A DNA stretch of 46,841 nucleotides. Origin: a virus (Duplodnaviria > Caudoviricetes). The stretch's first letter is position 1. Every line of letters begins with the position of its first letter. The notes under the pieces were generated by a model that saw only the letters and a program-made list of their open reading frames with translations, did no database searches and had not been told where the DNA came from. The translations under genes and the position numbers were made by a program. Where the stretch lies: IMG/VR virus record IMGVR_UViG_3300027533_000247, positions 1 to 46,841 of that record; one strand, written 5' to 3'. Of this stretch, positions 1 to 46,841 are shown one piece after another.

Positions 1-129
1 TATATTTAAGTAATCTAAAAGGATTATGGGCTAGGGGAGATGTTGAAAATACTCCCTTAGACCATATGCAGGATTGTCTTAATATACAATTCAAGGGTAA
101 TAATTTTCTAACTGTCGATGGAATTGGTA
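1..129. repeat. Terminal direct repeat (circular assembly overlap), left copy
   Basis: 4-129 is identical to 46716-46841. Positions 1-3 TAT vs 46713-46715 TAG. Implies a unit genome of about 46,712 bp. Confidence 0.95.
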
Positions 130-1496
130 TATCTCAAGAAGTAGTAGTGCCATTAGAAGATGTAGTTAGAGTTTATAATTATGCAACTCAAACTGCGAAT
201 ACATTATTGATTCTAACTTATGATGGAACTACAGGAAATATATATCATTGGGTTAACTCCGCGCTTATTTACGGCCCAATCCTAACCAAAACAGGAATGA
301 CCGACTTCGCATTTGTTCCATATGCAGGTCGGGCATATTTATCTCCATTTGTCAGTGTAACTACCGGTGATTTAAATATACAGAAGGGAATGCAATCTGA
401 ATTCTTATATGTGTATTTAGGTGCAGGTGTAGCAGCGCGTAAAGCTGCTGGTGCAGTTCCCGCTGGAACATTAACTATTGCAAATGGCGCCGCAGGACAT
501 ACTGATCCAGGTTTACATACATTTGCGGTTGTAGGTGAATCTGATTCTGGATTTTTATCTGAGCCATACGCATTTAATACATTCGTAACTAGCGCCGCAT
601 TAAGCGTAAGTTTTAGTAATGTGCCAGTATTAGTAGGAACACAATGGACTAAACGACACATTGTAGCGTCTAAAGTTATTGTAGGTTATAATGGGGATAC
701 ATCAGGTTATCAATTCTTCTTTATTCCCGGTGCAACAATTAATGACAATACGACTACAGTATTAGCAAATCAATCATTTTATGATGCTGACTTATTAGAA
801 GATGCATCGCACTTATTAGATAATTATGCTGAAATACCTGCGGGTGCGTGTTTATGGATATATCATGATAGATTATGTTTATCCACTACTTGGAATGATA
901 TATCGTTAATTTATGTAAGCGCGCCGGGGGAACCTGAAGCTATATCCGAAATTGATGGATTAATTATTGTCCCATTAGATGGAAATCCCATTACTAATGG
1001 CGGTGAATTACGTGATATAATGTATGTGTTTAAACGGAGTCGAACCATACCATATAATGATAATGGTGAAGAACCTAGTAGTTGGAAAGATGCAGAAAGT
1101 AGTCCCACTGATGCAGCTTATGGAACATGTGTGCATGGTATAGCTACAGTATTAGATAGTGGTAATGCTAATGTAGATTTCTTTATGATTTCTACTTATG
1201 CTGGAATTATCCTTTTTAATGGACGATACATATTACCAGAATTAACATTTAAAATTGAACAGACTTGGAAATCACAAGATAGAAATGAATATCGACGAAT
1301 TCAAATGGTTAATTGTCCTACGAGAAAGACTATTTATTGTGTCCTTCCCGATTCCAGTGTATTATTAGGTAATTATCAAAATGGAATGGATCCAAAAAAT
1401 ATACGTTGGAGTAGAAGAACATGGAATCAACCAGTTAGTTGTGTTGCCATTGTTAATATTGATGAAATTATAATTGGATTGGATAATCCCTTTTAA
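66..1496 (+). CDS. Tail tubular protein B / nozzle (P22 gp10- or T7 gp12-like, beta-rich); true start is 46691
   Basis: Beta-strand-rich, with a HDRLCL...IYVSAPGEPE motif reminiscent of podovirus nozzle proteins. Lies downstream of the adaptor gene. Confidence 0.6.
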   Translation: MQDCLNIQFKGNNFLTVDGIGISQEVVVPLEDVVRVYNYATQTANTLLILTYDGTTGNIYHWVNSALIYGPILTKTGMTDFAFVPYAGRAYLSPFVSVTTGDLNIQKGMQSEFLYVYLGAGVAARKAAGAVPAGTLTIANGAAGHTDPGLHTFAVVGESDSGFLSEPYAFNTFVTSAALSVSFSNVPVLVGTQWTKRHIVASKVIVGYNGDTSGYQFFFIPGATINDNTTTVLANQSFYDADLLEDASHLLDNYAEIPAGACLWIYHDRLCLSTTWNDISLIYVSAPGEPEAISEIDGLIIVPLDGNPITNGGELRDIMYVFKRSRTIPYNDNGEEPSSWKDAESSPTDAAYGTCVHGIATVLDSGNANVDFFMISTYAGIILFNGRYILPELTFKIEQTWKSQDRNEYRRIQMVNCPTRKTIYCVLPDSSVLLGNYQNGMDPKNIRWSRRTWNQPVSCVAIVNIDEIIIGLDNPF

Positions 1497-1507
1497 TCTG
1501 GTTAAAA

Positions 1508-2551
1508 ATGCCAATACCATCCACAGGATTATTCAGAGTTTATTTCAGTCTGGTTCAGATTGTTAGTGGGCCATTTGAAATTAATTCTGGATTACCCAAT
1601 CCAAAAGCTACAACTGATGCAGCTACTATTGGTGCATATTTTGCTACACGCACATCTACTCCTGCAAGCGCGCCACAAGGATGGGAAGGTGTAGATACTG
1701 GTGGAGGATTATATGCTCCTGCTGTTGGTGCATATGAATTACAATGTTTTCCTCAAACTACAGTTGTATTTGACCAATTAGGAACTCCCACGCCAATTGA
1801 CTTTATTAGTGCTAGTTTTCCCATTGGTGTTCGATTCAATCAAATTAGTCTAAAAATTGATGGTGCTTTGGAATGGAAAGGTCATAGGCGAATTGTTAAT
1901 TTGGTTGAATTTATTAATAGGGGTTCAATTATAACTAGTACAGTTCCAACTGGTAATGTCTCTGCGCTTTCAAGTGCACAAATTATAGGGTCATTAAGTT
2001 TCCTTGGTGCGAATCAATTATTCGGTTATGTGTCGGGATATCGATTTACTGAGGCAGTTGATGGCACATTAGGATTAGTAATTGCTAATCTCCGAGTTGA
2101 TTTATTTTATCTTCAAGGTGTATATAATACAGCTTGGATTAATCCTACTCTAACTACAGCAAATGCTAATCCTGGTGATATTATCAGAATTACAGCCCCA
2201 AGTGGATTAGATACATTTGAATCATTTAAGGCATACTGGAAAGCTAATCCAACCGCGACGGAATACTCAGGTGCAATTGAATTACCTGTTGTAACCTTAT
2301 CACCTACGGTTGTACAATTAATGCTTCCTCCAAATATGGGATTACCATATGGGGATAGACGCATGAGTATATTTGGGGTGCCTGACCCTGCTACATTAAT
2401 TGATGGTGAAATATTACTCGCACAGGTTAATGCAACTCCACTATTAACTAATGGCACCGGAATATACGTATTAAGTGATAACAAACGTAGTGATACGTAT
2501 TATGATAGGTCTGTATCTCCAGTGTCCACTATTGAAATGAAGATTCCTTAA
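1508..2551 (+). CDS. Virion structural protein (tail-associated)
   Basis: 347-aa Thr/Gly/Pro-rich beta protein in the tail module. Confidence 0.5.
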   Translation: MPIPSTGLFRVYFSLVQIVSGPFEINSGLPNPKATTDAATIGAYFATRTSTPASAPQGWEGVDTGGGLYAPAVGAYELQCFPQTTVVFDQLGTPTPIDFISASFPIGVRFNQISLKIDGALEWKGHRRIVNLVEFINRGSIITSTVPTGNVSALSSAQIIGSLSFLGANQLFGYVSGYRFTEAVDGTLGLVIANLRVDLFYLQGVYNTAWINPTLTTANANPGDIIRITAPSGLDTFESFKAYWKANPTATEYSGAIELPVVTLSPTVVQLMLPPNMGLPYGDRRMSIFGVPDPATLIDGEILLAQVNATPLLTNGTGIYVLSDNKRSDTYYDRSVSPVSTIEMKIP

Positions 2552-2559
2552 TAGAGTTT

Positions 2560-2877
2560 ATGCCATACATTAAAACTGCATTTTTTAACGCTGGTAAATT
2601 AGGGGATATACAATCCCATATTAATCCTATTAGAGTTAGAGTGGCAGGAGATGGAAATTTACGTGCATTCTTATTTACTACTGAAAATGTAACTGGAACT
2701 GAATTAAGTGCTGAAGCTATGTCGTTAAGCAACGCGCGTTCATTAAATTATTTATCTAACTTTGTAGCTGAGAAATGCTGTTTGAAATTAATGACATCTG
2801 AAATTGATGAATACTTCATTGTAAGTAATATATACGCTTACGTTAAGCCTAGTTCAGCTTCGTTTCCACAAACTTAA
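2560..2877 (+). CDS. Small tail-associated protein
   Basis: 105-aa ORF tightly packed in the tail operon. Confidence 0.5.
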   Translation: MPYIKTAFFNAGKLGDIQSHINPIRVRVAGDGNLRAFLFTTENVTGTELSAEAMSLSNARSLNYLSNFVAEKCCLKLMTSEIDEYFIVSNIYAYVKPSSASFPQT

Positions 2878-2880
2878 TAC

Positions 2881-3789
2881 ATGGCTAATCCATCTGATCG
2901 TTTATTGAGTCAATTAAATCAGACTCAACTTCAACAGAAGGATAACCCTACTTATCAGGTTATTAAACAATTGATTCAAAAGTTATCTGCTCTTGAATCT
3001 GCTGTGTCTGGGGGTGGAAGTAGTGCAGGTAGCGTAACTAATATAACTCAAATAATTCAACAATTATCTTCTGGTGATGGCGGAAGTGCTGAAGAATCTT
3101 TACCTATACCTGGGCCTGTAGGAGCAACAGGAGCTATTGGCCCAACAGGAGCAGAAGGGCCACCATTTCCGGGATTCATAATTGTTGATGCAGATATGTC
3201 AGAAGATGTATTACCTATTCCAGGGCCACAAGGCCCCCAAGGAGTTGCAGGTAATACAGGTGCTCAAGGTGAACAATCTATAGGATTTGTTTTATATGAA
3301 GAAGCTGAAGATGCACCAATTATACCCGGCCCCCCGGGAAGTAGTGGAAGCGCGATATGGACATTAATTGCTCAACAAGCTGTAGCTGGTGCAACTGAAT
3401 ATGATTTTCCAAATTTAAGTGGATATAATGAAATTAGAGTATTAGCTCGTTCTATTACTCGTGCTAGTAGTGGAGTAACTGTATTAAGGGTTAGTACAGA
3501 TAATGGTGCTACATTTTTAGCAGCTTCTGGTGATTATATTGACGTAGCAAATACAGGTATTGAAACTAGTACAACAAATATTCCATTTCATGCAACTTCA
3601 TCAGCTTTAGCTAGAACTGGTGAAGTAATTATACGAGGATTTAATGGGACTGTTATTAAATCAGGTTCCAATTTAAATATTACAGATTTCTTTCTTATTC
3701 CAACTACTACACCACTTAATGCTATTAGGGTATTAGGGGGAAGTGGTGGAGCACTTAATGCAGGAACAATTTATGTTTGGGGGAGATAA
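2881..3789 (+). CDS. Collagen-like (Gly-X-Y) fibre protein
   Basis: Three IPGP-initiated Gly-X-Y blocks (GPVGATGAIGPTGAEGPP; GPQGPQGVAGNTGAQGEQ; GPPGSSG), an N-terminal coiled coil and a C-terminal beta domain ending GTIYVWGR. Confidence 0.75.
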   Translation: MANPSDRLLSQLNQTQLQQKDNPTYQVIKQLIQKLSALESAVSGGGSSAGSVTNITQIIQQLSSGDGGSAEESLPIPGPVGATGAIGPTGAEGPPFPGFIIVDADMSEDVLPIPGPQGPQGVAGNTGAQGEQSIGFVLYEEAEDAPIIPGPPGSSGSAIWTLIAQQAVAGATEYDFPNLSGYNEIRVLARSITRASSGVTVLRVSTDNGATFLAASGDYIDVANTGIETSTTNIPFHATSSALARTGEVIIRGFNGTVIKSGSNLNITDFFLIPTTTPLNAIRVLGGSGGALNAGTIYVWGR

Positions 3790-4157
3790 TGCAGAATACG
3801 CCATTTAGAGTTGTGGTTGCACTAACGAATACGTATACGACTAACATTCTTAATCCTCCCACTACCACAGGTGGAACTGGATTGGGAACTCCTAATCCCT
3901 ATATTCTAGTAACTCATATTAGAGTATTAGAAAAGGCTGGAACTGGTGCTACATTCCGATTATACGTAGGTGCAACAGGAGCTAATACTGCTGGCACTGA
4001 ATCATTTTTCCCATTGAATTGTGCAGTAGCTACAGCGGGATATGTGGAATGGTTTGGACGTAAGAAATTAAAGGTTGCTGACTTCTTAGTTGGTGGTGCA
4101 AGTGCGGCTACAACATTGACTATTGATATTGAAGGTGAATGGGGATTGGAATTCTAA
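3789..4157 (+). CDS. Virion structural protein
   Basis: ATG overlaps the upstream stop (TAATG); beta-rich. Confidence 0.5.
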   Translation: MQNTPFRVVVALTNTYTTNILNPPTTTGGTGLGTPNPYILVTHIRVLEKAGTGATFRLYVGATGANTAGTESFFPLNCAVATAGYVEWFGRKKLKVADFLVGGASAATTLTIDIEGEWGLEF

Positions 4158-4462
4158 TGGACCCATTATTTAAAGATATTGCTAATTTAGGTGCGGTGGG
4201 TCTATTAGCTGCTTTAATGTATTATCAGAACAATAAAAATGCATTAGAATTTTCTAAGCAAACAATAGACCAAGCTAAATTATTTGGAGATAGAATTGAA
4301 GCCCTATTGAATGTTGAACGGGGTAGGACTGAAATGCTAGTTAGATTAGTTACAGATAATACAGCTCAAACTGCAACTAATACTGCTGTAGTTCAAGCGT
4401 TACATAGACGATTAGATGATAATCATAGTAAGGAAGCGAGAGAACATCATGCCAGTTCCTAA
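4157..4462 (+). CDS. Putative holin / membrane protein
   Basis: N-terminal hydrophobic helix LGAVGLLAALMYY, then a coiled coil. Directly precedes the candidate lysin. TAATG coupling. Confidence 0.5.
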   Translation: MDPLFKDIANLGAVGLLAALMYYQNNKNALEFSKQTIDQAKLFGDRIEALLNVERGRTEMLVRLVTDNTAQTATNTAVVQALHRRLDDNHSKEAREHHASS

Positions 4463-5054
4463 CCACACACAACACGTTGTAGATTATTTTAATGCTCATG
4501 TGGGTCAATACGATTATAGGACACATGAGGGATGTGGTAAGTTTACAGAAGGATGTGTCGAATATTTGAGGCTATATGATCAAAATATTGGGCATCTTAA
4601 AAAGTATGGTGGTTCAACCCAATGGAATGGTCACGCCATTGATGCTGTTAATTATCATGATCCTTCTCGTGGAACTTATCAGAGTGTGGATCTTCTTGCC
4701 TCTGCTGAATCTGCCAACGCGCGTCCCCAATGGTTAATTCAGGAAGTTTATTATACTGCGGCTGATTGGTATTTAATTGATGCAGTTGAGCCTGAGCCAA
4801 TTATACCATCTGTGCCTTGGGTAGCATATAATGAATCATTGTTTAATGATAGATTACAAAAACAATTAGCATATGATTATGGTCGTAGACCACAAGCTGC
4901 TGATTTCATGGTTAGCGTATGGAGTGCGAGAGTGTTTCATAGTACTTATATGGGGCCAGATAAGAAGCCATTAGGATTCGACGCTGCTATGTCTAAACAT
5001 AGACCAGAATGGTGTAATGCATTAGGTGTTATTGTTGATGGGATATGGTTTTAA
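4449..5054 (+). CDS. Putative endolysin / papain-fold (Cys-His-Asp) cell-wall amidase
   Basis: GCGKFT...GHAIDAV pattern fits a Cys/His/Asp catalytic set. Follows the holin-like gene. Confidence 0.4.
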   Translation: MPVPNHTQHVVDYFNAHVGQYDYRTHEGCGKFTEGCVEYLRLYDQNIGHLKKYGGSTQWNGHAIDAVNYHDPSRGTYQSVDLLASAESANARPQWLIQEVYYTAADWYLIDAVEPEPIIPSVPWVAYNESLFNDRLQKQLAYDYGRRPQAADFMVSVWSARVFHSTYMGPDKKPLGFDAAMSKHRPEWCNALGVIVDGIWF

Positions 5055-5055
5055 T

Positions 5056-5970
5056 ATGGCTACTGGAGGATTTGCTGGCGTTCGTATTGGAGAAAATGTT
5101 CCACAACCTAATAGGGGTTCTCCTCTGCGAAATGTATATGATGCAGCCGCTACTACACAGGCGGAGGATTATGATAACATTATGCGGGGGTATGATGATA
5201 TATTATCTACCTCACGCAATAGACAGAATCAAGGATTAAATTATGTTCCAATTAATCCTGTATTTAGTCAACAGTTTAAACCTACTGAATATAGTAGGAG
5301 TGGAGATTTAGATACTGCTATATCTGGATTGAAGGGGGTAGCTAATACAGGGGGATATTCTGATTCTGATGTACAGAATATTAGAGAAAGAAGTATTTCT
5401 CCAATACGGAGTATTTACTCCTCAGCACAAGAAGGATTAAGAAGGAATAAGGTATTACAGGGAGGCTATAGCCCTAATTATGGCGCGGTTAGTGCGAAGA
5501 TGGCCAGGGATGCAAGTTCTCAAATTGGTGATATTACAACTAAAGTTAATGCGGATATTGCTCAAATGATTGCTTCTGGTCGAATGGCGGGATTAAACTC
5601 ATTGGCTTCTACTACGGGTAGAGAGAATGAATTAATTAATACTAATAATGTTCGTAATAATGAAATGATGGTGGAAACTGATTTGAATAACACAAATGAA
5701 CAGCGTAGAGTGAATACATTGAATAGTACTGGAAGAATGAATGCTAATAATGAAAGTGTTAATGACCAGATGGGAGCATTACAGGGTAGAACTTCGCTGT
5801 ATGGAACTACCCCCGCGCTTACTAATACATTTGCTAATCAAGTTCTATCTAATAACCAGCAAAATATACAGGCAGCAACTACTGCAAATACGATTAAGAA
5901 TCAACGTGCAAATATTGGATTGAATCTTGTCCAAAATCAATTAGGTATTCCTCGTGTGGGGAGGGGATAA
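5056..5970 (+). CDS. Internal virion / DNA ejection protein
   Basis: Asn/Gln/Gly/Ala-rich helical protein; first of three TAATG-coupled genes at the end of the late operon. Confidence 0.55.
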   Translation: MATGGFAGVRIGENVPQPNRGSPLRNVYDAAATTQAEDYDNIMRGYDDILSTSRNRQNQGLNYVPINPVFSQQFKPTEYSRSGDLDTAISGLKGVANTGGYSDSDVQNIRERSISPIRSIYSSAQEGLRRNKVLQGGYSPNYGAVSAKMARDASSQIGDITTKVNADIAQMIASGRMAGLNSLASTTGRENELINTNNVRNNEMMVETDLNNTNEQRRVNTLNSTGRMNANNESVNDQMGALQGRTSLYGTTPALTNTFANQVLSNNQQNIQAATTANTIKNQRANIGLNLVQNQLGIPRVGRG

Positions 5971-7124
5971 TGGCATCATTTGTTCAACGCCTTAGAATGG
6001 CTAATATGTTTCCTATTAGGTCGGACATAGGAAATGCACGAGTTCCAGTTGATAACAATGATGACATGTATGATGTTATTAATGCTGGTAAAAATCTATT
6101 CGACTATGCAAATCGAAATAGGGGAATAGAGGAAGTAGGCCAACAAATAAGAAGCGCGCCGCAGAAAATAGCTAGACCTACATTTGGTGGGATGGTTGGT
6201 GATGCTTCTAATCCAGGCGCTGATATATTAGCCCGTTCTAAGGGTAGTGCTGAACAAACATACGCCAATAATAATCAGGAATTATTAAGAGGTAGAATTG
6301 GCCCACAACCCGGTTCAGAAGATGTAATGGGTAGGGATGAAGCTCATTTAGATAGATATATGAAGCGTAAGAATGCTGAAACATTAGCTAATGCTACTGC
6401 TGCTAATGCAGGTAATAAGGGATGGAAAACTGTAAATGTTACTGATCCAAATGACCCTGCTAAAACTACTGCTATACAAGTAAATGACCAAACAGGAGAA
6501 ACTAGACCTATTAATTTAGGGGGTGGTCAAATTACTAATAAAGAAACTCCAGGTTCAATTCAAAAACGTATTGATACTAAAAATGCAGCAGCTAATGCTA
6601 ATAAGGCTTATTTAGATAAAACGAGTGATTCATTAACATTAATTAAAGATTTAATGGATGATAATGATAACTTAACTCCTGAGGGAACTAGAGCAACTGG
6701 TAAATCTGCTGTTGGAAATTATATTCCATTTACTATGGGATATACCGGCTCAACTAAAATCAATAAATTAAAAAGTGAACAAGTATTAAATTTAATTGGT
6801 CAATTAAAAGCCCAATCCAGAACTGGTGCAACTGGTATGGGTAATATGAGTAATAAAGATTTAAGTGTTATTGAAAGGGCAGCCACCTTATTAGATACGG
6901 GATTACCAGAAGAAGAATTTAAGAAACAATTAAAAATTGTCAAAGATGAATTAAAAGATATTCAAACTAGATTAACAATGGGGGATGAAATTCCTAATAA
7001 TACCATGAAACCTGCTGTAAGTCATAATACAGTTCCAGAAGGTAAAATTAAAGTGCGTCGTAAGAGTGATGGCAAAATGGGGTTTATTTCTAAATTAACT
7101 CCTGAATTTGAGTTGGTGCAATAA
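5970..7124 (+). CDS. Internal virion / DNA ejection protein
   Basis: 384 aa with a GATGMGNMSNKD motif reminiscent of P22 gp20-like ejection proteins; gene order. Confidence 0.55.
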   Translation: MASFVQRLRMANMFPIRSDIGNARVPVDNNDDMYDVINAGKNLFDYANRNRGIEEVGQQIRSAPQKIARPTFGGMVGDASNPGADILARSKGSAEQTYANNNQELLRGRIGPQPGSEDVMGRDEAHLDRYMKRKNAETLANATAANAGNKGWKTVNVTDPNDPAKTTAIQVNDQTGETRPINLGGGQITNKETPGSIQKRIDTKNAAANANKAYLDKTSDSLTLIKDLMDDNDNLTPEGTRATGKSAVGNYIPFTMGYTGSTKINKLKSEQVLNLIGQLKAQSRTGATGMGNMSNKDLSVIERAATLLDTGLPEEEFKKQLKIVKDELKDIQTRLTMGDEIPNNTMKPAVSHNTVPEGKIKVRRKSDGKMGFISKLTPEFELVQ

Positions 7125-8356
7125 TGCCTCAAACAAATGAAGAAGCAAAATTTAAGGATTGGTATGGGGGTATATCTAAGAAATATGGATTAAACCCTAA
7201 TCCTGATGGGCAATTTTACGATTATCGAAGTGCAATGAGAGAAAATGTATTACCAGATGAAACTGGACATTGGCCTTCTAAATTTAAATTACCTGGACAT
7301 CCCAATGAATTTGTTGGGGGATATTCTACTATTACAGGTAAACCTAATCCTAAACAAAGACAAATTACTGATGTAGATGAATTAATTAGATTAGGTTATG
7401 ATCCTGAAACTGCACGTAATTTAAAAAAAGATAATATCTATTCTAATGCTGATTTGCCTAATGATTTTGTTGAATCAAATGAACCATTAGAGGATTTTGA
7501 TGCTTCGCCTAATAATGAATCTGAAGAATTAATTGATTTTGATAATGAACAAGAGCCACAACGCGAATTAAGTGTAATAAAAGATGATGCACCCGATACA
7601 TGGATGGAAGGATTCAAACAATCCATCTTAGGTGGAGAAGCATTAGACACGGGATTAAAAGGTGCTAAGGGATTCCTTAAAGGTTCTATACTTGATATTC
7701 CAGAAACTCTTTGGAGTGGATTAAAAGAAGGATTCAATTTAGCTACTAATCCCATTGGGACTATGTATGATAAGATTAAATCTGCCCCGGAAGCCGGTAG
7801 ACAATTATTTGATACTGTAGATCAAGCTGGTGGAAATCCTGAGGAATTTGGTAGATTAATGGGTCAAACTACAGGACAACCATTAGTTACTGCTGGATTA
7901 GTTAAAGGTACTCCGGGGGCTATTAGAACAGCGGGTAGAGTTATTGAACCTGCTGGTAAAGTAATGAAGCGTTATGCACCATTAACTGGTATGCCTGTGG
8001 TTAGTCCATTAGCAGGTAGAAATTTAGTTAGAATTGAAAGAGGAATTGGTAGGGGAATGGAATCTGTTGGGAAGAAAATGAAAAGTGTTGGTAAAACTAA
8101 TGAGGAAGTTATGACAGAACCTCCATTAGAAATGCCATTATCAGAAGGAGATATATTACCCCAATCCAAATCATTCAAAGTTATTAGGAATGAAAATCCT
8201 CCAATTGTTAAGCCTAGAATGAAACCGAATAAAGACGGAACATTCACCAATTTAGATACTGGTGAAGTTGTTAATAGTAGGGGTGAATCTATAATCGAAA
8301 TTGACAATAAACCAATTGATAAAAATTCACCCTTTTTCATTAAAAATCGCCCATAA
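7124..8356 (+). CDS. Internal virion / DNA ejection protein
   Basis: 410 aa, last late gene; N-terminal FKDWY...YDYR...GHWPSKFK domain. Confidence 0.5.
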   Translation: MPQTNEEAKFKDWYGGISKKYGLNPNPDGQFYDYRSAMRENVLPDETGHWPSKFKLPGHPNEFVGGYSTITGKPNPKQRQITDVDELIRLGYDPETARNLKKDNIYSNADLPNDFVESNEPLEDFDASPNNESEELIDFDNEQEPQRELSVIKDDAPDTWMEGFKQSILGGEALDTGLKGAKGFLKGSILDIPETLWSGLKEGFNLATNPIGTMYDKIKSAPEAGRQLFDTVDQAGGNPEEFGRLMGQTTGQPLVTAGLVKGTPGAIRTAGRVIEPAGKVMKRYAPLTGMPVVSPLAGRNLVRIERGIGRGMESVGKKMKSVGKTNEEVMTEPPLEMPLSEGDILPQSKSFKVIRNENPPIVKPRMKPNKDGTFTNLDTGEVVNSRGESIIEIDNKPIDKNSPFFIKNRP

Positions 8357-8381
8357 TATTATGTCCATCGGCTCAGTCTTT

Positions 8382-8529
8382 GGTCTAGCTTCGACTTGGG
8401 CCTAGACTGCCTCTCTAGCTTGCGAGGATGACTCAGGGCAAGAGCTAGCGACTTGAACGGCTTTAGGATTCGTTCAAATCCAAGTCCTTGCCTGAGTCAT
8501 CCTAGAGAGGTTGGGGGACAGCTTCCCAA
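8382..8529 (+). ncRNA. Structured GC-rich RNA or DNA element at the convergence of the two arms
   Basis: Nested inverted repeats 8410-8418/8502-8510, 8425-8437/8491-8503, 8450-8455/8481-8486 and 8453-8459/8471-8477, with flanking hairpins. Terminal G-T pairs favour the + strand. Confidence 0.55.
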
Positions 8530-8543
8530 TCTACGGAATAGAA

Positions 8544-8759
8544 CTATTTTGATTCCTCTTTATCACTTGCTAATGCAAATTCTATAGTAGAATCAGGATG
8601 TAATTCTTTTCTTAATTCTTCTGATTTAGCTGCTAATTCTGTTAATTTAACTATAAATCCTTGTAAATCTCCCCTTAATAAACAAGCTCTAGATAACATT
8701 GTAATAGCTTCTAATTCAATTAATGCACTTGCAATTGTCACAATCATACTATCTTTCAT
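8544..8759 (-). CDS. Hypothetical protein
   Basis: 71-aa ORF with an AGGA RBS; last gene of the - arm. Confidence 0.6.
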   Translation of the reverse strand: MKDSMIVTIASALIELEAITMLSRACLLRGDLQGFIVKLTELAAKSEELRKELHPDSTIEFALASDKEESK

Positions 8760-8919
8760 AATTCATTCCTTAATGGGTTCACACACTTGAACTGTAAATT
8801 TACTACATACTTCACAATATATCTCACGTATACTTTTATTTACTGTAATTTCTAACATGGATATGTCATCATTCTTGCAGTGTTTACACATGGGTTTCAT
8901 GACTTGTTCTTGTTCAATA

Positions 8920-9150
8920 TTAGGATTTGTCATTTATAGCCTTAATAGTAATGAAAGGAAATTTAATGTTTTCATTAATATTTGGTGTTAATTTCCATTG
9001 TCTCCCAAATTTATCTATAGCTACTATATATTCATAGGGTTCTTTTATATCTAATGTATTCATTACATGTAAAGTTCCAGTATTCAAATCATTTGAAAAA
9101 AGTTGAATTGTCATTTTAAGCCTCGCATTTCCGACATACAATAACTCCAT
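8920..9150 (-). CDS. Hypothetical protein
   Basis: ORF in the packed - strand operon; the true start may be the internal Met. Confidence 0.45.
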   Translation of the reverse strand: MELLYVGNARLKMTIQLFSNDLNTGTLHVMNTLDIKEPYEYIVAIDKFGRQWKLTPNINENIKFPFITIKAINDKS

Positions 9151-9213
9151 TCCTTCTTTTCTTACTTCTTGTGCGACTTCCGCATACGCCGCATCTTGTC
9201 CATGTGCATGTAG

Positions 9214-9396
9214 TCATATATTTTTCTCCAATTGAATTATTACTGATTTAATAGTAGATAACTCAAAATTTAATTTTGATAACCATTGTATAACTTCTAA
9301 AAAATTATCAGCATTAATTAAATAATTCTCAATTTGATTACCGTTAGCTGATTCTCTTTCAATTCTAATTGACCATTTAGGAATTATTCTTAACAT
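9214..9396 (-). CDS. Hypothetical protein
   Basis: 60-aa ORF overlapping the CSD gene. Confidence 0.5.
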   Translation of the reverse strand: MLRIIPKWSIRIERESANGNQIENYLINADNFLEVIQWLSKLNFELSTIKSVIIQLEKNI

Positions 9397-9607
9397 TTAT
9401 CTTCACCCTACACTTTATAGCAACTAGTCCTTTTTCGCCTTCAATTACATCGAATTCAACCGTTATTACGCCCTTCTTATGTAACTCTAATAATTCAGCC
9501 CAACTACCTTTATACTCACGTCTATGTAAAAATATATCTCTGTTGGCTCCGCATACTATGAAGGCGAAGTCCCTATCTGGATTTAGGTTTCTAATCTGTC
9601 CTATCAT
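9377..9607 (-). CDS. Cold-shock domain (OB-fold) protein
   Basis: RNP1-like RDFAFI, RNP2-like DIFLH, and VEFDVIEGEKGLVA. Confidence 0.85.
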   Translation of the reverse strand: MIGQIRNLNPDRDFAFIVCGANRDIFLHRREYKGSWAELLELHKKGVITVEFDVIEGEKGLVAIKCRVKINVKNNS

Positions 9608-10064
9608 TTAATTTCTCCAATTTTTTTAATCTTCTCTTTATAGTTAACTTTTTATTATATTCCTTCATTCTTGCTTTTTTACAAGTTTTACAACCCCTAG
9701 CACCTGATCTAGTTATATAGTCAAATTCATGCCCATTTAAACAATGGGTTTGAAGTGGATGTGGTTTATATCCTAATTTAATAGCATCCATTATATTGTC
9801 ATATCGATTTCCATCATATAAATGATCTGGATTAAAACAGTGTCTATTGGGACATTTCAATTTATGTAAACATAAATTTTTTAATGGATTTATAAAAGTT
9901 TCATAAGATAATCTATGAACAGAAACTATTTTTTTATTTATTGTTACTTGACCATATCCATAATTATTTCGACCCAAAGTCCATAACCAACATCCTGTAG
10001 CAGAGTCAATTTTTCTAAATTTTTCTAAAATTTGTTTTATTGTTAAATTCCTTGGAATTTTCAT
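9591..10064 (-). CDS. HNH homing endonuclease
   Basis: GCWLW...YG...HRLSY...CLH...CFNPDHL...N..D core plus a C-terminal THCLNGH...CKTC zinc module. Confidence 0.9.
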   Translation of the reverse strand: MKIPRNLTIKQILEKFRKIDSATGCWLWTLGRNNYGYGQVTINKKIVSVHRLSYETFINPLKNLCLHKLKCPNRHCFNPDHLYDGNRYDNIMDAIKLGYKPHPLQTHCLNGHEFDYITRSGARGCKTCKKARMKEYNKKLTIKRRLKKLEKLNDRTD

Positions 10065-11353
10065 TTTTGCTTTCTATTTCCTTTACCTGCAAGATATTCT
10101 TGAAGTTGTGTTACTTGTATTTCCGGCATTCTATATATGGTTCCATTTTCCTTAGTCTCAGTTGTAATCATACCCGCAACATGAAAAGATTCCATGATAA
10201 AGTCTAATTCTTCAATACTCCCGTAATGGGCGTAAAATTTCTTAGTAAGCATTTGACGTGATATGATATGATTTTCTCTTACATTTAACAATTCATTAAT
10301 GATTAATGCCTTAAGATTGCTAGACGTAGATAATCCATTTTTTCCAGCAACGGTTTTCCTTACGTTACCGAGTAATTGCTCACATACTCTAATTGCCTCA
10401 TTCATCGCACTAACACTTATCTCGAGTTTTGGAGCTTCTGCAAGTGACAACAACATAGCTACTTTCAGAACACTATCACCAAAGCGGTTCAATGTCCCTG
10501 TTTCATCTTTAACTTCTTGACTGTCTACTGTGTCAAGGAAATCGTCATACCATTGATGATACAAGTGGCCTACTTCACTTGCATAATGAGTTTTATCATT
10601 TACTTTAGTTGGGAATTTGTAGTAGTCATCTTCAATGAGACTGGATAAGTATTTAAATGGGCCTTTTAATTTGCTTACCTCTTTTAGATATTTAGCCGAT
10701 TCCTCATAATTGGGAATTTCATCTGGTTGGAATACAAGACTATTTCGCTTATTCCTCTTTGATTCGTGTATGATGAATGTTCTAGCGAAGAATCCCCCCT
10801 TAACCGCTGAGGAATTAAGTAAGTCATCTGACATAGCCTCATTAGTTCCACTTAACATGGATACGACAGGAGAATCTAATTTGAATGTGTCAGACTTAAG
10901 TAAAGAGCGCCATTCGCCTTCATTATAATTACGGTCAAATAAATCCGTTAGGATTTTAGTTGCTGCTGGATCTTCCACTAATGACGAACTAAGCTCTGAC
11001 GAGGAAATGAATACACTATTTCCATTCTTTTTAACTGTTCCCCCCGGAATAGTATACATTGTTCCCATGTCTTTCAATATAGCTTGTATGGAACTGCGCC
11101 CCTTGATTATGTTCGTATTTCCTACAGAATGGACTAACTTATTAGCCATGTTGATTGGGGGGCCTTTTTTGATACCGGATTCTCCATATAACATTACGTA
11201 TATATTGGGATAAATTTTGTAAAACCATCTATCTAAATATATTTGGTCTCTCATAACTGCGGACAATGCAGCTAGTGCAGCCCACCTCCAATAGTTAAGC
11301 GGACTTTCGAAATCTTCGTGCTGTTTGATTATACCATCTAACCAATTGGGCAT
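10061..11353 (-). CDS. P-loop replicative helicase/primase-associated protein (DUF3987-like)
   Basis: NIYVMLYGESGIKKG Walker-A variant, GFFAR arginine motif and a probable C-terminal winged helix. Sits near the polymerase. Confidence 0.65.
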   Translation of the reverse strand: MPNWLDGIIKQHEDFESPLNYWRWAALAALSAVMRDQIYLDRWFYKIYPNIYVMLYGESGIKKGPPINMANKLVHSVGNTNIIKGRSSIQAILKDMGTMYTIPGGTVKKNGNSVFISSSELSSSLVEDPAATKILTDLFDRNYNEGEWRSLLKSDTFKLDSPVVSMLSGTNEAMSDDLLNSSAVKGGFFARTFIIHESKRNKRNSLVFQPDEIPNYEESAKYLKEVSKLKGPFKYLSSLIEDDYYKFPTKVNDKTHYASEVGHLYHQWYDDFLDTVDSQEVKDETGTLNRFGDSVLKVAMLLSLAEAPKLEISVSAMNEAIRVCEQLLGNVRKTVAGKNGLSTSSNLKALIINELLNVRENHIISRQMLTKKFYAHYGSIEELDFIMESFHVAGMITTETKENGTIYRMPEIQVTQLQEYLAGKGNRKQK

Positions 11354-11356
11354 TTA

Positions 11357-11566
11357 TTACCAACGATCAATTTCGGTGTAATAGCCGTTAATATCTTTAA
11401 TTTCTAAACAAACTGCTTCACCAGATAATAATGTTACTTGTTTAATTGCAAGTATTAAATTCTTAGCATCTTCAATATTATTAATTTTAATTGGTTTAAA
11501 ATCTCCTGCTGATGAATATTCTATTTCACATGTATTATCTCTTTCATTTAATTCTATTCTAACCAT
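11357..11566 (-). CDS. Hypothetical protein
   Basis: ORF with a GGAAG RBS. Confidence 0.55.
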   Translation of the reverse strand: MVRIELNERDNTCEIEYSSAGDFKPIKINNIEDAKNLILAIKQVTLLSGEAVCLEIKDINGYYTEIDRW

Positions 11567-11729
11567 TTATTCTTCCTTCACAATCAAAGGCTTCAATTCC
11601 ACCACCATAATATAATTACATATGGGGCAGTTAATGTCACCAATCCGATTAGTTCGGAAGGATAATGTATCATGGATTGGATTCAAACAAATGACGTTTT
11701 TCCAGGTGCGTTCAAAATTGATGAGGTTT

Positions 11730-11942
11730 TCATTTGTTGGATTCATTTTTTACTTTCTCAAAAGAACGATATAAAGCACAACATACATTTCTATCTTTAC
11801 CATTAGGATCTACAAACCATAAATCATCCCCATATCCCATATCACTATCCTCATGGCAAGATATGCAACATTCTTCAAACTTAATATTTGGAAATTCTTT
11901 TTTAACTATTTCGCATTCCATCTTATTGCTTTCTTTTTTCAT
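11730..11942 (-). CDS. Small Cys-rich hypothetical protein
   Basis: CCISCH...VCC motif. Confidence 0.55.
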   Translation of the reverse strand: MKKESNKMECEIVKKEFPNIKFEECCISCHEDSDMGYGDDLWFVDPNGKDRNVCCALYRSFEKVKNESNK

Positions 11943-12258
11943 ATTCTTCTTTTAAAACTATTAAACTACTCATATGCATTAACATTTTATCTTCATTTTC
12001 ATTAATCCAATATTCAATAACCTCAATTTCGGTTAATTGACTTTTCTTACATTCTTCTTTTAATTGCTTAGGAAACATATTTTTCAATTCCTTATAAACA
12101 TCTAAAAGTTCACATTCATGAAATAAATGATCTTTATCATCATGATACTTAATTTGATTAATTACGAATTGGTCTAATATATTACGTAATTGAACGTATA
12201 ATTCTCTATCTTTTTCATTTTTAATATTTCTGAAATCTGTAATCATTTTAAACTCCAA
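11923..12258 (-). CDS. Hypothetical protein
   Basis: ORF immediately downstream of the polymerase. Confidence 0.5.
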   Translation of the reverse strand: MEFKMITDFRNIKNEKDRELYVQLRNILDQFVINQIKYHDDKDHLFHECELLDVYKELKNMFPKQLKEECKKSQLTEIEVIEYWINENEDKMLMHMSSLIVLKEEYEKRKQ

Positions 12259-14737
12259 TTAAAGGTTGTTCTAATTTAAACTTCGACATTTCCTGATAAT
12301 TATTTCCTACTTCTATTTCGCATGGAATTACCAAATCGCGGCGTGGTAATGAACAATTTTTAAACGATATTGGCCTTTCCATCTCCTGCTTCATTATTGG
12401 AGTCCACTCGGATAAGCGCACTTTAGGAATACAAAATAATAAACTGTCATGTGCTTCCATTACTATTTTGATGTTTGGAATTTTTTCCCTAATTCTAATA
12501 CCGGCACCCTTAGTGTTATCGGAAACAGTCCTTTGGGGTATATAACTAAATGCTTGTCTAAAGAGTTCATCTGACCAACGCTCGTGAAATACGCGCCGCC
12601 CTCCATAATCCACTCCAAATCCATATGGCATCCCTGCAAACAATGTTCTATTTTTTTCAAGAGCTTGTATGATACCATTCTGAAATACACCTTTAATTTT
12701 GGGTTGTTTATTATGAAATACTTTAAGTGCTAAATCAGCATCTTTTTGTAAGATGCGAATATCAATTTTATATTTACGTGCTTGTGTATTTACTTCAGTT
12801 ACTGCTCTTTTTGCAGATGCTCCTAAATGTCCTGCATGTCTTAATGTTTTTCCCAAGAATCTTTGCGGACATTCATAACCTAAAACTTTCTTTGACCATG
12901 TATTTTCAGTTCCACCTAAAAACCATGATGCTGTAAGTGCGTGGAAATCATGCTTATCAATAGCTTCTAACGCCCATTCATCATCCGCCAACAAGAATAT
13001 GACTCGCGCTTCAGCTTGTGACGAATCTAATTGTACGAATATTTCATCCTCGTTATCGGGAATATACATAGAGCGTATATCCTTACCAGCTTCGGAGTGC
13101 TTAGTCATCGTTTGGAAGGCGACACCTAATACTTTATCCTTCTTTTTATTGTTGAAATCAAGAACTTCAATAGTCGGCCTAATTGGGGGATCTTGTTGTC
13201 CTGTTGAACTCCTACCTGTGTCTAAACAGGGAAAATATGTAGTTCTCATCTTACCGTCGAAATCCTTAACAGCCATGAGTGACGTTCCAATGGCCTTTTC
13301 TACTTGTCTACCCAAAAGTATTAATTCAATACAATTACGATGGGACTGGTCACTAACACCTTTTGTTTGCAAATTGAGAAGGGAAGTAAGTGCTTCTTCT
13401 CCAGTTCCCCCCTTGTTAGGATATTTCCAATTATGATATAAAAGTATCTCAACTTGCTTGGGTGAATTATAATTAACTTCCGCCCCAACAATTTTGAAAA
13501 TTTCATATTTAATATTTTCTGACCACTTAATGTATTTACTAATAAGTTCTCGTCGTCGATTCTCATCAACCACCATTCCTTGCTTTTCCATTTCCCAATA
13601 TAAATCAGGAAATTTCATTAAAAAGTTTCTGTAATAACTATCTTGTTTAATATGTGATAGTTCAATTTCAGTTACTTCATCAATCTCTTTAGTGACACAT
13701 GCATCCCTCGCACAACCAATGAATAAATCTTCATATGTGCCTTCATACATTCCCTCGTTTTTGTAGAAGGGTTCTAATGTGCGGACACTTTGATTGAACG
13801 ATAATTTCTTGGGAAATTCAGGATGTAATGCTTGTGCCTTTAACATTATATCTGATTTTAAATTCTTTACGTTGAATCCTAAACGTAATATTTTATCCCT
13901 ATCATAATTGAAGTTTTGACCTATTATATTGTGATTATTTAGAATGTCATTAATGATTATCCATCCTAGTGTCAATTCACTTTCGGGAAGGTTTGAGATT
14001 TTATCCTTATTCCATAATGGGAACGTTAAACCATGAGAGGGTGTAAAAGAGAATCCTATACAAACTGGTAAATAGTGTCCCCCCGCTTCAATGTCTACTG
14101 CTACATCACGTATATGCTTATACTTATTCCAAAAGTCCATTAAATCATTGGATGATCTGGCTACCTGTAATGTTCTCTTGGGGATAGAATCAAATGTAGG
14201 CGTAAATGATTCCTTACATGCTCTTTTCAAGTCAAATAGAATTAATACTTTATGCCAATATCCTATAAATTCCACATCAGTGGCTTGCCAATTTAAATGT
14301 GCGGGGTTATATGTACCTATGAATTTGCAGCCCATTCCCGATAGGATTGACCCACGATAATCATCTAGACTTTTCTTTCCCGTTATGTATGTTAGAGCAG
14401 TTTTACCTATTCCTATGATTAGATTTGGTTTAATTTGATTTACTTCATTTTGCAATTCTATGATGCATTGTTCTAAATCTACTCCGGTGGTCGCCGCTCG
14501 TGTAGAGAAGGGAATTCTGAATCCTGCTTTAGTCTTAGGACTTCCTGGAACATGAAACTTAGATACAGTTGTAAGCCAACAATTGGACTTGTTAATTCCT
14601 GCCTGATGGAGTATTTCATCTAAATCTCGTGAATCAGAAAATGGTTTGCCTGATGCTGTATCTCTTAGTGTCGGGCATTCTCCTACAATCATTATTTTTG
14701 GATTGGAATTGTTTGAATAGCCCGGTGTATACTTCAC
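12248..14737 (-). CDS. polA: Family A DNA polymerase with an N-terminal uracil-DNA-glycosylase-like domain and a 3'-5' exonuclease
   Basis: UDG-like IMIVGECP...GKPF...TYNPA; ExoI VDIE and ExoII QNFNYD; TGRSS; motif A DSSQAEAR; motif B RFLGKTLRHAGHLG; motif C AHDS. Confidence 0.92.
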   Translation of the reverse strand: MKYTPGYSNNSNPKIMIVGECPTLRDTASGKPFSDSRDLDEILHQAGINKSNCWLTTVSKFHVPGSPKTKAGFRIPFSTRAATTGVDLEQCIIELQNEVNQIKPNLIIGIGKTALTYITGKKSLDDYRGSILSGMGCKFIGTYNPAHLNWQATDVEFIGYWHKVLILFDLKRACKESFTPTFDSIPKRTLQVARSSNDLMDFWNKYKHIRDVAVDIEAGGHYLPVCIGFSFTPSHGLTFPLWNKDKISNLPESELTLGWIIINDILNNHNIIGQNFNYDRDKILRLGFNVKNLKSDIMLKAQALHPEFPKKLSFNQSVRTLEPFYKNEGMYEGTYEDLFIGCARDACVTKEIDEVTEIELSHIKQDSYYRNFLMKFPDLYWEMEKQGMVVDENRRRELISKYIKWSENIKYEIFKIVGAEVNYNSPKQVEILLYHNWKYPNKGGTGEEALTSLLNLQTKGVSDQSHRNCIELILLGRQVEKAIGTSLMAVKDFDGKMRTTYFPCLDTGRSSTGQQDPPIRPTIEVLDFNNKKKDKVLGVAFQTMTKHSEAGKDIRSMYIPDNEDEIFVQLDSSQAEARVIFLLADDEWALEAIDKHDFHALTASWFLGGTENTWSKKVLGYECPQRFLGKTLRHAGHLGASAKRAVTEVNTQARKYKIDIRILQKDADLALKVFHNKQPKIKGVFQNGIIQALEKNRTLFAGMPYGFGVDYGGRRVFHERWSDELFRQAFSYIPQRTVSDNTKGAGIRIREKIPNIKIVMEAHDSLLFCIPKVRLSEWTPIMKQEMERPISFKNCSLPRRDLVIPCEIEVGNNYQEMSKFKLEQPLIGV

Positions 14738-15082
14738 TTTTCTAATTCCCTAATACTATTATTAATTTTTTCGATTAATTCTTTAGCTTCATGAATTTTA
14801 AGATTAAAAATTTCAATTTTCATACTGCCATCTTCAGCAAAACAAATAGATACATAATTTGGTTTAAATGCATCAGGTGATTTAACTGCTGTAGTCATTG
14901 TATTCATCTATCAACCTCATTAATCAATTTCCTAATGACTTCCTCAAATGTGATTCTTGCATCTCTCATATGATGCGCGATGCGGCCAATCAAGTATGAC
15001 CTATCACATTCAAAACATGATTCTGAACATTCTCGCGCTTCATCTTGGGTAAGGGGTTTATCACAGTCCATACATTTAGTCA

Positions 15083-15304
15083 TTATTCCTTCCCCGCCAC
15101 CATATAAGGTAATACTCTAGCAGCCTTCTTATTCTTTTCTAAGAACTTAAATGCAGCAGGATATTCACCATCTAGTAATTGCATACTAATTCTAATTCCC
15201 ATGTTTAATCCAAATTGGAATATTCCTACTAAGGCTAACACAAGCCCCACGCCTGTAAAGAATGCTGTATACCATAATTCATTTGTCATTTGAATCCCCC
15301 ACAT
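15083..15304 (-). CDS. Membrane protein
   Basis: Hydrophobic stretch AFFTGVGLVLALVGIFQFGL. Confidence 0.55.
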   Translation of the reverse strand: MWGIQMTNELWYTAFFTGVGLVLALVGIFQFGLNMGIRISMQLLDGEYPAAFKFLEKNKKAARVLPYMVAGKE

Positions 15305-15476
15305 TTGTAATCATTCCGTGTTTCTTAGGATTTCCACTAATCTTAATTCCATCTATGTCAATATAATTACCTGTTCTAAGTTCTTCATTTGAAGCAGGTG
15401 TAATAATATAAATTGTATGTTTATCTGCTTCTTCTGTTGTAATGATTGGGAGCAGGGGTGATTTATTTGTCATCAT
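15279..15476 (-). CDS. Hypothetical protein
   Basis: ORF with an AGGAG RBS. Confidence 0.55.
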   Translation of the reverse strand: MMTNKSPLLPIITTEEADKHTIYIITPASNEELRTGNYIDIDGIKISGNPKKHGMITNVGDSNDK

Positions 15477-15551
15477 CTACTCCTACTATTAATCTTACAA
15501 TTATGAGTCCAATAAAAATGAAAACTATGATTATGCCTAGAATTAATCCTT

Positions 15552-15866
15552 TCATTCCATCACCTTTATTTTAATAGCCTGATAACCGGGTCTGTATTGA
15601 GCCTTAATTAATTGAAATTCAACTCTCATTCTTTTCCGTAATTCTGGAAATCTTAATGTATCTTGTTTCAGTCCAGTCCAATGAAAGAATATACGTTCAA
15701 AGGGTAATTGTTCCGATGTAATGAATCCATATCCCTCTTTACGCACATTTGAGATTACACCGGATATGTTATCTCCTATTTGTGCCTTAGTTAATTCTTC
15801 TTCTTTCTTTTCTTCAACTCGTAGTTTACCTCGTGTGAGGTCATTCATTTTTTCCCAAATGCTCAT
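15552..15866 (-). CDS. Cold-shock domain protein
   Basis: KEGYGFI (RNP1), IFFHWT (RNP2) and RVEFQL. Confidence 0.9.
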   Translation of the reverse strand: MSIWEKMNDLTRGKLRVEEKKEEELTKAQIGDNISGVISNVRKEGYGFITSEQLPFERIFFHWTGLKQDTLRFPELRKRMRVEFQLIKAQYRPGYQAIKIKVME

Positions 15867-16059
15867 TTATTCCACCTATTGTTCACGTTCATCATACAAA
15901 GCAATGTAATGATCCCCATACAACTTAACCTTACTTACCTTTAATCCGGGTTTAATATCCCCAATAACTTCTTTATGCCAATTGGCCTTATCTTTAATGT
16001 ATAATTTATCTATTACATCTTTTAATTGCTGTAATGTCATAAAAGTTTCATATTAATTA

Positions 16060-16100
16060 GGTCATCCCCATCAAAATCTGAGATTTCAACAGGGATGACC
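16060..16100 (-). terminator. Stem-loop (terminator or processing hairpin)
   Basis: GGTCATCCC 16060-16068 / GGGATGACC 16092-16100. Confidence 0.55.
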
Positions 16101-16103
16101 CTA

Positions 16104-16274
16104 TCACCATACAACTTTTCGGCCAACCAAGGCGATAATAAACTCCCAATCTTAGTAAAACGACCGCTCGATTACTATTATTGGTTCCTACCTCCATAAC
16201 GACTCAATGAGGAATTGAATTATTATGTTCCCTATAGGTGAGTTTATAGTTTATTTTATCCAGTTATATGATGA
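16104..16274 (-). ncRNA. Candidate multi-branched ncRNA (~170 nt)
   Basis: Closing 13-bp stem 16104-16116/16262-16274, second stem 16138-16145/16240-16247 and two internal arms. Several apparent mismatches become G-U pairs only on the - strand. Confidence 0.65.
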
Positions 16275-16280
16275 ATCTGT

Positions 16281-16427
16281 TTAAGCAAAATCATCCACAT
16301 CTTCATCTGTATCTACTGAATCTTCATCGTCTATGTCGTCATCTTCTTCTGTTTCATCTACGTCATCATCCATAGGTAATATCTCATCATTTAATATCTT
16401 ATCATCTGGATTGTTATCTGTTGGCAT
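16281..16427 (-). CDS. Hyper-acidic 48-aa peptide (not in the ORF track)
   Basis: MPTDNNPDDKILNDEILPMDDDVDETEEDDDIDDEDSVDTDEDVDDFA; the ATG is 2 nt after the upstream stop. Confidence 0.7.
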   Translation of the reverse strand: MPTDNNPDDKILNDEILPMDDDVDETEEDDDIDDEDSVDTDEDVDDFA

Positions 16428-16429
16428 AA

Positions 16430-16786
16430 TTACTTCAACCCCCTAAACCTTTGTTCCATTGACATGTTAAACTGAAGTGATTCAAGTAAACTTAATTGAC
16501 GCCGCATTTCATTCGATTCAGTAATAATTGATTCATACTGATTATTTAGAAATTCATCAGATAAATTACGAATCAGAGTTCTATTACCTGCGATGAATAC
16601 GTAAGATGTGACTGAAGCGCGATGGGGTTCTTGTGGTGCTTGTGCCTGTTGAGGGTTATTTGGGGGATTTACAAAAATTGTATCTCCACTTTTAACATTC
16701 TTCATTGCTTCCCCTAATGATTCGTATGCAGGCTTACGTCGAGTATTCTTACGCTTCTTCCTAGGTCTACCTAATTTCTTAGCCAT
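16430..16786 (-). CDS. Basic N-terminal (AT-hook-like GRPRK) protein
   Basis: MAKKLGRPRKKRKNTRRKP; GGAG RBS; C-terminal coiled coil. Confidence 0.6.
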   Translation of the reverse strand: MAKKLGRPRKKRKNTRRKPAYESLGEAMKNVKSGDTIFVNPPNNPQQAQAPQEPHRASVTSYVFIAGNRTLIRNLSDEFLNNQYESIITESNEMRRQLSLLESLQFNMSMEQRFRGLK

Positions 16787-16807
16787 TCAATTATCTCCAT
16801 GAAAATT

Positions 16808-16837
16808 GGTGTGACCCATATTTCTACAGGTCACACC
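16808..16837 (-). terminator. Rho-independent terminator-like hairpin
   Basis: GGTGTGACC/GGTCACACC 9-bp stem followed by AATTTT on the - strand, downstream of the SSB-like gene. Confidence 0.6.
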
Positions 16838-16928
16838 CTAATTCAACTACAAATGCGCTCCTACCTTTTACCTAAATCCAAGGTATCGCTTAGGGTTCAT
16901 TATGTAGTATTAACGCGCATCCAATTAA

Positions 16929-17336
16929 TTAAGCAACACGAGGCAGTCTAAACTTCCCATTCACCTTGTTATTCTGCCTGCCATCAAACAAGACATTTTC
17001 AATGTAAACGTCAAGTTCCTTACCAACAGCAGGAGTAAAACTAAAACGCTTACCTACAACAATATCTTCCTCTGGAGTTCCGAGCGCGACGAAGAATCCC
17101 CTAGCAGGAGCCATCCACTTAGAATTAAAGCTCCAACGAATAGGATGATCCTCATACTTCCTATCACCATCATCTGCATTGAACAGAATAGTTCCATTAA
17201 TCCAATGGTTAGTGGAACCCCCATCCTTAGAGGGTTCGGTAGTGGTTTCATCAATACGAACCCTATACCATGCAGGCTCATACACTTTACCCGAAACTAA
17301 GTCCTTCTTCGTGAATTCAAAAATTGAATCTTCCAT
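16929..17336 (-). CDS. SSB-like OB-fold protein (DUF669-like)
   Basis: YEPAWYRVRI...SKDG...VGKELDVYI...GRQNNKV pattern; downstream of the Sak4-like ATPase. Confidence 0.6.
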   Translation of the reverse strand: MEDSIFEFTKKDLVSGKVYEPAWYRVRIDETTTEPSKDGGSTNHWINGTILFNADDGDRKYEDHPIRWSFNSKWMAPARGFFVALGTPEEDIVVGKRFSFTPAVGKELDVYIENVLFDGRQNNKVNGKFRLPRVA

Positions 17337-17520
17337 GTTATGTTCTCTCTTTTGTTTGTGTTACGGTTGTTTGTTTGTATCTGATTTTATTGTCTTTTTC
17401 CCTTTGTGCTTGTTTGTGCTTTATTTAAAATATCGTCTCGTAACTTACTAATTCGTTCGTATTCTTCTTTGGGTGTACAAATTTTGTAAACTTCATAAAT
17501 TTTGCAATCGCATTTGGGTT

Positions 17521-18300
17521 TCATTTGAACTTATCCAATGCAGGCTTAATCCACTTGCTATATAATGGGTCATTACCGAATATGATTTCAGGTTCCAATC
17601 CAATACTACTTCGGGCGAAGTCATCACCTGTATGTGTCGTTTTTAATCCGTATTGTCCGCCTTTAGCCAAATCCATTCCAGTCACAATGTTAAAGTGATA
17701 TATCTCCGAGCAGTAGGCGGGTATCTTCTGTGCAATATTTTTACCTGCTGTAACTAATACTCTGGACATATGCGTCTGTCCATTTGAGGATTTTACTTCC
17801 TTCTGAATGATATGTCCGATTAAGATTATGTTTACTTTGTGGAATTCTTTAATATCCTTAGTTAATGCAATTAGTTCGGCAATGGCTGCTGATTCCGCAT
17901 TATATTCATCGAATCCACTTACAGGGATAGTTCCAATTTTCTTTCCACCCCCATCTTTGAATTTTAGTGTTTGTCTAATTGCACCATCTGCCATTGATGT
18001 GATACTGTCGATTACTATTGTCTTATACTTGCAATTAACTTGGAATGATTCTAATTTTAATCTAGCTTTGTCCCAATCTTTGTATATGTCATATTCAATT
18101 GTGGTAGGGTCAATACCCCAAGCGCGCAGGGGTAATTCTAACGCATCCATCTTCATATCCCAATCGAAATAATAGATTGGGCCTGGAAAAGATAATGCTG
18201 CTGTGGACTTCCTAGTTCCTGGTTCACCTTTAAAGAGACAATAAAGTGAATCGAACTTTCTTGTTGACATGTTACTCATTACTACCACCAAACTTATCAA
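17521..18300 (-). CDS. AAA_24 / Sak4-like ATPase (recombination)
   Basis: Walker A GEPGTRKS, Walker B TIVIDSIT and IILIGH; probable start MSNMS at 18279. Confidence 0.8.
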   Translation of the reverse strand: MISLVVVMSNMSTRKFDSLYCLFKGEPGTRKSTAALSFPGPIYYFDWDMKMDALELPLRAWGIDPTTIEYDIYKDWDKARLKLESFQVNCKYKTIVIDSITSMADGAIRQTLKFKDGGGKKIGTIPVSGFDEYNAESAAIAELIALTKDIKEFHKVNIILIGHIIQKEVKSSNGQTHMSRVLVTAGKNIAQKIPAYCSEIYHFNIVTGMDLAKGGQYGLKTTHTGDDFARSSIGLEPEIIFGNDPLYSKWIKPALDKFK

Positions 18301-18514
18301 TTAATTCTTGTCCCAAAACAGCTAACCTAATTTCCATTGGAAAGAGTCCTTTTCTAGATGTTAAGTCTGATTCAGCATACCAAATTTTTTCTTTATTTCT
18401 AGTTAACTCAATAATTTCGGTGGTAATATCTGGACTTAACTCTAAATCTTGAAATTGTCTCTCTAATGTAATTTGTATTTTAATAATTTTAGTTTTATTC
18501 AATTTTAACTCCAA
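18272..18514 (-). CDS. Hypothetical protein
   Basis: ORF in the packed operon; start uncertain. Confidence 0.4.
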   Translation of the reverse strand: MELKLNKTKIIKIQITLERQFQDLELSPDITTEIIELTRNKEKIWYAESDLTSRKGLFPMEIRLAVLGQELIDKFGGSNE

Positions 18515-18859
18515 ACAACAGTTACGTGTATCCCTAATATCCCAACAGACGCCGATGTTGACAATATATCTTTATCCAGCTCACAATTTAAAAACGTGAA
18601 ACACACATATCGACGACTAAATGCATAATCGTGGTCGATTCTGAATAGTGCGTTGAACGATTTGAAATTGTATTGGAACATATTAATTATCCAAAGAATG
18701 CCAAATAAGTAATTAATTCAGTAAAAGATTCCTCTAATAACTTTAATTTCTCACCCCTATATTCTTGGGGTGAAATTTCTCCATCCTTCTTTTGTTTATT
18801 TAAAATGTTTAATTTATTTAAATATTTATTTTTAATTTCATTATATTCTGTATGCATGA

Positions 18860-19033
18860 TTATCCATTATGCAATTGTTCAATCACATGACAACAACTAT
18901 CATGTGCTATGTTTCCTACTATAAATCCGAATCCGAATATAACTAAGACAAGGAATAACATAATCCAGAATTCATTGTCTCTTATTACGCGCTTATTTAT
19001 ACTTGTAATTAGAGGATCATTTTTGTATGTCAT
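18860..19033 (-). CDS. Membrane protein
   Basis: TM helix FWIMLFLVLVIFGFGFIVG; start probably MTYKND. Confidence 0.55.
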   Translation of the reverse strand: MTYKNDPLITSINKRVIRDNEFWIMLFLVLVIFGFGFIVGNIAHDSCCHVIEQLHNG

Positions 19034-19034
19034 A

Positions 19035-19271
19035 TTAAAATACCAACATATTTTGAATTTCTTTAATTGCTTCTTGAATTCTATTATTACGTCCCTTAAT
19101 ATTATCAATGATAGCTTGTCTAGTCGTTTCTTGTCCCCATGCTATGTAAGGTTCATTCATTTTCTCTTGGGATAATCCCTTAAATTCTAATTCAAATCTA
19201 TATAAATTATCCCCATCTAATTGATGGTCTAATGCTTTAAGCACTAAATCTTTAGTTGATTGTTTAATCAT
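19035..19271 (-). CDS. Hypothetical protein
   Basis: ATGA-coupled ORF. Confidence 0.55.
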   Translation of the reverse strand: MIKQSTKDLVLKALDHQLDGDNLYRFELEFKGLSQEKMNEPYIAWGQETTRQAIIDNIKGRNNRIQEAIKEIQNMLVF

Positions 19272-19570
19272 AATTCCTCAAGTAGTTCAGCTAACTTATC
19301 CAATTCTGGCTTATTCCGTCTAATTATACACTCCTGACAGTGGGGTCGGGCATGTGTTACTGTTTCTTTATCTAATATCATTGGCCTATGACATTTATTA
19401 CATTCACATAATTTTCCAAGCGCGCGAACTAATGGTATCCAATGTGAACATGTAGGAGATTGACATTCAAAAACAAGATATGGGTCTGCACCGCGCTTTA
19501 CCTTATACGATGGAACTAGGTTTATACGCTTGTATAGATGAATGTGTTTGGGCAATTTAAGTTTAGTCAT
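19268..19570 (-). CDS. Zinc-finger protein
   Basis: HxHxY...CxxxxCxH...CxxC...CxxC. Confidence 0.65.
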   Translation of the reverse strand: MTKLKLPKHIHLYKRINLVPSYKVKRGADPYLVFECQSPTCSHWIPLVRALGKLCECNKCHRPMILDKETVTHARPHCQECIIRRNKPELDKLAELLEEL

Positions 19571-19574
19571 TGTT

Positions 19575-19766
19575 TTAATAACTAATTAATTTTGCATCTT
19601 CACATGCATTTTGAATTAAAATTATAGACTTGTTAAATTTTAATTTACTTTCACGTAAATTATACATAGAAGCGTGTGGAGCAGATGCAATATCTTCTAA
19701 TTCTGCCATTGCTTCTTTAATATCTACAAATGCTTGTTTTAATTTATTTTCGTATGTATTCACCAT
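19575..19766 (-). CDS. Hypothetical coiled-coil protein
   Basis: GGAG RBS; helical. Confidence 0.55.
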   Translation of the reverse strand: MVNTYENKLKQAFVDIKEAMAELEDIASAPHASMYNLRESKLKFNKSIILIQNACEDAKLISY

Positions 19767-20005
19767 GACTCCACATTCCTACATGTATCTTCATCAATCT
19801 CATTCAATTCAACATCTGATATGTCCATCATGTTGAATAGTTCGATTAGGAATTTACGATACTCAGACGTAGAATTTTTAACAGGGATATTAATATGTGA
19901 TGTATGTTTAAATGCATCATTCTTAATACTTATTTCATCGTTATTATGATTGATTGTGATGTATATCATATTATTCCTCATCCGGAAAATCATAATTATT
20001 TTCAA
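19760..20005 (-). CDS. Hypothetical protein
   Basis: ORF in the packed operon. Confidence 0.45.
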   Translation of the reverse strand: MKIIMIFRMRNNMIYITINHNNDEISIKNDAFKHTSHINIPVKNSTSEYRKFLIELFNMMDISDVELNEIDEDTCRNVESW

Positions 20006-20153
20006 TATCTAATTCAGCTTTACTTTTAATTTCCCACGAAGAATCTACATACATGTAATCATTATCAATTAACCATGTTAGACAATCTTGTAATGATTTA
20101 AACTTATATTGACTATAAGCATCCCCATTATATACTCTAAGATATACATTCAT
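19971..20153 (-). CDS. Small acidic hypothetical protein
   Basis: 60-aa ORF after the nuclease. Confidence 0.5.
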   Translation of the reverse strand: MNVYLRVYNGDAYSQYKFKSLQDCLTWLIDNDYMYVDSSWEIKSKAELDIENNYDFPDEE

Positions 20154-20156
20154 TAT

Positions 20157-21179
20157 TCAATCTCCATCATTAGTCGTGTTAACAGGGTTCCACTCATCAC
20201 CACGATAAAAATTCAATTTGATTACTTCATTACGCATATCAGGATCAGATTCACATACTTCGTAGAAGTCACATTTACCAAATTTACTCTCACAACTATT
20301 GAAATTAGGAGGATAATGACCCTGCGCATCATATGCAATTAATTGCTTACACCAATATGGCAATACATATGACTGCCATTCCATTAAGCGCGCCGCTGAA
20401 TATGTTACTACTTCGCGCTTAAACTTATCTACTGGTTTCAATGTTTTCTGTAATCCAACTTTATTGATGAATACCTTTCTGGTATCCATAACTCTACATT
20501 GACCCATGAATTGATTATTTATCGACAGACTATCCCTATTCTGTTTCATTGTCTTATGGTCAGTAGGGAATATTCCGTTATTAGTATCTACAATCCAATC
20601 TAACTTTGCTTTCCATAGAATACGAATTTCATCATCTTCATATAAGACTTTACTACGCACAGTTTCAACATCTAAAGTGACCCAAAAATCAGAGAGGTAA
20701 TGCTTATGATATTCATCACATGTCTGTAATGCAAATTTCCATCCTACTTGATATCCCTCGCTCTCGCTCGGCGTATTTTGTAAGCCTGGATATTCATTGG
20801 GTTGGTGGCCACATGAAGGTTTGGTTATGCATGCATCATCACATGTATGATTAAAACTATATGCTTCATGTTCCAAAGGTTTAGAATGAACAACTTCAAA
20901 CTTCGTACAATGCGGACATCCCTGTATGTATAGTTCAGCAGCAGAAATGCCAAATCCAAATGCTTGGCTCTTTCCAATACCTTTCATTTGGCTTCCATAA
21001 TATACTTCCATGAACTTATGGATTACGCTGCCAATTTCTAAACTGTTTCCCTTTCCACCTATTTGGAGAAGGGAATTATTAAATCGCATTTCATAGAAAC
21101 GGCCGCATTTCATGAGGGCTGTTAGCCCTGTTGCGTCCATTACAATGAAGGTTTGTTTGGATGGAATTATGATGTCCAT
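20157..21179 (-). CDS. PD-(D/E)XK exonuclease (RecB/Cas4-like, probable Fe-S clamp)
   Basis: N-terminal Cys, GSVIH, E...KLDWI...DHKT, QFMGQ and C-terminal C-x6-C-x5-C. Confidence 0.8.
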   Translation of the reverse strand: MDIIIPSKQTFIVMDATGLTALMKCGRFYEMRFNNSLLQIGGKGNSLEIGSVIHKFMEVYYGSQMKGIGKSQAFGFGISAAELYIQGCPHCTKFEVVHSKPLEHEAYSFNHTCDDACITKPSCGHQPNEYPGLQNTPSESEGYQVGWKFALQTCDEYHKHYLSDFWVTLDVETVRSKVLYEDDEIRILWKAKLDWIVDTNNGIFPTDHKTMKQNRDSLSINNQFMGQCRVMDTRKVFINKVGLQKTLKPVDKFKREVVTYSAARLMEWQSYVLPYWCKQLIAYDAQGHYPPNFNSCESKFGKCDFYEVCESDPDMRNEVIKLNFYRGDEWNPVNTTNDGD

Positions 21180-21403
21180 TATCGACCCCTTGGTATAACA
21201 ACAGGAACGGTTACTACATCAGTATTTGATTTTAGCATGGCTACACATTGATATTCTTTCTTACCATCTGCCATGCATTCAGCCATTAATCTATTCATTT
21301 TATTTTCACTTTGCATTCCAGCCCAAATTACTAATGCAATTGCACCTACAATTAATCCACCAAATATCCATCCTAAATTATCTTCAATTAATTCCATCAA
21401 CAT
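21179..21403 (-). CDS. Membrane protein
   Basis: TM helix plus a C-x8-C motif. Confidence 0.6.
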   Translation of the reverse strand: MLMELIEDNLGWIFGGLIVGAIALVIWAGMQSENKMNRLMAECMADGKKEYQCVAMLKSNTDVVTVPVVIPRGR

Positions 21404-21417
21404 TATTTTATCCTTAA

Positions 21418-23568
21418 TTAAATTCCTAACACATTTTCATTCTGTCTCACAGGTTTCGACATCTTCTTAATATTTGCGTTCTTAACTGCTCTACCTTTTT
21501 TCTTCCACCTATCCACAATTCTCTGTGCCAATTCCTGAGCAATTTCTCCTTCATCCCATTTAGGTAATTCTCCCTTATTCATTAATTCATGGAAGAATTT
21601 CCTTTTTCTCTCCACTATCTCGCTTAAGTCCATATCTATTGTTTCATCTGCTTCTACGCATGTGATATTAATAGATTTACTCTTCTGTCCAATACGTTTG
21701 AATCGTCCGGGTGTAGCTTGATCCTCATTTTGTGGATTCCATTGTCTTTCATGAAGGATAGAATCCCAACCCTTTTGTAATCCGTCGATTCCTTCGCCAC
21801 ACGCTAATGTCGATGCAATAATGAACCATCTTTTACCATCAGTATTGAAGCGCGATGATACATTATTATTCTCTAGGTCTGTTTTCTGTGCACTTAATGT
21901 CTGTATGACTACATCTGTCTTACCCTTAAATAACTTCTTCAATTCCTCAACTAGATGATAACTGACATCATTATGATGCACAAATATGACAATACTTCTA
22001 TCCGTGTTTTCATAAAATTCATCACAGAATTCAACTGTCGCTGCAATTTTGGCTAATCCTGTGATATGTCTCATTCTCGCCATTTGTGCGAGTAATTCAA
22101 TTCCTTCTGGTTCCTCACCATCTATCATTTTACCGTTATACCAATCTACGAAGCTAGACGTTGCACCATCATATTGTTCCTGTGCAATTTCATCTAATTG
22201 GACTGGTAATTTCATACGTTTCACGCTAGGTGCATCGGCCATTACTTCATCAAATTCATAACGAATAATTAGGTCTTTAGTGTATTCTTTGAATCGCTTA
22301 ACATCTCGTATTCCACCTTGTTTGCGTGAACCATTATGCATATACCAATCAACCCAATCCACTAAAAATCTTTGTTGTGAATTGAATTTTGTTGGACTAA
22401 TCATATTCATAACGGGGAATAATTCCTCGCCGCGATTTTTCCACGGTGTTCCTGATAGTGCGATGATTTTAATTGTCTCATCAGCAACTATACGCCTAAT
22501 TTGTTGTGTCCTACCCGAATCGACATTCTTAATTTGTTGGCATTCATCTAATATTACAAGTTTAATTCCTAGTGCTTTAATCTTTTCCCTATCAATTTTA
22601 CGCAATAAATCATATGACGTAATGTATGATTTAAACCCTGGCAATAGGGGATCGCGCGATGTTGATATGATTTGACCCATATGGTCTGGGCCAATCCAAC
22701 GTAATATCTCTTTTAACCACTGAAACTTAGTTTTTGACTTTACTACGTATAAAGTGGGAGTCATTGTTTCTGCATGGAATTTAACTTGCATAAGTGAGAT
22801 TGGAGTTTTACCTAATCCCATTTCGTGTGCAATTAAAACTCCCTTTTGAAGAATTAATCCTGATTCTTGAAATTGACAGGATTTAACTTGGAAGTCAAAT
22901 AACTTATATTCTCCACACGACATACATTGATTTGGGCATTCTGATGATTTATCAAATTCATGCTTACATGCTGCCACCTCAGATTTCCAATCATTTGACA
23001 CAATCTTATCGAATGGAGTTCCTTTAGGGATTATACGCTTATTAATGTGTCCACACTTGAGTGTAGTCCACTTCTCATCATCTCCTTTGACATTCTTAAC
23101 GTCAATAGAGAATAACTCTATTGCGACTACTCCACATGTTTTACAGTGGTCTTGTAAGCGCGTTACCTTATACTTTGGCGTCCTAATCGTTATAACTTCT
23201 TCTTCGACTTCCATTTCTACAGTTGCGCCAGACCTAATTGCGTCTATAATATTTTCAGGTAAATTCAAATGTGAACAGGGTAATGTGTTAATACATCCAA
23301 TCTCTTTTGCCTTGGCTTTCCATACTTCATCGTGTCCATGTGTATGGCCCACTAATGCATGTGCTATTTCATGCTTAATTGTATCAATGACTGATTCATC
23401 ATCGTGTATGTCTACATGATGCGCGTTGATTATAATTGCTTTATCTTTGTAACTACATAAACCTAGATATGGCATGTTTGGGTCAGACGTAATTCTGACT
23501 TTCCAATTGGATAAGCCATAACGATTTAATTCGTCTCTTAATAGTTGACTTGCTTTATTGCGTTCCAT
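21418..23568 (-). CDS. SNF2-family helicase with N-terminal SprT-like metalloprotease and zinc-finger domains
   Basis: LGLCSY...KHEIAH...HGHD..WK (SprT); HEMGLGKT, ILDECQ, LSGTP, GEGID and NEDQ...RIGQ helicase motifs. Confidence 0.85.
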   Translation of the reverse strand: MERNKASQLLRDELNRYGLSNWKVRITSDPNMPYLGLCSYKDKAIIINAHHVDIHDDESVIDTIKHEIAHALVGHTHGHDEVWKAKAKEIGCINTLPCSHLNLPENIIDAIRSGATVEMEVEEEVITIRTPKYKVTRLQDHCKTCGVVAIELFSIDVKNVKGDDEKWTTLKCGHINKRIIPKGTPFDKIVSNDWKSEVAACKHEFDKSSECPNQCMSCGEYKLFDFQVKSCQFQESGLILQKGVLIAHEMGLGKTPISLMQVKFHAETMTPTLYVVKSKTKFQWLKEILRWIGPDHMGQIISTSRDPLLPGFKSYITSYDLLRKIDREKIKALGIKLVILDECQQIKNVDSGRTQQIRRIVADETIKIIALSGTPWKNRGEELFPVMNMISPTKFNSQQRFLVDWVDWYMHNGSRKQGGIRDVKRFKEYTKDLIIRYEFDEVMADAPSVKRMKLPVQLDEIAQEQYDGATSSFVDWYNGKMIDGEEPEGIELLAQMARMRHITGLAKIAATVEFCDEFYENTDRSIVIFVHHNDVSYHLVEELKKLFKGKTDVVIQTLSAQKTDLENNNVSSRFNTDGKRWFIIASTLACGEGIDGLQKGWDSILHERQWNPQNEDQATPGRFKRIGQKSKSINITCVEADETIDMDLSEIVERKRKFFHELMNKGELPKWDEGEIAQELAQRIVDRWKKKGRAVKNANIKKMSKPVRQNENVLGI

Positions 23569-23605
23569 TATTTGATTCCTATTTTATCCTTTCTTTGTCA
23601 ATTTA

Positions 23606-23692
23606 TGGTGCGGGGTAAGGGATTTGCACCCATACGCCATTTTGTGGCAATGGCTTTTAAGGCCATCATGTCTTCTATTCCATCAACCCCGC
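23606..23692 (-). tRNA. tRNA-Leu(UAA)
   Basis: GCGGGGT/ACCCCGC acceptor, ATGGC-CTTAAAA-GCCAT anticodon arm, long variable arm, encoded ACCA end. Confidence 0.9.
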
Positions 23693-23698
23693 TTATAT

Positions 23699-24121
23699 TT
23701 AATGATTTATTTTTCCATTACAACTTCTAGAACAAAATTTACCAGATTGTCCCTTACCTCTACGTTCATTATAATCTCTTTGTCTAACCATTTCAGTTGT
23801 TGCAGTAAAATTATTGCCACAATAAGCACAAATCCATATTTCAGGCTGAAATCTTGTTCTAACTTTCATACTGTGAAATTTGGTATGTTGACTTCTATCC
23901 ACAACCTCAAAATTATGTTCAGAATTATTTTCAATATTGCCATCTATATGATGAACAGTTTCATTTGATTCTAAATATCGTCCTAATTTAATTTCCATAA
24001 TATATTTAGGATATGATACAGTTTTCTTAGAACCATTTACCTTATGAACAAAACACATATGCATTCGTCCATCTGGACGGCTATAAGGGCCATATGACTT
24101 GTATTCTTCGTAAGGTATCAT
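23699..24121 (-). CDS. HNH homing endonuclease
   Basis: LGRYL...VHHIDGNIENN...N...H core and a C-terminal CAYC...FCSRSC zinc finger. Confidence 0.9.
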   Translation of the reverse strand: MIPYEEYKSYGPYSRPDGRMHMCFVHKVNGSKKTVSYPKYIMEIKLGRYLESNETVHHIDGNIENNSEHNFEVVDRSQHTKFHSMKVRTRFQPEIWICAYCGNNFTATTEMVRQRDYNERRGKGQSGKFCSRSCNGKINH

Positions 24122-24150
24122 ACTATGTATACCAATTCCATTACTGTGGC
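24118..24150 (-). pseudogene. 5' remnant of a class II-like tRNA
   Basis: GCCACAG-TA-ATGG-AATTGGTATA-CAT-A-GTATG gives an acceptor strand and D-arm, cut off at the HNH start codon. Confidence 0.55.
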
Positions 24151-24470
24151 ATTATTCATGTTATGGTCTGAATTCTACTCTACTTATTGAATCTATTAGA
24201 AAATTAGCTTGTAATCTAATATCTTTTGGATTTGAAATCCAAATAACATCTGATTTTATAATAGGGAGACAATCAGGATATGACAATTTCTTATTTGGTT
24301 GACTCTTGAGCCATATATGTGTAATCATTTAAATTCCACAATTCTAAATATAATATCTTTTAAATTTAAATTATCTAAAGCATTTTGAATAAATATTTCT
24401 GTGCAATTAAAATATATCAATGATGTATTGTCTTTTTTACTTATTAAAGTTAGTGTATACATAATTGATA

Positions 24471-24544
24471 TCCGACTGGATAGATTCGAACTATCAATCA
24501 ATCCCTTATAAAGAGACTGCTTTATCCAATTAAGCTACAGTCGG
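24471..24544 (-). tRNA. tRNA-Ile(UAU)
   Basis: CCGACTG/CAGTCGG acceptor, GCTT/AAGC D-stem, GTCTC-TTTATAA-GGGAT anticodon arm, GATAG-TTCGAAT-CTATC T arm; no encoded CCA. Confidence 0.9.
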
Positions 24545-24554
24545 TCACTTCTAA

Positions 24555-24839
24555 CTATTCCTTTGTTACAGCCAATTTAATAGTCTTAGAGAATTTACCT
24601 CGCACTTTAGTTTGGTAAATAAATCCTCTACTTTCAATTCCTGTATCAAGTAAATGATTTAAGGTTCCACCATTGATTACTTTACTATCTGTAGTCTTAA
24701 TTCCCTTAATAGGGGTATTACCCATAACCCTACAATAATTTCTAGCTTGATTATTTTTCTCTGCATTGCTTAATTCATTATACATTATATTCTCCTTATC
24801 CAACATACTCAACACAACAATTACATTTCTTACATACAT
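24555..24839 (-). CDS. Hypothetical protein (likely start MYNELS at 24785)
   Basis: AGGAG RBS before the internal Met. Confidence 0.5.
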   Translation of the reverse strand: MYVRNVIVVLSMLDKENIMYNELSNAEKNNQARNYCRVMGNTPIKGIKTTDSKVINGGTLNHLLDTGIESRGFIYQTKVRGKFSKTIKLAVTKE

Positions 24840-25041
24840 ATCTATATTCGTATGTATTTCGTGCCATTAATTCATGATTCGTGTAGATATTACAATTGGC
24901 ACAAAACAAATGCATATGGTTTAACATGCCTATATAATGTGGGCCTGGTTTATATCCATTCGATACCAATGTAGACATGGATATGACTAAGCGCGATGTC
25001 ATATTAGTTATTATTTGTATGTTCATTTTACATCTTCCCAT
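24796..25041 (-). CDS. Zinc-ribbon protein
   Basis: CANC...CKKC. Confidence 0.5.
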   Translation of the reverse strand: MGRCKMNIQIITNMTSRLVISMSTLVSNGYKPGPHYIGMLNHMHLFCANCNIYTNHELMARNTYEYRYVCKKCNCCVEYVG

Positions 25042-25244
25042 TTTTCATAATCATATTTCTTAATTCTTTTCTTTATTCCTGCTGTTACCATTCCTTTAGA
25101 ATTTCGTCGTGGAATAGGTAATTGATTTGATTCAATATCAGGTGATAAATTCATACAACGAGAACATCTTTGATAAATTCTACCCTGATTATTGTGGAAT
25201 CTAACTATTCCCCCACAATTTTTGTGATATCCTAGTTTCTCCAT
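25023..25244 (-). CDS. Zinc-ribbon protein
   Basis: HKNCGG...CSRC. Confidence 0.55.
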   Translation of the reverse strand: MEKLGYHKNCGGIVRFHNNQGRIYQRCSRCMNLSPDIESNQLPIPRRNSKGMVTAGIKKRIKKYDYEKWEDVK

Positions 25245-25247
25245 AAA

Positions 25248-26099
25248 TTATTTGGATTGTTCAGACATCCCCTCTTTAATTCCTCGCCTAAGACTATTGA
25301 TTGCCTGTTCAAGTGTCCAATTTTTCGACACCATCATCATTTCGACTACTATTTCACTAAACTTCCCATTTACTTCTATGTTTAATGCGTTAACAGCGTC
25401 GCGCATTTCTTTCTTAGTTGCTTTCTTAGGATTAGTCTTGATTGCCTTGGGTGTTACAGGTTTAGGCATTTTGACATCATAATGAATGTCAATTATCTTA
25501 AGCTGTTCCCGTTCCTCAGCACGTAATTTATTGGCGTAATCATTCATGGCTATGTGCCATGCTTTTTGTTCGCTATATGCTTCAATCTTCTTTTTATCCA
25601 AGTCGAATATGACAGTTTGCAATAGGCTGATACGTCTTTTACATTCTGCTACGTATTCAAAGAATTTCTTATCCGCTGGTATATCCTCATTTGCCCATAT
25701 GGATTTTCGTATTTCCTCAATTGGGACTGTCTTAGCTGTGAATATATCAGAACTCAAGTGCAATTGTTCATCTATTCGCCTAGCGTCACCAATTAACTTG
25801 TTGTATGGATTAGTTATATTGTTATACGCTTCTAATCGTCCATTTTGATTTTCAGGAGACATAAATTCTTCATGTTTCTGCCTCCATGCTGGAGTTTTAA
25901 TTTCAGCTTCGATTATTGCTTTTTCACGTTCCATACAATCGCGGGTCAATAATGCTTGTGACCCATTTAACATGAAATTTTGTAGATTACCTGTCTTTTC
26001 GCAACAATCACATATTGCATTGTCACCATGTTTATCTTCAGGCCATCCACAATCAATGCAGAATCCGGGTTTATTTGGGTTATTTGTGAAGTTGTCCAT
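25248..26099 (-). CDS. Hypothetical protein with an N-terminal Cys/His cluster and helical body
   Basis: 283-aa ORF with CIDCG...H...CDCC. Confidence 0.75.
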   Translation of the reverse strand: MDNFTNNPNKPGFCIDCGWPEDKHGDNAICDCCEKTGNLQNFMLNGSQALLTRDCMEREKAIIEAEIKTPAWRQKHEEFMSPENQNGRLEAYNNITNPYNKLIGDARRIDEQLHLSSDIFTAKTVPIEEIRKSIWANEDIPADKKFFEYVAECKRRISLLQTVIFDLDKKKIEAYSEQKAWHIAMNDYANKLRAEEREQLKIIDIHYDVKMPKPVTPKAIKTNPKKATKKEMRDAVNALNIEVNGKFSEIVVEMMMVSKNWTLEQAINSLRRGIKEGMSEQSK

Positions 26100-26300
26100 T
26101 TATTCTTGTCCATCCCTTTTACGAAGTTGATAGACTTTATTATATAATCTACGAAGGATTAAATAACTAAATCTGGTATGGACAAATGGGGAAAATTCCC
26201 AACCAATTTTGTCTCCGTAATTGATAATTACTCCTAATTCTCTATTAGAATCAGTTTCAGTAACTAAATAATTACCATTTAGATTTAATTTGTATGTCAT
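26100..26300 (-). CDS. Hypothetical protein
   Basis: Start MTYKLN with a GAGG RBS. Confidence 0.5.
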   Translation of the reverse strand: MTYKLNLNGNYLVTETDSNRELGVIINYGDKIGWEFSPFVHTRFSYLILRRLYNKVYQLRKRDGQE

Positions 26301-26301
26301 T

Positions 26302-26508
26302 TTATTCCTCACAACCCTTATGTAGTGAGGGTTTCGTATGGATGATCCAAGGCCAATTCCCATACTTTAGACCGTCTGCAAGTGCGATGATATAATCTAA
26401 TTCACTTGCCATTGGATACATTTTAGCTACTGATGCATGTTGTTCAACAGTATTAGCATAAGAATGTAATACTTGAAATAATTTATATCGTCTTTCCTCT
26501 GCTGTCAT
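26302..26508 (-). CDS. Hypothetical protein
   Basis: GGGAG RBS. Confidence 0.6.
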   Translation of the reverse strand: MTAEERRYKLFQVLHSYANTVEQHASVAKMYPMASELDYIIALADGLKYGNWPWIIHTKPSLHKGCEE

Positions 26509-26529
26509 TATGTATCACTCCCTATTTGA

Positions 26530-26760
26530 TACCTTGTTTATTAATGCAGTTTATGTAGCTTTCACCACTGCAAGGTTTATAACACAGCTACCCTTTGGCT
26601 AGTCATTATGTGAGCATACGTCAGACTATTATGGCGCTTATCATGGACGCCTGCAATTGAGTATGTCAAACCCTCTGTATTCTATTACAGGCTTGGGACT
26701 GTCCCTAATACTAATCCGATTGGATGTATTAGAGGCTACATTAACCCCATATTGGGGGTT
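26530..26760 (-). ncRNA. Candidate structured leader / ncRNA
   Basis: Several hairpins, including GUGGU-GAAA-GCUAC, with G-U pairs on the - strand; ends just before the RBS of 26302..26508. Confidence 0.5.
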
Positions 26761-27059
26761 TATTTACTTACAGGCATTGTATCATTTAGATCATCTACTA
26801 CATTGAATCCATAGAATTGAAATGTATTAGTTTGATTATCTATTTGGGTTTGTCTACATTCCTCTGCCTTTTGTTTGTCCTTATATGAATATGTGAAATA
26901 TCCACCTAATTCATATTTAATTGCGTATAATGTAGTGCCTGCTTTGATTGCAGGTGCATTACGACGCGCGCGGCTAGACTTGTTAAGTGTAAATTCTACT
27001 ACTTCAGTCTTAATTCTAATCGGATAATTGTTTTCCATTATTTTGCAATTTAATTGCAT
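26760..27059 (-). CDS. Hypothetical early protein
   Basis: First ORF after the 27083-27121 promoters. Confidence 0.6.
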   Translation of the reverse strand: MQLNCKIMENNYPIRIKTEVVEFTLNKSSRARRNAPAIKAGTTLYAIKYELGGYFTYSYKDKQKAEECRQTQIDNQTNTFQFYGFNVVDDLNDTMPVSK

Positions 27060-27082
27060 GATTTATACAATTTGTAGTTTTC

Positions 27083-27110
27083 ATTATACCTCGCACTCTG
27101 TCTATTGCAA
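27083..27110 (-). promoter_or_regulatory. Sigma70-type promoter
   Basis: (T)TTGCAA-16/17 nt-TATAAT. Confidence 0.65.
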
Positions 27111-27121
27111 ATTCCATTCCA
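27106..27121 (-). promoter_or_regulatory. Sigma54-type -24/-12 promoter
   Basis: TGGAAT-GGAAT-TTGCA (GG-N10-GC), overlapping the sigma70 -35. Confidence 0.5.
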
Positions 27122-27129
27122 TTCGTTAT

Positions 27130-27177
27130 ACACTATATGTAGTGTTTCGCCTCGCTTTCGCCTACTATATCTAGTGG
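27130..27177. promoter_or_regulatory. Tandem NrdR boxes
   Basis: ACACTATATGTAGTGT (27130-27145) and CTACTATATCTAGTGG (27162-27177), 32 bp start to start; both match the acaCwAtATaTwGtgt consensus. Confidence 0.75.
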
Positions 27178-27183
27178 CTCAGG

Positions 27184-27218
27184 TGACAGAATTTGTCAGG
27201 TGACGACAATTGTTGTCA
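27184..27218. promoter_or_regulatory. Two TGACA-N5-TGTCA operator/enhancer sites
   Basis: TGACA-GAATT-TGTCA (27184-27198) and CGACA-ATTGT-TGTCA (27204-27218), 20 bp apart. Confidence 0.65.
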
Positions 27219-27236
27219 TGTCCTATAAAGGGGACA

Positions 27237-27440
27237 TTACTTATTGATCCGATTATTTACTATCATGTAGATATAATCAATTTCCTTTTGGATTTGATTA
27301 TTTATCTCATCTTTAAGTTTAAGTATATCATCTAATCTTTGATCTAAACTTGGATTAGGCATTGAATTAAGTTCACCTAATGATTTAGCTTTGTAATTCA
27401 TTACCCAACTAGCTGATTTTTGAATTATCATTTCAACCAA
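27237..27440 (-). CDS. Hypothetical protein
   Basis: Packed small ORF. Confidence 0.5.
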   Translation of the reverse strand: MVEMIIQKSASWVMNYKAKSLGELNSMPNPSLDQRLDDILKLKDEINNQIQKEIDYIYMIVNNRINK

Positions 27441-27622
27441 TCTATATTTTCTAATGCTTTTTGTTCTAAATCGTATTCTTCACTAATCTCACTTTGATTC
27501 TCAATTACTAAGCTATACATTTTACATATTGCTTCATTAGCTGTAATTGCACCTTCCATATATTGCGTATTAACTTTATTGAAATGTTCCATTAATTCTG
27601 TTGATTTGGGTGTATTGACCAT
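27428..27622 (-). CDS. Hypothetical protein
   Basis: Packed small acidic ORF. Confidence 0.5.
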   Translation of the reverse strand: MVNTPKSTELMEHFNKVNTQYMEGAITANEAICKMYSLVIENQSEISEEYDLEQKALENIDWLK

Positions 27623-27789
27623 AATCCAGACTCCATTATACTGAACCTAGTTACTCTAAACTTTACCCCCGTTATATTGTCATACAGGGTTATCCATTTA
27701 CGTCCTATAGCCACCACTTCAGCATATTTAATTCCATGCATGAAATAATCAGAGGCAGGATGTATTGTGATGATTTGGCCTATATTCAT
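27592..27789 (-). CDS. Hypothetical protein (SH3-like beta barrel possible)
   Basis: GAGG RBS; IGQ.I...AEVVAIGRKWITL pattern. Confidence 0.55.
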   Translation of the reverse strand: MNIGQIITIHPASDYFMHGIKYAEVVAIGRKWITLYDNITGVKFRVTRFSIMESGLWSIHPNQQN

Positions 27790-27791
27790 AT

Positions 27792-27989
27792 TTATTCCTC
27801 AGGAATTGTAACAGACCAACCTTGAGCCAATATGGCTCTAAAGATTGATTCATTCAAATGAATTGTGGAACAGATAACTAATTGGTCAATGTCATCTGTA
27901 AGTAAATTGCGGCGGTAAAGTGTAATTGTATACATTATATGTCCTATTTGGTTTGATTTGTCCTGATATTCTTGCGACATCCGACTCAA
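27792..27989 (-). CDS. Hypothetical protein
   Basis: ORF starting inside the left arm of the palindrome. Confidence 0.45.
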   Translation of the reverse strand: MSRMSQEYQDKSNQIGHIMYTITLYRRNLLTDDIDQLVICSTIHLNESIFRAILAQGWSVTIPEE

Positions 27990-28456
27990 TCCCTACTTAA
28001 TCCCCACCGCATCCCTACTCAATGCCGACCTTACGCCGGGTGACTGAATATGGCCTAACCTATTGATTCTATTACTCTTGCGCGTAGGGATACTACTCTC
28101 CCCCCCTGTCTAATGACCTCCCCAATTTCCAATAGATTGGATTGGGGTTGTCCTCAAATGTGGACAGTGTGGTATGGTTATGTCTATATAGTATATATAA
28201 TATTATATATACATATATTATATATATTTTTTAACATATACCACAATAAGACACTAACCCCCAACTACCATAATGTCCACTCTAGAGGACACCCTAAATC
28301 CAAAACCCCGTATAACCCATGAGGCTTCTAGGGGTAGGGTAGGTAGTATGGTGTCTCCCAAATCCTTTGTTCACATAGGGTTAACCCCGTTTGGGTCACC
28401 CGGCATGAGGTAGGGGTTAAGTAGGGATTAACCTGGGATTAAGTAGGGATTCGGAC
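27980..28456. other. Putative replication origin: large imperfect palindrome with an AT-rich core and iteron-like repeats
   Basis: Mirror pairs 27988-28004/28435-28451, 28035-28044/28395-28404 and 28160-28166/28274-28280 share an axis near 28220; near-pure A/T core at about 28185-28236. Confidence 0.7.
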
Positions 28457-28698
28457 GAAGTCTCAAAAATAATCCCTACAAATTCCATAATAACTACCTA
28501 AATTTAGTTAATGAAGTCTGATTTTCTGGATTGACCATCATGTAGCCAATCTAAAATGTCTTGTCCAGAAGGTTGGCCACGAAGAATATTGATAATTTCA
28601 CCTTCATATAACATGAAAGTAAATACAATACCTTCAATTAATTGAATTTTAATTGTTCTCATTTTTTCTCCTTTATTGGTTTACTAAGCACTTAATTA

Positions 28699-28749
28699 GA
28701 TACATAGGGTAGTTTATAATCAATTATGATGTTTTCTACCCTATGTATC
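28699..28749 (-). terminator. 14-bp inverted repeat (terminator or processing stem)
   Basis: GATACATAGGGTAG / CTACCCTATGTATC downstream of 28772..29272. Confidence 0.65.
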
Positions 28750-28771
28750 GTATTAAACGCTTACTACACTC

Positions 28772-29272
28772 TTATCCGTTGGACTGACTAAGAATCGCCT
28801 CAACTTGAGCACGAGCCATAGCTTCAGTAATGCGCCCTTCACCTGCGCGCATGAAATCACGCACAAGACGTTCCTTAATATCTGCGACAGGAACAGTGGA
28901 ACTGAGAGGCTTATGAGCAAGCACTTCAGACTGATACGCATTACTACGCGCATCTGCCTTCAGCTTACGATTGATTAGGTCGAGAAGGGTAAGTCCCTTT
29001 TCCTCCATAATCTTATTCGCCTGCTCATCATTTTCGACGACACGGAAGGAGAATGTCTTGTCATACTTAGTGCCTGGCTTGACATCTTCCTTAATCGTAT
29101 CGGCTGGAACAGTGAAAGACAACACGTCAGAATCAACAATGTATCCTTCAGCGTCCCGAGTAACTTCTGCGTATTCCTCAACATTAACGTCGGTCATAAT
29201 ATGTAACCTATCCCTCTTTTTGAGGGTAAGTTTAACCCGACGTAAAATGTTCTTTCTAATCGTGCTATTCAT
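28772..29272 (-). CDS. Probably highly expressed early protein of unknown function (may start at MTDVNV, 29197)
   Basis: Strong RBSs, upstream consensus promoter, GC-richer codons, downstream hairpin. Confidence 0.75.
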   Translation of the reverse strand: MNSTIRKNILRRVKLTLKKRDRLHIMTDVNVEEYAEVTRDAEGYIVDSDVLSFTVPADTIKEDVKPGTKYDKTFSFRVVENDEQANKIMEEKGLTLLDLINRKLKADARSNAYQSEVLAHKPLSSTVPVADIKERLVRDFMRAGEGRITEAMARAQVEAILSQSNG

Positions 29273-29363
29273 ACCCTCCTCTTATATTGCCTATTGAATC
29301 GACCATCCCTTATTTATCCTGACTTTGGAACAGGCTACGCGGAATTGCGTAGGTTAGGTTACG

Positions 29364-29392
29364 ATTCTATTTCTAAATTTGTTCAATGTCAA
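29364..29392 (-). promoter_or_regulatory. Near-consensus sigma70 promoter
   Basis: TTGACA-17 nt-TAGAAT. Confidence 0.8.
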
Positions 29393-29546
29393 CACGATAA
29401 ACAAATGACCATAAAAGATTTCCGAATTGGATATCTTTATTGGCTTTAATCAAGACATTGAGAATAGAGGGACATTCAATTATTCCCTGTCTCATGGAAT
29501 AATGACCCTCTGTATCACTATGCAATGTTACTCTAAATTTTCTCAT
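29373..29546 (-). CDS. 57-aa hypothetical protein (not in the ORF track)
   Basis: AGGAAAGGA RBS then MRKFRVTLHSDTEGHYSMRQGIIECPSILNVLIKANKDIQFGNLLWSFVYRVDIEQI. Confidence 0.55.
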   Translation of the reverse strand: MRKFRVTLHSDTEGHYSMRQGIIECPSILNVLIKANKDIQFGNLLWSFVYRVDIEQI

Positions 29547-29699
29547 TAATTTCCTTTCCTACAGTTGACCGACACAAGGGATTGACTAACTACTAAAGTC
29601 TATAGATTTATTTCTACGAACGCGCTTAGGGACGCGCTATAGATGCTTTAGTAGTTAATGAATCCCTCGTCACACCCTATAACATAGGAAAGGATTAAT
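29545..29699 (-). ncRNA. Rod-like ~155-nt hairpin sequestering an RBS
   Basis: Stems 29552-29561/29685-29694, 29577-29583/29661-29667, 29587-29598/29646-29657 and 29599-29605/29637-29643. Confidence 0.65.
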
Positions 29700-29720
29700 T
29701 AGTTACTCAATTATTTGGGG

Positions 29721-29957
29721 TTAAAAATCTAACGCTGCTACATTTCTGCCCGGCCTACCATTTGGGGTAGTAGCAGTAAATCTTAGACTGTAATCTTCGT
29801 CGTCTACAGTCTTAAGATTAGTGTAACCTGAGTTTTCAATGTGTTTTTCTACTACCGTTTTAGCCTCTGAAGTAGTAGATACTTCCACATTGGAGATAAC
29901 ACGAAAATCAAGATTGTTGCCTAAGCTATACAACCTGAGAACCATTTTCTCATCCAT
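29721..29957 (-). CDS. Hypothetical early protein
   Basis: 78-aa ORF between structured regions. Confidence 0.6.
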   Translation of the reverse strand: MDEKMVLRLYSLGNNLDFRVISNVEVSTTSEAKTVVEKHIENSGYTNLKTVDDEDYSLRFTATTPNGRPGRNVAALDF

Positions 29958-30347
29958 CGTCGCACTCTACTTTCTGAGTGACTAATAAATCCCTTCCTAC
30001 ATTACAGGTATGGGATTCAAACTTACCTCACAACAATTTACCGGCCCCTGTGTATTTTCCCTCAGGGCCGATTGTGAGTTTCGACGGCATAGAATCAACA
30101 AGTAGGGCTAGCCTGCACCCTGTCCGGTATCCATTACTACACTAGCTGTCCGAGTGAAAATCACGGCACTGTTAGTGGTTCGTAGAATCCGTAGTTGACT
30201 ACTGTCTCATGTATGCCCAACCTGCAAGGTCTTACGATAGTCTGTAGACGTTACTTGCATTCATCTGCATACACTCCGAGCATTGATAGGCCCGTAGCCT
30301 ACCGCTTGTGGCCCGCGTATTGTGTAACTCGCTACTACCTCGCTTTC

Positions 30348-30617
30348 AAGATTGTGGATTTAACAGGATGCTCGGGTTAACTAGTTACCGCGATAATGTG
30401 ATGTTTCATCCATTGACCGCTTACCCAAGTAGTCTGCAATTTCCTCAGGAGTAGCGCGCCTAGCTGAAACTAAATTCCAACCATTTCGCCATTCCCAAGT
30501 AACCATTTCGTAAATTTCTTCGCCTGTGTAAGCTACTTTACACTTGGTTACTTCACTGCAAGTCTTACGTTCCATAGTATGTCTCATTTCTGAGCATCCT
30601 ATAAAATCCACAATCTT
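30348..30617. repeat. 26-bp inverted repeats (30348-30373 and 30592-30617) flanking a small ORF
   Basis: AAGATTGTGGATTTAACAGGATGCTC vs the reverse complement AAGATTGTGGATTTTATAGGATGCTC, 24/26 identical. Confidence 0.85.
30381..30587 (-). CDS. 68-aa hypothetical protein enclosed by the inverted repeats
   Basis: MRHTMERKTCSEV...RRATPEEIADYL; first ORF after the leftward sigma54 site. Confidence 0.5.
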   Translation of the reverse strand: MRHTMERKTCSEVTKCKVAYTGEEIYEMVTWEWRNGWNLVSARRATPEEIADYLGKRSMDETSHYRGN

Positions 30618-30667
30618 TAGTTTTCAAATTGCTGCTCCGCGCATGATGCCCGGATACAGACATACAA

Positions 30668-30684
30668 TGCATAGTGAATGCCAA
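30668..30684 (-). promoter_or_regulatory. Leftward sigma54-type promoter
   Basis: TTGGCAT-TCACT-ATGCA. Confidence 0.65.
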
Positions 30685-30743
30685 CAGGAATGAGTGAAAA
30701 CAGGCCCATTTTTGAGTTTCGCCAAACGTAAAACGCTCCCGAC

Positions 30744-30836
30744 TGACAGGTTGTGTCACCCATCGCGCTAACCCCAGTCCTATCAACAGGTTAGCCCATG
30801 ACATAATGTGTCACCATACTGACAATATGTGTCACC
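30744..30836. promoter_or_regulatory. Three TGACA-N4-GTGTCACC palindromic sites with an IHF site
   Basis: Sites at 30744-30758, 30799-30813 and 30820-30834; TATCAACAGGTTA at 30781-30793 matches WATCAANNNNTTR. Confidence 0.75.
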
Positions 30837-30952
30837 AAATAAAGCGCGCAGTTATATGACTCATACGACAATGCAAATATATGCATCTATATGACACTAA
30901 CGTATTCTATTGTGTATAGGGGGACTATACCCGTCTTTATGGGACTCCAATG

Positions 30953-30969
30953 TTGGCATGAGATTTGCA
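30953..30969 (+). promoter_or_regulatory. Rightward sigma54-type promoter (late arm)
   Basis: TTGGCAT-GAGAT-TTGCA, close to the TGGCAC-N5-TTGCW consensus. Confidence 0.75.
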
Positions 30970-31136
30970 GATTGTAATCCTATGTTTTATTCAATTTCCC
31001 CAGAAAAAAATAAAAATTCAATAGAGAATATAATATTATATCTGCATATTATATTAAATCTACTAGATAGAAAACTAAAGTCAACCCATCCACCCAAGAT
31101 GAACGAAATCAGGCCCAAATCCGCGCAAAATAGGTG

Positions 31137-31165
31137 TTGACAATCGAGTGGAGATATGAGACGAT
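31137..31165 (+). promoter_or_regulatory. Sigma70-type promoter with extended -10
   Basis: TTGACA-17 nt-GACGAT, preceded by TGn. Confidence 0.55.
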
Positions 31166-31221
31166 TCGAGCAGGGCATAGGCCCATCAAATTACGATTCA
31201 TATTATAACGGGATATAATAT

Positions 31222-31836
31222 ATGCCCCTAGGAATTGTATCAAATAGGGATTTTGAATTAGAAAGAAATAATTCTGATCCTGAAATTAGACAACACAATA
31301 ACAATAATATACCCCGCACTTCACATGAACCAGTCATAACAGGTGAAGTAATCAATAATCCCACCGTCGGTAGAACTCCTGAAGTCCCAGATATTCCAAT
31401 TAGTCTGAAAAAGATTATTGGTGAAACCCATGCAATTGAAGGATTTCAGCGTGCCAAAGAATTGGCTGATTCATTTGGGGGATTAAGCCAACCCACCTTA
31501 TCTACGCTAGGCAATGGTTCTACGTCACGAGGGACTCATAAGTCACGAGCAGGTAATGAATTAGTTGAACATATTAATAATAGAAAGACTAAGATAAGTA
31601 ATAAGGCATTAAATAAAATTAATCTTGCATTAGCCAACATGAATGAGGATAAATTTGCCGAAGCAGATTTAAAAGAGTTAAGCGCGGTGGCAAAAGATAT
31701 GGCAGTAGTTGTAGGACAAATGGCTCCTAAGGAAAAAGACGACGCGAAAGTGGAGCCAGTTCAATTTCATTTTTACGCTCCAACAGTGCGTAATGAACAG
31801 CACTATGAAGTTATAGTGGCGAAAGATAATTACTGA
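31222..31836 (+). CDS. Possible terminase small subunit / HTH protein
   Basis: First late gene; HTH-like AKELADSFGGLSQPTLS; helical core with a beta C-tail. Confidence 0.4.
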   Translation: MPLGIVSNRDFELERNNSDPEIRQHNNNNIPRTSHEPVITGEVINNPTVGRTPEVPDIPISLKKIIGETHAIEGFQRAKELADSFGGLSQPTLSTLGNGSTSRGTHKSRAGNELVEHINNRKTKISNKALNKINLALANMNEDKFAEADLKELSAVAKDMAVVVGQMAPKEKDDAKVEPVQFHFYAPTVRNEQHYEVIVAKDNY

Positions 31837-31844
31837 GACATATT

Positions 31845-32030
31845 ATGGGAATAGACTTAGTTAACCTCATAGTTTATCTCATCATATTTACAATCATAGC
31901 TATTTTAGCCTATGGAATCAGCAATAAAATTCCTGACCCAACACTTAAGGTTATTGTGCAATTAATATTACTTCTTATTTTAGTTCTAGCATTTTTAGAA
32001 AGAACTAATCTGTTAAGATTTGCTAGGTAA
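31845..32030 (+). CDS. Two-TM membrane protein
   Basis: Two hydrophobic helices separated by IPDP. Confidence 0.7.
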   Translation: MGIDLVNLIVYLIIFTIIAILAYGISNKIPDPTLKVIVQLILLLILVLAFLERTNLLRFAR

Positions 32031-32033
32031 AAT

Positions 32034-32447
32034 ATGATAACCCCATTAGCCACTGCCTCTGGCGTAGCAGTTACAGCAGCCCCACTCAAGGGAGTGGAAA
32101 TTGCAATGATGACTGCTAAAACAGTTGATGAAACTGTATCTACAGTTATATGTCCTAGCGTTGGAATAAAGAATCATACATTCAGCATTGTAGTTACAGC
32201 ATCAGTAGCGGGAACTGAATTAACTGGAAATGTTCAACTAGAAACTAATAGTGATCCTGCCGCGCTTGGGGGATGGTCTCCATTAGGCGGTGGAACTGTT
32301 GACGTGAGTTTAATTGATGTTCCTGCTAATACGACTAGGGGAATATTACAGTTAATGTTTTCGAATGTTACATTTACAGCAGTTAGAGCGCGAATCGAAA
32401 CTGTTATTGCTGGTGGGACACTATCAGCTTCTTACTTGGGTAATTAA
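32034..32447 (+). CDS. Virion structural protein (beta sandwich)
   Basis: GNVQLETNSD...W...AVRARI pattern. Confidence 0.5.
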   Translation: MITPLATASGVAVTAAPLKGVEIAMMTAKTVDETVSTVICPSVGIKNHTFSIVVTASVAGTELTGNVQLETNSDPAALGGWSPLGGGTVDVSLIDVPANTTRGILQLMFSNVTFTAVRARIETVIAGGTLSASYLGN

Positions 32448-32759
32448 ATGGAAACAGCACAAGATAGAATGCGTTTAGACCATTTTAATCAGCCTCAAAT
32501 GAGTATTGTATTGTCATACAAGTCTAGAATAAAGCGCGCAGCCGAAGAAGGTTTACTCATATTCATTAAATATGGACTAGCATTAATCCTCGCATTTTTT
32601 GCACTACAATATATGACCAGTATTATTTCTGGGGCAAGTAATGGAACTAATAGCGCATTATACCTAAATGAGTTAATCTCTAAAGGTTATCTACCTAAAG
32701 CAGTTAATGGCGTCATTCAACCAATGGGAGAACAAAATGCGACGCCTGTTACTAAGTAG
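32448..32759 (+). CDS. Membrane protein
   Basis: Central TM helix. Confidence 0.6.
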   Translation: METAQDRMRLDHFNQPQMSIVLSYKSRIKRAAEEGLLIFIKYGLALILAFFALQYMTSIISGASNGTNSALYLNELISKGYLPKAVNGVIQPMGEQNATPVTK

Positions 32760-33984
32760 TCTCATTATAGGATTGTTTGGGGCTATAGTATATAGCGCAC
32801 AAGGAACTCCATCTACACTTGTAGTAAGGACTGACGCTAATAATTATCTCCTAGTTACGTCTGTAACACAGACTAATCCTGTTACCCAGGGTGTATTTAG
32901 TTCACGCATATTACGGACTGATAGTAGTGGAAGTTTACAAGTAGTTTTAACAGGAACAGTTACACCTACATATCCTATGGCAGTGCCAGCAAGCACATGC
33001 GCGGCGCCTTCATTAGGATTGAGTGGTGGAGCAACTACAGGTATTGCTTTTACTGCTACTCCAAGTATATTGAATTGTGTTAGTGGAACTGCTAGAACTA
33101 CTTTAACTGCTACTACATTAACTAGTACAGTTGTTAATTCATTACCTTTAGGCTCTGCTACTGCTGCTGCATTGAATTTTGGTACTGCCGGAACTGGATT
33201 ATATGCTGCTACAGCAGCAGATGTATTAATTACTACATCAGGAGTTGCTAGATTACGTGTAGTAGATGTGGATGCGGTTTTAAATGCAACACAAATTTTA
33301 TCTTGGGGTAGTTCTGGTATAAATTCTCCTGATATATCTTTAAGTAGAACAGCAGCAGCACTATTAGGCTCTAATGCCTCAATGGCAATCACCCGTGGCA
33401 CAATCACAACCGATCTAAAAGTCCAAGATGACACAGTAACATGGAACAACGCAGGAGTAACATTTACTGGATGGAAGTTGAATGTTACTGATACTAATAG
33501 TGCTGCTGCAAGTTTGTTGATTGATTTACAGGTTGGTTCTGCAAGTAAATTTAATGTTACTAAGGGGGGTGCTATTACTGCTGCTGATGCAATTGCAGCG
33601 GGAACAACTTTAAGTGGAGCAAGTATATTAGTAAATGCAGCAGATAGAATTCTTTCCACTGCTAATGGATTAGTAAATTTTACTAATACAGCTATAACAT
33701 TTGGAATTCAATTTAATAACGGGGCATCAGCAGCCCCTACATTTAATAATGGAACAATTGATGCTGGTTCCAGAAACTCAGCAGGTAAAGTAGTTCTTAC
33801 AGGTGGAAATACTGGGGGAACTGTTACATTCTCAACTAATTTTACTAACGCTCCATTCTGCACAGTAACAGGAACAGCAGCTACAGATATTCCCCAAATT
33901 ACGTCTACATCAGTATCAACATTAGTTGTAGCTGGTATCACAGCTAATGGAACATTCTATTATTTGTGTATTGGTAGAATATAA
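32737..33984 (+). CDS. Thr/Gly/Ala-rich fibre-like protein with an N-terminal signal/TM segment
   Basis: MRRLLLSSLIIGLFGAIVYSA; C-terminal VTFSTNFTNAPFCTVT fibre-tip-like motif. Confidence 0.6.
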   Translation: MRRLLLSSLIIGLFGAIVYSAQGTPSTLVVRTDANNYLLVTSVTQTNPVTQGVFSSRILRTDSSGSLQVVLTGTVTPTYPMAVPASTCAAPSLGLSGGATTGIAFTATPSILNCVSGTARTTLTATTLTSTVVNSLPLGSATAAALNFGTAGTGLYAATAADVLITTSGVARLRVVDVDAVLNATQILSWGSSGINSPDISLSRTAAALLGSNASMAITRGTITTDLKVQDDTVTWNNAGVTFTGWKLNVTDTNSAAASLLIDLQVGSASKFNVTKGGAITAADAIAAGTTLSGASILVNAADRILSTANGLVNFTNTAITFGIQFNNGASAAPTFNNGTIDAGSRNSAGKVVLTGGNTGGTVTFSTNFTNAPFCTVTGTAATDIPQITSTSVSTLVVAGITANGTFYYLCIGRI

Positions 33985-34649
33985 TGATTAAGAGAGCGAT
34001 TCTAATTCTCGCGCTTTTAATTACTCCTAATATTGCATTAGGACAAGTATGCACCCCGGGTCAAGGTGGATGGGTTGTAACTACTTCTAATATTACATTT
34101 ACTGTATGTAATTCAGATGGTTCTGCTTGGCTTACTGTGGTTAGTGGGGGAGTTCTATCAGGCACAATCATATTAAGCCTTACTTCATGCCCAACAGGAT
34201 ACACTGAAGCAACCGAATTAAATGGTAAAACTCTAGTTGGAACATTAGCAGCCAATAAAGATGTAGGAACTACAGGTGGAGCAGATAATATAACTCCAGC
34301 AGGAACTAATGCAGCAATTACAGCAGGAACCCCATCAGGTACAAATAGCGCTTTAACATTTACAGGAACACCATTTACATCAGTTATTAATCATACTCAT
34401 GCAGTTACATCTGTAGGTAGCGCAGCTACAGGAGGAACAACTAATTTAACTGGTGCATCTGATACAAGTTCTACTACAGCAACAGCAGCTAATCCTGCCG
34501 GGGGAGTTTCATCCATTACTCCAGCAGGAACTATTAATATTCCAACATTTACAGGTAATGCGCTTGGAACACATAATCATACATTTACTGGGACGCAGTT
34601 TGACAACAGAAGTGCATACGTGAAAGTTATATTTTGTAGGAAAACTTAA
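33984..34649 (+). CDS. Tail-collar-like fibre protein with a signal-like N-terminus
   Basis: GTII...CPTGY...LNGK...GTTGG...HTH...HNH...VKVIFCRKT. Confidence 0.65.
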   Translation: MIKRAILILALLITPNIALGQVCTPGQGGWVVTTSNITFTVCNSDGSAWLTVVSGGVLSGTIILSLTSCPTGYTEATELNGKTLVGTLAANKDVGTTGGADNITPAGTNAAITAGTPSGTNSALTFTGTPFTSVINHTHAVTSVGSAATGGTTNLTGASDTSSTTATAANPAGGVSSITPAGTINIPTFTGNALGTHNHTFTGTQFDNRSAYVKVIFCRKT

Positions 34650-34660
34650 TCTGAATAGAT

Positions 34661-34909
34661 ATGGATTGGCTCCTATTAAGCGCGGTGTTATTACAAGGAT
34701 TAGATGCAGGTTACACTTGTCATAAATTGAATCAGGGTGGTTATCATGAGACTAATCCACTTCTTGGTAATACTTGTAAGGATATAATAATTCGTAAGAC
34801 ATTATTTTTTACACCATTAATTATTTGGAATAATAAAGCATATAAAGTTGGCCTAATTGTGGGTGGTGGAATAGGATTAAGTGTTAGCATCGCGCTTGAT
34901 AAACGCTAA
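34661..34909 (+). CDS. Small membrane protein
   Basis: LDAGYT...ETNPLL motif with hydrophobic helices. Confidence 0.6.
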   Translation: MDWLLLSAVLLQGLDAGYTCHKLNQGGYHETNPLLGNTCKDIIIRKTLFFTPLIIWNNKAYKVGLIVGGGIGLSVSIALDKR

Positions 34910-36615
34910 TGAATACGGAAACCAATAACAAAGACTTCAATCGAGTCAAAAATGAATGGAAGCCAAATCCGAAACAATCGGAATTTTTGGCCATTCCCCA
35001 TTCTATTAAGGAAGCTGCTTATTTAGGTGGCGCGGGAAGTGGAAAGTCGGACGTATTATTGATGTTCGGCATCCTCAATAGATGGCATGAAAATAGTCAG
35101 TGGAAACAAGTATTCATGCGGCGGACATTTCCCGAACTGAAGAATGAAATTTTAGGTAGGTCACGAGACATATACAGTAAGTTCGGAGCAACATTCAATA
35201 AGACGGATATGATTTGGACATTTCCCCGTATGGATCAATATGGTGCTGGAATGTCCTCTAATGCGGGGGCACAAATATTCTTGGGTCATTGTGAAACTGA
35301 AGATGACGTTCACAAATATGATTCAATGCAAATTCCTCTATTCACCCCTGATGAAATAACTTCATTTACTCGAAACATTTATTTATACATCGCATTTGAA
35401 CGTAATCGCGCTCCACAAGGAAGTGGATTACCAAGTATAACGCGCTCCGCGGGAATGCCGGGTGGTATAGGACATAACTGGGTTAAAGAAAGATTCATTA
35501 CACCCTTTAAAGAGGGTGGAAAAATTATCGTAGGTAAGGGTGGAAATAAACGTATATTTATTCATGCCACTTATCTAGACAATACAGATCATATTGACCC
35601 TACATACGGGCAAGCATTAGACGGACGACCTGAAGCAGAACGTAAAGCTAAGAAGTTTGGAGATTTCGATTCATATCTCGGAACAGTCTTTGAAGAATTT
35701 AGGGATAAACGTGCATTAGATGGGTCTGAACCAGAAAATGCATTACATGTAGTAGAGCCATTTGACATACCAGCGTTTTGGCCTAAGTATATTGTAATTG
35801 ATTGGGGATTTAGGGCTAATAATTGGGTTGGATTCTTCGCAGTTGCCCCAACTAAGAGAGTATATTTATATCGTGAATTAATTTGGACTAAAACTAAAAT
35901 TGCAGAATGGGGGCCAATAGTTAAGGATTTCATTAATAACGAGTCACCGCGCTTCGTGAAAGTATGTAAAAGCGCGGGGCAAGATAGAGGACAAGACCAT
36001 ACAATTCAACAGGAAATTGAACGAGAATTAGGTCAACCTGTCGAATTAACCCTGAATTCCCCCGGCAGCAGAATTTCAGGCAAGATGTTATTGCATGAAT
36101 ATTTACGTTGGAAGCCTAAGCCCAAGATAAACGAAAAGGATAAACCTCTATATAGTGAAGAAACTGCAATGCGCATATATAGAGTCCAAGGACAGGGCGC
36201 ATATGAATCTTATCTAAAATTGTTTGAGCCAGCAGTAGAAGAAGATAATTTACCCAAGTATCAAATATTTCTGTGTAGTGCGGAGTCTCACGATGGTCAT
36301 ATTGGCTGTTGCCCTGATGCAATTAATGCTATTAAAGTTTGTAGCTATGCAGAGAATAAGAAAGATAAAGCAGTAGAAGATGTAGCCGAATTTGAAGGCG
36401 ATGACGCATACGACGGACAGCGTTATGGAATAGATGCTGCTGAGAAATTATTTGATGAATCTGCTGATGAATTTGAGAAATTCAAACGCGTAAATAAGAT
36501 GGAAGAATTATTGAAACAGAGTGGAAATTGGACTGGATTCTATAGGACTGCTGAGCGTCTAGAACAAAAAGAAACTATAAAAATTGTAAGTGTGTTTCAT
36601 AGGGGCCGAAGATAA
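34909..36615 (+). CDS. terL: Terminase large subunit
   Basis: PNPKQ, GGAGSGKS Walker A, PDEIT Walker B, GHNWVKERF, IDWGF nuclease motif and DDAYDG.RY. Confidence 0.95.
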   Translation: MNTETNNKDFNRVKNEWKPNPKQSEFLAIPHSIKEAAYLGGAGSGKSDVLLMFGILNRWHENSQWKQVFMRRTFPELKNEILGRSRDIYSKFGATFNKTDMIWTFPRMDQYGAGMSSNAGAQIFLGHCETEDDVHKYDSMQIPLFTPDEITSFTRNIYLYIAFERNRAPQGSGLPSITRSAGMPGGIGHNWVKERFITPFKEGGKIIVGKGGNKRIFIHATYLDNTDHIDPTYGQALDGRPEAERKAKKFGDFDSYLGTVFEEFRDKRALDGSEPENALHVVEPFDIPAFWPKYIVIDWGFRANNWVGFFAVAPTKRVYLYRELIWTKTKIAEWGPIVKDFINNESPRFVKVCKSAGQDRGQDHTIQQEIERELGQPVELTLNSPGSRISGKMLLHEYLRWKPKPKINEKDKPLYSEETAMRIYRVQGQGAYESYLKLFEPAVEEDNLPKYQIFLCSAESHDGHIGCCPDAINAIKVCSYAENKKDKAVEDVAEFEGDDAYDGQRYGIDAAEKLFDESADEFEKFKRVNKMEELLKQSGNWTGFYRTAERLEQKETIKIVSVFHRGRR

Positions 36616-36629
36616 ATCAGGAGAATATA

Positions 36630-36839
36630 ATGACTAAGCCAATAGAAAAAGAAGAGATTGTAGAATTATCAAAAGAAGAAAGACGAGAAAAAGAAAAGGA
36701 AGCAGTTAAGAAACAAGTAGAAGATGCAGCAGCAGCACATGCAGGATTACCAAGTAAGTGGGCTAAGGAAGATGCAGAAGAAAAGGCTTTAGAAGATAAA
36801 AAGAAAGTTGATGCTGAAGCCAAGGCTAATAAAAAGTAA
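36630..36839 (+). CDS. Charged coiled-coil protein
   Basis: AGGAG RBS; E/K/A-rich. Confidence 0.65.
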   Translation: MTKPIEKEEIVELSKEERREKEKEAVKKQVEDAAAAHAGLPSKWAKEDAEEKALEDKKKVDAEAKANKK

Positions 36840-36853
36840 TTCAATAGGGAGCA

Positions 36854-37285
36854 ATGGGGATGAATCCAATAGTTAAATTTTTTCATGAATTTTTTAATCC
36901 CCATTGTTCCCATTGTGCTGCTGAAAAGTTGCAGGAAATGGAACAGCGTGAATTAGACAGGGAAATTGGATTAATTTGTAATTCATGTGAAAATTTAAAG
37001 ATGCAATTGTCTGCTATGAATCAGTTAGTTAATAAGTTGACTAATAAAGAAGAAGTAGTTAGAGAAGTGCCACAGGAAACACAAAGAATTGTTCCACCTT
37101 CATTTATTCCTTGGCGTATAAAGAGACAGAGATTAGAAACTGAATCTAGATTAAAGTTACAAGAATTAAAGTCTAAATCAGTAGCAGAGAAGAATGCGGC
37201 GCAACCTGACAATAAAGTAGAGAAACACATTGAAAATTTAGAAACAGATTTAGGCATTACAGGAACTACTAATGGGACAGAATAA
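36854..37285 (+). CDS. Hypothetical protein with CxxC motifs and a coiled coil
   Basis: HCSHC and CNSC. Confidence 0.65.
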   Translation: MGMNPIVKFFHEFFNPHCSHCAAEKLQEMEQRELDREIGLICNSCENLKMQLSAMNQLVNKLTNKEEVVREVPQETQRIVPPSFIPWRIKRQRLETESRLKLQELKSKSVAEKNAAQPDNKVEKHIENLETDLGITGTTNGTE

Positions 37286-37820
37286 ACAAAGGATTGATTT
37301 AGAAGGTGGAGCAGGAAGTAGATTATTTCCTTCTCTATCTAATCAACCTAGTCCCAAAATAGATTTAGAGGGGCCTGCTGGTTCTAGTATATTTGGGGGA
37401 CAATCACAGCCCAAACAAGGATTTTTACGTCGTATATTTGGCGATCCAATATCAAACGCGACGGAGCAAGCAATACCAGGAATTAGAGCAGCATGGTCAG
37501 GTAGACAAATTGAACGTCCTGATTTAGAAGGACAAGTAAGTAGTATTCGACCTATGTCTATGTTGAACAGATTATTATATCCAGATGCATATGCTAAAAC
37601 TGGAATGTTTGGTGGAATACAATTGAATAAACCTCTAATGGATAGAGATAATCAGGACATGAATGATGTATTAGTTCATGAAATGACTCATGCTAATCAG
37701 GGAATGGGGGGATTTTTACGTAAATTATATAATCCATCTCCTGATGAATATGCTGCTATAAATAGTGAAGCAATGAGGAAAGTTCGTAAGAATGATATTG
37801 AACTGCGCGCTCCGAGATAG
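37272..37820 (+). CDS. HEXXH zincin-like metallopeptidase
   Basis: AKT...GIQLN...VLVHEMTHANQ...E..A. Confidence 0.6.
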   Translation: MGQNKQRIDLEGGAGSRLFPSLSNQPSPKIDLEGPAGSSIFGGQSQPKQGFLRRIFGDPISNATEQAIPGIRAAWSGRQIERPDLEGQVSSIRPMSMLNRLLYPDAYAKTGMFGGIQLNKPLMDRDNQDMNDVLVHEMTHANQGMGGFLRKLYNPSPDEYAAINSEAMRKVRKNDIELRAPR

Positions 37821-37822
37821 AA

Positions 37823-40183
37823 ATGCATAAGAAATTTGAAGAATTAAATCTAACTGACACTGAAATAGCTGACATTCTAGAAATGCGAGATCATTTCTGG
37901 AATGAGGATACGGCTACGCGCCAGTTACAATTACAGAAATGGCGTAGATTAAAGTTATTCTGGAATAATATTACTAATATATGGTTTGATTCTGTTGCAC
38001 ATGATTGGCGTGTTGGCAATGAAACATCACAAGATTCAGACCAAGCATATTATGATCAACGTATTAATGTATTTAAAGCTTATCTGGAATCGATTTTTGC
38101 AGCACTAAGCATCTTAGTGCCCCCAGTTAAAGCATTCCCTGATGATGCTACGAATAGTTATGATTTAGAAACAGCTAAAGCAGCAGATAAAATTGGGGGC
38201 ATTATATATCGGCATAATAGTGCTGATATGTTATGGCTCCATAATCTATATGTTTGGGGAACTGAAGGTTTAGTCTGTGGTTATAATTATGCTAAATTTG
38301 ATAAGAAATACGGAACATATAAGATAGACGAATATAAGACTGTTCCTGAAATACATCAAATTGAGACTTGCCCTCTATGCCAATTCGAGTTGAGCGATAA
38401 CGTAGTAACTGAAGAAGAATTAAAGTTACAGGAACAATTCAAATTAGAGCAGCAGCAATTACAACAGCAACAAGAACAAATTGCGCCAATCGATCCAGCA
38501 ATGCAGGATGAAATGGGCATGATGGGACAGGGCATGGAAATATGTCCTAATTGTCAACAGCCCATGCAGCCACAGGTTGAACAGAAAATTGATATTAAGG
38601 AATTATTAGTTAAAACAAATAAAGAAATTAAAGGCAAAGTTCATCTTGAATCTAAGGGTGGATTAAATTGTAAAGTTCCACTTTACGCAAGTAAACAGGA
38701 ACAAGTTTTATATCTATTCTATTGCTATGAAGATCATTATGCAAATGCAATTGAAATTTGCCCCGCGCTTCATGATAAAATAGGCAAGCAATATTCAGGT
38801 AATAATTCTGGTGGGTTTGATAGTTATGAACAATGGGCAAGATTAAATGTAGAATACAAAGGCGAATATCCAACCAATGTAGTTACGCTTAAGCATATGT
38901 GGTTGAAGTGTGCCGCATATAATATCCTCTCTGAAGAACGAGCTAAACACTGGAAAAAGAAGTATCCCAATGGAATAATGGCTCTATTCATTGGTGATTT
39001 ATTTGCTTATGCAAAAAATGAATCATTAGATGATCATTGGACATTAGAATATAATCCAATGGCTGATTATCTATCTGATGATCCTCTTGGGTCACTTCTC
39101 ACGAGTGTGCAAGAAATAACTAATGATTTAATCAGCCTCACTAAACAGACAGTGGAACATGGAGTAGGATTAACATTCGTAGACCCACAAGTTGTAGATT
39201 TAAATGCATATGGACAAACTGAAGTTGTTCCGGGTGCATTAATTCCTACTAAGCCAATTAGTGGAACTAAAAAGATATCCGATGGATTCTATGAAATTAA
39301 AACTGCCACATTATCTGGCGAGGTAATGCCATTTGGTGAGCAGATACAATCATTGGGGCAGTTGGCAAGTGGAGCAATGCCAGCATTATTTGGAGTAATG
39401 GATTCTGAGACTGCCTCTCAGGATTCTATGAGTAAGAATCAGGCTCAATCAAGACTTGGATTAAAGTGGAAAACCAAGTGTAATTGGTGGAAGCAATATA
39501 TTGGTAAAGCAATTAATTTATATATGTCCATCATTCAGTGTCAGGATGACGAGCGCGACGTACAAAAAGGTGATGATGGAAATTTCATTAACATCATTGT
39601 GCGTAAGGCAGAATTAAGTGGTAAAATTGGGCGATACGAATTAGAAGCTAATGAGAATTTACCAATGTCATGGTCACAACGTAAAGATGTGATTATGCAA
39701 TTATTATTGTCACCTAATCCTCAAATTGTGCAATGGTTAATGTTACCTGAGAATCAACCCGCGCTTCGGGCTACAATAGGAATTGACAATTTCAATATAC
39801 CTGGTGCAGATGACGTAGATAAGCAATGGGCTGAAATTCAACAATTAATTGAATCTGAACCATTAGAAACTGGCGACGCGCTTGTTCCAATAGCTCCAAG
39901 TGTTGAAGTGGATGTATTAATGGATACACATCCGATTCAATTTGAAATTGTTAGGAAATGGTGTGTATCCGAGGTTGGACAATATTACAAGTACAATCTA
40001 CCTGAGAAATATACAAACGTATTATTGCATGGTAAACAGCATTTAGATGCAATGAATATGGGCGGTTCAATGACTGGTGAAACTGAAAATCCTGAACAGG
40101 GGAATCCTCAGGATGGACAGAAGAAATTAAACAATAAGGATGTCCCAATTACTGGAGATACAAATGTTCCTGCTATTCAATGA
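37823..40183 (+). CDS. Portal protein
   Basis: 786 aa between TerL and scaffold; P22-like features (IN.FKAY, P.VKAFP, ETAS...Q). Confidence 0.85.
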   Translation: MHKKFEELNLTDTEIADILEMRDHFWNEDTATRQLQLQKWRRLKLFWNNITNIWFDSVAHDWRVGNETSQDSDQAYYDQRINVFKAYLESIFAALSILVPPVKAFPDDATNSYDLETAKAADKIGGIIYRHNSADMLWLHNLYVWGTEGLVCGYNYAKFDKKYGTYKIDEYKTVPEIHQIETCPLCQFELSDNVVTEEELKLQEQFKLEQQQLQQQQEQIAPIDPAMQDEMGMMGQGMEICPNCQQPMQPQVEQKIDIKELLVKTNKEIKGKVHLESKGGLNCKVPLYASKQEQVLYLFYCYEDHYANAIEICPALHDKIGKQYSGNNSGGFDSYEQWARLNVEYKGEYPTNVVTLKHMWLKCAAYNILSEERAKHWKKKYPNGIMALFIGDLFAYAKNESLDDHWTLEYNPMADYLSDDPLGSLLTSVQEITNDLISLTKQTVEHGVGLTFVDPQVVDLNAYGQTEVVPGALIPTKPISGTKKISDGFYEIKTATLSGEVMPFGEQIQSLGQLASGAMPALFGVMDSETASQDSMSKNQAQSRLGLKWKTKCNWWKQYIGKAINLYMSIIQCQDDERDVQKGDDGNFINIIVRKAELSGKIGRYELEANENLPMSWSQRKDVIMQLLLSPNPQIVQWLMLPENQPALRATIGIDNFNIPGADDVDKQWAEIQQLIESEPLETGDALVPIAPSVEVDVLMDTHPIQFEIVRKWCVSEVGQYYKYNLPEKYTNVLLHGKQHLDAMNMGGSMTGETENPEQGNPQDGQKKLNNKDVPITGDTNVPAIQ

Positions 40184-41459
40184 AATTTTAAGTCCCGAAG
40201 ATGCAATTACTAGTGGTGGAAATTCCGATGACTTGTCAGCGGATATTTTGAAGGCATTAGGTGAAAATGAAGAACCTTCCCCAGACAATAATGTTGACAG
40301 TGAAATTCCACCTGATGAGAAGGAAAAAGTTAAAGAAGATATTAAAGAAGATAAGAAAGATGAAGATAAGGAAGAAATAGACGAATTAGCAGAATTAGAA
40401 GAAGAATTAAAAGAACCAACTGATGACGATTTAGAATTAAAGACTCCAGTTAATCGCCGCGCATTGAAAACGGATTATCCTGATATATTCAAGAAGCATC
40501 CAGGATTAGAATCGACTATTTATCGTGAACGTGCATATACTGAATTATTACCAACTATTGCCGATGCAAAAGAAGCATTAGGCGCCGCTCAAACATTAGA
40601 TAGGTTTGAGAAAGATTTAAAAACTGGTAATACAGTAGATATTATGAAGGCTGTGTTAGCTGACGACCCTAATGCGTTTGCTAAAATGGCTGATAGTTAC
40701 ATGGATAATCTAGGCAAGGTTGACCCTAATGCACGATTACATGTAATTGGAAATATAGCTAAAGATATTGTTGAGGAAATGCTTAAATATGGTAAGGATG
40801 CTGAAAATGAAGAAGTCCAAAATGCAGCTTCTATTCTTTACCAATTCATGTTTAACTCAACTAAGTGGAAGCCTAAGCAGAGGTTATCTGTGGACGAAGT
40901 AATTGACCAGTCAACTAATGCTGAGAAATTAAAGTTACAGAAGGAACGTGAGGAATTTGAATCCTCAAAACAGAAAGAACATAGCACTAAGATAATGACA
41001 AGTGTGAATAATCAGGTCAAATCCACTATTGAGAAAACAATAGACGCAAAAGACCAGATGACCCCATTTGTTAAGTCTAAGGCTATCGAGGAAGTATTAA
41101 ATAAAGCCTCGCATTTACTTGAGAAAGACATTAGATTCCAGCAGATAGTTAAACAGTTGAATGATAAAGCTGGAAAAGAGAAATTCTCAGATGAAGCAAT
41201 GAATCGTATTCGTGCGACTTATTTGAATAAGTATAAGTCAATTCTGTTACCAATTATTAAGTCAGTTCGCGCCGAAGCTCTAAAGGGCAGTGTTAAGAAA
41301 ATTCAGGATAAAGACAGTGAGATTAACGATACAACTGAACGTGCAAATAGGGCTGATACCACAAGCCGTAATACCAATAAAGGTGGAAATAAGCTAGACC
41401 AAACCAAACCATTACCCGGAGAGACAAGTACAGAATTCTTGTTACGACGGGCTAAATAA
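40164..41459 (+). CDS. Capsid scaffolding protein
   Basis: Acidic N-terminus, coiled coils, located before the MCP; GGAG RBS before the ATG at 40164. Confidence 0.75.
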   Translation: MFLLFNEILSPEDAITSGGNSDDLSADILKALGENEEPSPDNNVDSEIPPDEKEKVKEDIKEDKKDEDKEEIDELAELEEELKEPTDDDLELKTPVNRRALKTDYPDIFKKHPGLESTIYRERAYTELLPTIADAKEALGAAQTLDRFEKDLKTGNTVDIMKAVLADDPNAFAKMADSYMDNLGKVDPNARLHVIGNIAKDIVEEMLKYGKDAENEEVQNAASILYQFMFNSTKWKPKQRLSVDEVIDQSTNAEKLKLQKEREEFESSKQKEHSTKIMTSVNNQVKSTIEKTIDAKDQMTPFVKSKAIEEVLNKASHLLEKDIRFQQIVKQLNDKAGKEKFSDEAMNRIRATYLNKYKSILLPIIKSVRAEALKGSVKKIQDKDSEINDTTERANRADTTSRNTNKGGNKLDQTKPLPGETSTEFLLRRAK

Positions 41460-41474
41460 AATATAGGTAGTCCA

Positions 41475-42719
41475 ATGGCAGTAGTTGAACCTAATGTTGT
41501 AGCGTTAGAACTTGAGAAGGTTGTCCCTGATGTTCAGACGCTCTTTGACTTCGATGGCCCTTTCTACGCTTCTATTAAAAAGAAGAATGTAGAAAAGATT
41601 TCATATAGACAGATGCGAGTTCCACTTAAGTTACGTCCAGGTGGAAATTTCGGTTACTACGATCCTAATGGTGGAGATTTAGGACGTGGTAGCGGCCCAC
41701 AGTGGGATAAGGCTGTTGTTCAATCAGTGTTCCTCAAGGAAGGTATTGAATACACTAAGTTAGTTGAGAATGCTACTGATGATTCACGTAAGAGCGTTAA
41801 GAACGCGGTGCGTGATATGGTTGGAACTGCATTAGATGAATTCAAGAAACAGATTGATTCTCAGATGATGCAGTCTGGAACTGGGCAGGTTGGGACTATA
41901 TCGAGCGTAACTACGTCGGGCGGTGTTGATACTGTAGTCCTGACTAATACGTTTGGTGCTAAATTAGTTAGGTTCAATCAGGTAGTTAGCGTATTCGATA
42001 GTACGCTAGCAACTAATAGGGGCAGCGCAACTATCACTTTGTGGGATGTTGCGAATAACACTATTCAGTTAACCCCCGCAATTGCTAGTATTGCTGCTAC
42101 TGACGTATTAATTACTGAAGGTATTACGTCTCCATTGTCGATGCCTGCATTGTATGGGGTGCCTTATCAACACTCAAACGCTAGCACTGGCACATGGTTA
42201 GGTTTTTCTCGCGCTTCGACTCCAGAAATTCGAGCAAATCGTGTTAATGGTGGTGGTAGTGCATTTGCAATCCCACTTCCTCGGCTCGCTATTAACATGA
42301 TTGGCAATAGGGTTGGAATTGATAATAATTTTAATCCTAAGGCATGGTTACATCCTTGTCAGAAGCAGGCATATGAGGATGTTGGTCAGAGCGTTAGCAT
42401 TATACAGAAGCAGCCCAAAGAAGAAGGGCTGAATATGTATTTTGATAAGATGTCTATGGCTGGTGCTCCTACTATGGAGTCCTTCTCATGGGATAAGACT
42501 CGTATTGATTTTGTCACGGATAATGTTTGGGGCCGCGGCGAAACTCTACCTGTTGGATTCTATAAGACTGACGGACGTAATATTTTTGAAATTCGCGGTG
42601 CTAGTGGTGGAGTGGCTACTGCGGAAATCTTCTACATGGTTACGGGTTTTCAGGTATTCGTGAATAACCCCGCGGCGTGTGCTTATATTGATAACCTGCA
42701 AATTCCTGCTGGTTACTAA
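41475..42719 (+). CDS. Major capsid protein
   Basis: 414 aa after the scaffold; ends NNPAACAYIDNL; skewed codon usage. Confidence 0.85.
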   Translation: MAVVEPNVVALELEKVVPDVQTLFDFDGPFYASIKKKNVEKISYRQMRVPLKLRPGGNFGYYDPNGGDLGRGSGPQWDKAVVQSVFLKEGIEYTKLVENATDDSRKSVKNAVRDMVGTALDEFKKQIDSQMMQSGTGQVGTISSVTTSGGVDTVVLTNTFGAKLVRFNQVVSVFDSTLATNRGSATITLWDVANNTIQLTPAIASIAATDVLITEGITSPLSMPALYGVPYQHSNASTGTWLGFSRASTPEIRANRVNGGGSAFAIPLPRLAINMIGNRVGIDNNFNPKAWLHPCQKQAYEDVGQSVSIIQKQPKEEGLNMYFDKMSMAGAPTMESFSWDKTRIDFVTDNVWGRGETLPVGFYKTDGRNIFEIRGASGGVATAEIFYMVTGFQVFVNNPAACAYIDNLQIPAGY

Positions 42720-42743
42720 TTAGACAGAGAGGAAAATCTAATT

Positions 42744-42971
42744 ATGGCTGGTGTTATTTCGGCAACTGTAACGGGAACTATCGGAAATGGGCAGGCATTA
42801 TCGTCTGCTTCATTCACTAATCAGGCAACAGTTAAGTTTAATGCTGTTACTGCAATGTTAGAACTTGTTGATGTTAATGACAAAGTTCTAAATATCTCAA
42901 TCGCCGCTGCTACTACTGTAACTATCACGTTATCCGCCGCTGCGGGTAATTATACTGTCACTGTTAGTTAA
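42744..42971 (+). CDS. Capsid decoration / small structural protein
   Basis: Strong RBS, beta-rich, follows the MCP. Confidence 0.55.
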   Translation: MAGVISATVTGTIGNGQALSSASFTNQATVKFNAVTAMLELVDVNDKVLNISIAAATTVTITLSAAAGNYTVTVS

Positions 42972-42987
42972 GAGGAGATAACCAATC

Positions 42988-43311
42988 ATGGCAAATTATC
43001 CTTTTGACTTCTATACCGCGCAAAGTCCGCAACAGTTACAGCCTAATACTATTGCTTCGGCTGCAACTATTACTCCTACGCATAAGTTTACTCGGGTGAC
43101 TGGAACTACTTCTATTACCAAGATTAATCCACCTGTAGAAGCATATCATGAGTTAACATTTGTGTTTACTTCTGCATATGCTACTGCATTCAATACTGGT
43201 GGTAGTGGTAGTGGTGCAATCCATGCTGCATACACAAGTGTTGCGGATCGTCCTGTAACGTTGTATTATGATCCTCGCACTCGTTTGTATTACGTGATGA
43301 CTGTTGCTTAA
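42988..43311 (+). CDS. Capsid decoration / small structural protein
   Basis: GAGGAG RBS; TIASAATIT...VTGTT.I..I motif. Confidence 0.55.
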   Translation: MANYPFDFYTAQSPQQLQPNTIASAATITPTHKFTRVTGTTSITKINPPVEAYHELTFVFTSAYATAFNTGGSGSGAIHAAYTSVADRPVTLYYDPRTRLYYVMTVA

Positions 43312-43318
43312 TTAAGGA

Positions 43319-43359
43319 TTGAAGTGCGGTGTGGTTTAAAAACTGCATCGCACTTCAAA
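43319..43359 (+). terminator. Terminator hairpin after the capsid genes
   Basis: TTGAAGTGCGGTGTGGTTT / AAACTGCATCGCACTTCAA with G-U pairs on the + strand. Confidence 0.75.
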
Positions 43360-43360
43360 T

Positions 43361-43993
43361 TTGAATATGGACACATTAAACATAGTAAATGAAAAGTCAG
43401 AACCAAATAAATCTCTTCGTGAGATAATTAATGCACGTTTAATTGAACATTTTGGAACTGATACAATTTCATGTCTACCTATATGGCGGGTTAGTTGGGC
43501 ACCTGACCATTATGAGAAAAGATTTGGAACTTGGGAAGATTATGGTCAGGGTGGAATATTCATTAGGCGCGTAACTGAAATGCGTGAGATGAAGAAGTAT
43601 CCACATTTACCCAAGCATTATGTATTTGAGCGATTAGTGTTAGTTCCCGCTGAGCAGCAGAAGGAATTATGTGGGGCTAAAATTAGTTATGAACCAATAC
43701 ATCCATTTTGGGATAGCAATACCAATCCATTACCTCCTAATTGGGAAGTCTGCAAAATTATTGTAGACATGATTCACTATAGACTCGGTAGAGGCCCCAA
43801 TCCACTTGCAATACAAGATCCAGATGCAGATGGAAATAATGGATTAGAGGCACAAAAAGAACGAGTCAAAAAGATTATGCAGGGTTTGTATGGGAATGAA
43901 ACGCGCATTGGAGATCATTTATCGGATAAGACGGGTGTATTTTTAGATTCTGGTTTAATACTTACGGATACGGGCTTATCAAAGTCCAATTAA
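43361..43993 (+). CDS. Hypothetical late protein
   Basis: Long ORF in the head-tail region. Confidence 0.7.
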   Translation: MNMDTLNIVNEKSEPNKSLREIINARLIEHFGTDTISCLPIWRVSWAPDHYEKRFGTWEDYGQGGIFIRRVTEMREMKKYPHLPKHYVFERLVLVPAEQQKELCGAKISYEPIHPFWDSNTNPLPPNWEVCKIIVDMIHYRLGRGPNPLAIQDPDADGNNGLEAQKERVKKIMQGLYGNETRIGDHLSDKTGVFLDSGLILTDTGLSKSN

Positions 43994-44005
43994 GGAGAAA
44001 TTCAC

Positions 44006-44692
44006 ATGGCAGCAGGAATGGCAATTGCACCAACGAATAAGCGAACGATTAGACAACAGACTAATCCATTAGATAAGGCTACTATTGTCTCAATTTGTCC
44101 ATTACGAATTGCAGATCATAAACACACCACTCAGCCATCCTATTATGTATTGGAGCCTGGTAGTGAAGAAAATCCGTCTATTCTTGTGGTTGGGCCAAGT
44201 AGTTGGTGGCGTGAAATTGATGAGCATATGCCCCTAATTGAATTAACTTCAGGTGCAATGGTTGTTGCCGATGCAGTAATTAAAGATTATTGCAATGGTA
44301 TGTTAGAAATTACTGAAGATGCATATCCTGGATTCTTCTTTGTTCCGGGTGCATTTGATATCGAATATATCAAGAAGAATTATTCCACCGCATTTACTGA
44401 AGTGGCTAGAAAGCAGAAGAACTGGTTTAGAAATTTAGTTGATTTAGGCGATAAGGGATGGGCCAATACTAATGGTAATCCCCGTGCTATCAACGGACTA
44501 ATGCGTATGGCTGCTGAAGCATTAGGAATGCAAGATAGAGATTGGATGAAAACTACATTGGATATTAAGAAGATTCCATGTGTGGCTTGCGGTAATTTAC
44601 GTAATCCAGCCTATCCAATTTGTGGTGCTTGTAATCGTGTGGTTGATTTGAAACTTGCTCAGAAATTGGGCATTGTTGATTTGACTAAGTAG
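44006..44692 (+). CDS. Hypothetical protein with a C-terminal zinc ribbon
   Basis: CVACG...CGAC; AAGGAG RBS. Confidence 0.7.
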   Translation: MAAGMAIAPTNKRTIRQQTNPLDKATIVSICPLRIADHKHTTQPSYYVLEPGSEENPSILVVGPSSWWREIDEHMPLIELTSGAMVVADAVIKDYCNGMLEITEDAYPGFFFVPGAFDIEYIKKNYSTAFTEVARKQKNWFRNLVDLGDKGWANTNGNPRAINGLMRMAAEALGMQDRDWMKTTLDIKKIPCVACGNLRNPAYPICGACNRVVDLKLAQKLGIVDLTK

Positions 44693-44700
44693 GAGTATAT

Positions 44701-44922
44701 ATGAATGGTATTGGTTGGGCAGTTAAAGAAATGCACAATGGTAATAAAGTAACTCGACGGGGTTGGAATGGTAAAGATATGTATTTAGCTTTACAAATTC
44801 CTGATGAAAATTCTAAAATGTCTTTACCTTATGTTTATATGAAAACTGTAGATAACAAATTGGTTCCTTGGTTGTGTTCTCAAACAGATTTATTATCTAT
44901 TGATTGGGAACTTGTTAACTAA
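44701..44922 (+). CDS. tad2: DUF2829 / Tad2-like anti-defence nucleotide sponge
   Basis: G.KV.R.GWNGK.MY...PW..SQTDLL..DW signature. Confidence 0.85.
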   Translation: MNGIGWAVKEMHNGNKVTRRGWNGKDMYLALQIPDENSKMSLPYVYMKTVDNKLVPWLCSQTDLLSIDWELVN

Positions 44923-44935
44923 GTAGGACACAAGA

Positions 44936-45646
44936 ATGGCAACTGTAAACTTAACCGGAACGCAAGTTGCAAATTTTGCAGCAGCTCGTTTAAATGATGC
45001 TAGTCAAACTCTTTATACGGATGCTGTACAGTTGCCATTTCTTAATATTGCTTTAGCTGAATTACAGGAAATATATGAAGCCAATAATATTCCTGTTACT
45101 GATACTACAAGTGCAGTAATTAATGTTCCTACTGCATCAGCAGGAATTGTGACTATTGGATTTACAGGAACAGCGGGTAGAATTTTACCAACTGATTTAA
45201 TTGAACCTAAAGTTGTATGGGAAAGTCCAGAGGGATTAAACCAATGGATTACCATGACTAAACTAGATTATTTACCCCAATATGATTTGAATGCTCAAAT
45301 TAGCACATTAGTTAATTATCAGTGGGCGACAAATGCAATTAAGGTTTTAGCAGCTAATGCTGATAACGATATTAAGTTAGATTATGTTCGTAACTTATTT
45401 ACAGAACTTACGGATATTACTACTGATTTACTTGTTCAAAATAGTCTGTCATTTTTGGGTAATCGCGTTGCTAGTCTTGTAGCATCCGACATAGAAGAAA
45501 ATGAAGGACGCAGCCAAAGATTGTATTTGGATGCACTTCAGGGATTAGATAGAGCGTTAACCATACCAACAAAGGGGAGACAAAGAATAACTACACGACG
45601 TAGACCGTTTAGAAGTGGATACAAGAATTCTCGCATGGTTGAGTAA
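44936..45646 (+). CDS. Head-tail adaptor / tail tubular protein A
   Basis: ARLND...FLNIALAEL...LPTDLI pattern; gene order. Confidence 0.65.
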   Translation: MATVNLTGTQVANFAAARLNDASQTLYTDAVQLPFLNIALAELQEIYEANNIPVTDTTSAVINVPTASAGIVTIGFTGTAGRILPTDLIEPKVVWESPEGLNQWITMTKLDYLPQYDLNAQISTLVNYQWATNAIKVLAANADNDIKLDYVRNLFTELTDITTDLLVQNSLSFLGNRVASLVASDIEENEGRSQRLYLDALQGLDRALTIPTKGRQRITTRRRPFRSGYKNSRMVE

Positions 45647-45702
45647 TTCTCTGTTCATGGGGATTTTCATGGACGTTCTAAAGATAGGACGGAGATAATA
45701 TT

Positions 45703-46632
45703 ATGTCAGGTCAACCCGGTTTATGGCAGCAATTACGGCAGGATAGTCGAGATATGAACTTATCCAATAGATTAGGTTCTATTGGTAGGACTTGGTTTGT
45801 ATTTCCTGATGGTAAGGGGCCAAGGGGTTCATTTACGTCAATGACTACATTATTGACGGGAGGACTATTACGTAGTCGTGATGTAATTGTCTTGGGTGGA
45901 GTATTAAGGGAACAGTGTGTTGCCCCATTAGATATATACGATGTAACTATTATTGGTGCAGCTAATCGTCCTAGACAGTCTACTAGTGGTGGCGTTCCTA
46001 CTGGTGGTGGCGCTACTTGGATGGCACCCGCTTCTGGTGCTGTAGCGTCTACTCCATTATTAGAATTACGTGCTCAGGGTTGGAGTATTAATAATATTTC
46101 ATTTACTCCACATACTAGTTCCGCCGGAATTAGACTTACACGTTCTGCATCAGTAGATACTATTGATGCTGGACATGTGGAAATTTCTGATTGTTTATTT
46201 GCGGGTCAAGGTGGTACAGGACAAATTGGAATTGAAGATAGTGGTGGTTCTGGCTTCGCCCTTATTCAGAATAATAGATTTGAAGATTTAACGGGAACTG
46301 CTATTAAGGGATTAAGCACTGGTGCTGCTGTTCCCCAGAAATGGCGAGTTACTCGAAATGTATTTACTCGGAATACCAATGCAATTGGAATGTCATCTTC
46401 AAAAGGATTGTTTGATTGGAATGTGTTTAATCAGGCTGCTGATGATACTAACTTTAAAGTTAACCTTGTTGCTGTTTCTGCACAGGGTGATTTAAATATG
46501 GTATTGCATAATGTATTTTCAGATGCAGCAGCCAATGTAACTATTGCTAAAGGTTACAAACCCGGAACTACAGATGTTTGGAGGAATTGGGTTACTGATA
46601 CTGCTGCTTACATTATTACTGTGCCCGCATAG
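45703..46632 (+). CDS. Right-handed beta-helix (pectin-lyase-like) virion protein
   Basis: DVI...G...E, DVTIIG and repeated I.N..F rungs. Confidence 0.7.
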   Translation: MSGQPGLWQQLRQDSRDMNLSNRLGSIGRTWFVFPDGKGPRGSFTSMTTLLTGGLLRSRDVIVLGGVLREQCVAPLDIYDVTIIGAANRPRQSTSGGVPTGGGATWMAPASGAVASTPLLELRAQGWSINNISFTPHTSSAGIRLTRSASVDTIDAGHVEISDCLFAGQGGTGQIGIEDSGGSGFALIQNNRFEDLTGTAIKGLSTGAAVPQKWRVTRNVFTRNTNAIGMSSSKGLFDWNVFNQAADDTNFKVNLVAVSAQGDLNMVLHNVFSDAAANVTIAKGYKPGTTDVWRNWVTDTAAYIITVPA

Positions 46633-46690
46633 TTGAAATACAGAGGGTTTGCGCATTCTGTGATAACGCATTCATTCAATTGAGACAATA

Positions 46691-46841
46691 ATGGTCAGAG
46701 GCCACGAACCAGTAGATTTAAGTAATCTAAAAGGATTATGGGCTAGGGGAGATGTTGAAAATACTCCCTTAGACCATATGCAGGATTGTCTTAATATACA
46801 ATTCAAGGGTAATAATTTTCTAACTGTCGATGGAATTGGTA
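46691..46841 (+). CDS. 5' part of the tail nozzle gene that spans the circular junction
   Basis: ATG at 46691 reads MVRGHEPVDLSNLKGLWARGDVENTPLDH and runs in frame into MQDCLN..., the start of ORF 66..1496. Confidence 0.85.
   Translation, partial: MVRGHEPVDLSNLKGLWARGDVENTPLDHMQDCLNIQFKGNNFLTVDGIG
46713..46841. repeat. Terminal direct repeat, right copy
   Basis: Matches 1-129 with one mismatch. Confidence 0.95.

Follow-up and report, generated by a model that had tools for sequence, protein, structure and literature searches.

The region between the early and late gene blocks of this phage likely allows the PilR of the infected host, acting with sigma54 and IHF, to fire the early (leftward) transcript. 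The region, hereafter the hub, is made of two outward-facing sigma54 boxes flanking three palindromes (Table 1), and is in our view a real, conserved, and probably functional element. Four lines of evidence bear on this reading. First, the boxes and palindromes are maintained together in the clade of the phage. Second, the leftward box is in helical phase with the palindromes. Third, the palindrome precedes the type IV pilin genes of unrelated bacterial lineages. Fourth, the combination of palindrome and outward box recurs in many viral loci.

The window, i.e. the whole stretch of DNA that was analysed, is an entire virus record of 46,841 bases whose ends overlap. It encodes a family A DNA polymerase, a primase, a SNF2 helicase, a Sak4-like annealing protein, and two tRNAs, and the virion genes include the terminase large subunit (34909) and the major head protein (41475). 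Early and replication genes run leftward from ~30,600, virion genes run rightward from 31,222, and the cumulative GC skew turns at ~31,000, near the divergence of the two arms. Two cold-shock-domain genes and a Tad2-like (anti-defence) gene lie at 9377-9607, 15552-15866, and 44701-44922. The public sequencing runs containing the hub region are labelled as groundwater, sediment, freshwater, or soil. The TerL of the window has no close relative among cultured phages (best full-length identity ~24%, partial matches up to ~31%) and no match in 401 Desulfobacterota genomes. The first-pass annotation had reported no GAFTGA motif, sigma factor, or RNA polymerase, and the searches agree: Pfam and PHROGs give no sigma factor, RNA polymerase, or sigma54 activator among the 74 ORFs of the window, and no GAFTGA-type motif occurs in its six frames. 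Neither an activator nor a PilR-like helix-turn-helix (HTH) was found in 11,091 six-frame segments from the window and 89 phage loci. The six frames of the window also lack a prepilin motif, and the hub palindromes drive no pilin there. A search of Rfam returned the two tRNAs only, with no known RNA family within the hub.

Table 1. Coordinates of the hub and of the neighbouring features in the window.
Feature	Position	Strand	Remark
Conserved second palindrome pair inside the early arm (one exact, one with 1 mismatch, 20 bp apart)	27184..27218	.	Without adjoining sigma54 box
Conserved early gene	28772..29272	-	Left border of the hub in relatives
First ORF behind the early box, 68 aa	30381..30587	-	Enclosed by a 26-nt inverted repeat, 30348-30373 / 30592-30617; z = -6.5
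Leftward (early-arm) sigma54 -24/-12 box, TTGGCATTCACTATGCA	30668..30684	-	Predicted start 30657 (G)
Pilin-type palindrome proximal to the early box	30744..30758	.	Half-sites invariant in the alignment; centre 94 bp upstream of the predicted early start
IHF consensus site among the enhancer copies	30781..30793	+	Exact match
Second pilin-type palindrome	30799..30813	.	Exact motif match
Third pilin-type palindrome	30820..30834	.	With the second forms the 21-bp doublet also seen before bacterial pilin genes
Conserved element GGACTATA..CTTTA.GG.ACYC, immediately ahead of the rightward box	30922..30948	+	Invariant or near-invariant columns, 10 sequences
Rightward sigma54 -24/-12 box, TTGGCATGAGATTTGCA	30953..30969	+	Predicted start 30980
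Sigma70-like promoter before the late operon (TTGACA, 17 nt, GACGAT, TG extension)	31138..31166	+	TTGACW-17-xAxxxT match in 22/24 related hubs
First late gene, helical protein with a helix-turn-helix-like segment	31222..31836	+	Upstream of terL

Re-scanning confirmed what had been annotated for both sigma54 boxes: their coordinates, the TG immediately before each, and the exact GG-N10-GC spacing. They are the only two strict matches to TGGCA-N6-WTGCW in the window, for a mean of 0.68 in 60 simulated windows. The centres of the palindromes lie at -94, -149, and -170 from the predicted left start and at -153, -174, and -229 from the right one. Enhancer-dependent sigma54 promoters are recognised by palindromic activator sites ~80-200 bp upstream and by an exact GG-N10-GC box conserved over a variable spacer, and both are found here. 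The boxes and palindromes are thereby supported as conserved enhancer-type sigma54 elements that would need an activator from the host.

The three annotated palindromes, spaced by 55 and 21 bp within 91 bp, were correctly placed, but the true dyad is TGACA-N5-TGTCA (15 bp), and the extra G and CC of the previous description fall outside its symmetry. The count of three between the boxes also stands, but a fourth copy, at 27184, had been missed; the four exact copies of the window compare with a simulated mean of 0.12. This fourth copy belongs to a pair that is conserved in one relative (L003, ~2829-2865) and that lies where a possible leftward sigma70 promoter would have its -35 region; judging from its placement, it could be repressive or a second activating site. 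The annotated IHF site does match the consensus exactly, but such matches are near chance level in the window (9, against a simulated mean of 7.0), so that the support for the site is positional: it is exact in six of the nine members of the clade, degenerate at the same place in the other three, and conserved in position in all eight aligned relatives. In the window and in relatives it lies among the enhancer copies and not, as in the usual layout, between enhancer and promoter. A further motif, AGGCCC/GGGCCT beside A/T tracts, recurs around the hub at 30288, 30702, 31111, and 31179, and it is conserved in the stretch that separates the leftward box from the proximal palindrome.

Relatives were gathered with TerL and with the protein encoded at 31222, and 24 hubs were compared; the tree has 22 rows, chosen by possession of the 31222 gene, because two relatives with truncated proteins were omitted. 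The phage belongs to a clade of nine members (support 100/99), and a check of related contigs proposed in the first-pass annotation comes out in favour of conservation, with both boxes and at least two exact palindromes in 9/9 sampled members. TGGCA, TGC, TGACA, and TGTCA are invariant in the alignments, where the spacers are free and a TAA-N4-TTGAT core is conserved. In all eight aligned relatives the leftward box keeps TGGCA, TGC, and the length of its spacer, the sequence of the latter being free, and the melted region and the +1 are conserved. The rightward box is present in 9/9 clade members, at variable distances from the palindromes. The order of the module inverts among relatives, from site-IHF-pair to pair-IHF-site, which matches the expectation for an enhancer. 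Outside the clade (13 rows), one row has the full layout, nine others have at least one sigma54 box but no exact palindrome, and three have no hub box. Twelve of these 13 distant relatives thus lack exact palindromes and three lack the boxes, and the module is therefore dispensable for the wider family: in this sample of sequences, it is a feature of the clade and not of the family. Some hubs are built differently. Those of L175, L178, L184, and L185 pack three to six sigma54 boxes, in both orientations, into a few hundred bases; L185 has six and lacks palindromes. The more distant L017, L021, and L023 have many TGCAC/GTGCA repeats in place of the pilin-type sites, which suggests a different host or phage regulator.

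The two arms differ in how they relate to the palindromes. Across the nine clade members the leftward box lies 50, 60, 61, 61, 70, 70, 71, 71, or 90 bp from the nearest palindrome, a ladder of ~10 bp with which the gap of the window (60 bp) is in phase. The gaps at host pilin promoters (49-53, 62-65, and 107-111) share this ladder. The corresponding gaps of the rightward box are scattered between 80 and 298 bp, with no ladder. In addition, the sigma70-like promoter lying between the rightward box and the first late gene, which a consensus promoter scan missed because of its weak -10 hexamer, is also present in relatives devoid of the sigma54 box. The previous proposal that a host activator controls both arms is therefore partly supported: the leftward box is phased and conserved, but the gaps of the rightward one form no ladder, and a conserved sigma70-like promoter belongs to the late arm itself. 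From these patterns, the early arm is a well-supported target of the enhancer, the rightward box may share it, and the late genes are probably transcribed from the sigma70-like promoter at 31138 as well.

By sequence and genomic context, the hub palindrome is that of a bacterial type IV pilin enhancer. We found the exact 21-bp doublet at 70 loci of bacterial and archaeal genomes. At 21 of them a type IV pilin gene points away from the doublet within 700 bp; 15 of these 21 have a sigma54 box in between, and at eight a sigma54 activator gene lies immediately upstream in the same orientation. No pilin is in view at the other 49. The loci with pilins are mostly from Desulfobacterota or Deltaproteobacteria, with single records from Acidobacteriota, Fischerbacteria, Planctomycetota, Desulfurobacteriaceae, and Moraxella. 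In a reverse test, pilins were picked by protein similarity alone and the motif (at most one mismatch) was sought within 450 bp upstream, with a downstream control. It was found upstream of 15/28 pilins in Pseudomonadales (control 0/28; two of 30 loci dropped, no pilin start being located), 18/27 in Acidobacteriota (control 0/27; the centre genome, one unpublished genome, and one locus with a short upstream region dropped from 30), and 12/29 in Desulfobacterota (control 1/29; the centre genome dropped from 30). The pooled controls give 1/84 windows. The upstream region of a pilin of Moraxella atlantae (L162 / L215) has six copies of the palindrome, in three pairs, before one promoter. Sites of the FleQ, NifA, GlrR, and NtrC types were considered and dropped as candidates, the stand-alone unit TGACA-N5-TGTCA being the one that tracks pilins.

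Because the motif lies upstream of pilins in three lineages, the palindrome is likely a PilR site. PilR binds the pilA promoter together with sigma54, becomes hyperactive upon pilin depletion (PMC6058289), and is an established activator of pilA in Pseudomonas, Myxococcus, and Geobacter (PMC6058289, PMC6211767, PMC6060248). The ten activators found beside doublets outside WOR-3 have one common recognition helix, RSxR[YH], and receiver, AAA+, and Fis-type HTH domains were confirmed in one doublet-adjacent activator. The PilR label of the activators beside pilins comes from synteny, no NCBIfam cut-off having been passed among the top five families listed, and pilS is not adjacent in the one activator neighbourhood that was extended. 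The accessible portions of the literature searched do not describe TGACA-N5-TGTCA as a PilR site, and no stated PilR motif was found in those of PMC3333781, PMC8041468, PMC8088505, and PMC6211767.

These promoters might be genuinely dependent on an enhancer and on sigma54 and yet answer to another host activator that reads the same palindrome. We regard this as unlikely. The WOR-3 loci indicate that the motif can serve another activator, since the same palindromes and sigma54 box stand there next to a different one and no pilin is present: at L110, L117, L130, L140, and L143 the doublet is accompanied by an activator with a different recognition helix, by a sigma54 box, or by both. Similarly, one acidobacterial genome has three palindrome-plus-box sites before genes other than pilins, and the PilR consensus published for P. 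aeruginosa, quoted as TGT-N11-ACA (PMC8035640), is one base off in spacing, since the phage doublet has the TGTC half-sites but a TGT-N10-ACA junction. Against these points, pilins predominate among the targets that can be identified in three unrelated lineages, and in four of five acidobacterial genomes (one of the four being the motif-selected centre genome) a pilin lies behind the strict palindrome-plus-box. Among the loci without pilin (L110, L112, L117, L130, L140, and L143, from WOR-3 and related), a sigma54 box is usually present; several WOR-3-type loci have a third copy of the palindrome 79 bp away, and in three cases the activator has a different recognition helix. In the host set selected by the doublet the spacers are A/T tracts; those of the phage palindromes are more mixed, close to those of acidobacterial pilin sites and less like the desulfobacterial ones, a weak hint from composition that the host belongs to Acidobacteriota.

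The module is not restricted to this clade. The doublet occurs at 33 loci of viral contigs (24 distinct) and the reversed pattern at one. A sigma54 box faces outward in 13 of the 24 and inward in one, and only 4/33 loci encode relatives of the proteins flanking the hub of the window. At 77 viral loci (58-59 clusters, depending on the flank used) a palindrome has a sigma54 box facing outward at a distance of 60-90 bp, compared with 13 loci (seven clusters) for an inward box and three loci for a reversed palindrome. Several palindromes are present in 37 of 58 clusters and a second, divergent box in ten; none of the 58 has a pilin downstream. The gaps between palindrome and box avoid 65-69 and 77-81 bp in 57/59 cases (p = 0.0002 against uniform), with a best-fitting period of 12-13 bp that is loosely defined in a 31-bp window, and the gaps of 62-65 bp at host pilin promoters have the same phase.

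These regularities also bear on the idea, already raised as an alternative in the first-pass annotation, that the hub is mainly a decoy: it would titrate PilR and the sigma54 holoenzyme and cut pilin synthesis, thereby blocking superinfection, while the phage is transcribed from sigma70 promoters. Conserved sigma70-like promoters on both arms, the three to six boxes in both orientations of four of the relatives mentioned above, and the boxless pair at 27184 would fit such a sink. Yet a sink requires neither orientation nor phase, and the bias towards outward boxes (77 against 13) and their helical phasing weaken this reading. Moreover, an ORF of at least 40 aa starts shortly behind the box in 57/58 clusters, and the melted region and +1 of the leftward promoter are conserved. 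A role primarily as a decoy thus seems quite improbable.

The hub also resembles, in outline, two regulatory regions of lambda. In the cosB of lambda (R3-I1-R2-R1), three terminase-binding sites surround an IHF site, and, as in the hub, the three sites and the IHF site are upstream of a small terminase-like gene; at lambda OR, as in the hub, three sites lie between divergent promoters. The hub differs from both by its host-type palindromes, the lack of family-wide co-occurrence with a phage HTH gene, and the lack of overlap with promoters. The protein encoded at 31222..31836 is likely the small terminase subunit, given its position upstream of terL and its fold. HTH families are a minority among its look-alike clusters, which include unnamed viral clusters, and its structure model (pLDDT 64) gave no significant fold match. 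If this protein bound the three sites, these and the IHF site would form a packaging or replication module, with the sigma54-like boxes serving packaging-coupled transcription. The order site-IHF-site-site upstream of the likely small terminase gene agrees with such a module, as does the separate invariant element beside the rightward box: four contigs (L006, L007, L174, and L186, out of ten contig starts listed) begin within 17 nt of it, and in one sediment run a contig breaks at 30954-30968, at a depth too low to place a terminus. The contig starts are a weak hint that the GGACTATA..CTTTA.GG.ACYC element may be a terminus or packaging signal; they concern that neighbouring element and not the palindromes. 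In addition, 12 relatives that lack exact palindromes retain the HTH gene (it is in 22/22 rows, which were selected for it, and the palindromes in ten), the order of the sites is inverted between relatives, and the same sites precede bacterial pilins and recur in dozens of unrelated viral loci. We consider a packaging module very improbable.

Hardly credible, finally, is a lambda-like switch in which the palindromes are operators of a repressor encoded by the phage. Its appeal lies in the three sites between divergent promoters and in the 27184 pair, placed where a -35 region could be. However, neither a repressor nor an integrase family was found by Pfam and PHROGs among the 74 ORFs, the hub sites are at least 60 bp from either box and overlap no promoter, and the motif is common to host pilin promoters and unrelated phages. 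The suggestion that the 31222..31836 protein acts as a simple repressor on the palindromes is weakened as well, since its gene is kept where they are absent.

The early arm has further features of its own. Long inverted repeats on the minus strand (30348-30617, 29676-30008, and 29574-29670; z = -6.5 and -8.8) enclose small early ORFs, and their stems have a common AGGGAUU/AAUCCCU-type core that is also found in L003, L005, L008, and L178; in the early transcript, such stems may act as processing signals of the RNase III type. A large imperfect inverted repeat at 27967-28471, with an AT-rich centre and short GGGATT repeats, is partly conserved in L003 and L005 and is a possible origin or terminal structure. 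The conserved early protein encoded at 28772..29272 has no family match in Pfam or PHROGs, its model (pLDDT 61) has no significant fold match, and its matches in the atlas are unnamed viral clusters.

In classical sigma54 promoters (glnAp2, nifH, pspA, glmY), a GG-N10-GC box is preceded by palindromes 80-170 bp upstream, activity depends on their phase, and IHF normally binds between enhancer and promoter. The hub is alike in its box, its upstream palindromes, and the phasing of its leftward box, but the IHF site is between enhancer copies and the activator would be supplied in trans by the infected host. The closest comparison is with bacterial pilin promoters, which have the same palindrome, the 21-bp doublet, and an outward sigma54 box in the same helical phase as the hub. 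IHF, which the hub is predicted to use, also takes part in the control of pilA by PilS-PilR and sigma54, a system described for P. aeruginosa, M. xanthus, and G. sulfurreducens (PMC6058289, PMC6211767, PMC6060248, PMC7962754); in Geobacter, IHF mutants have pilA transcription reduced ~20-fold (PMC7962754). The hub differs from the pilA system in that it is carried by a phage, precedes phage genes instead of a pilin, and comes with no pilS or pilR; its two divergent boxes share one cluster of sites, with IHF among them, and the PilR consensus quoted for P. aeruginosa is described differently from the hub dyad. A cis-acting design of this kind is already known, and host sigma54-type promoters were reported for YuA, a lytic phage without its own RNA polymerase (bioRxiv 10.1101/2023.10.13.562163); the accessible part of that report names no activator for them. 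Unlike the hub, the three annotated -24/-12 promoters of YuA (NC_010116, 50 kb examined) lie in its late region, have no strict consensus match, and lack the palindrome. The palindrome is absent from ten of ten cultured phages (YuA, Tunturi 1, 3, 4, and 5, DLP4, F116, 73, Mx8, and phiL7), and BLAST of the hub and of a host doublet against cultured phages gave chance-level matches only. The available portions of the freely accessible literature searched contain no report of phage genes under PilR control.

We propose that the early promoter would work as follows: 1) PilR dimers of the host load on the proximal site and on the 21-bp pair; 2) IHF bends the intervening DNA, so that the proximal site and the pair assemble one AAA+ oligomer; 3) this oligomer loops to the sigma54 holoenzyme at 30668-30684 and opens the promoter near 30657; and 4) the resulting early transcript begins ~40 nt ahead of the first of several long stems enclosing small ORFs. 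More speculatively, type IV pili could be the route of entry of the phage, in which case active PilR would be guaranteed in any cell that has been entered, and the engagement of pili could deplete pilin and raise PilR activity. We put forward a broader scenario only tentatively, and rate it as rather doubtful: many unrelated environmental phages would have copied the pilin enhancer, so that their early genes fire only in piliated cells through PilR and sigma54, with PilR perhaps boosted by pilus engagement, and enhancer modules swapped among relatives would retune these phages to other host activators. In that scenario, the hub would represent a checkpoint for phage gene expression that is coupled to the receptor.

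The usual assumption is that a phage lacking an RNA polymerase of its own begins transcription at constitutive sigma70 promoters. If PilR drives the early genes as proposed, widespread phage early promoters needing a phosphorylation-controlled AAA+ activator of the host would tie infection to the surface sensing of the host. Mutants in pilR, pilS, or rpoN could then resist such phages intracellularly as well as at adsorption; one paper has suggested, on other grounds, that a pilus phage may depend on the activation of PilR to replicate (PMC13170266). TGACA-N5-TGTCA would be a compact candidate PilR site across phyla, and its presence could hint at the receptor and host range of uncultured phages.
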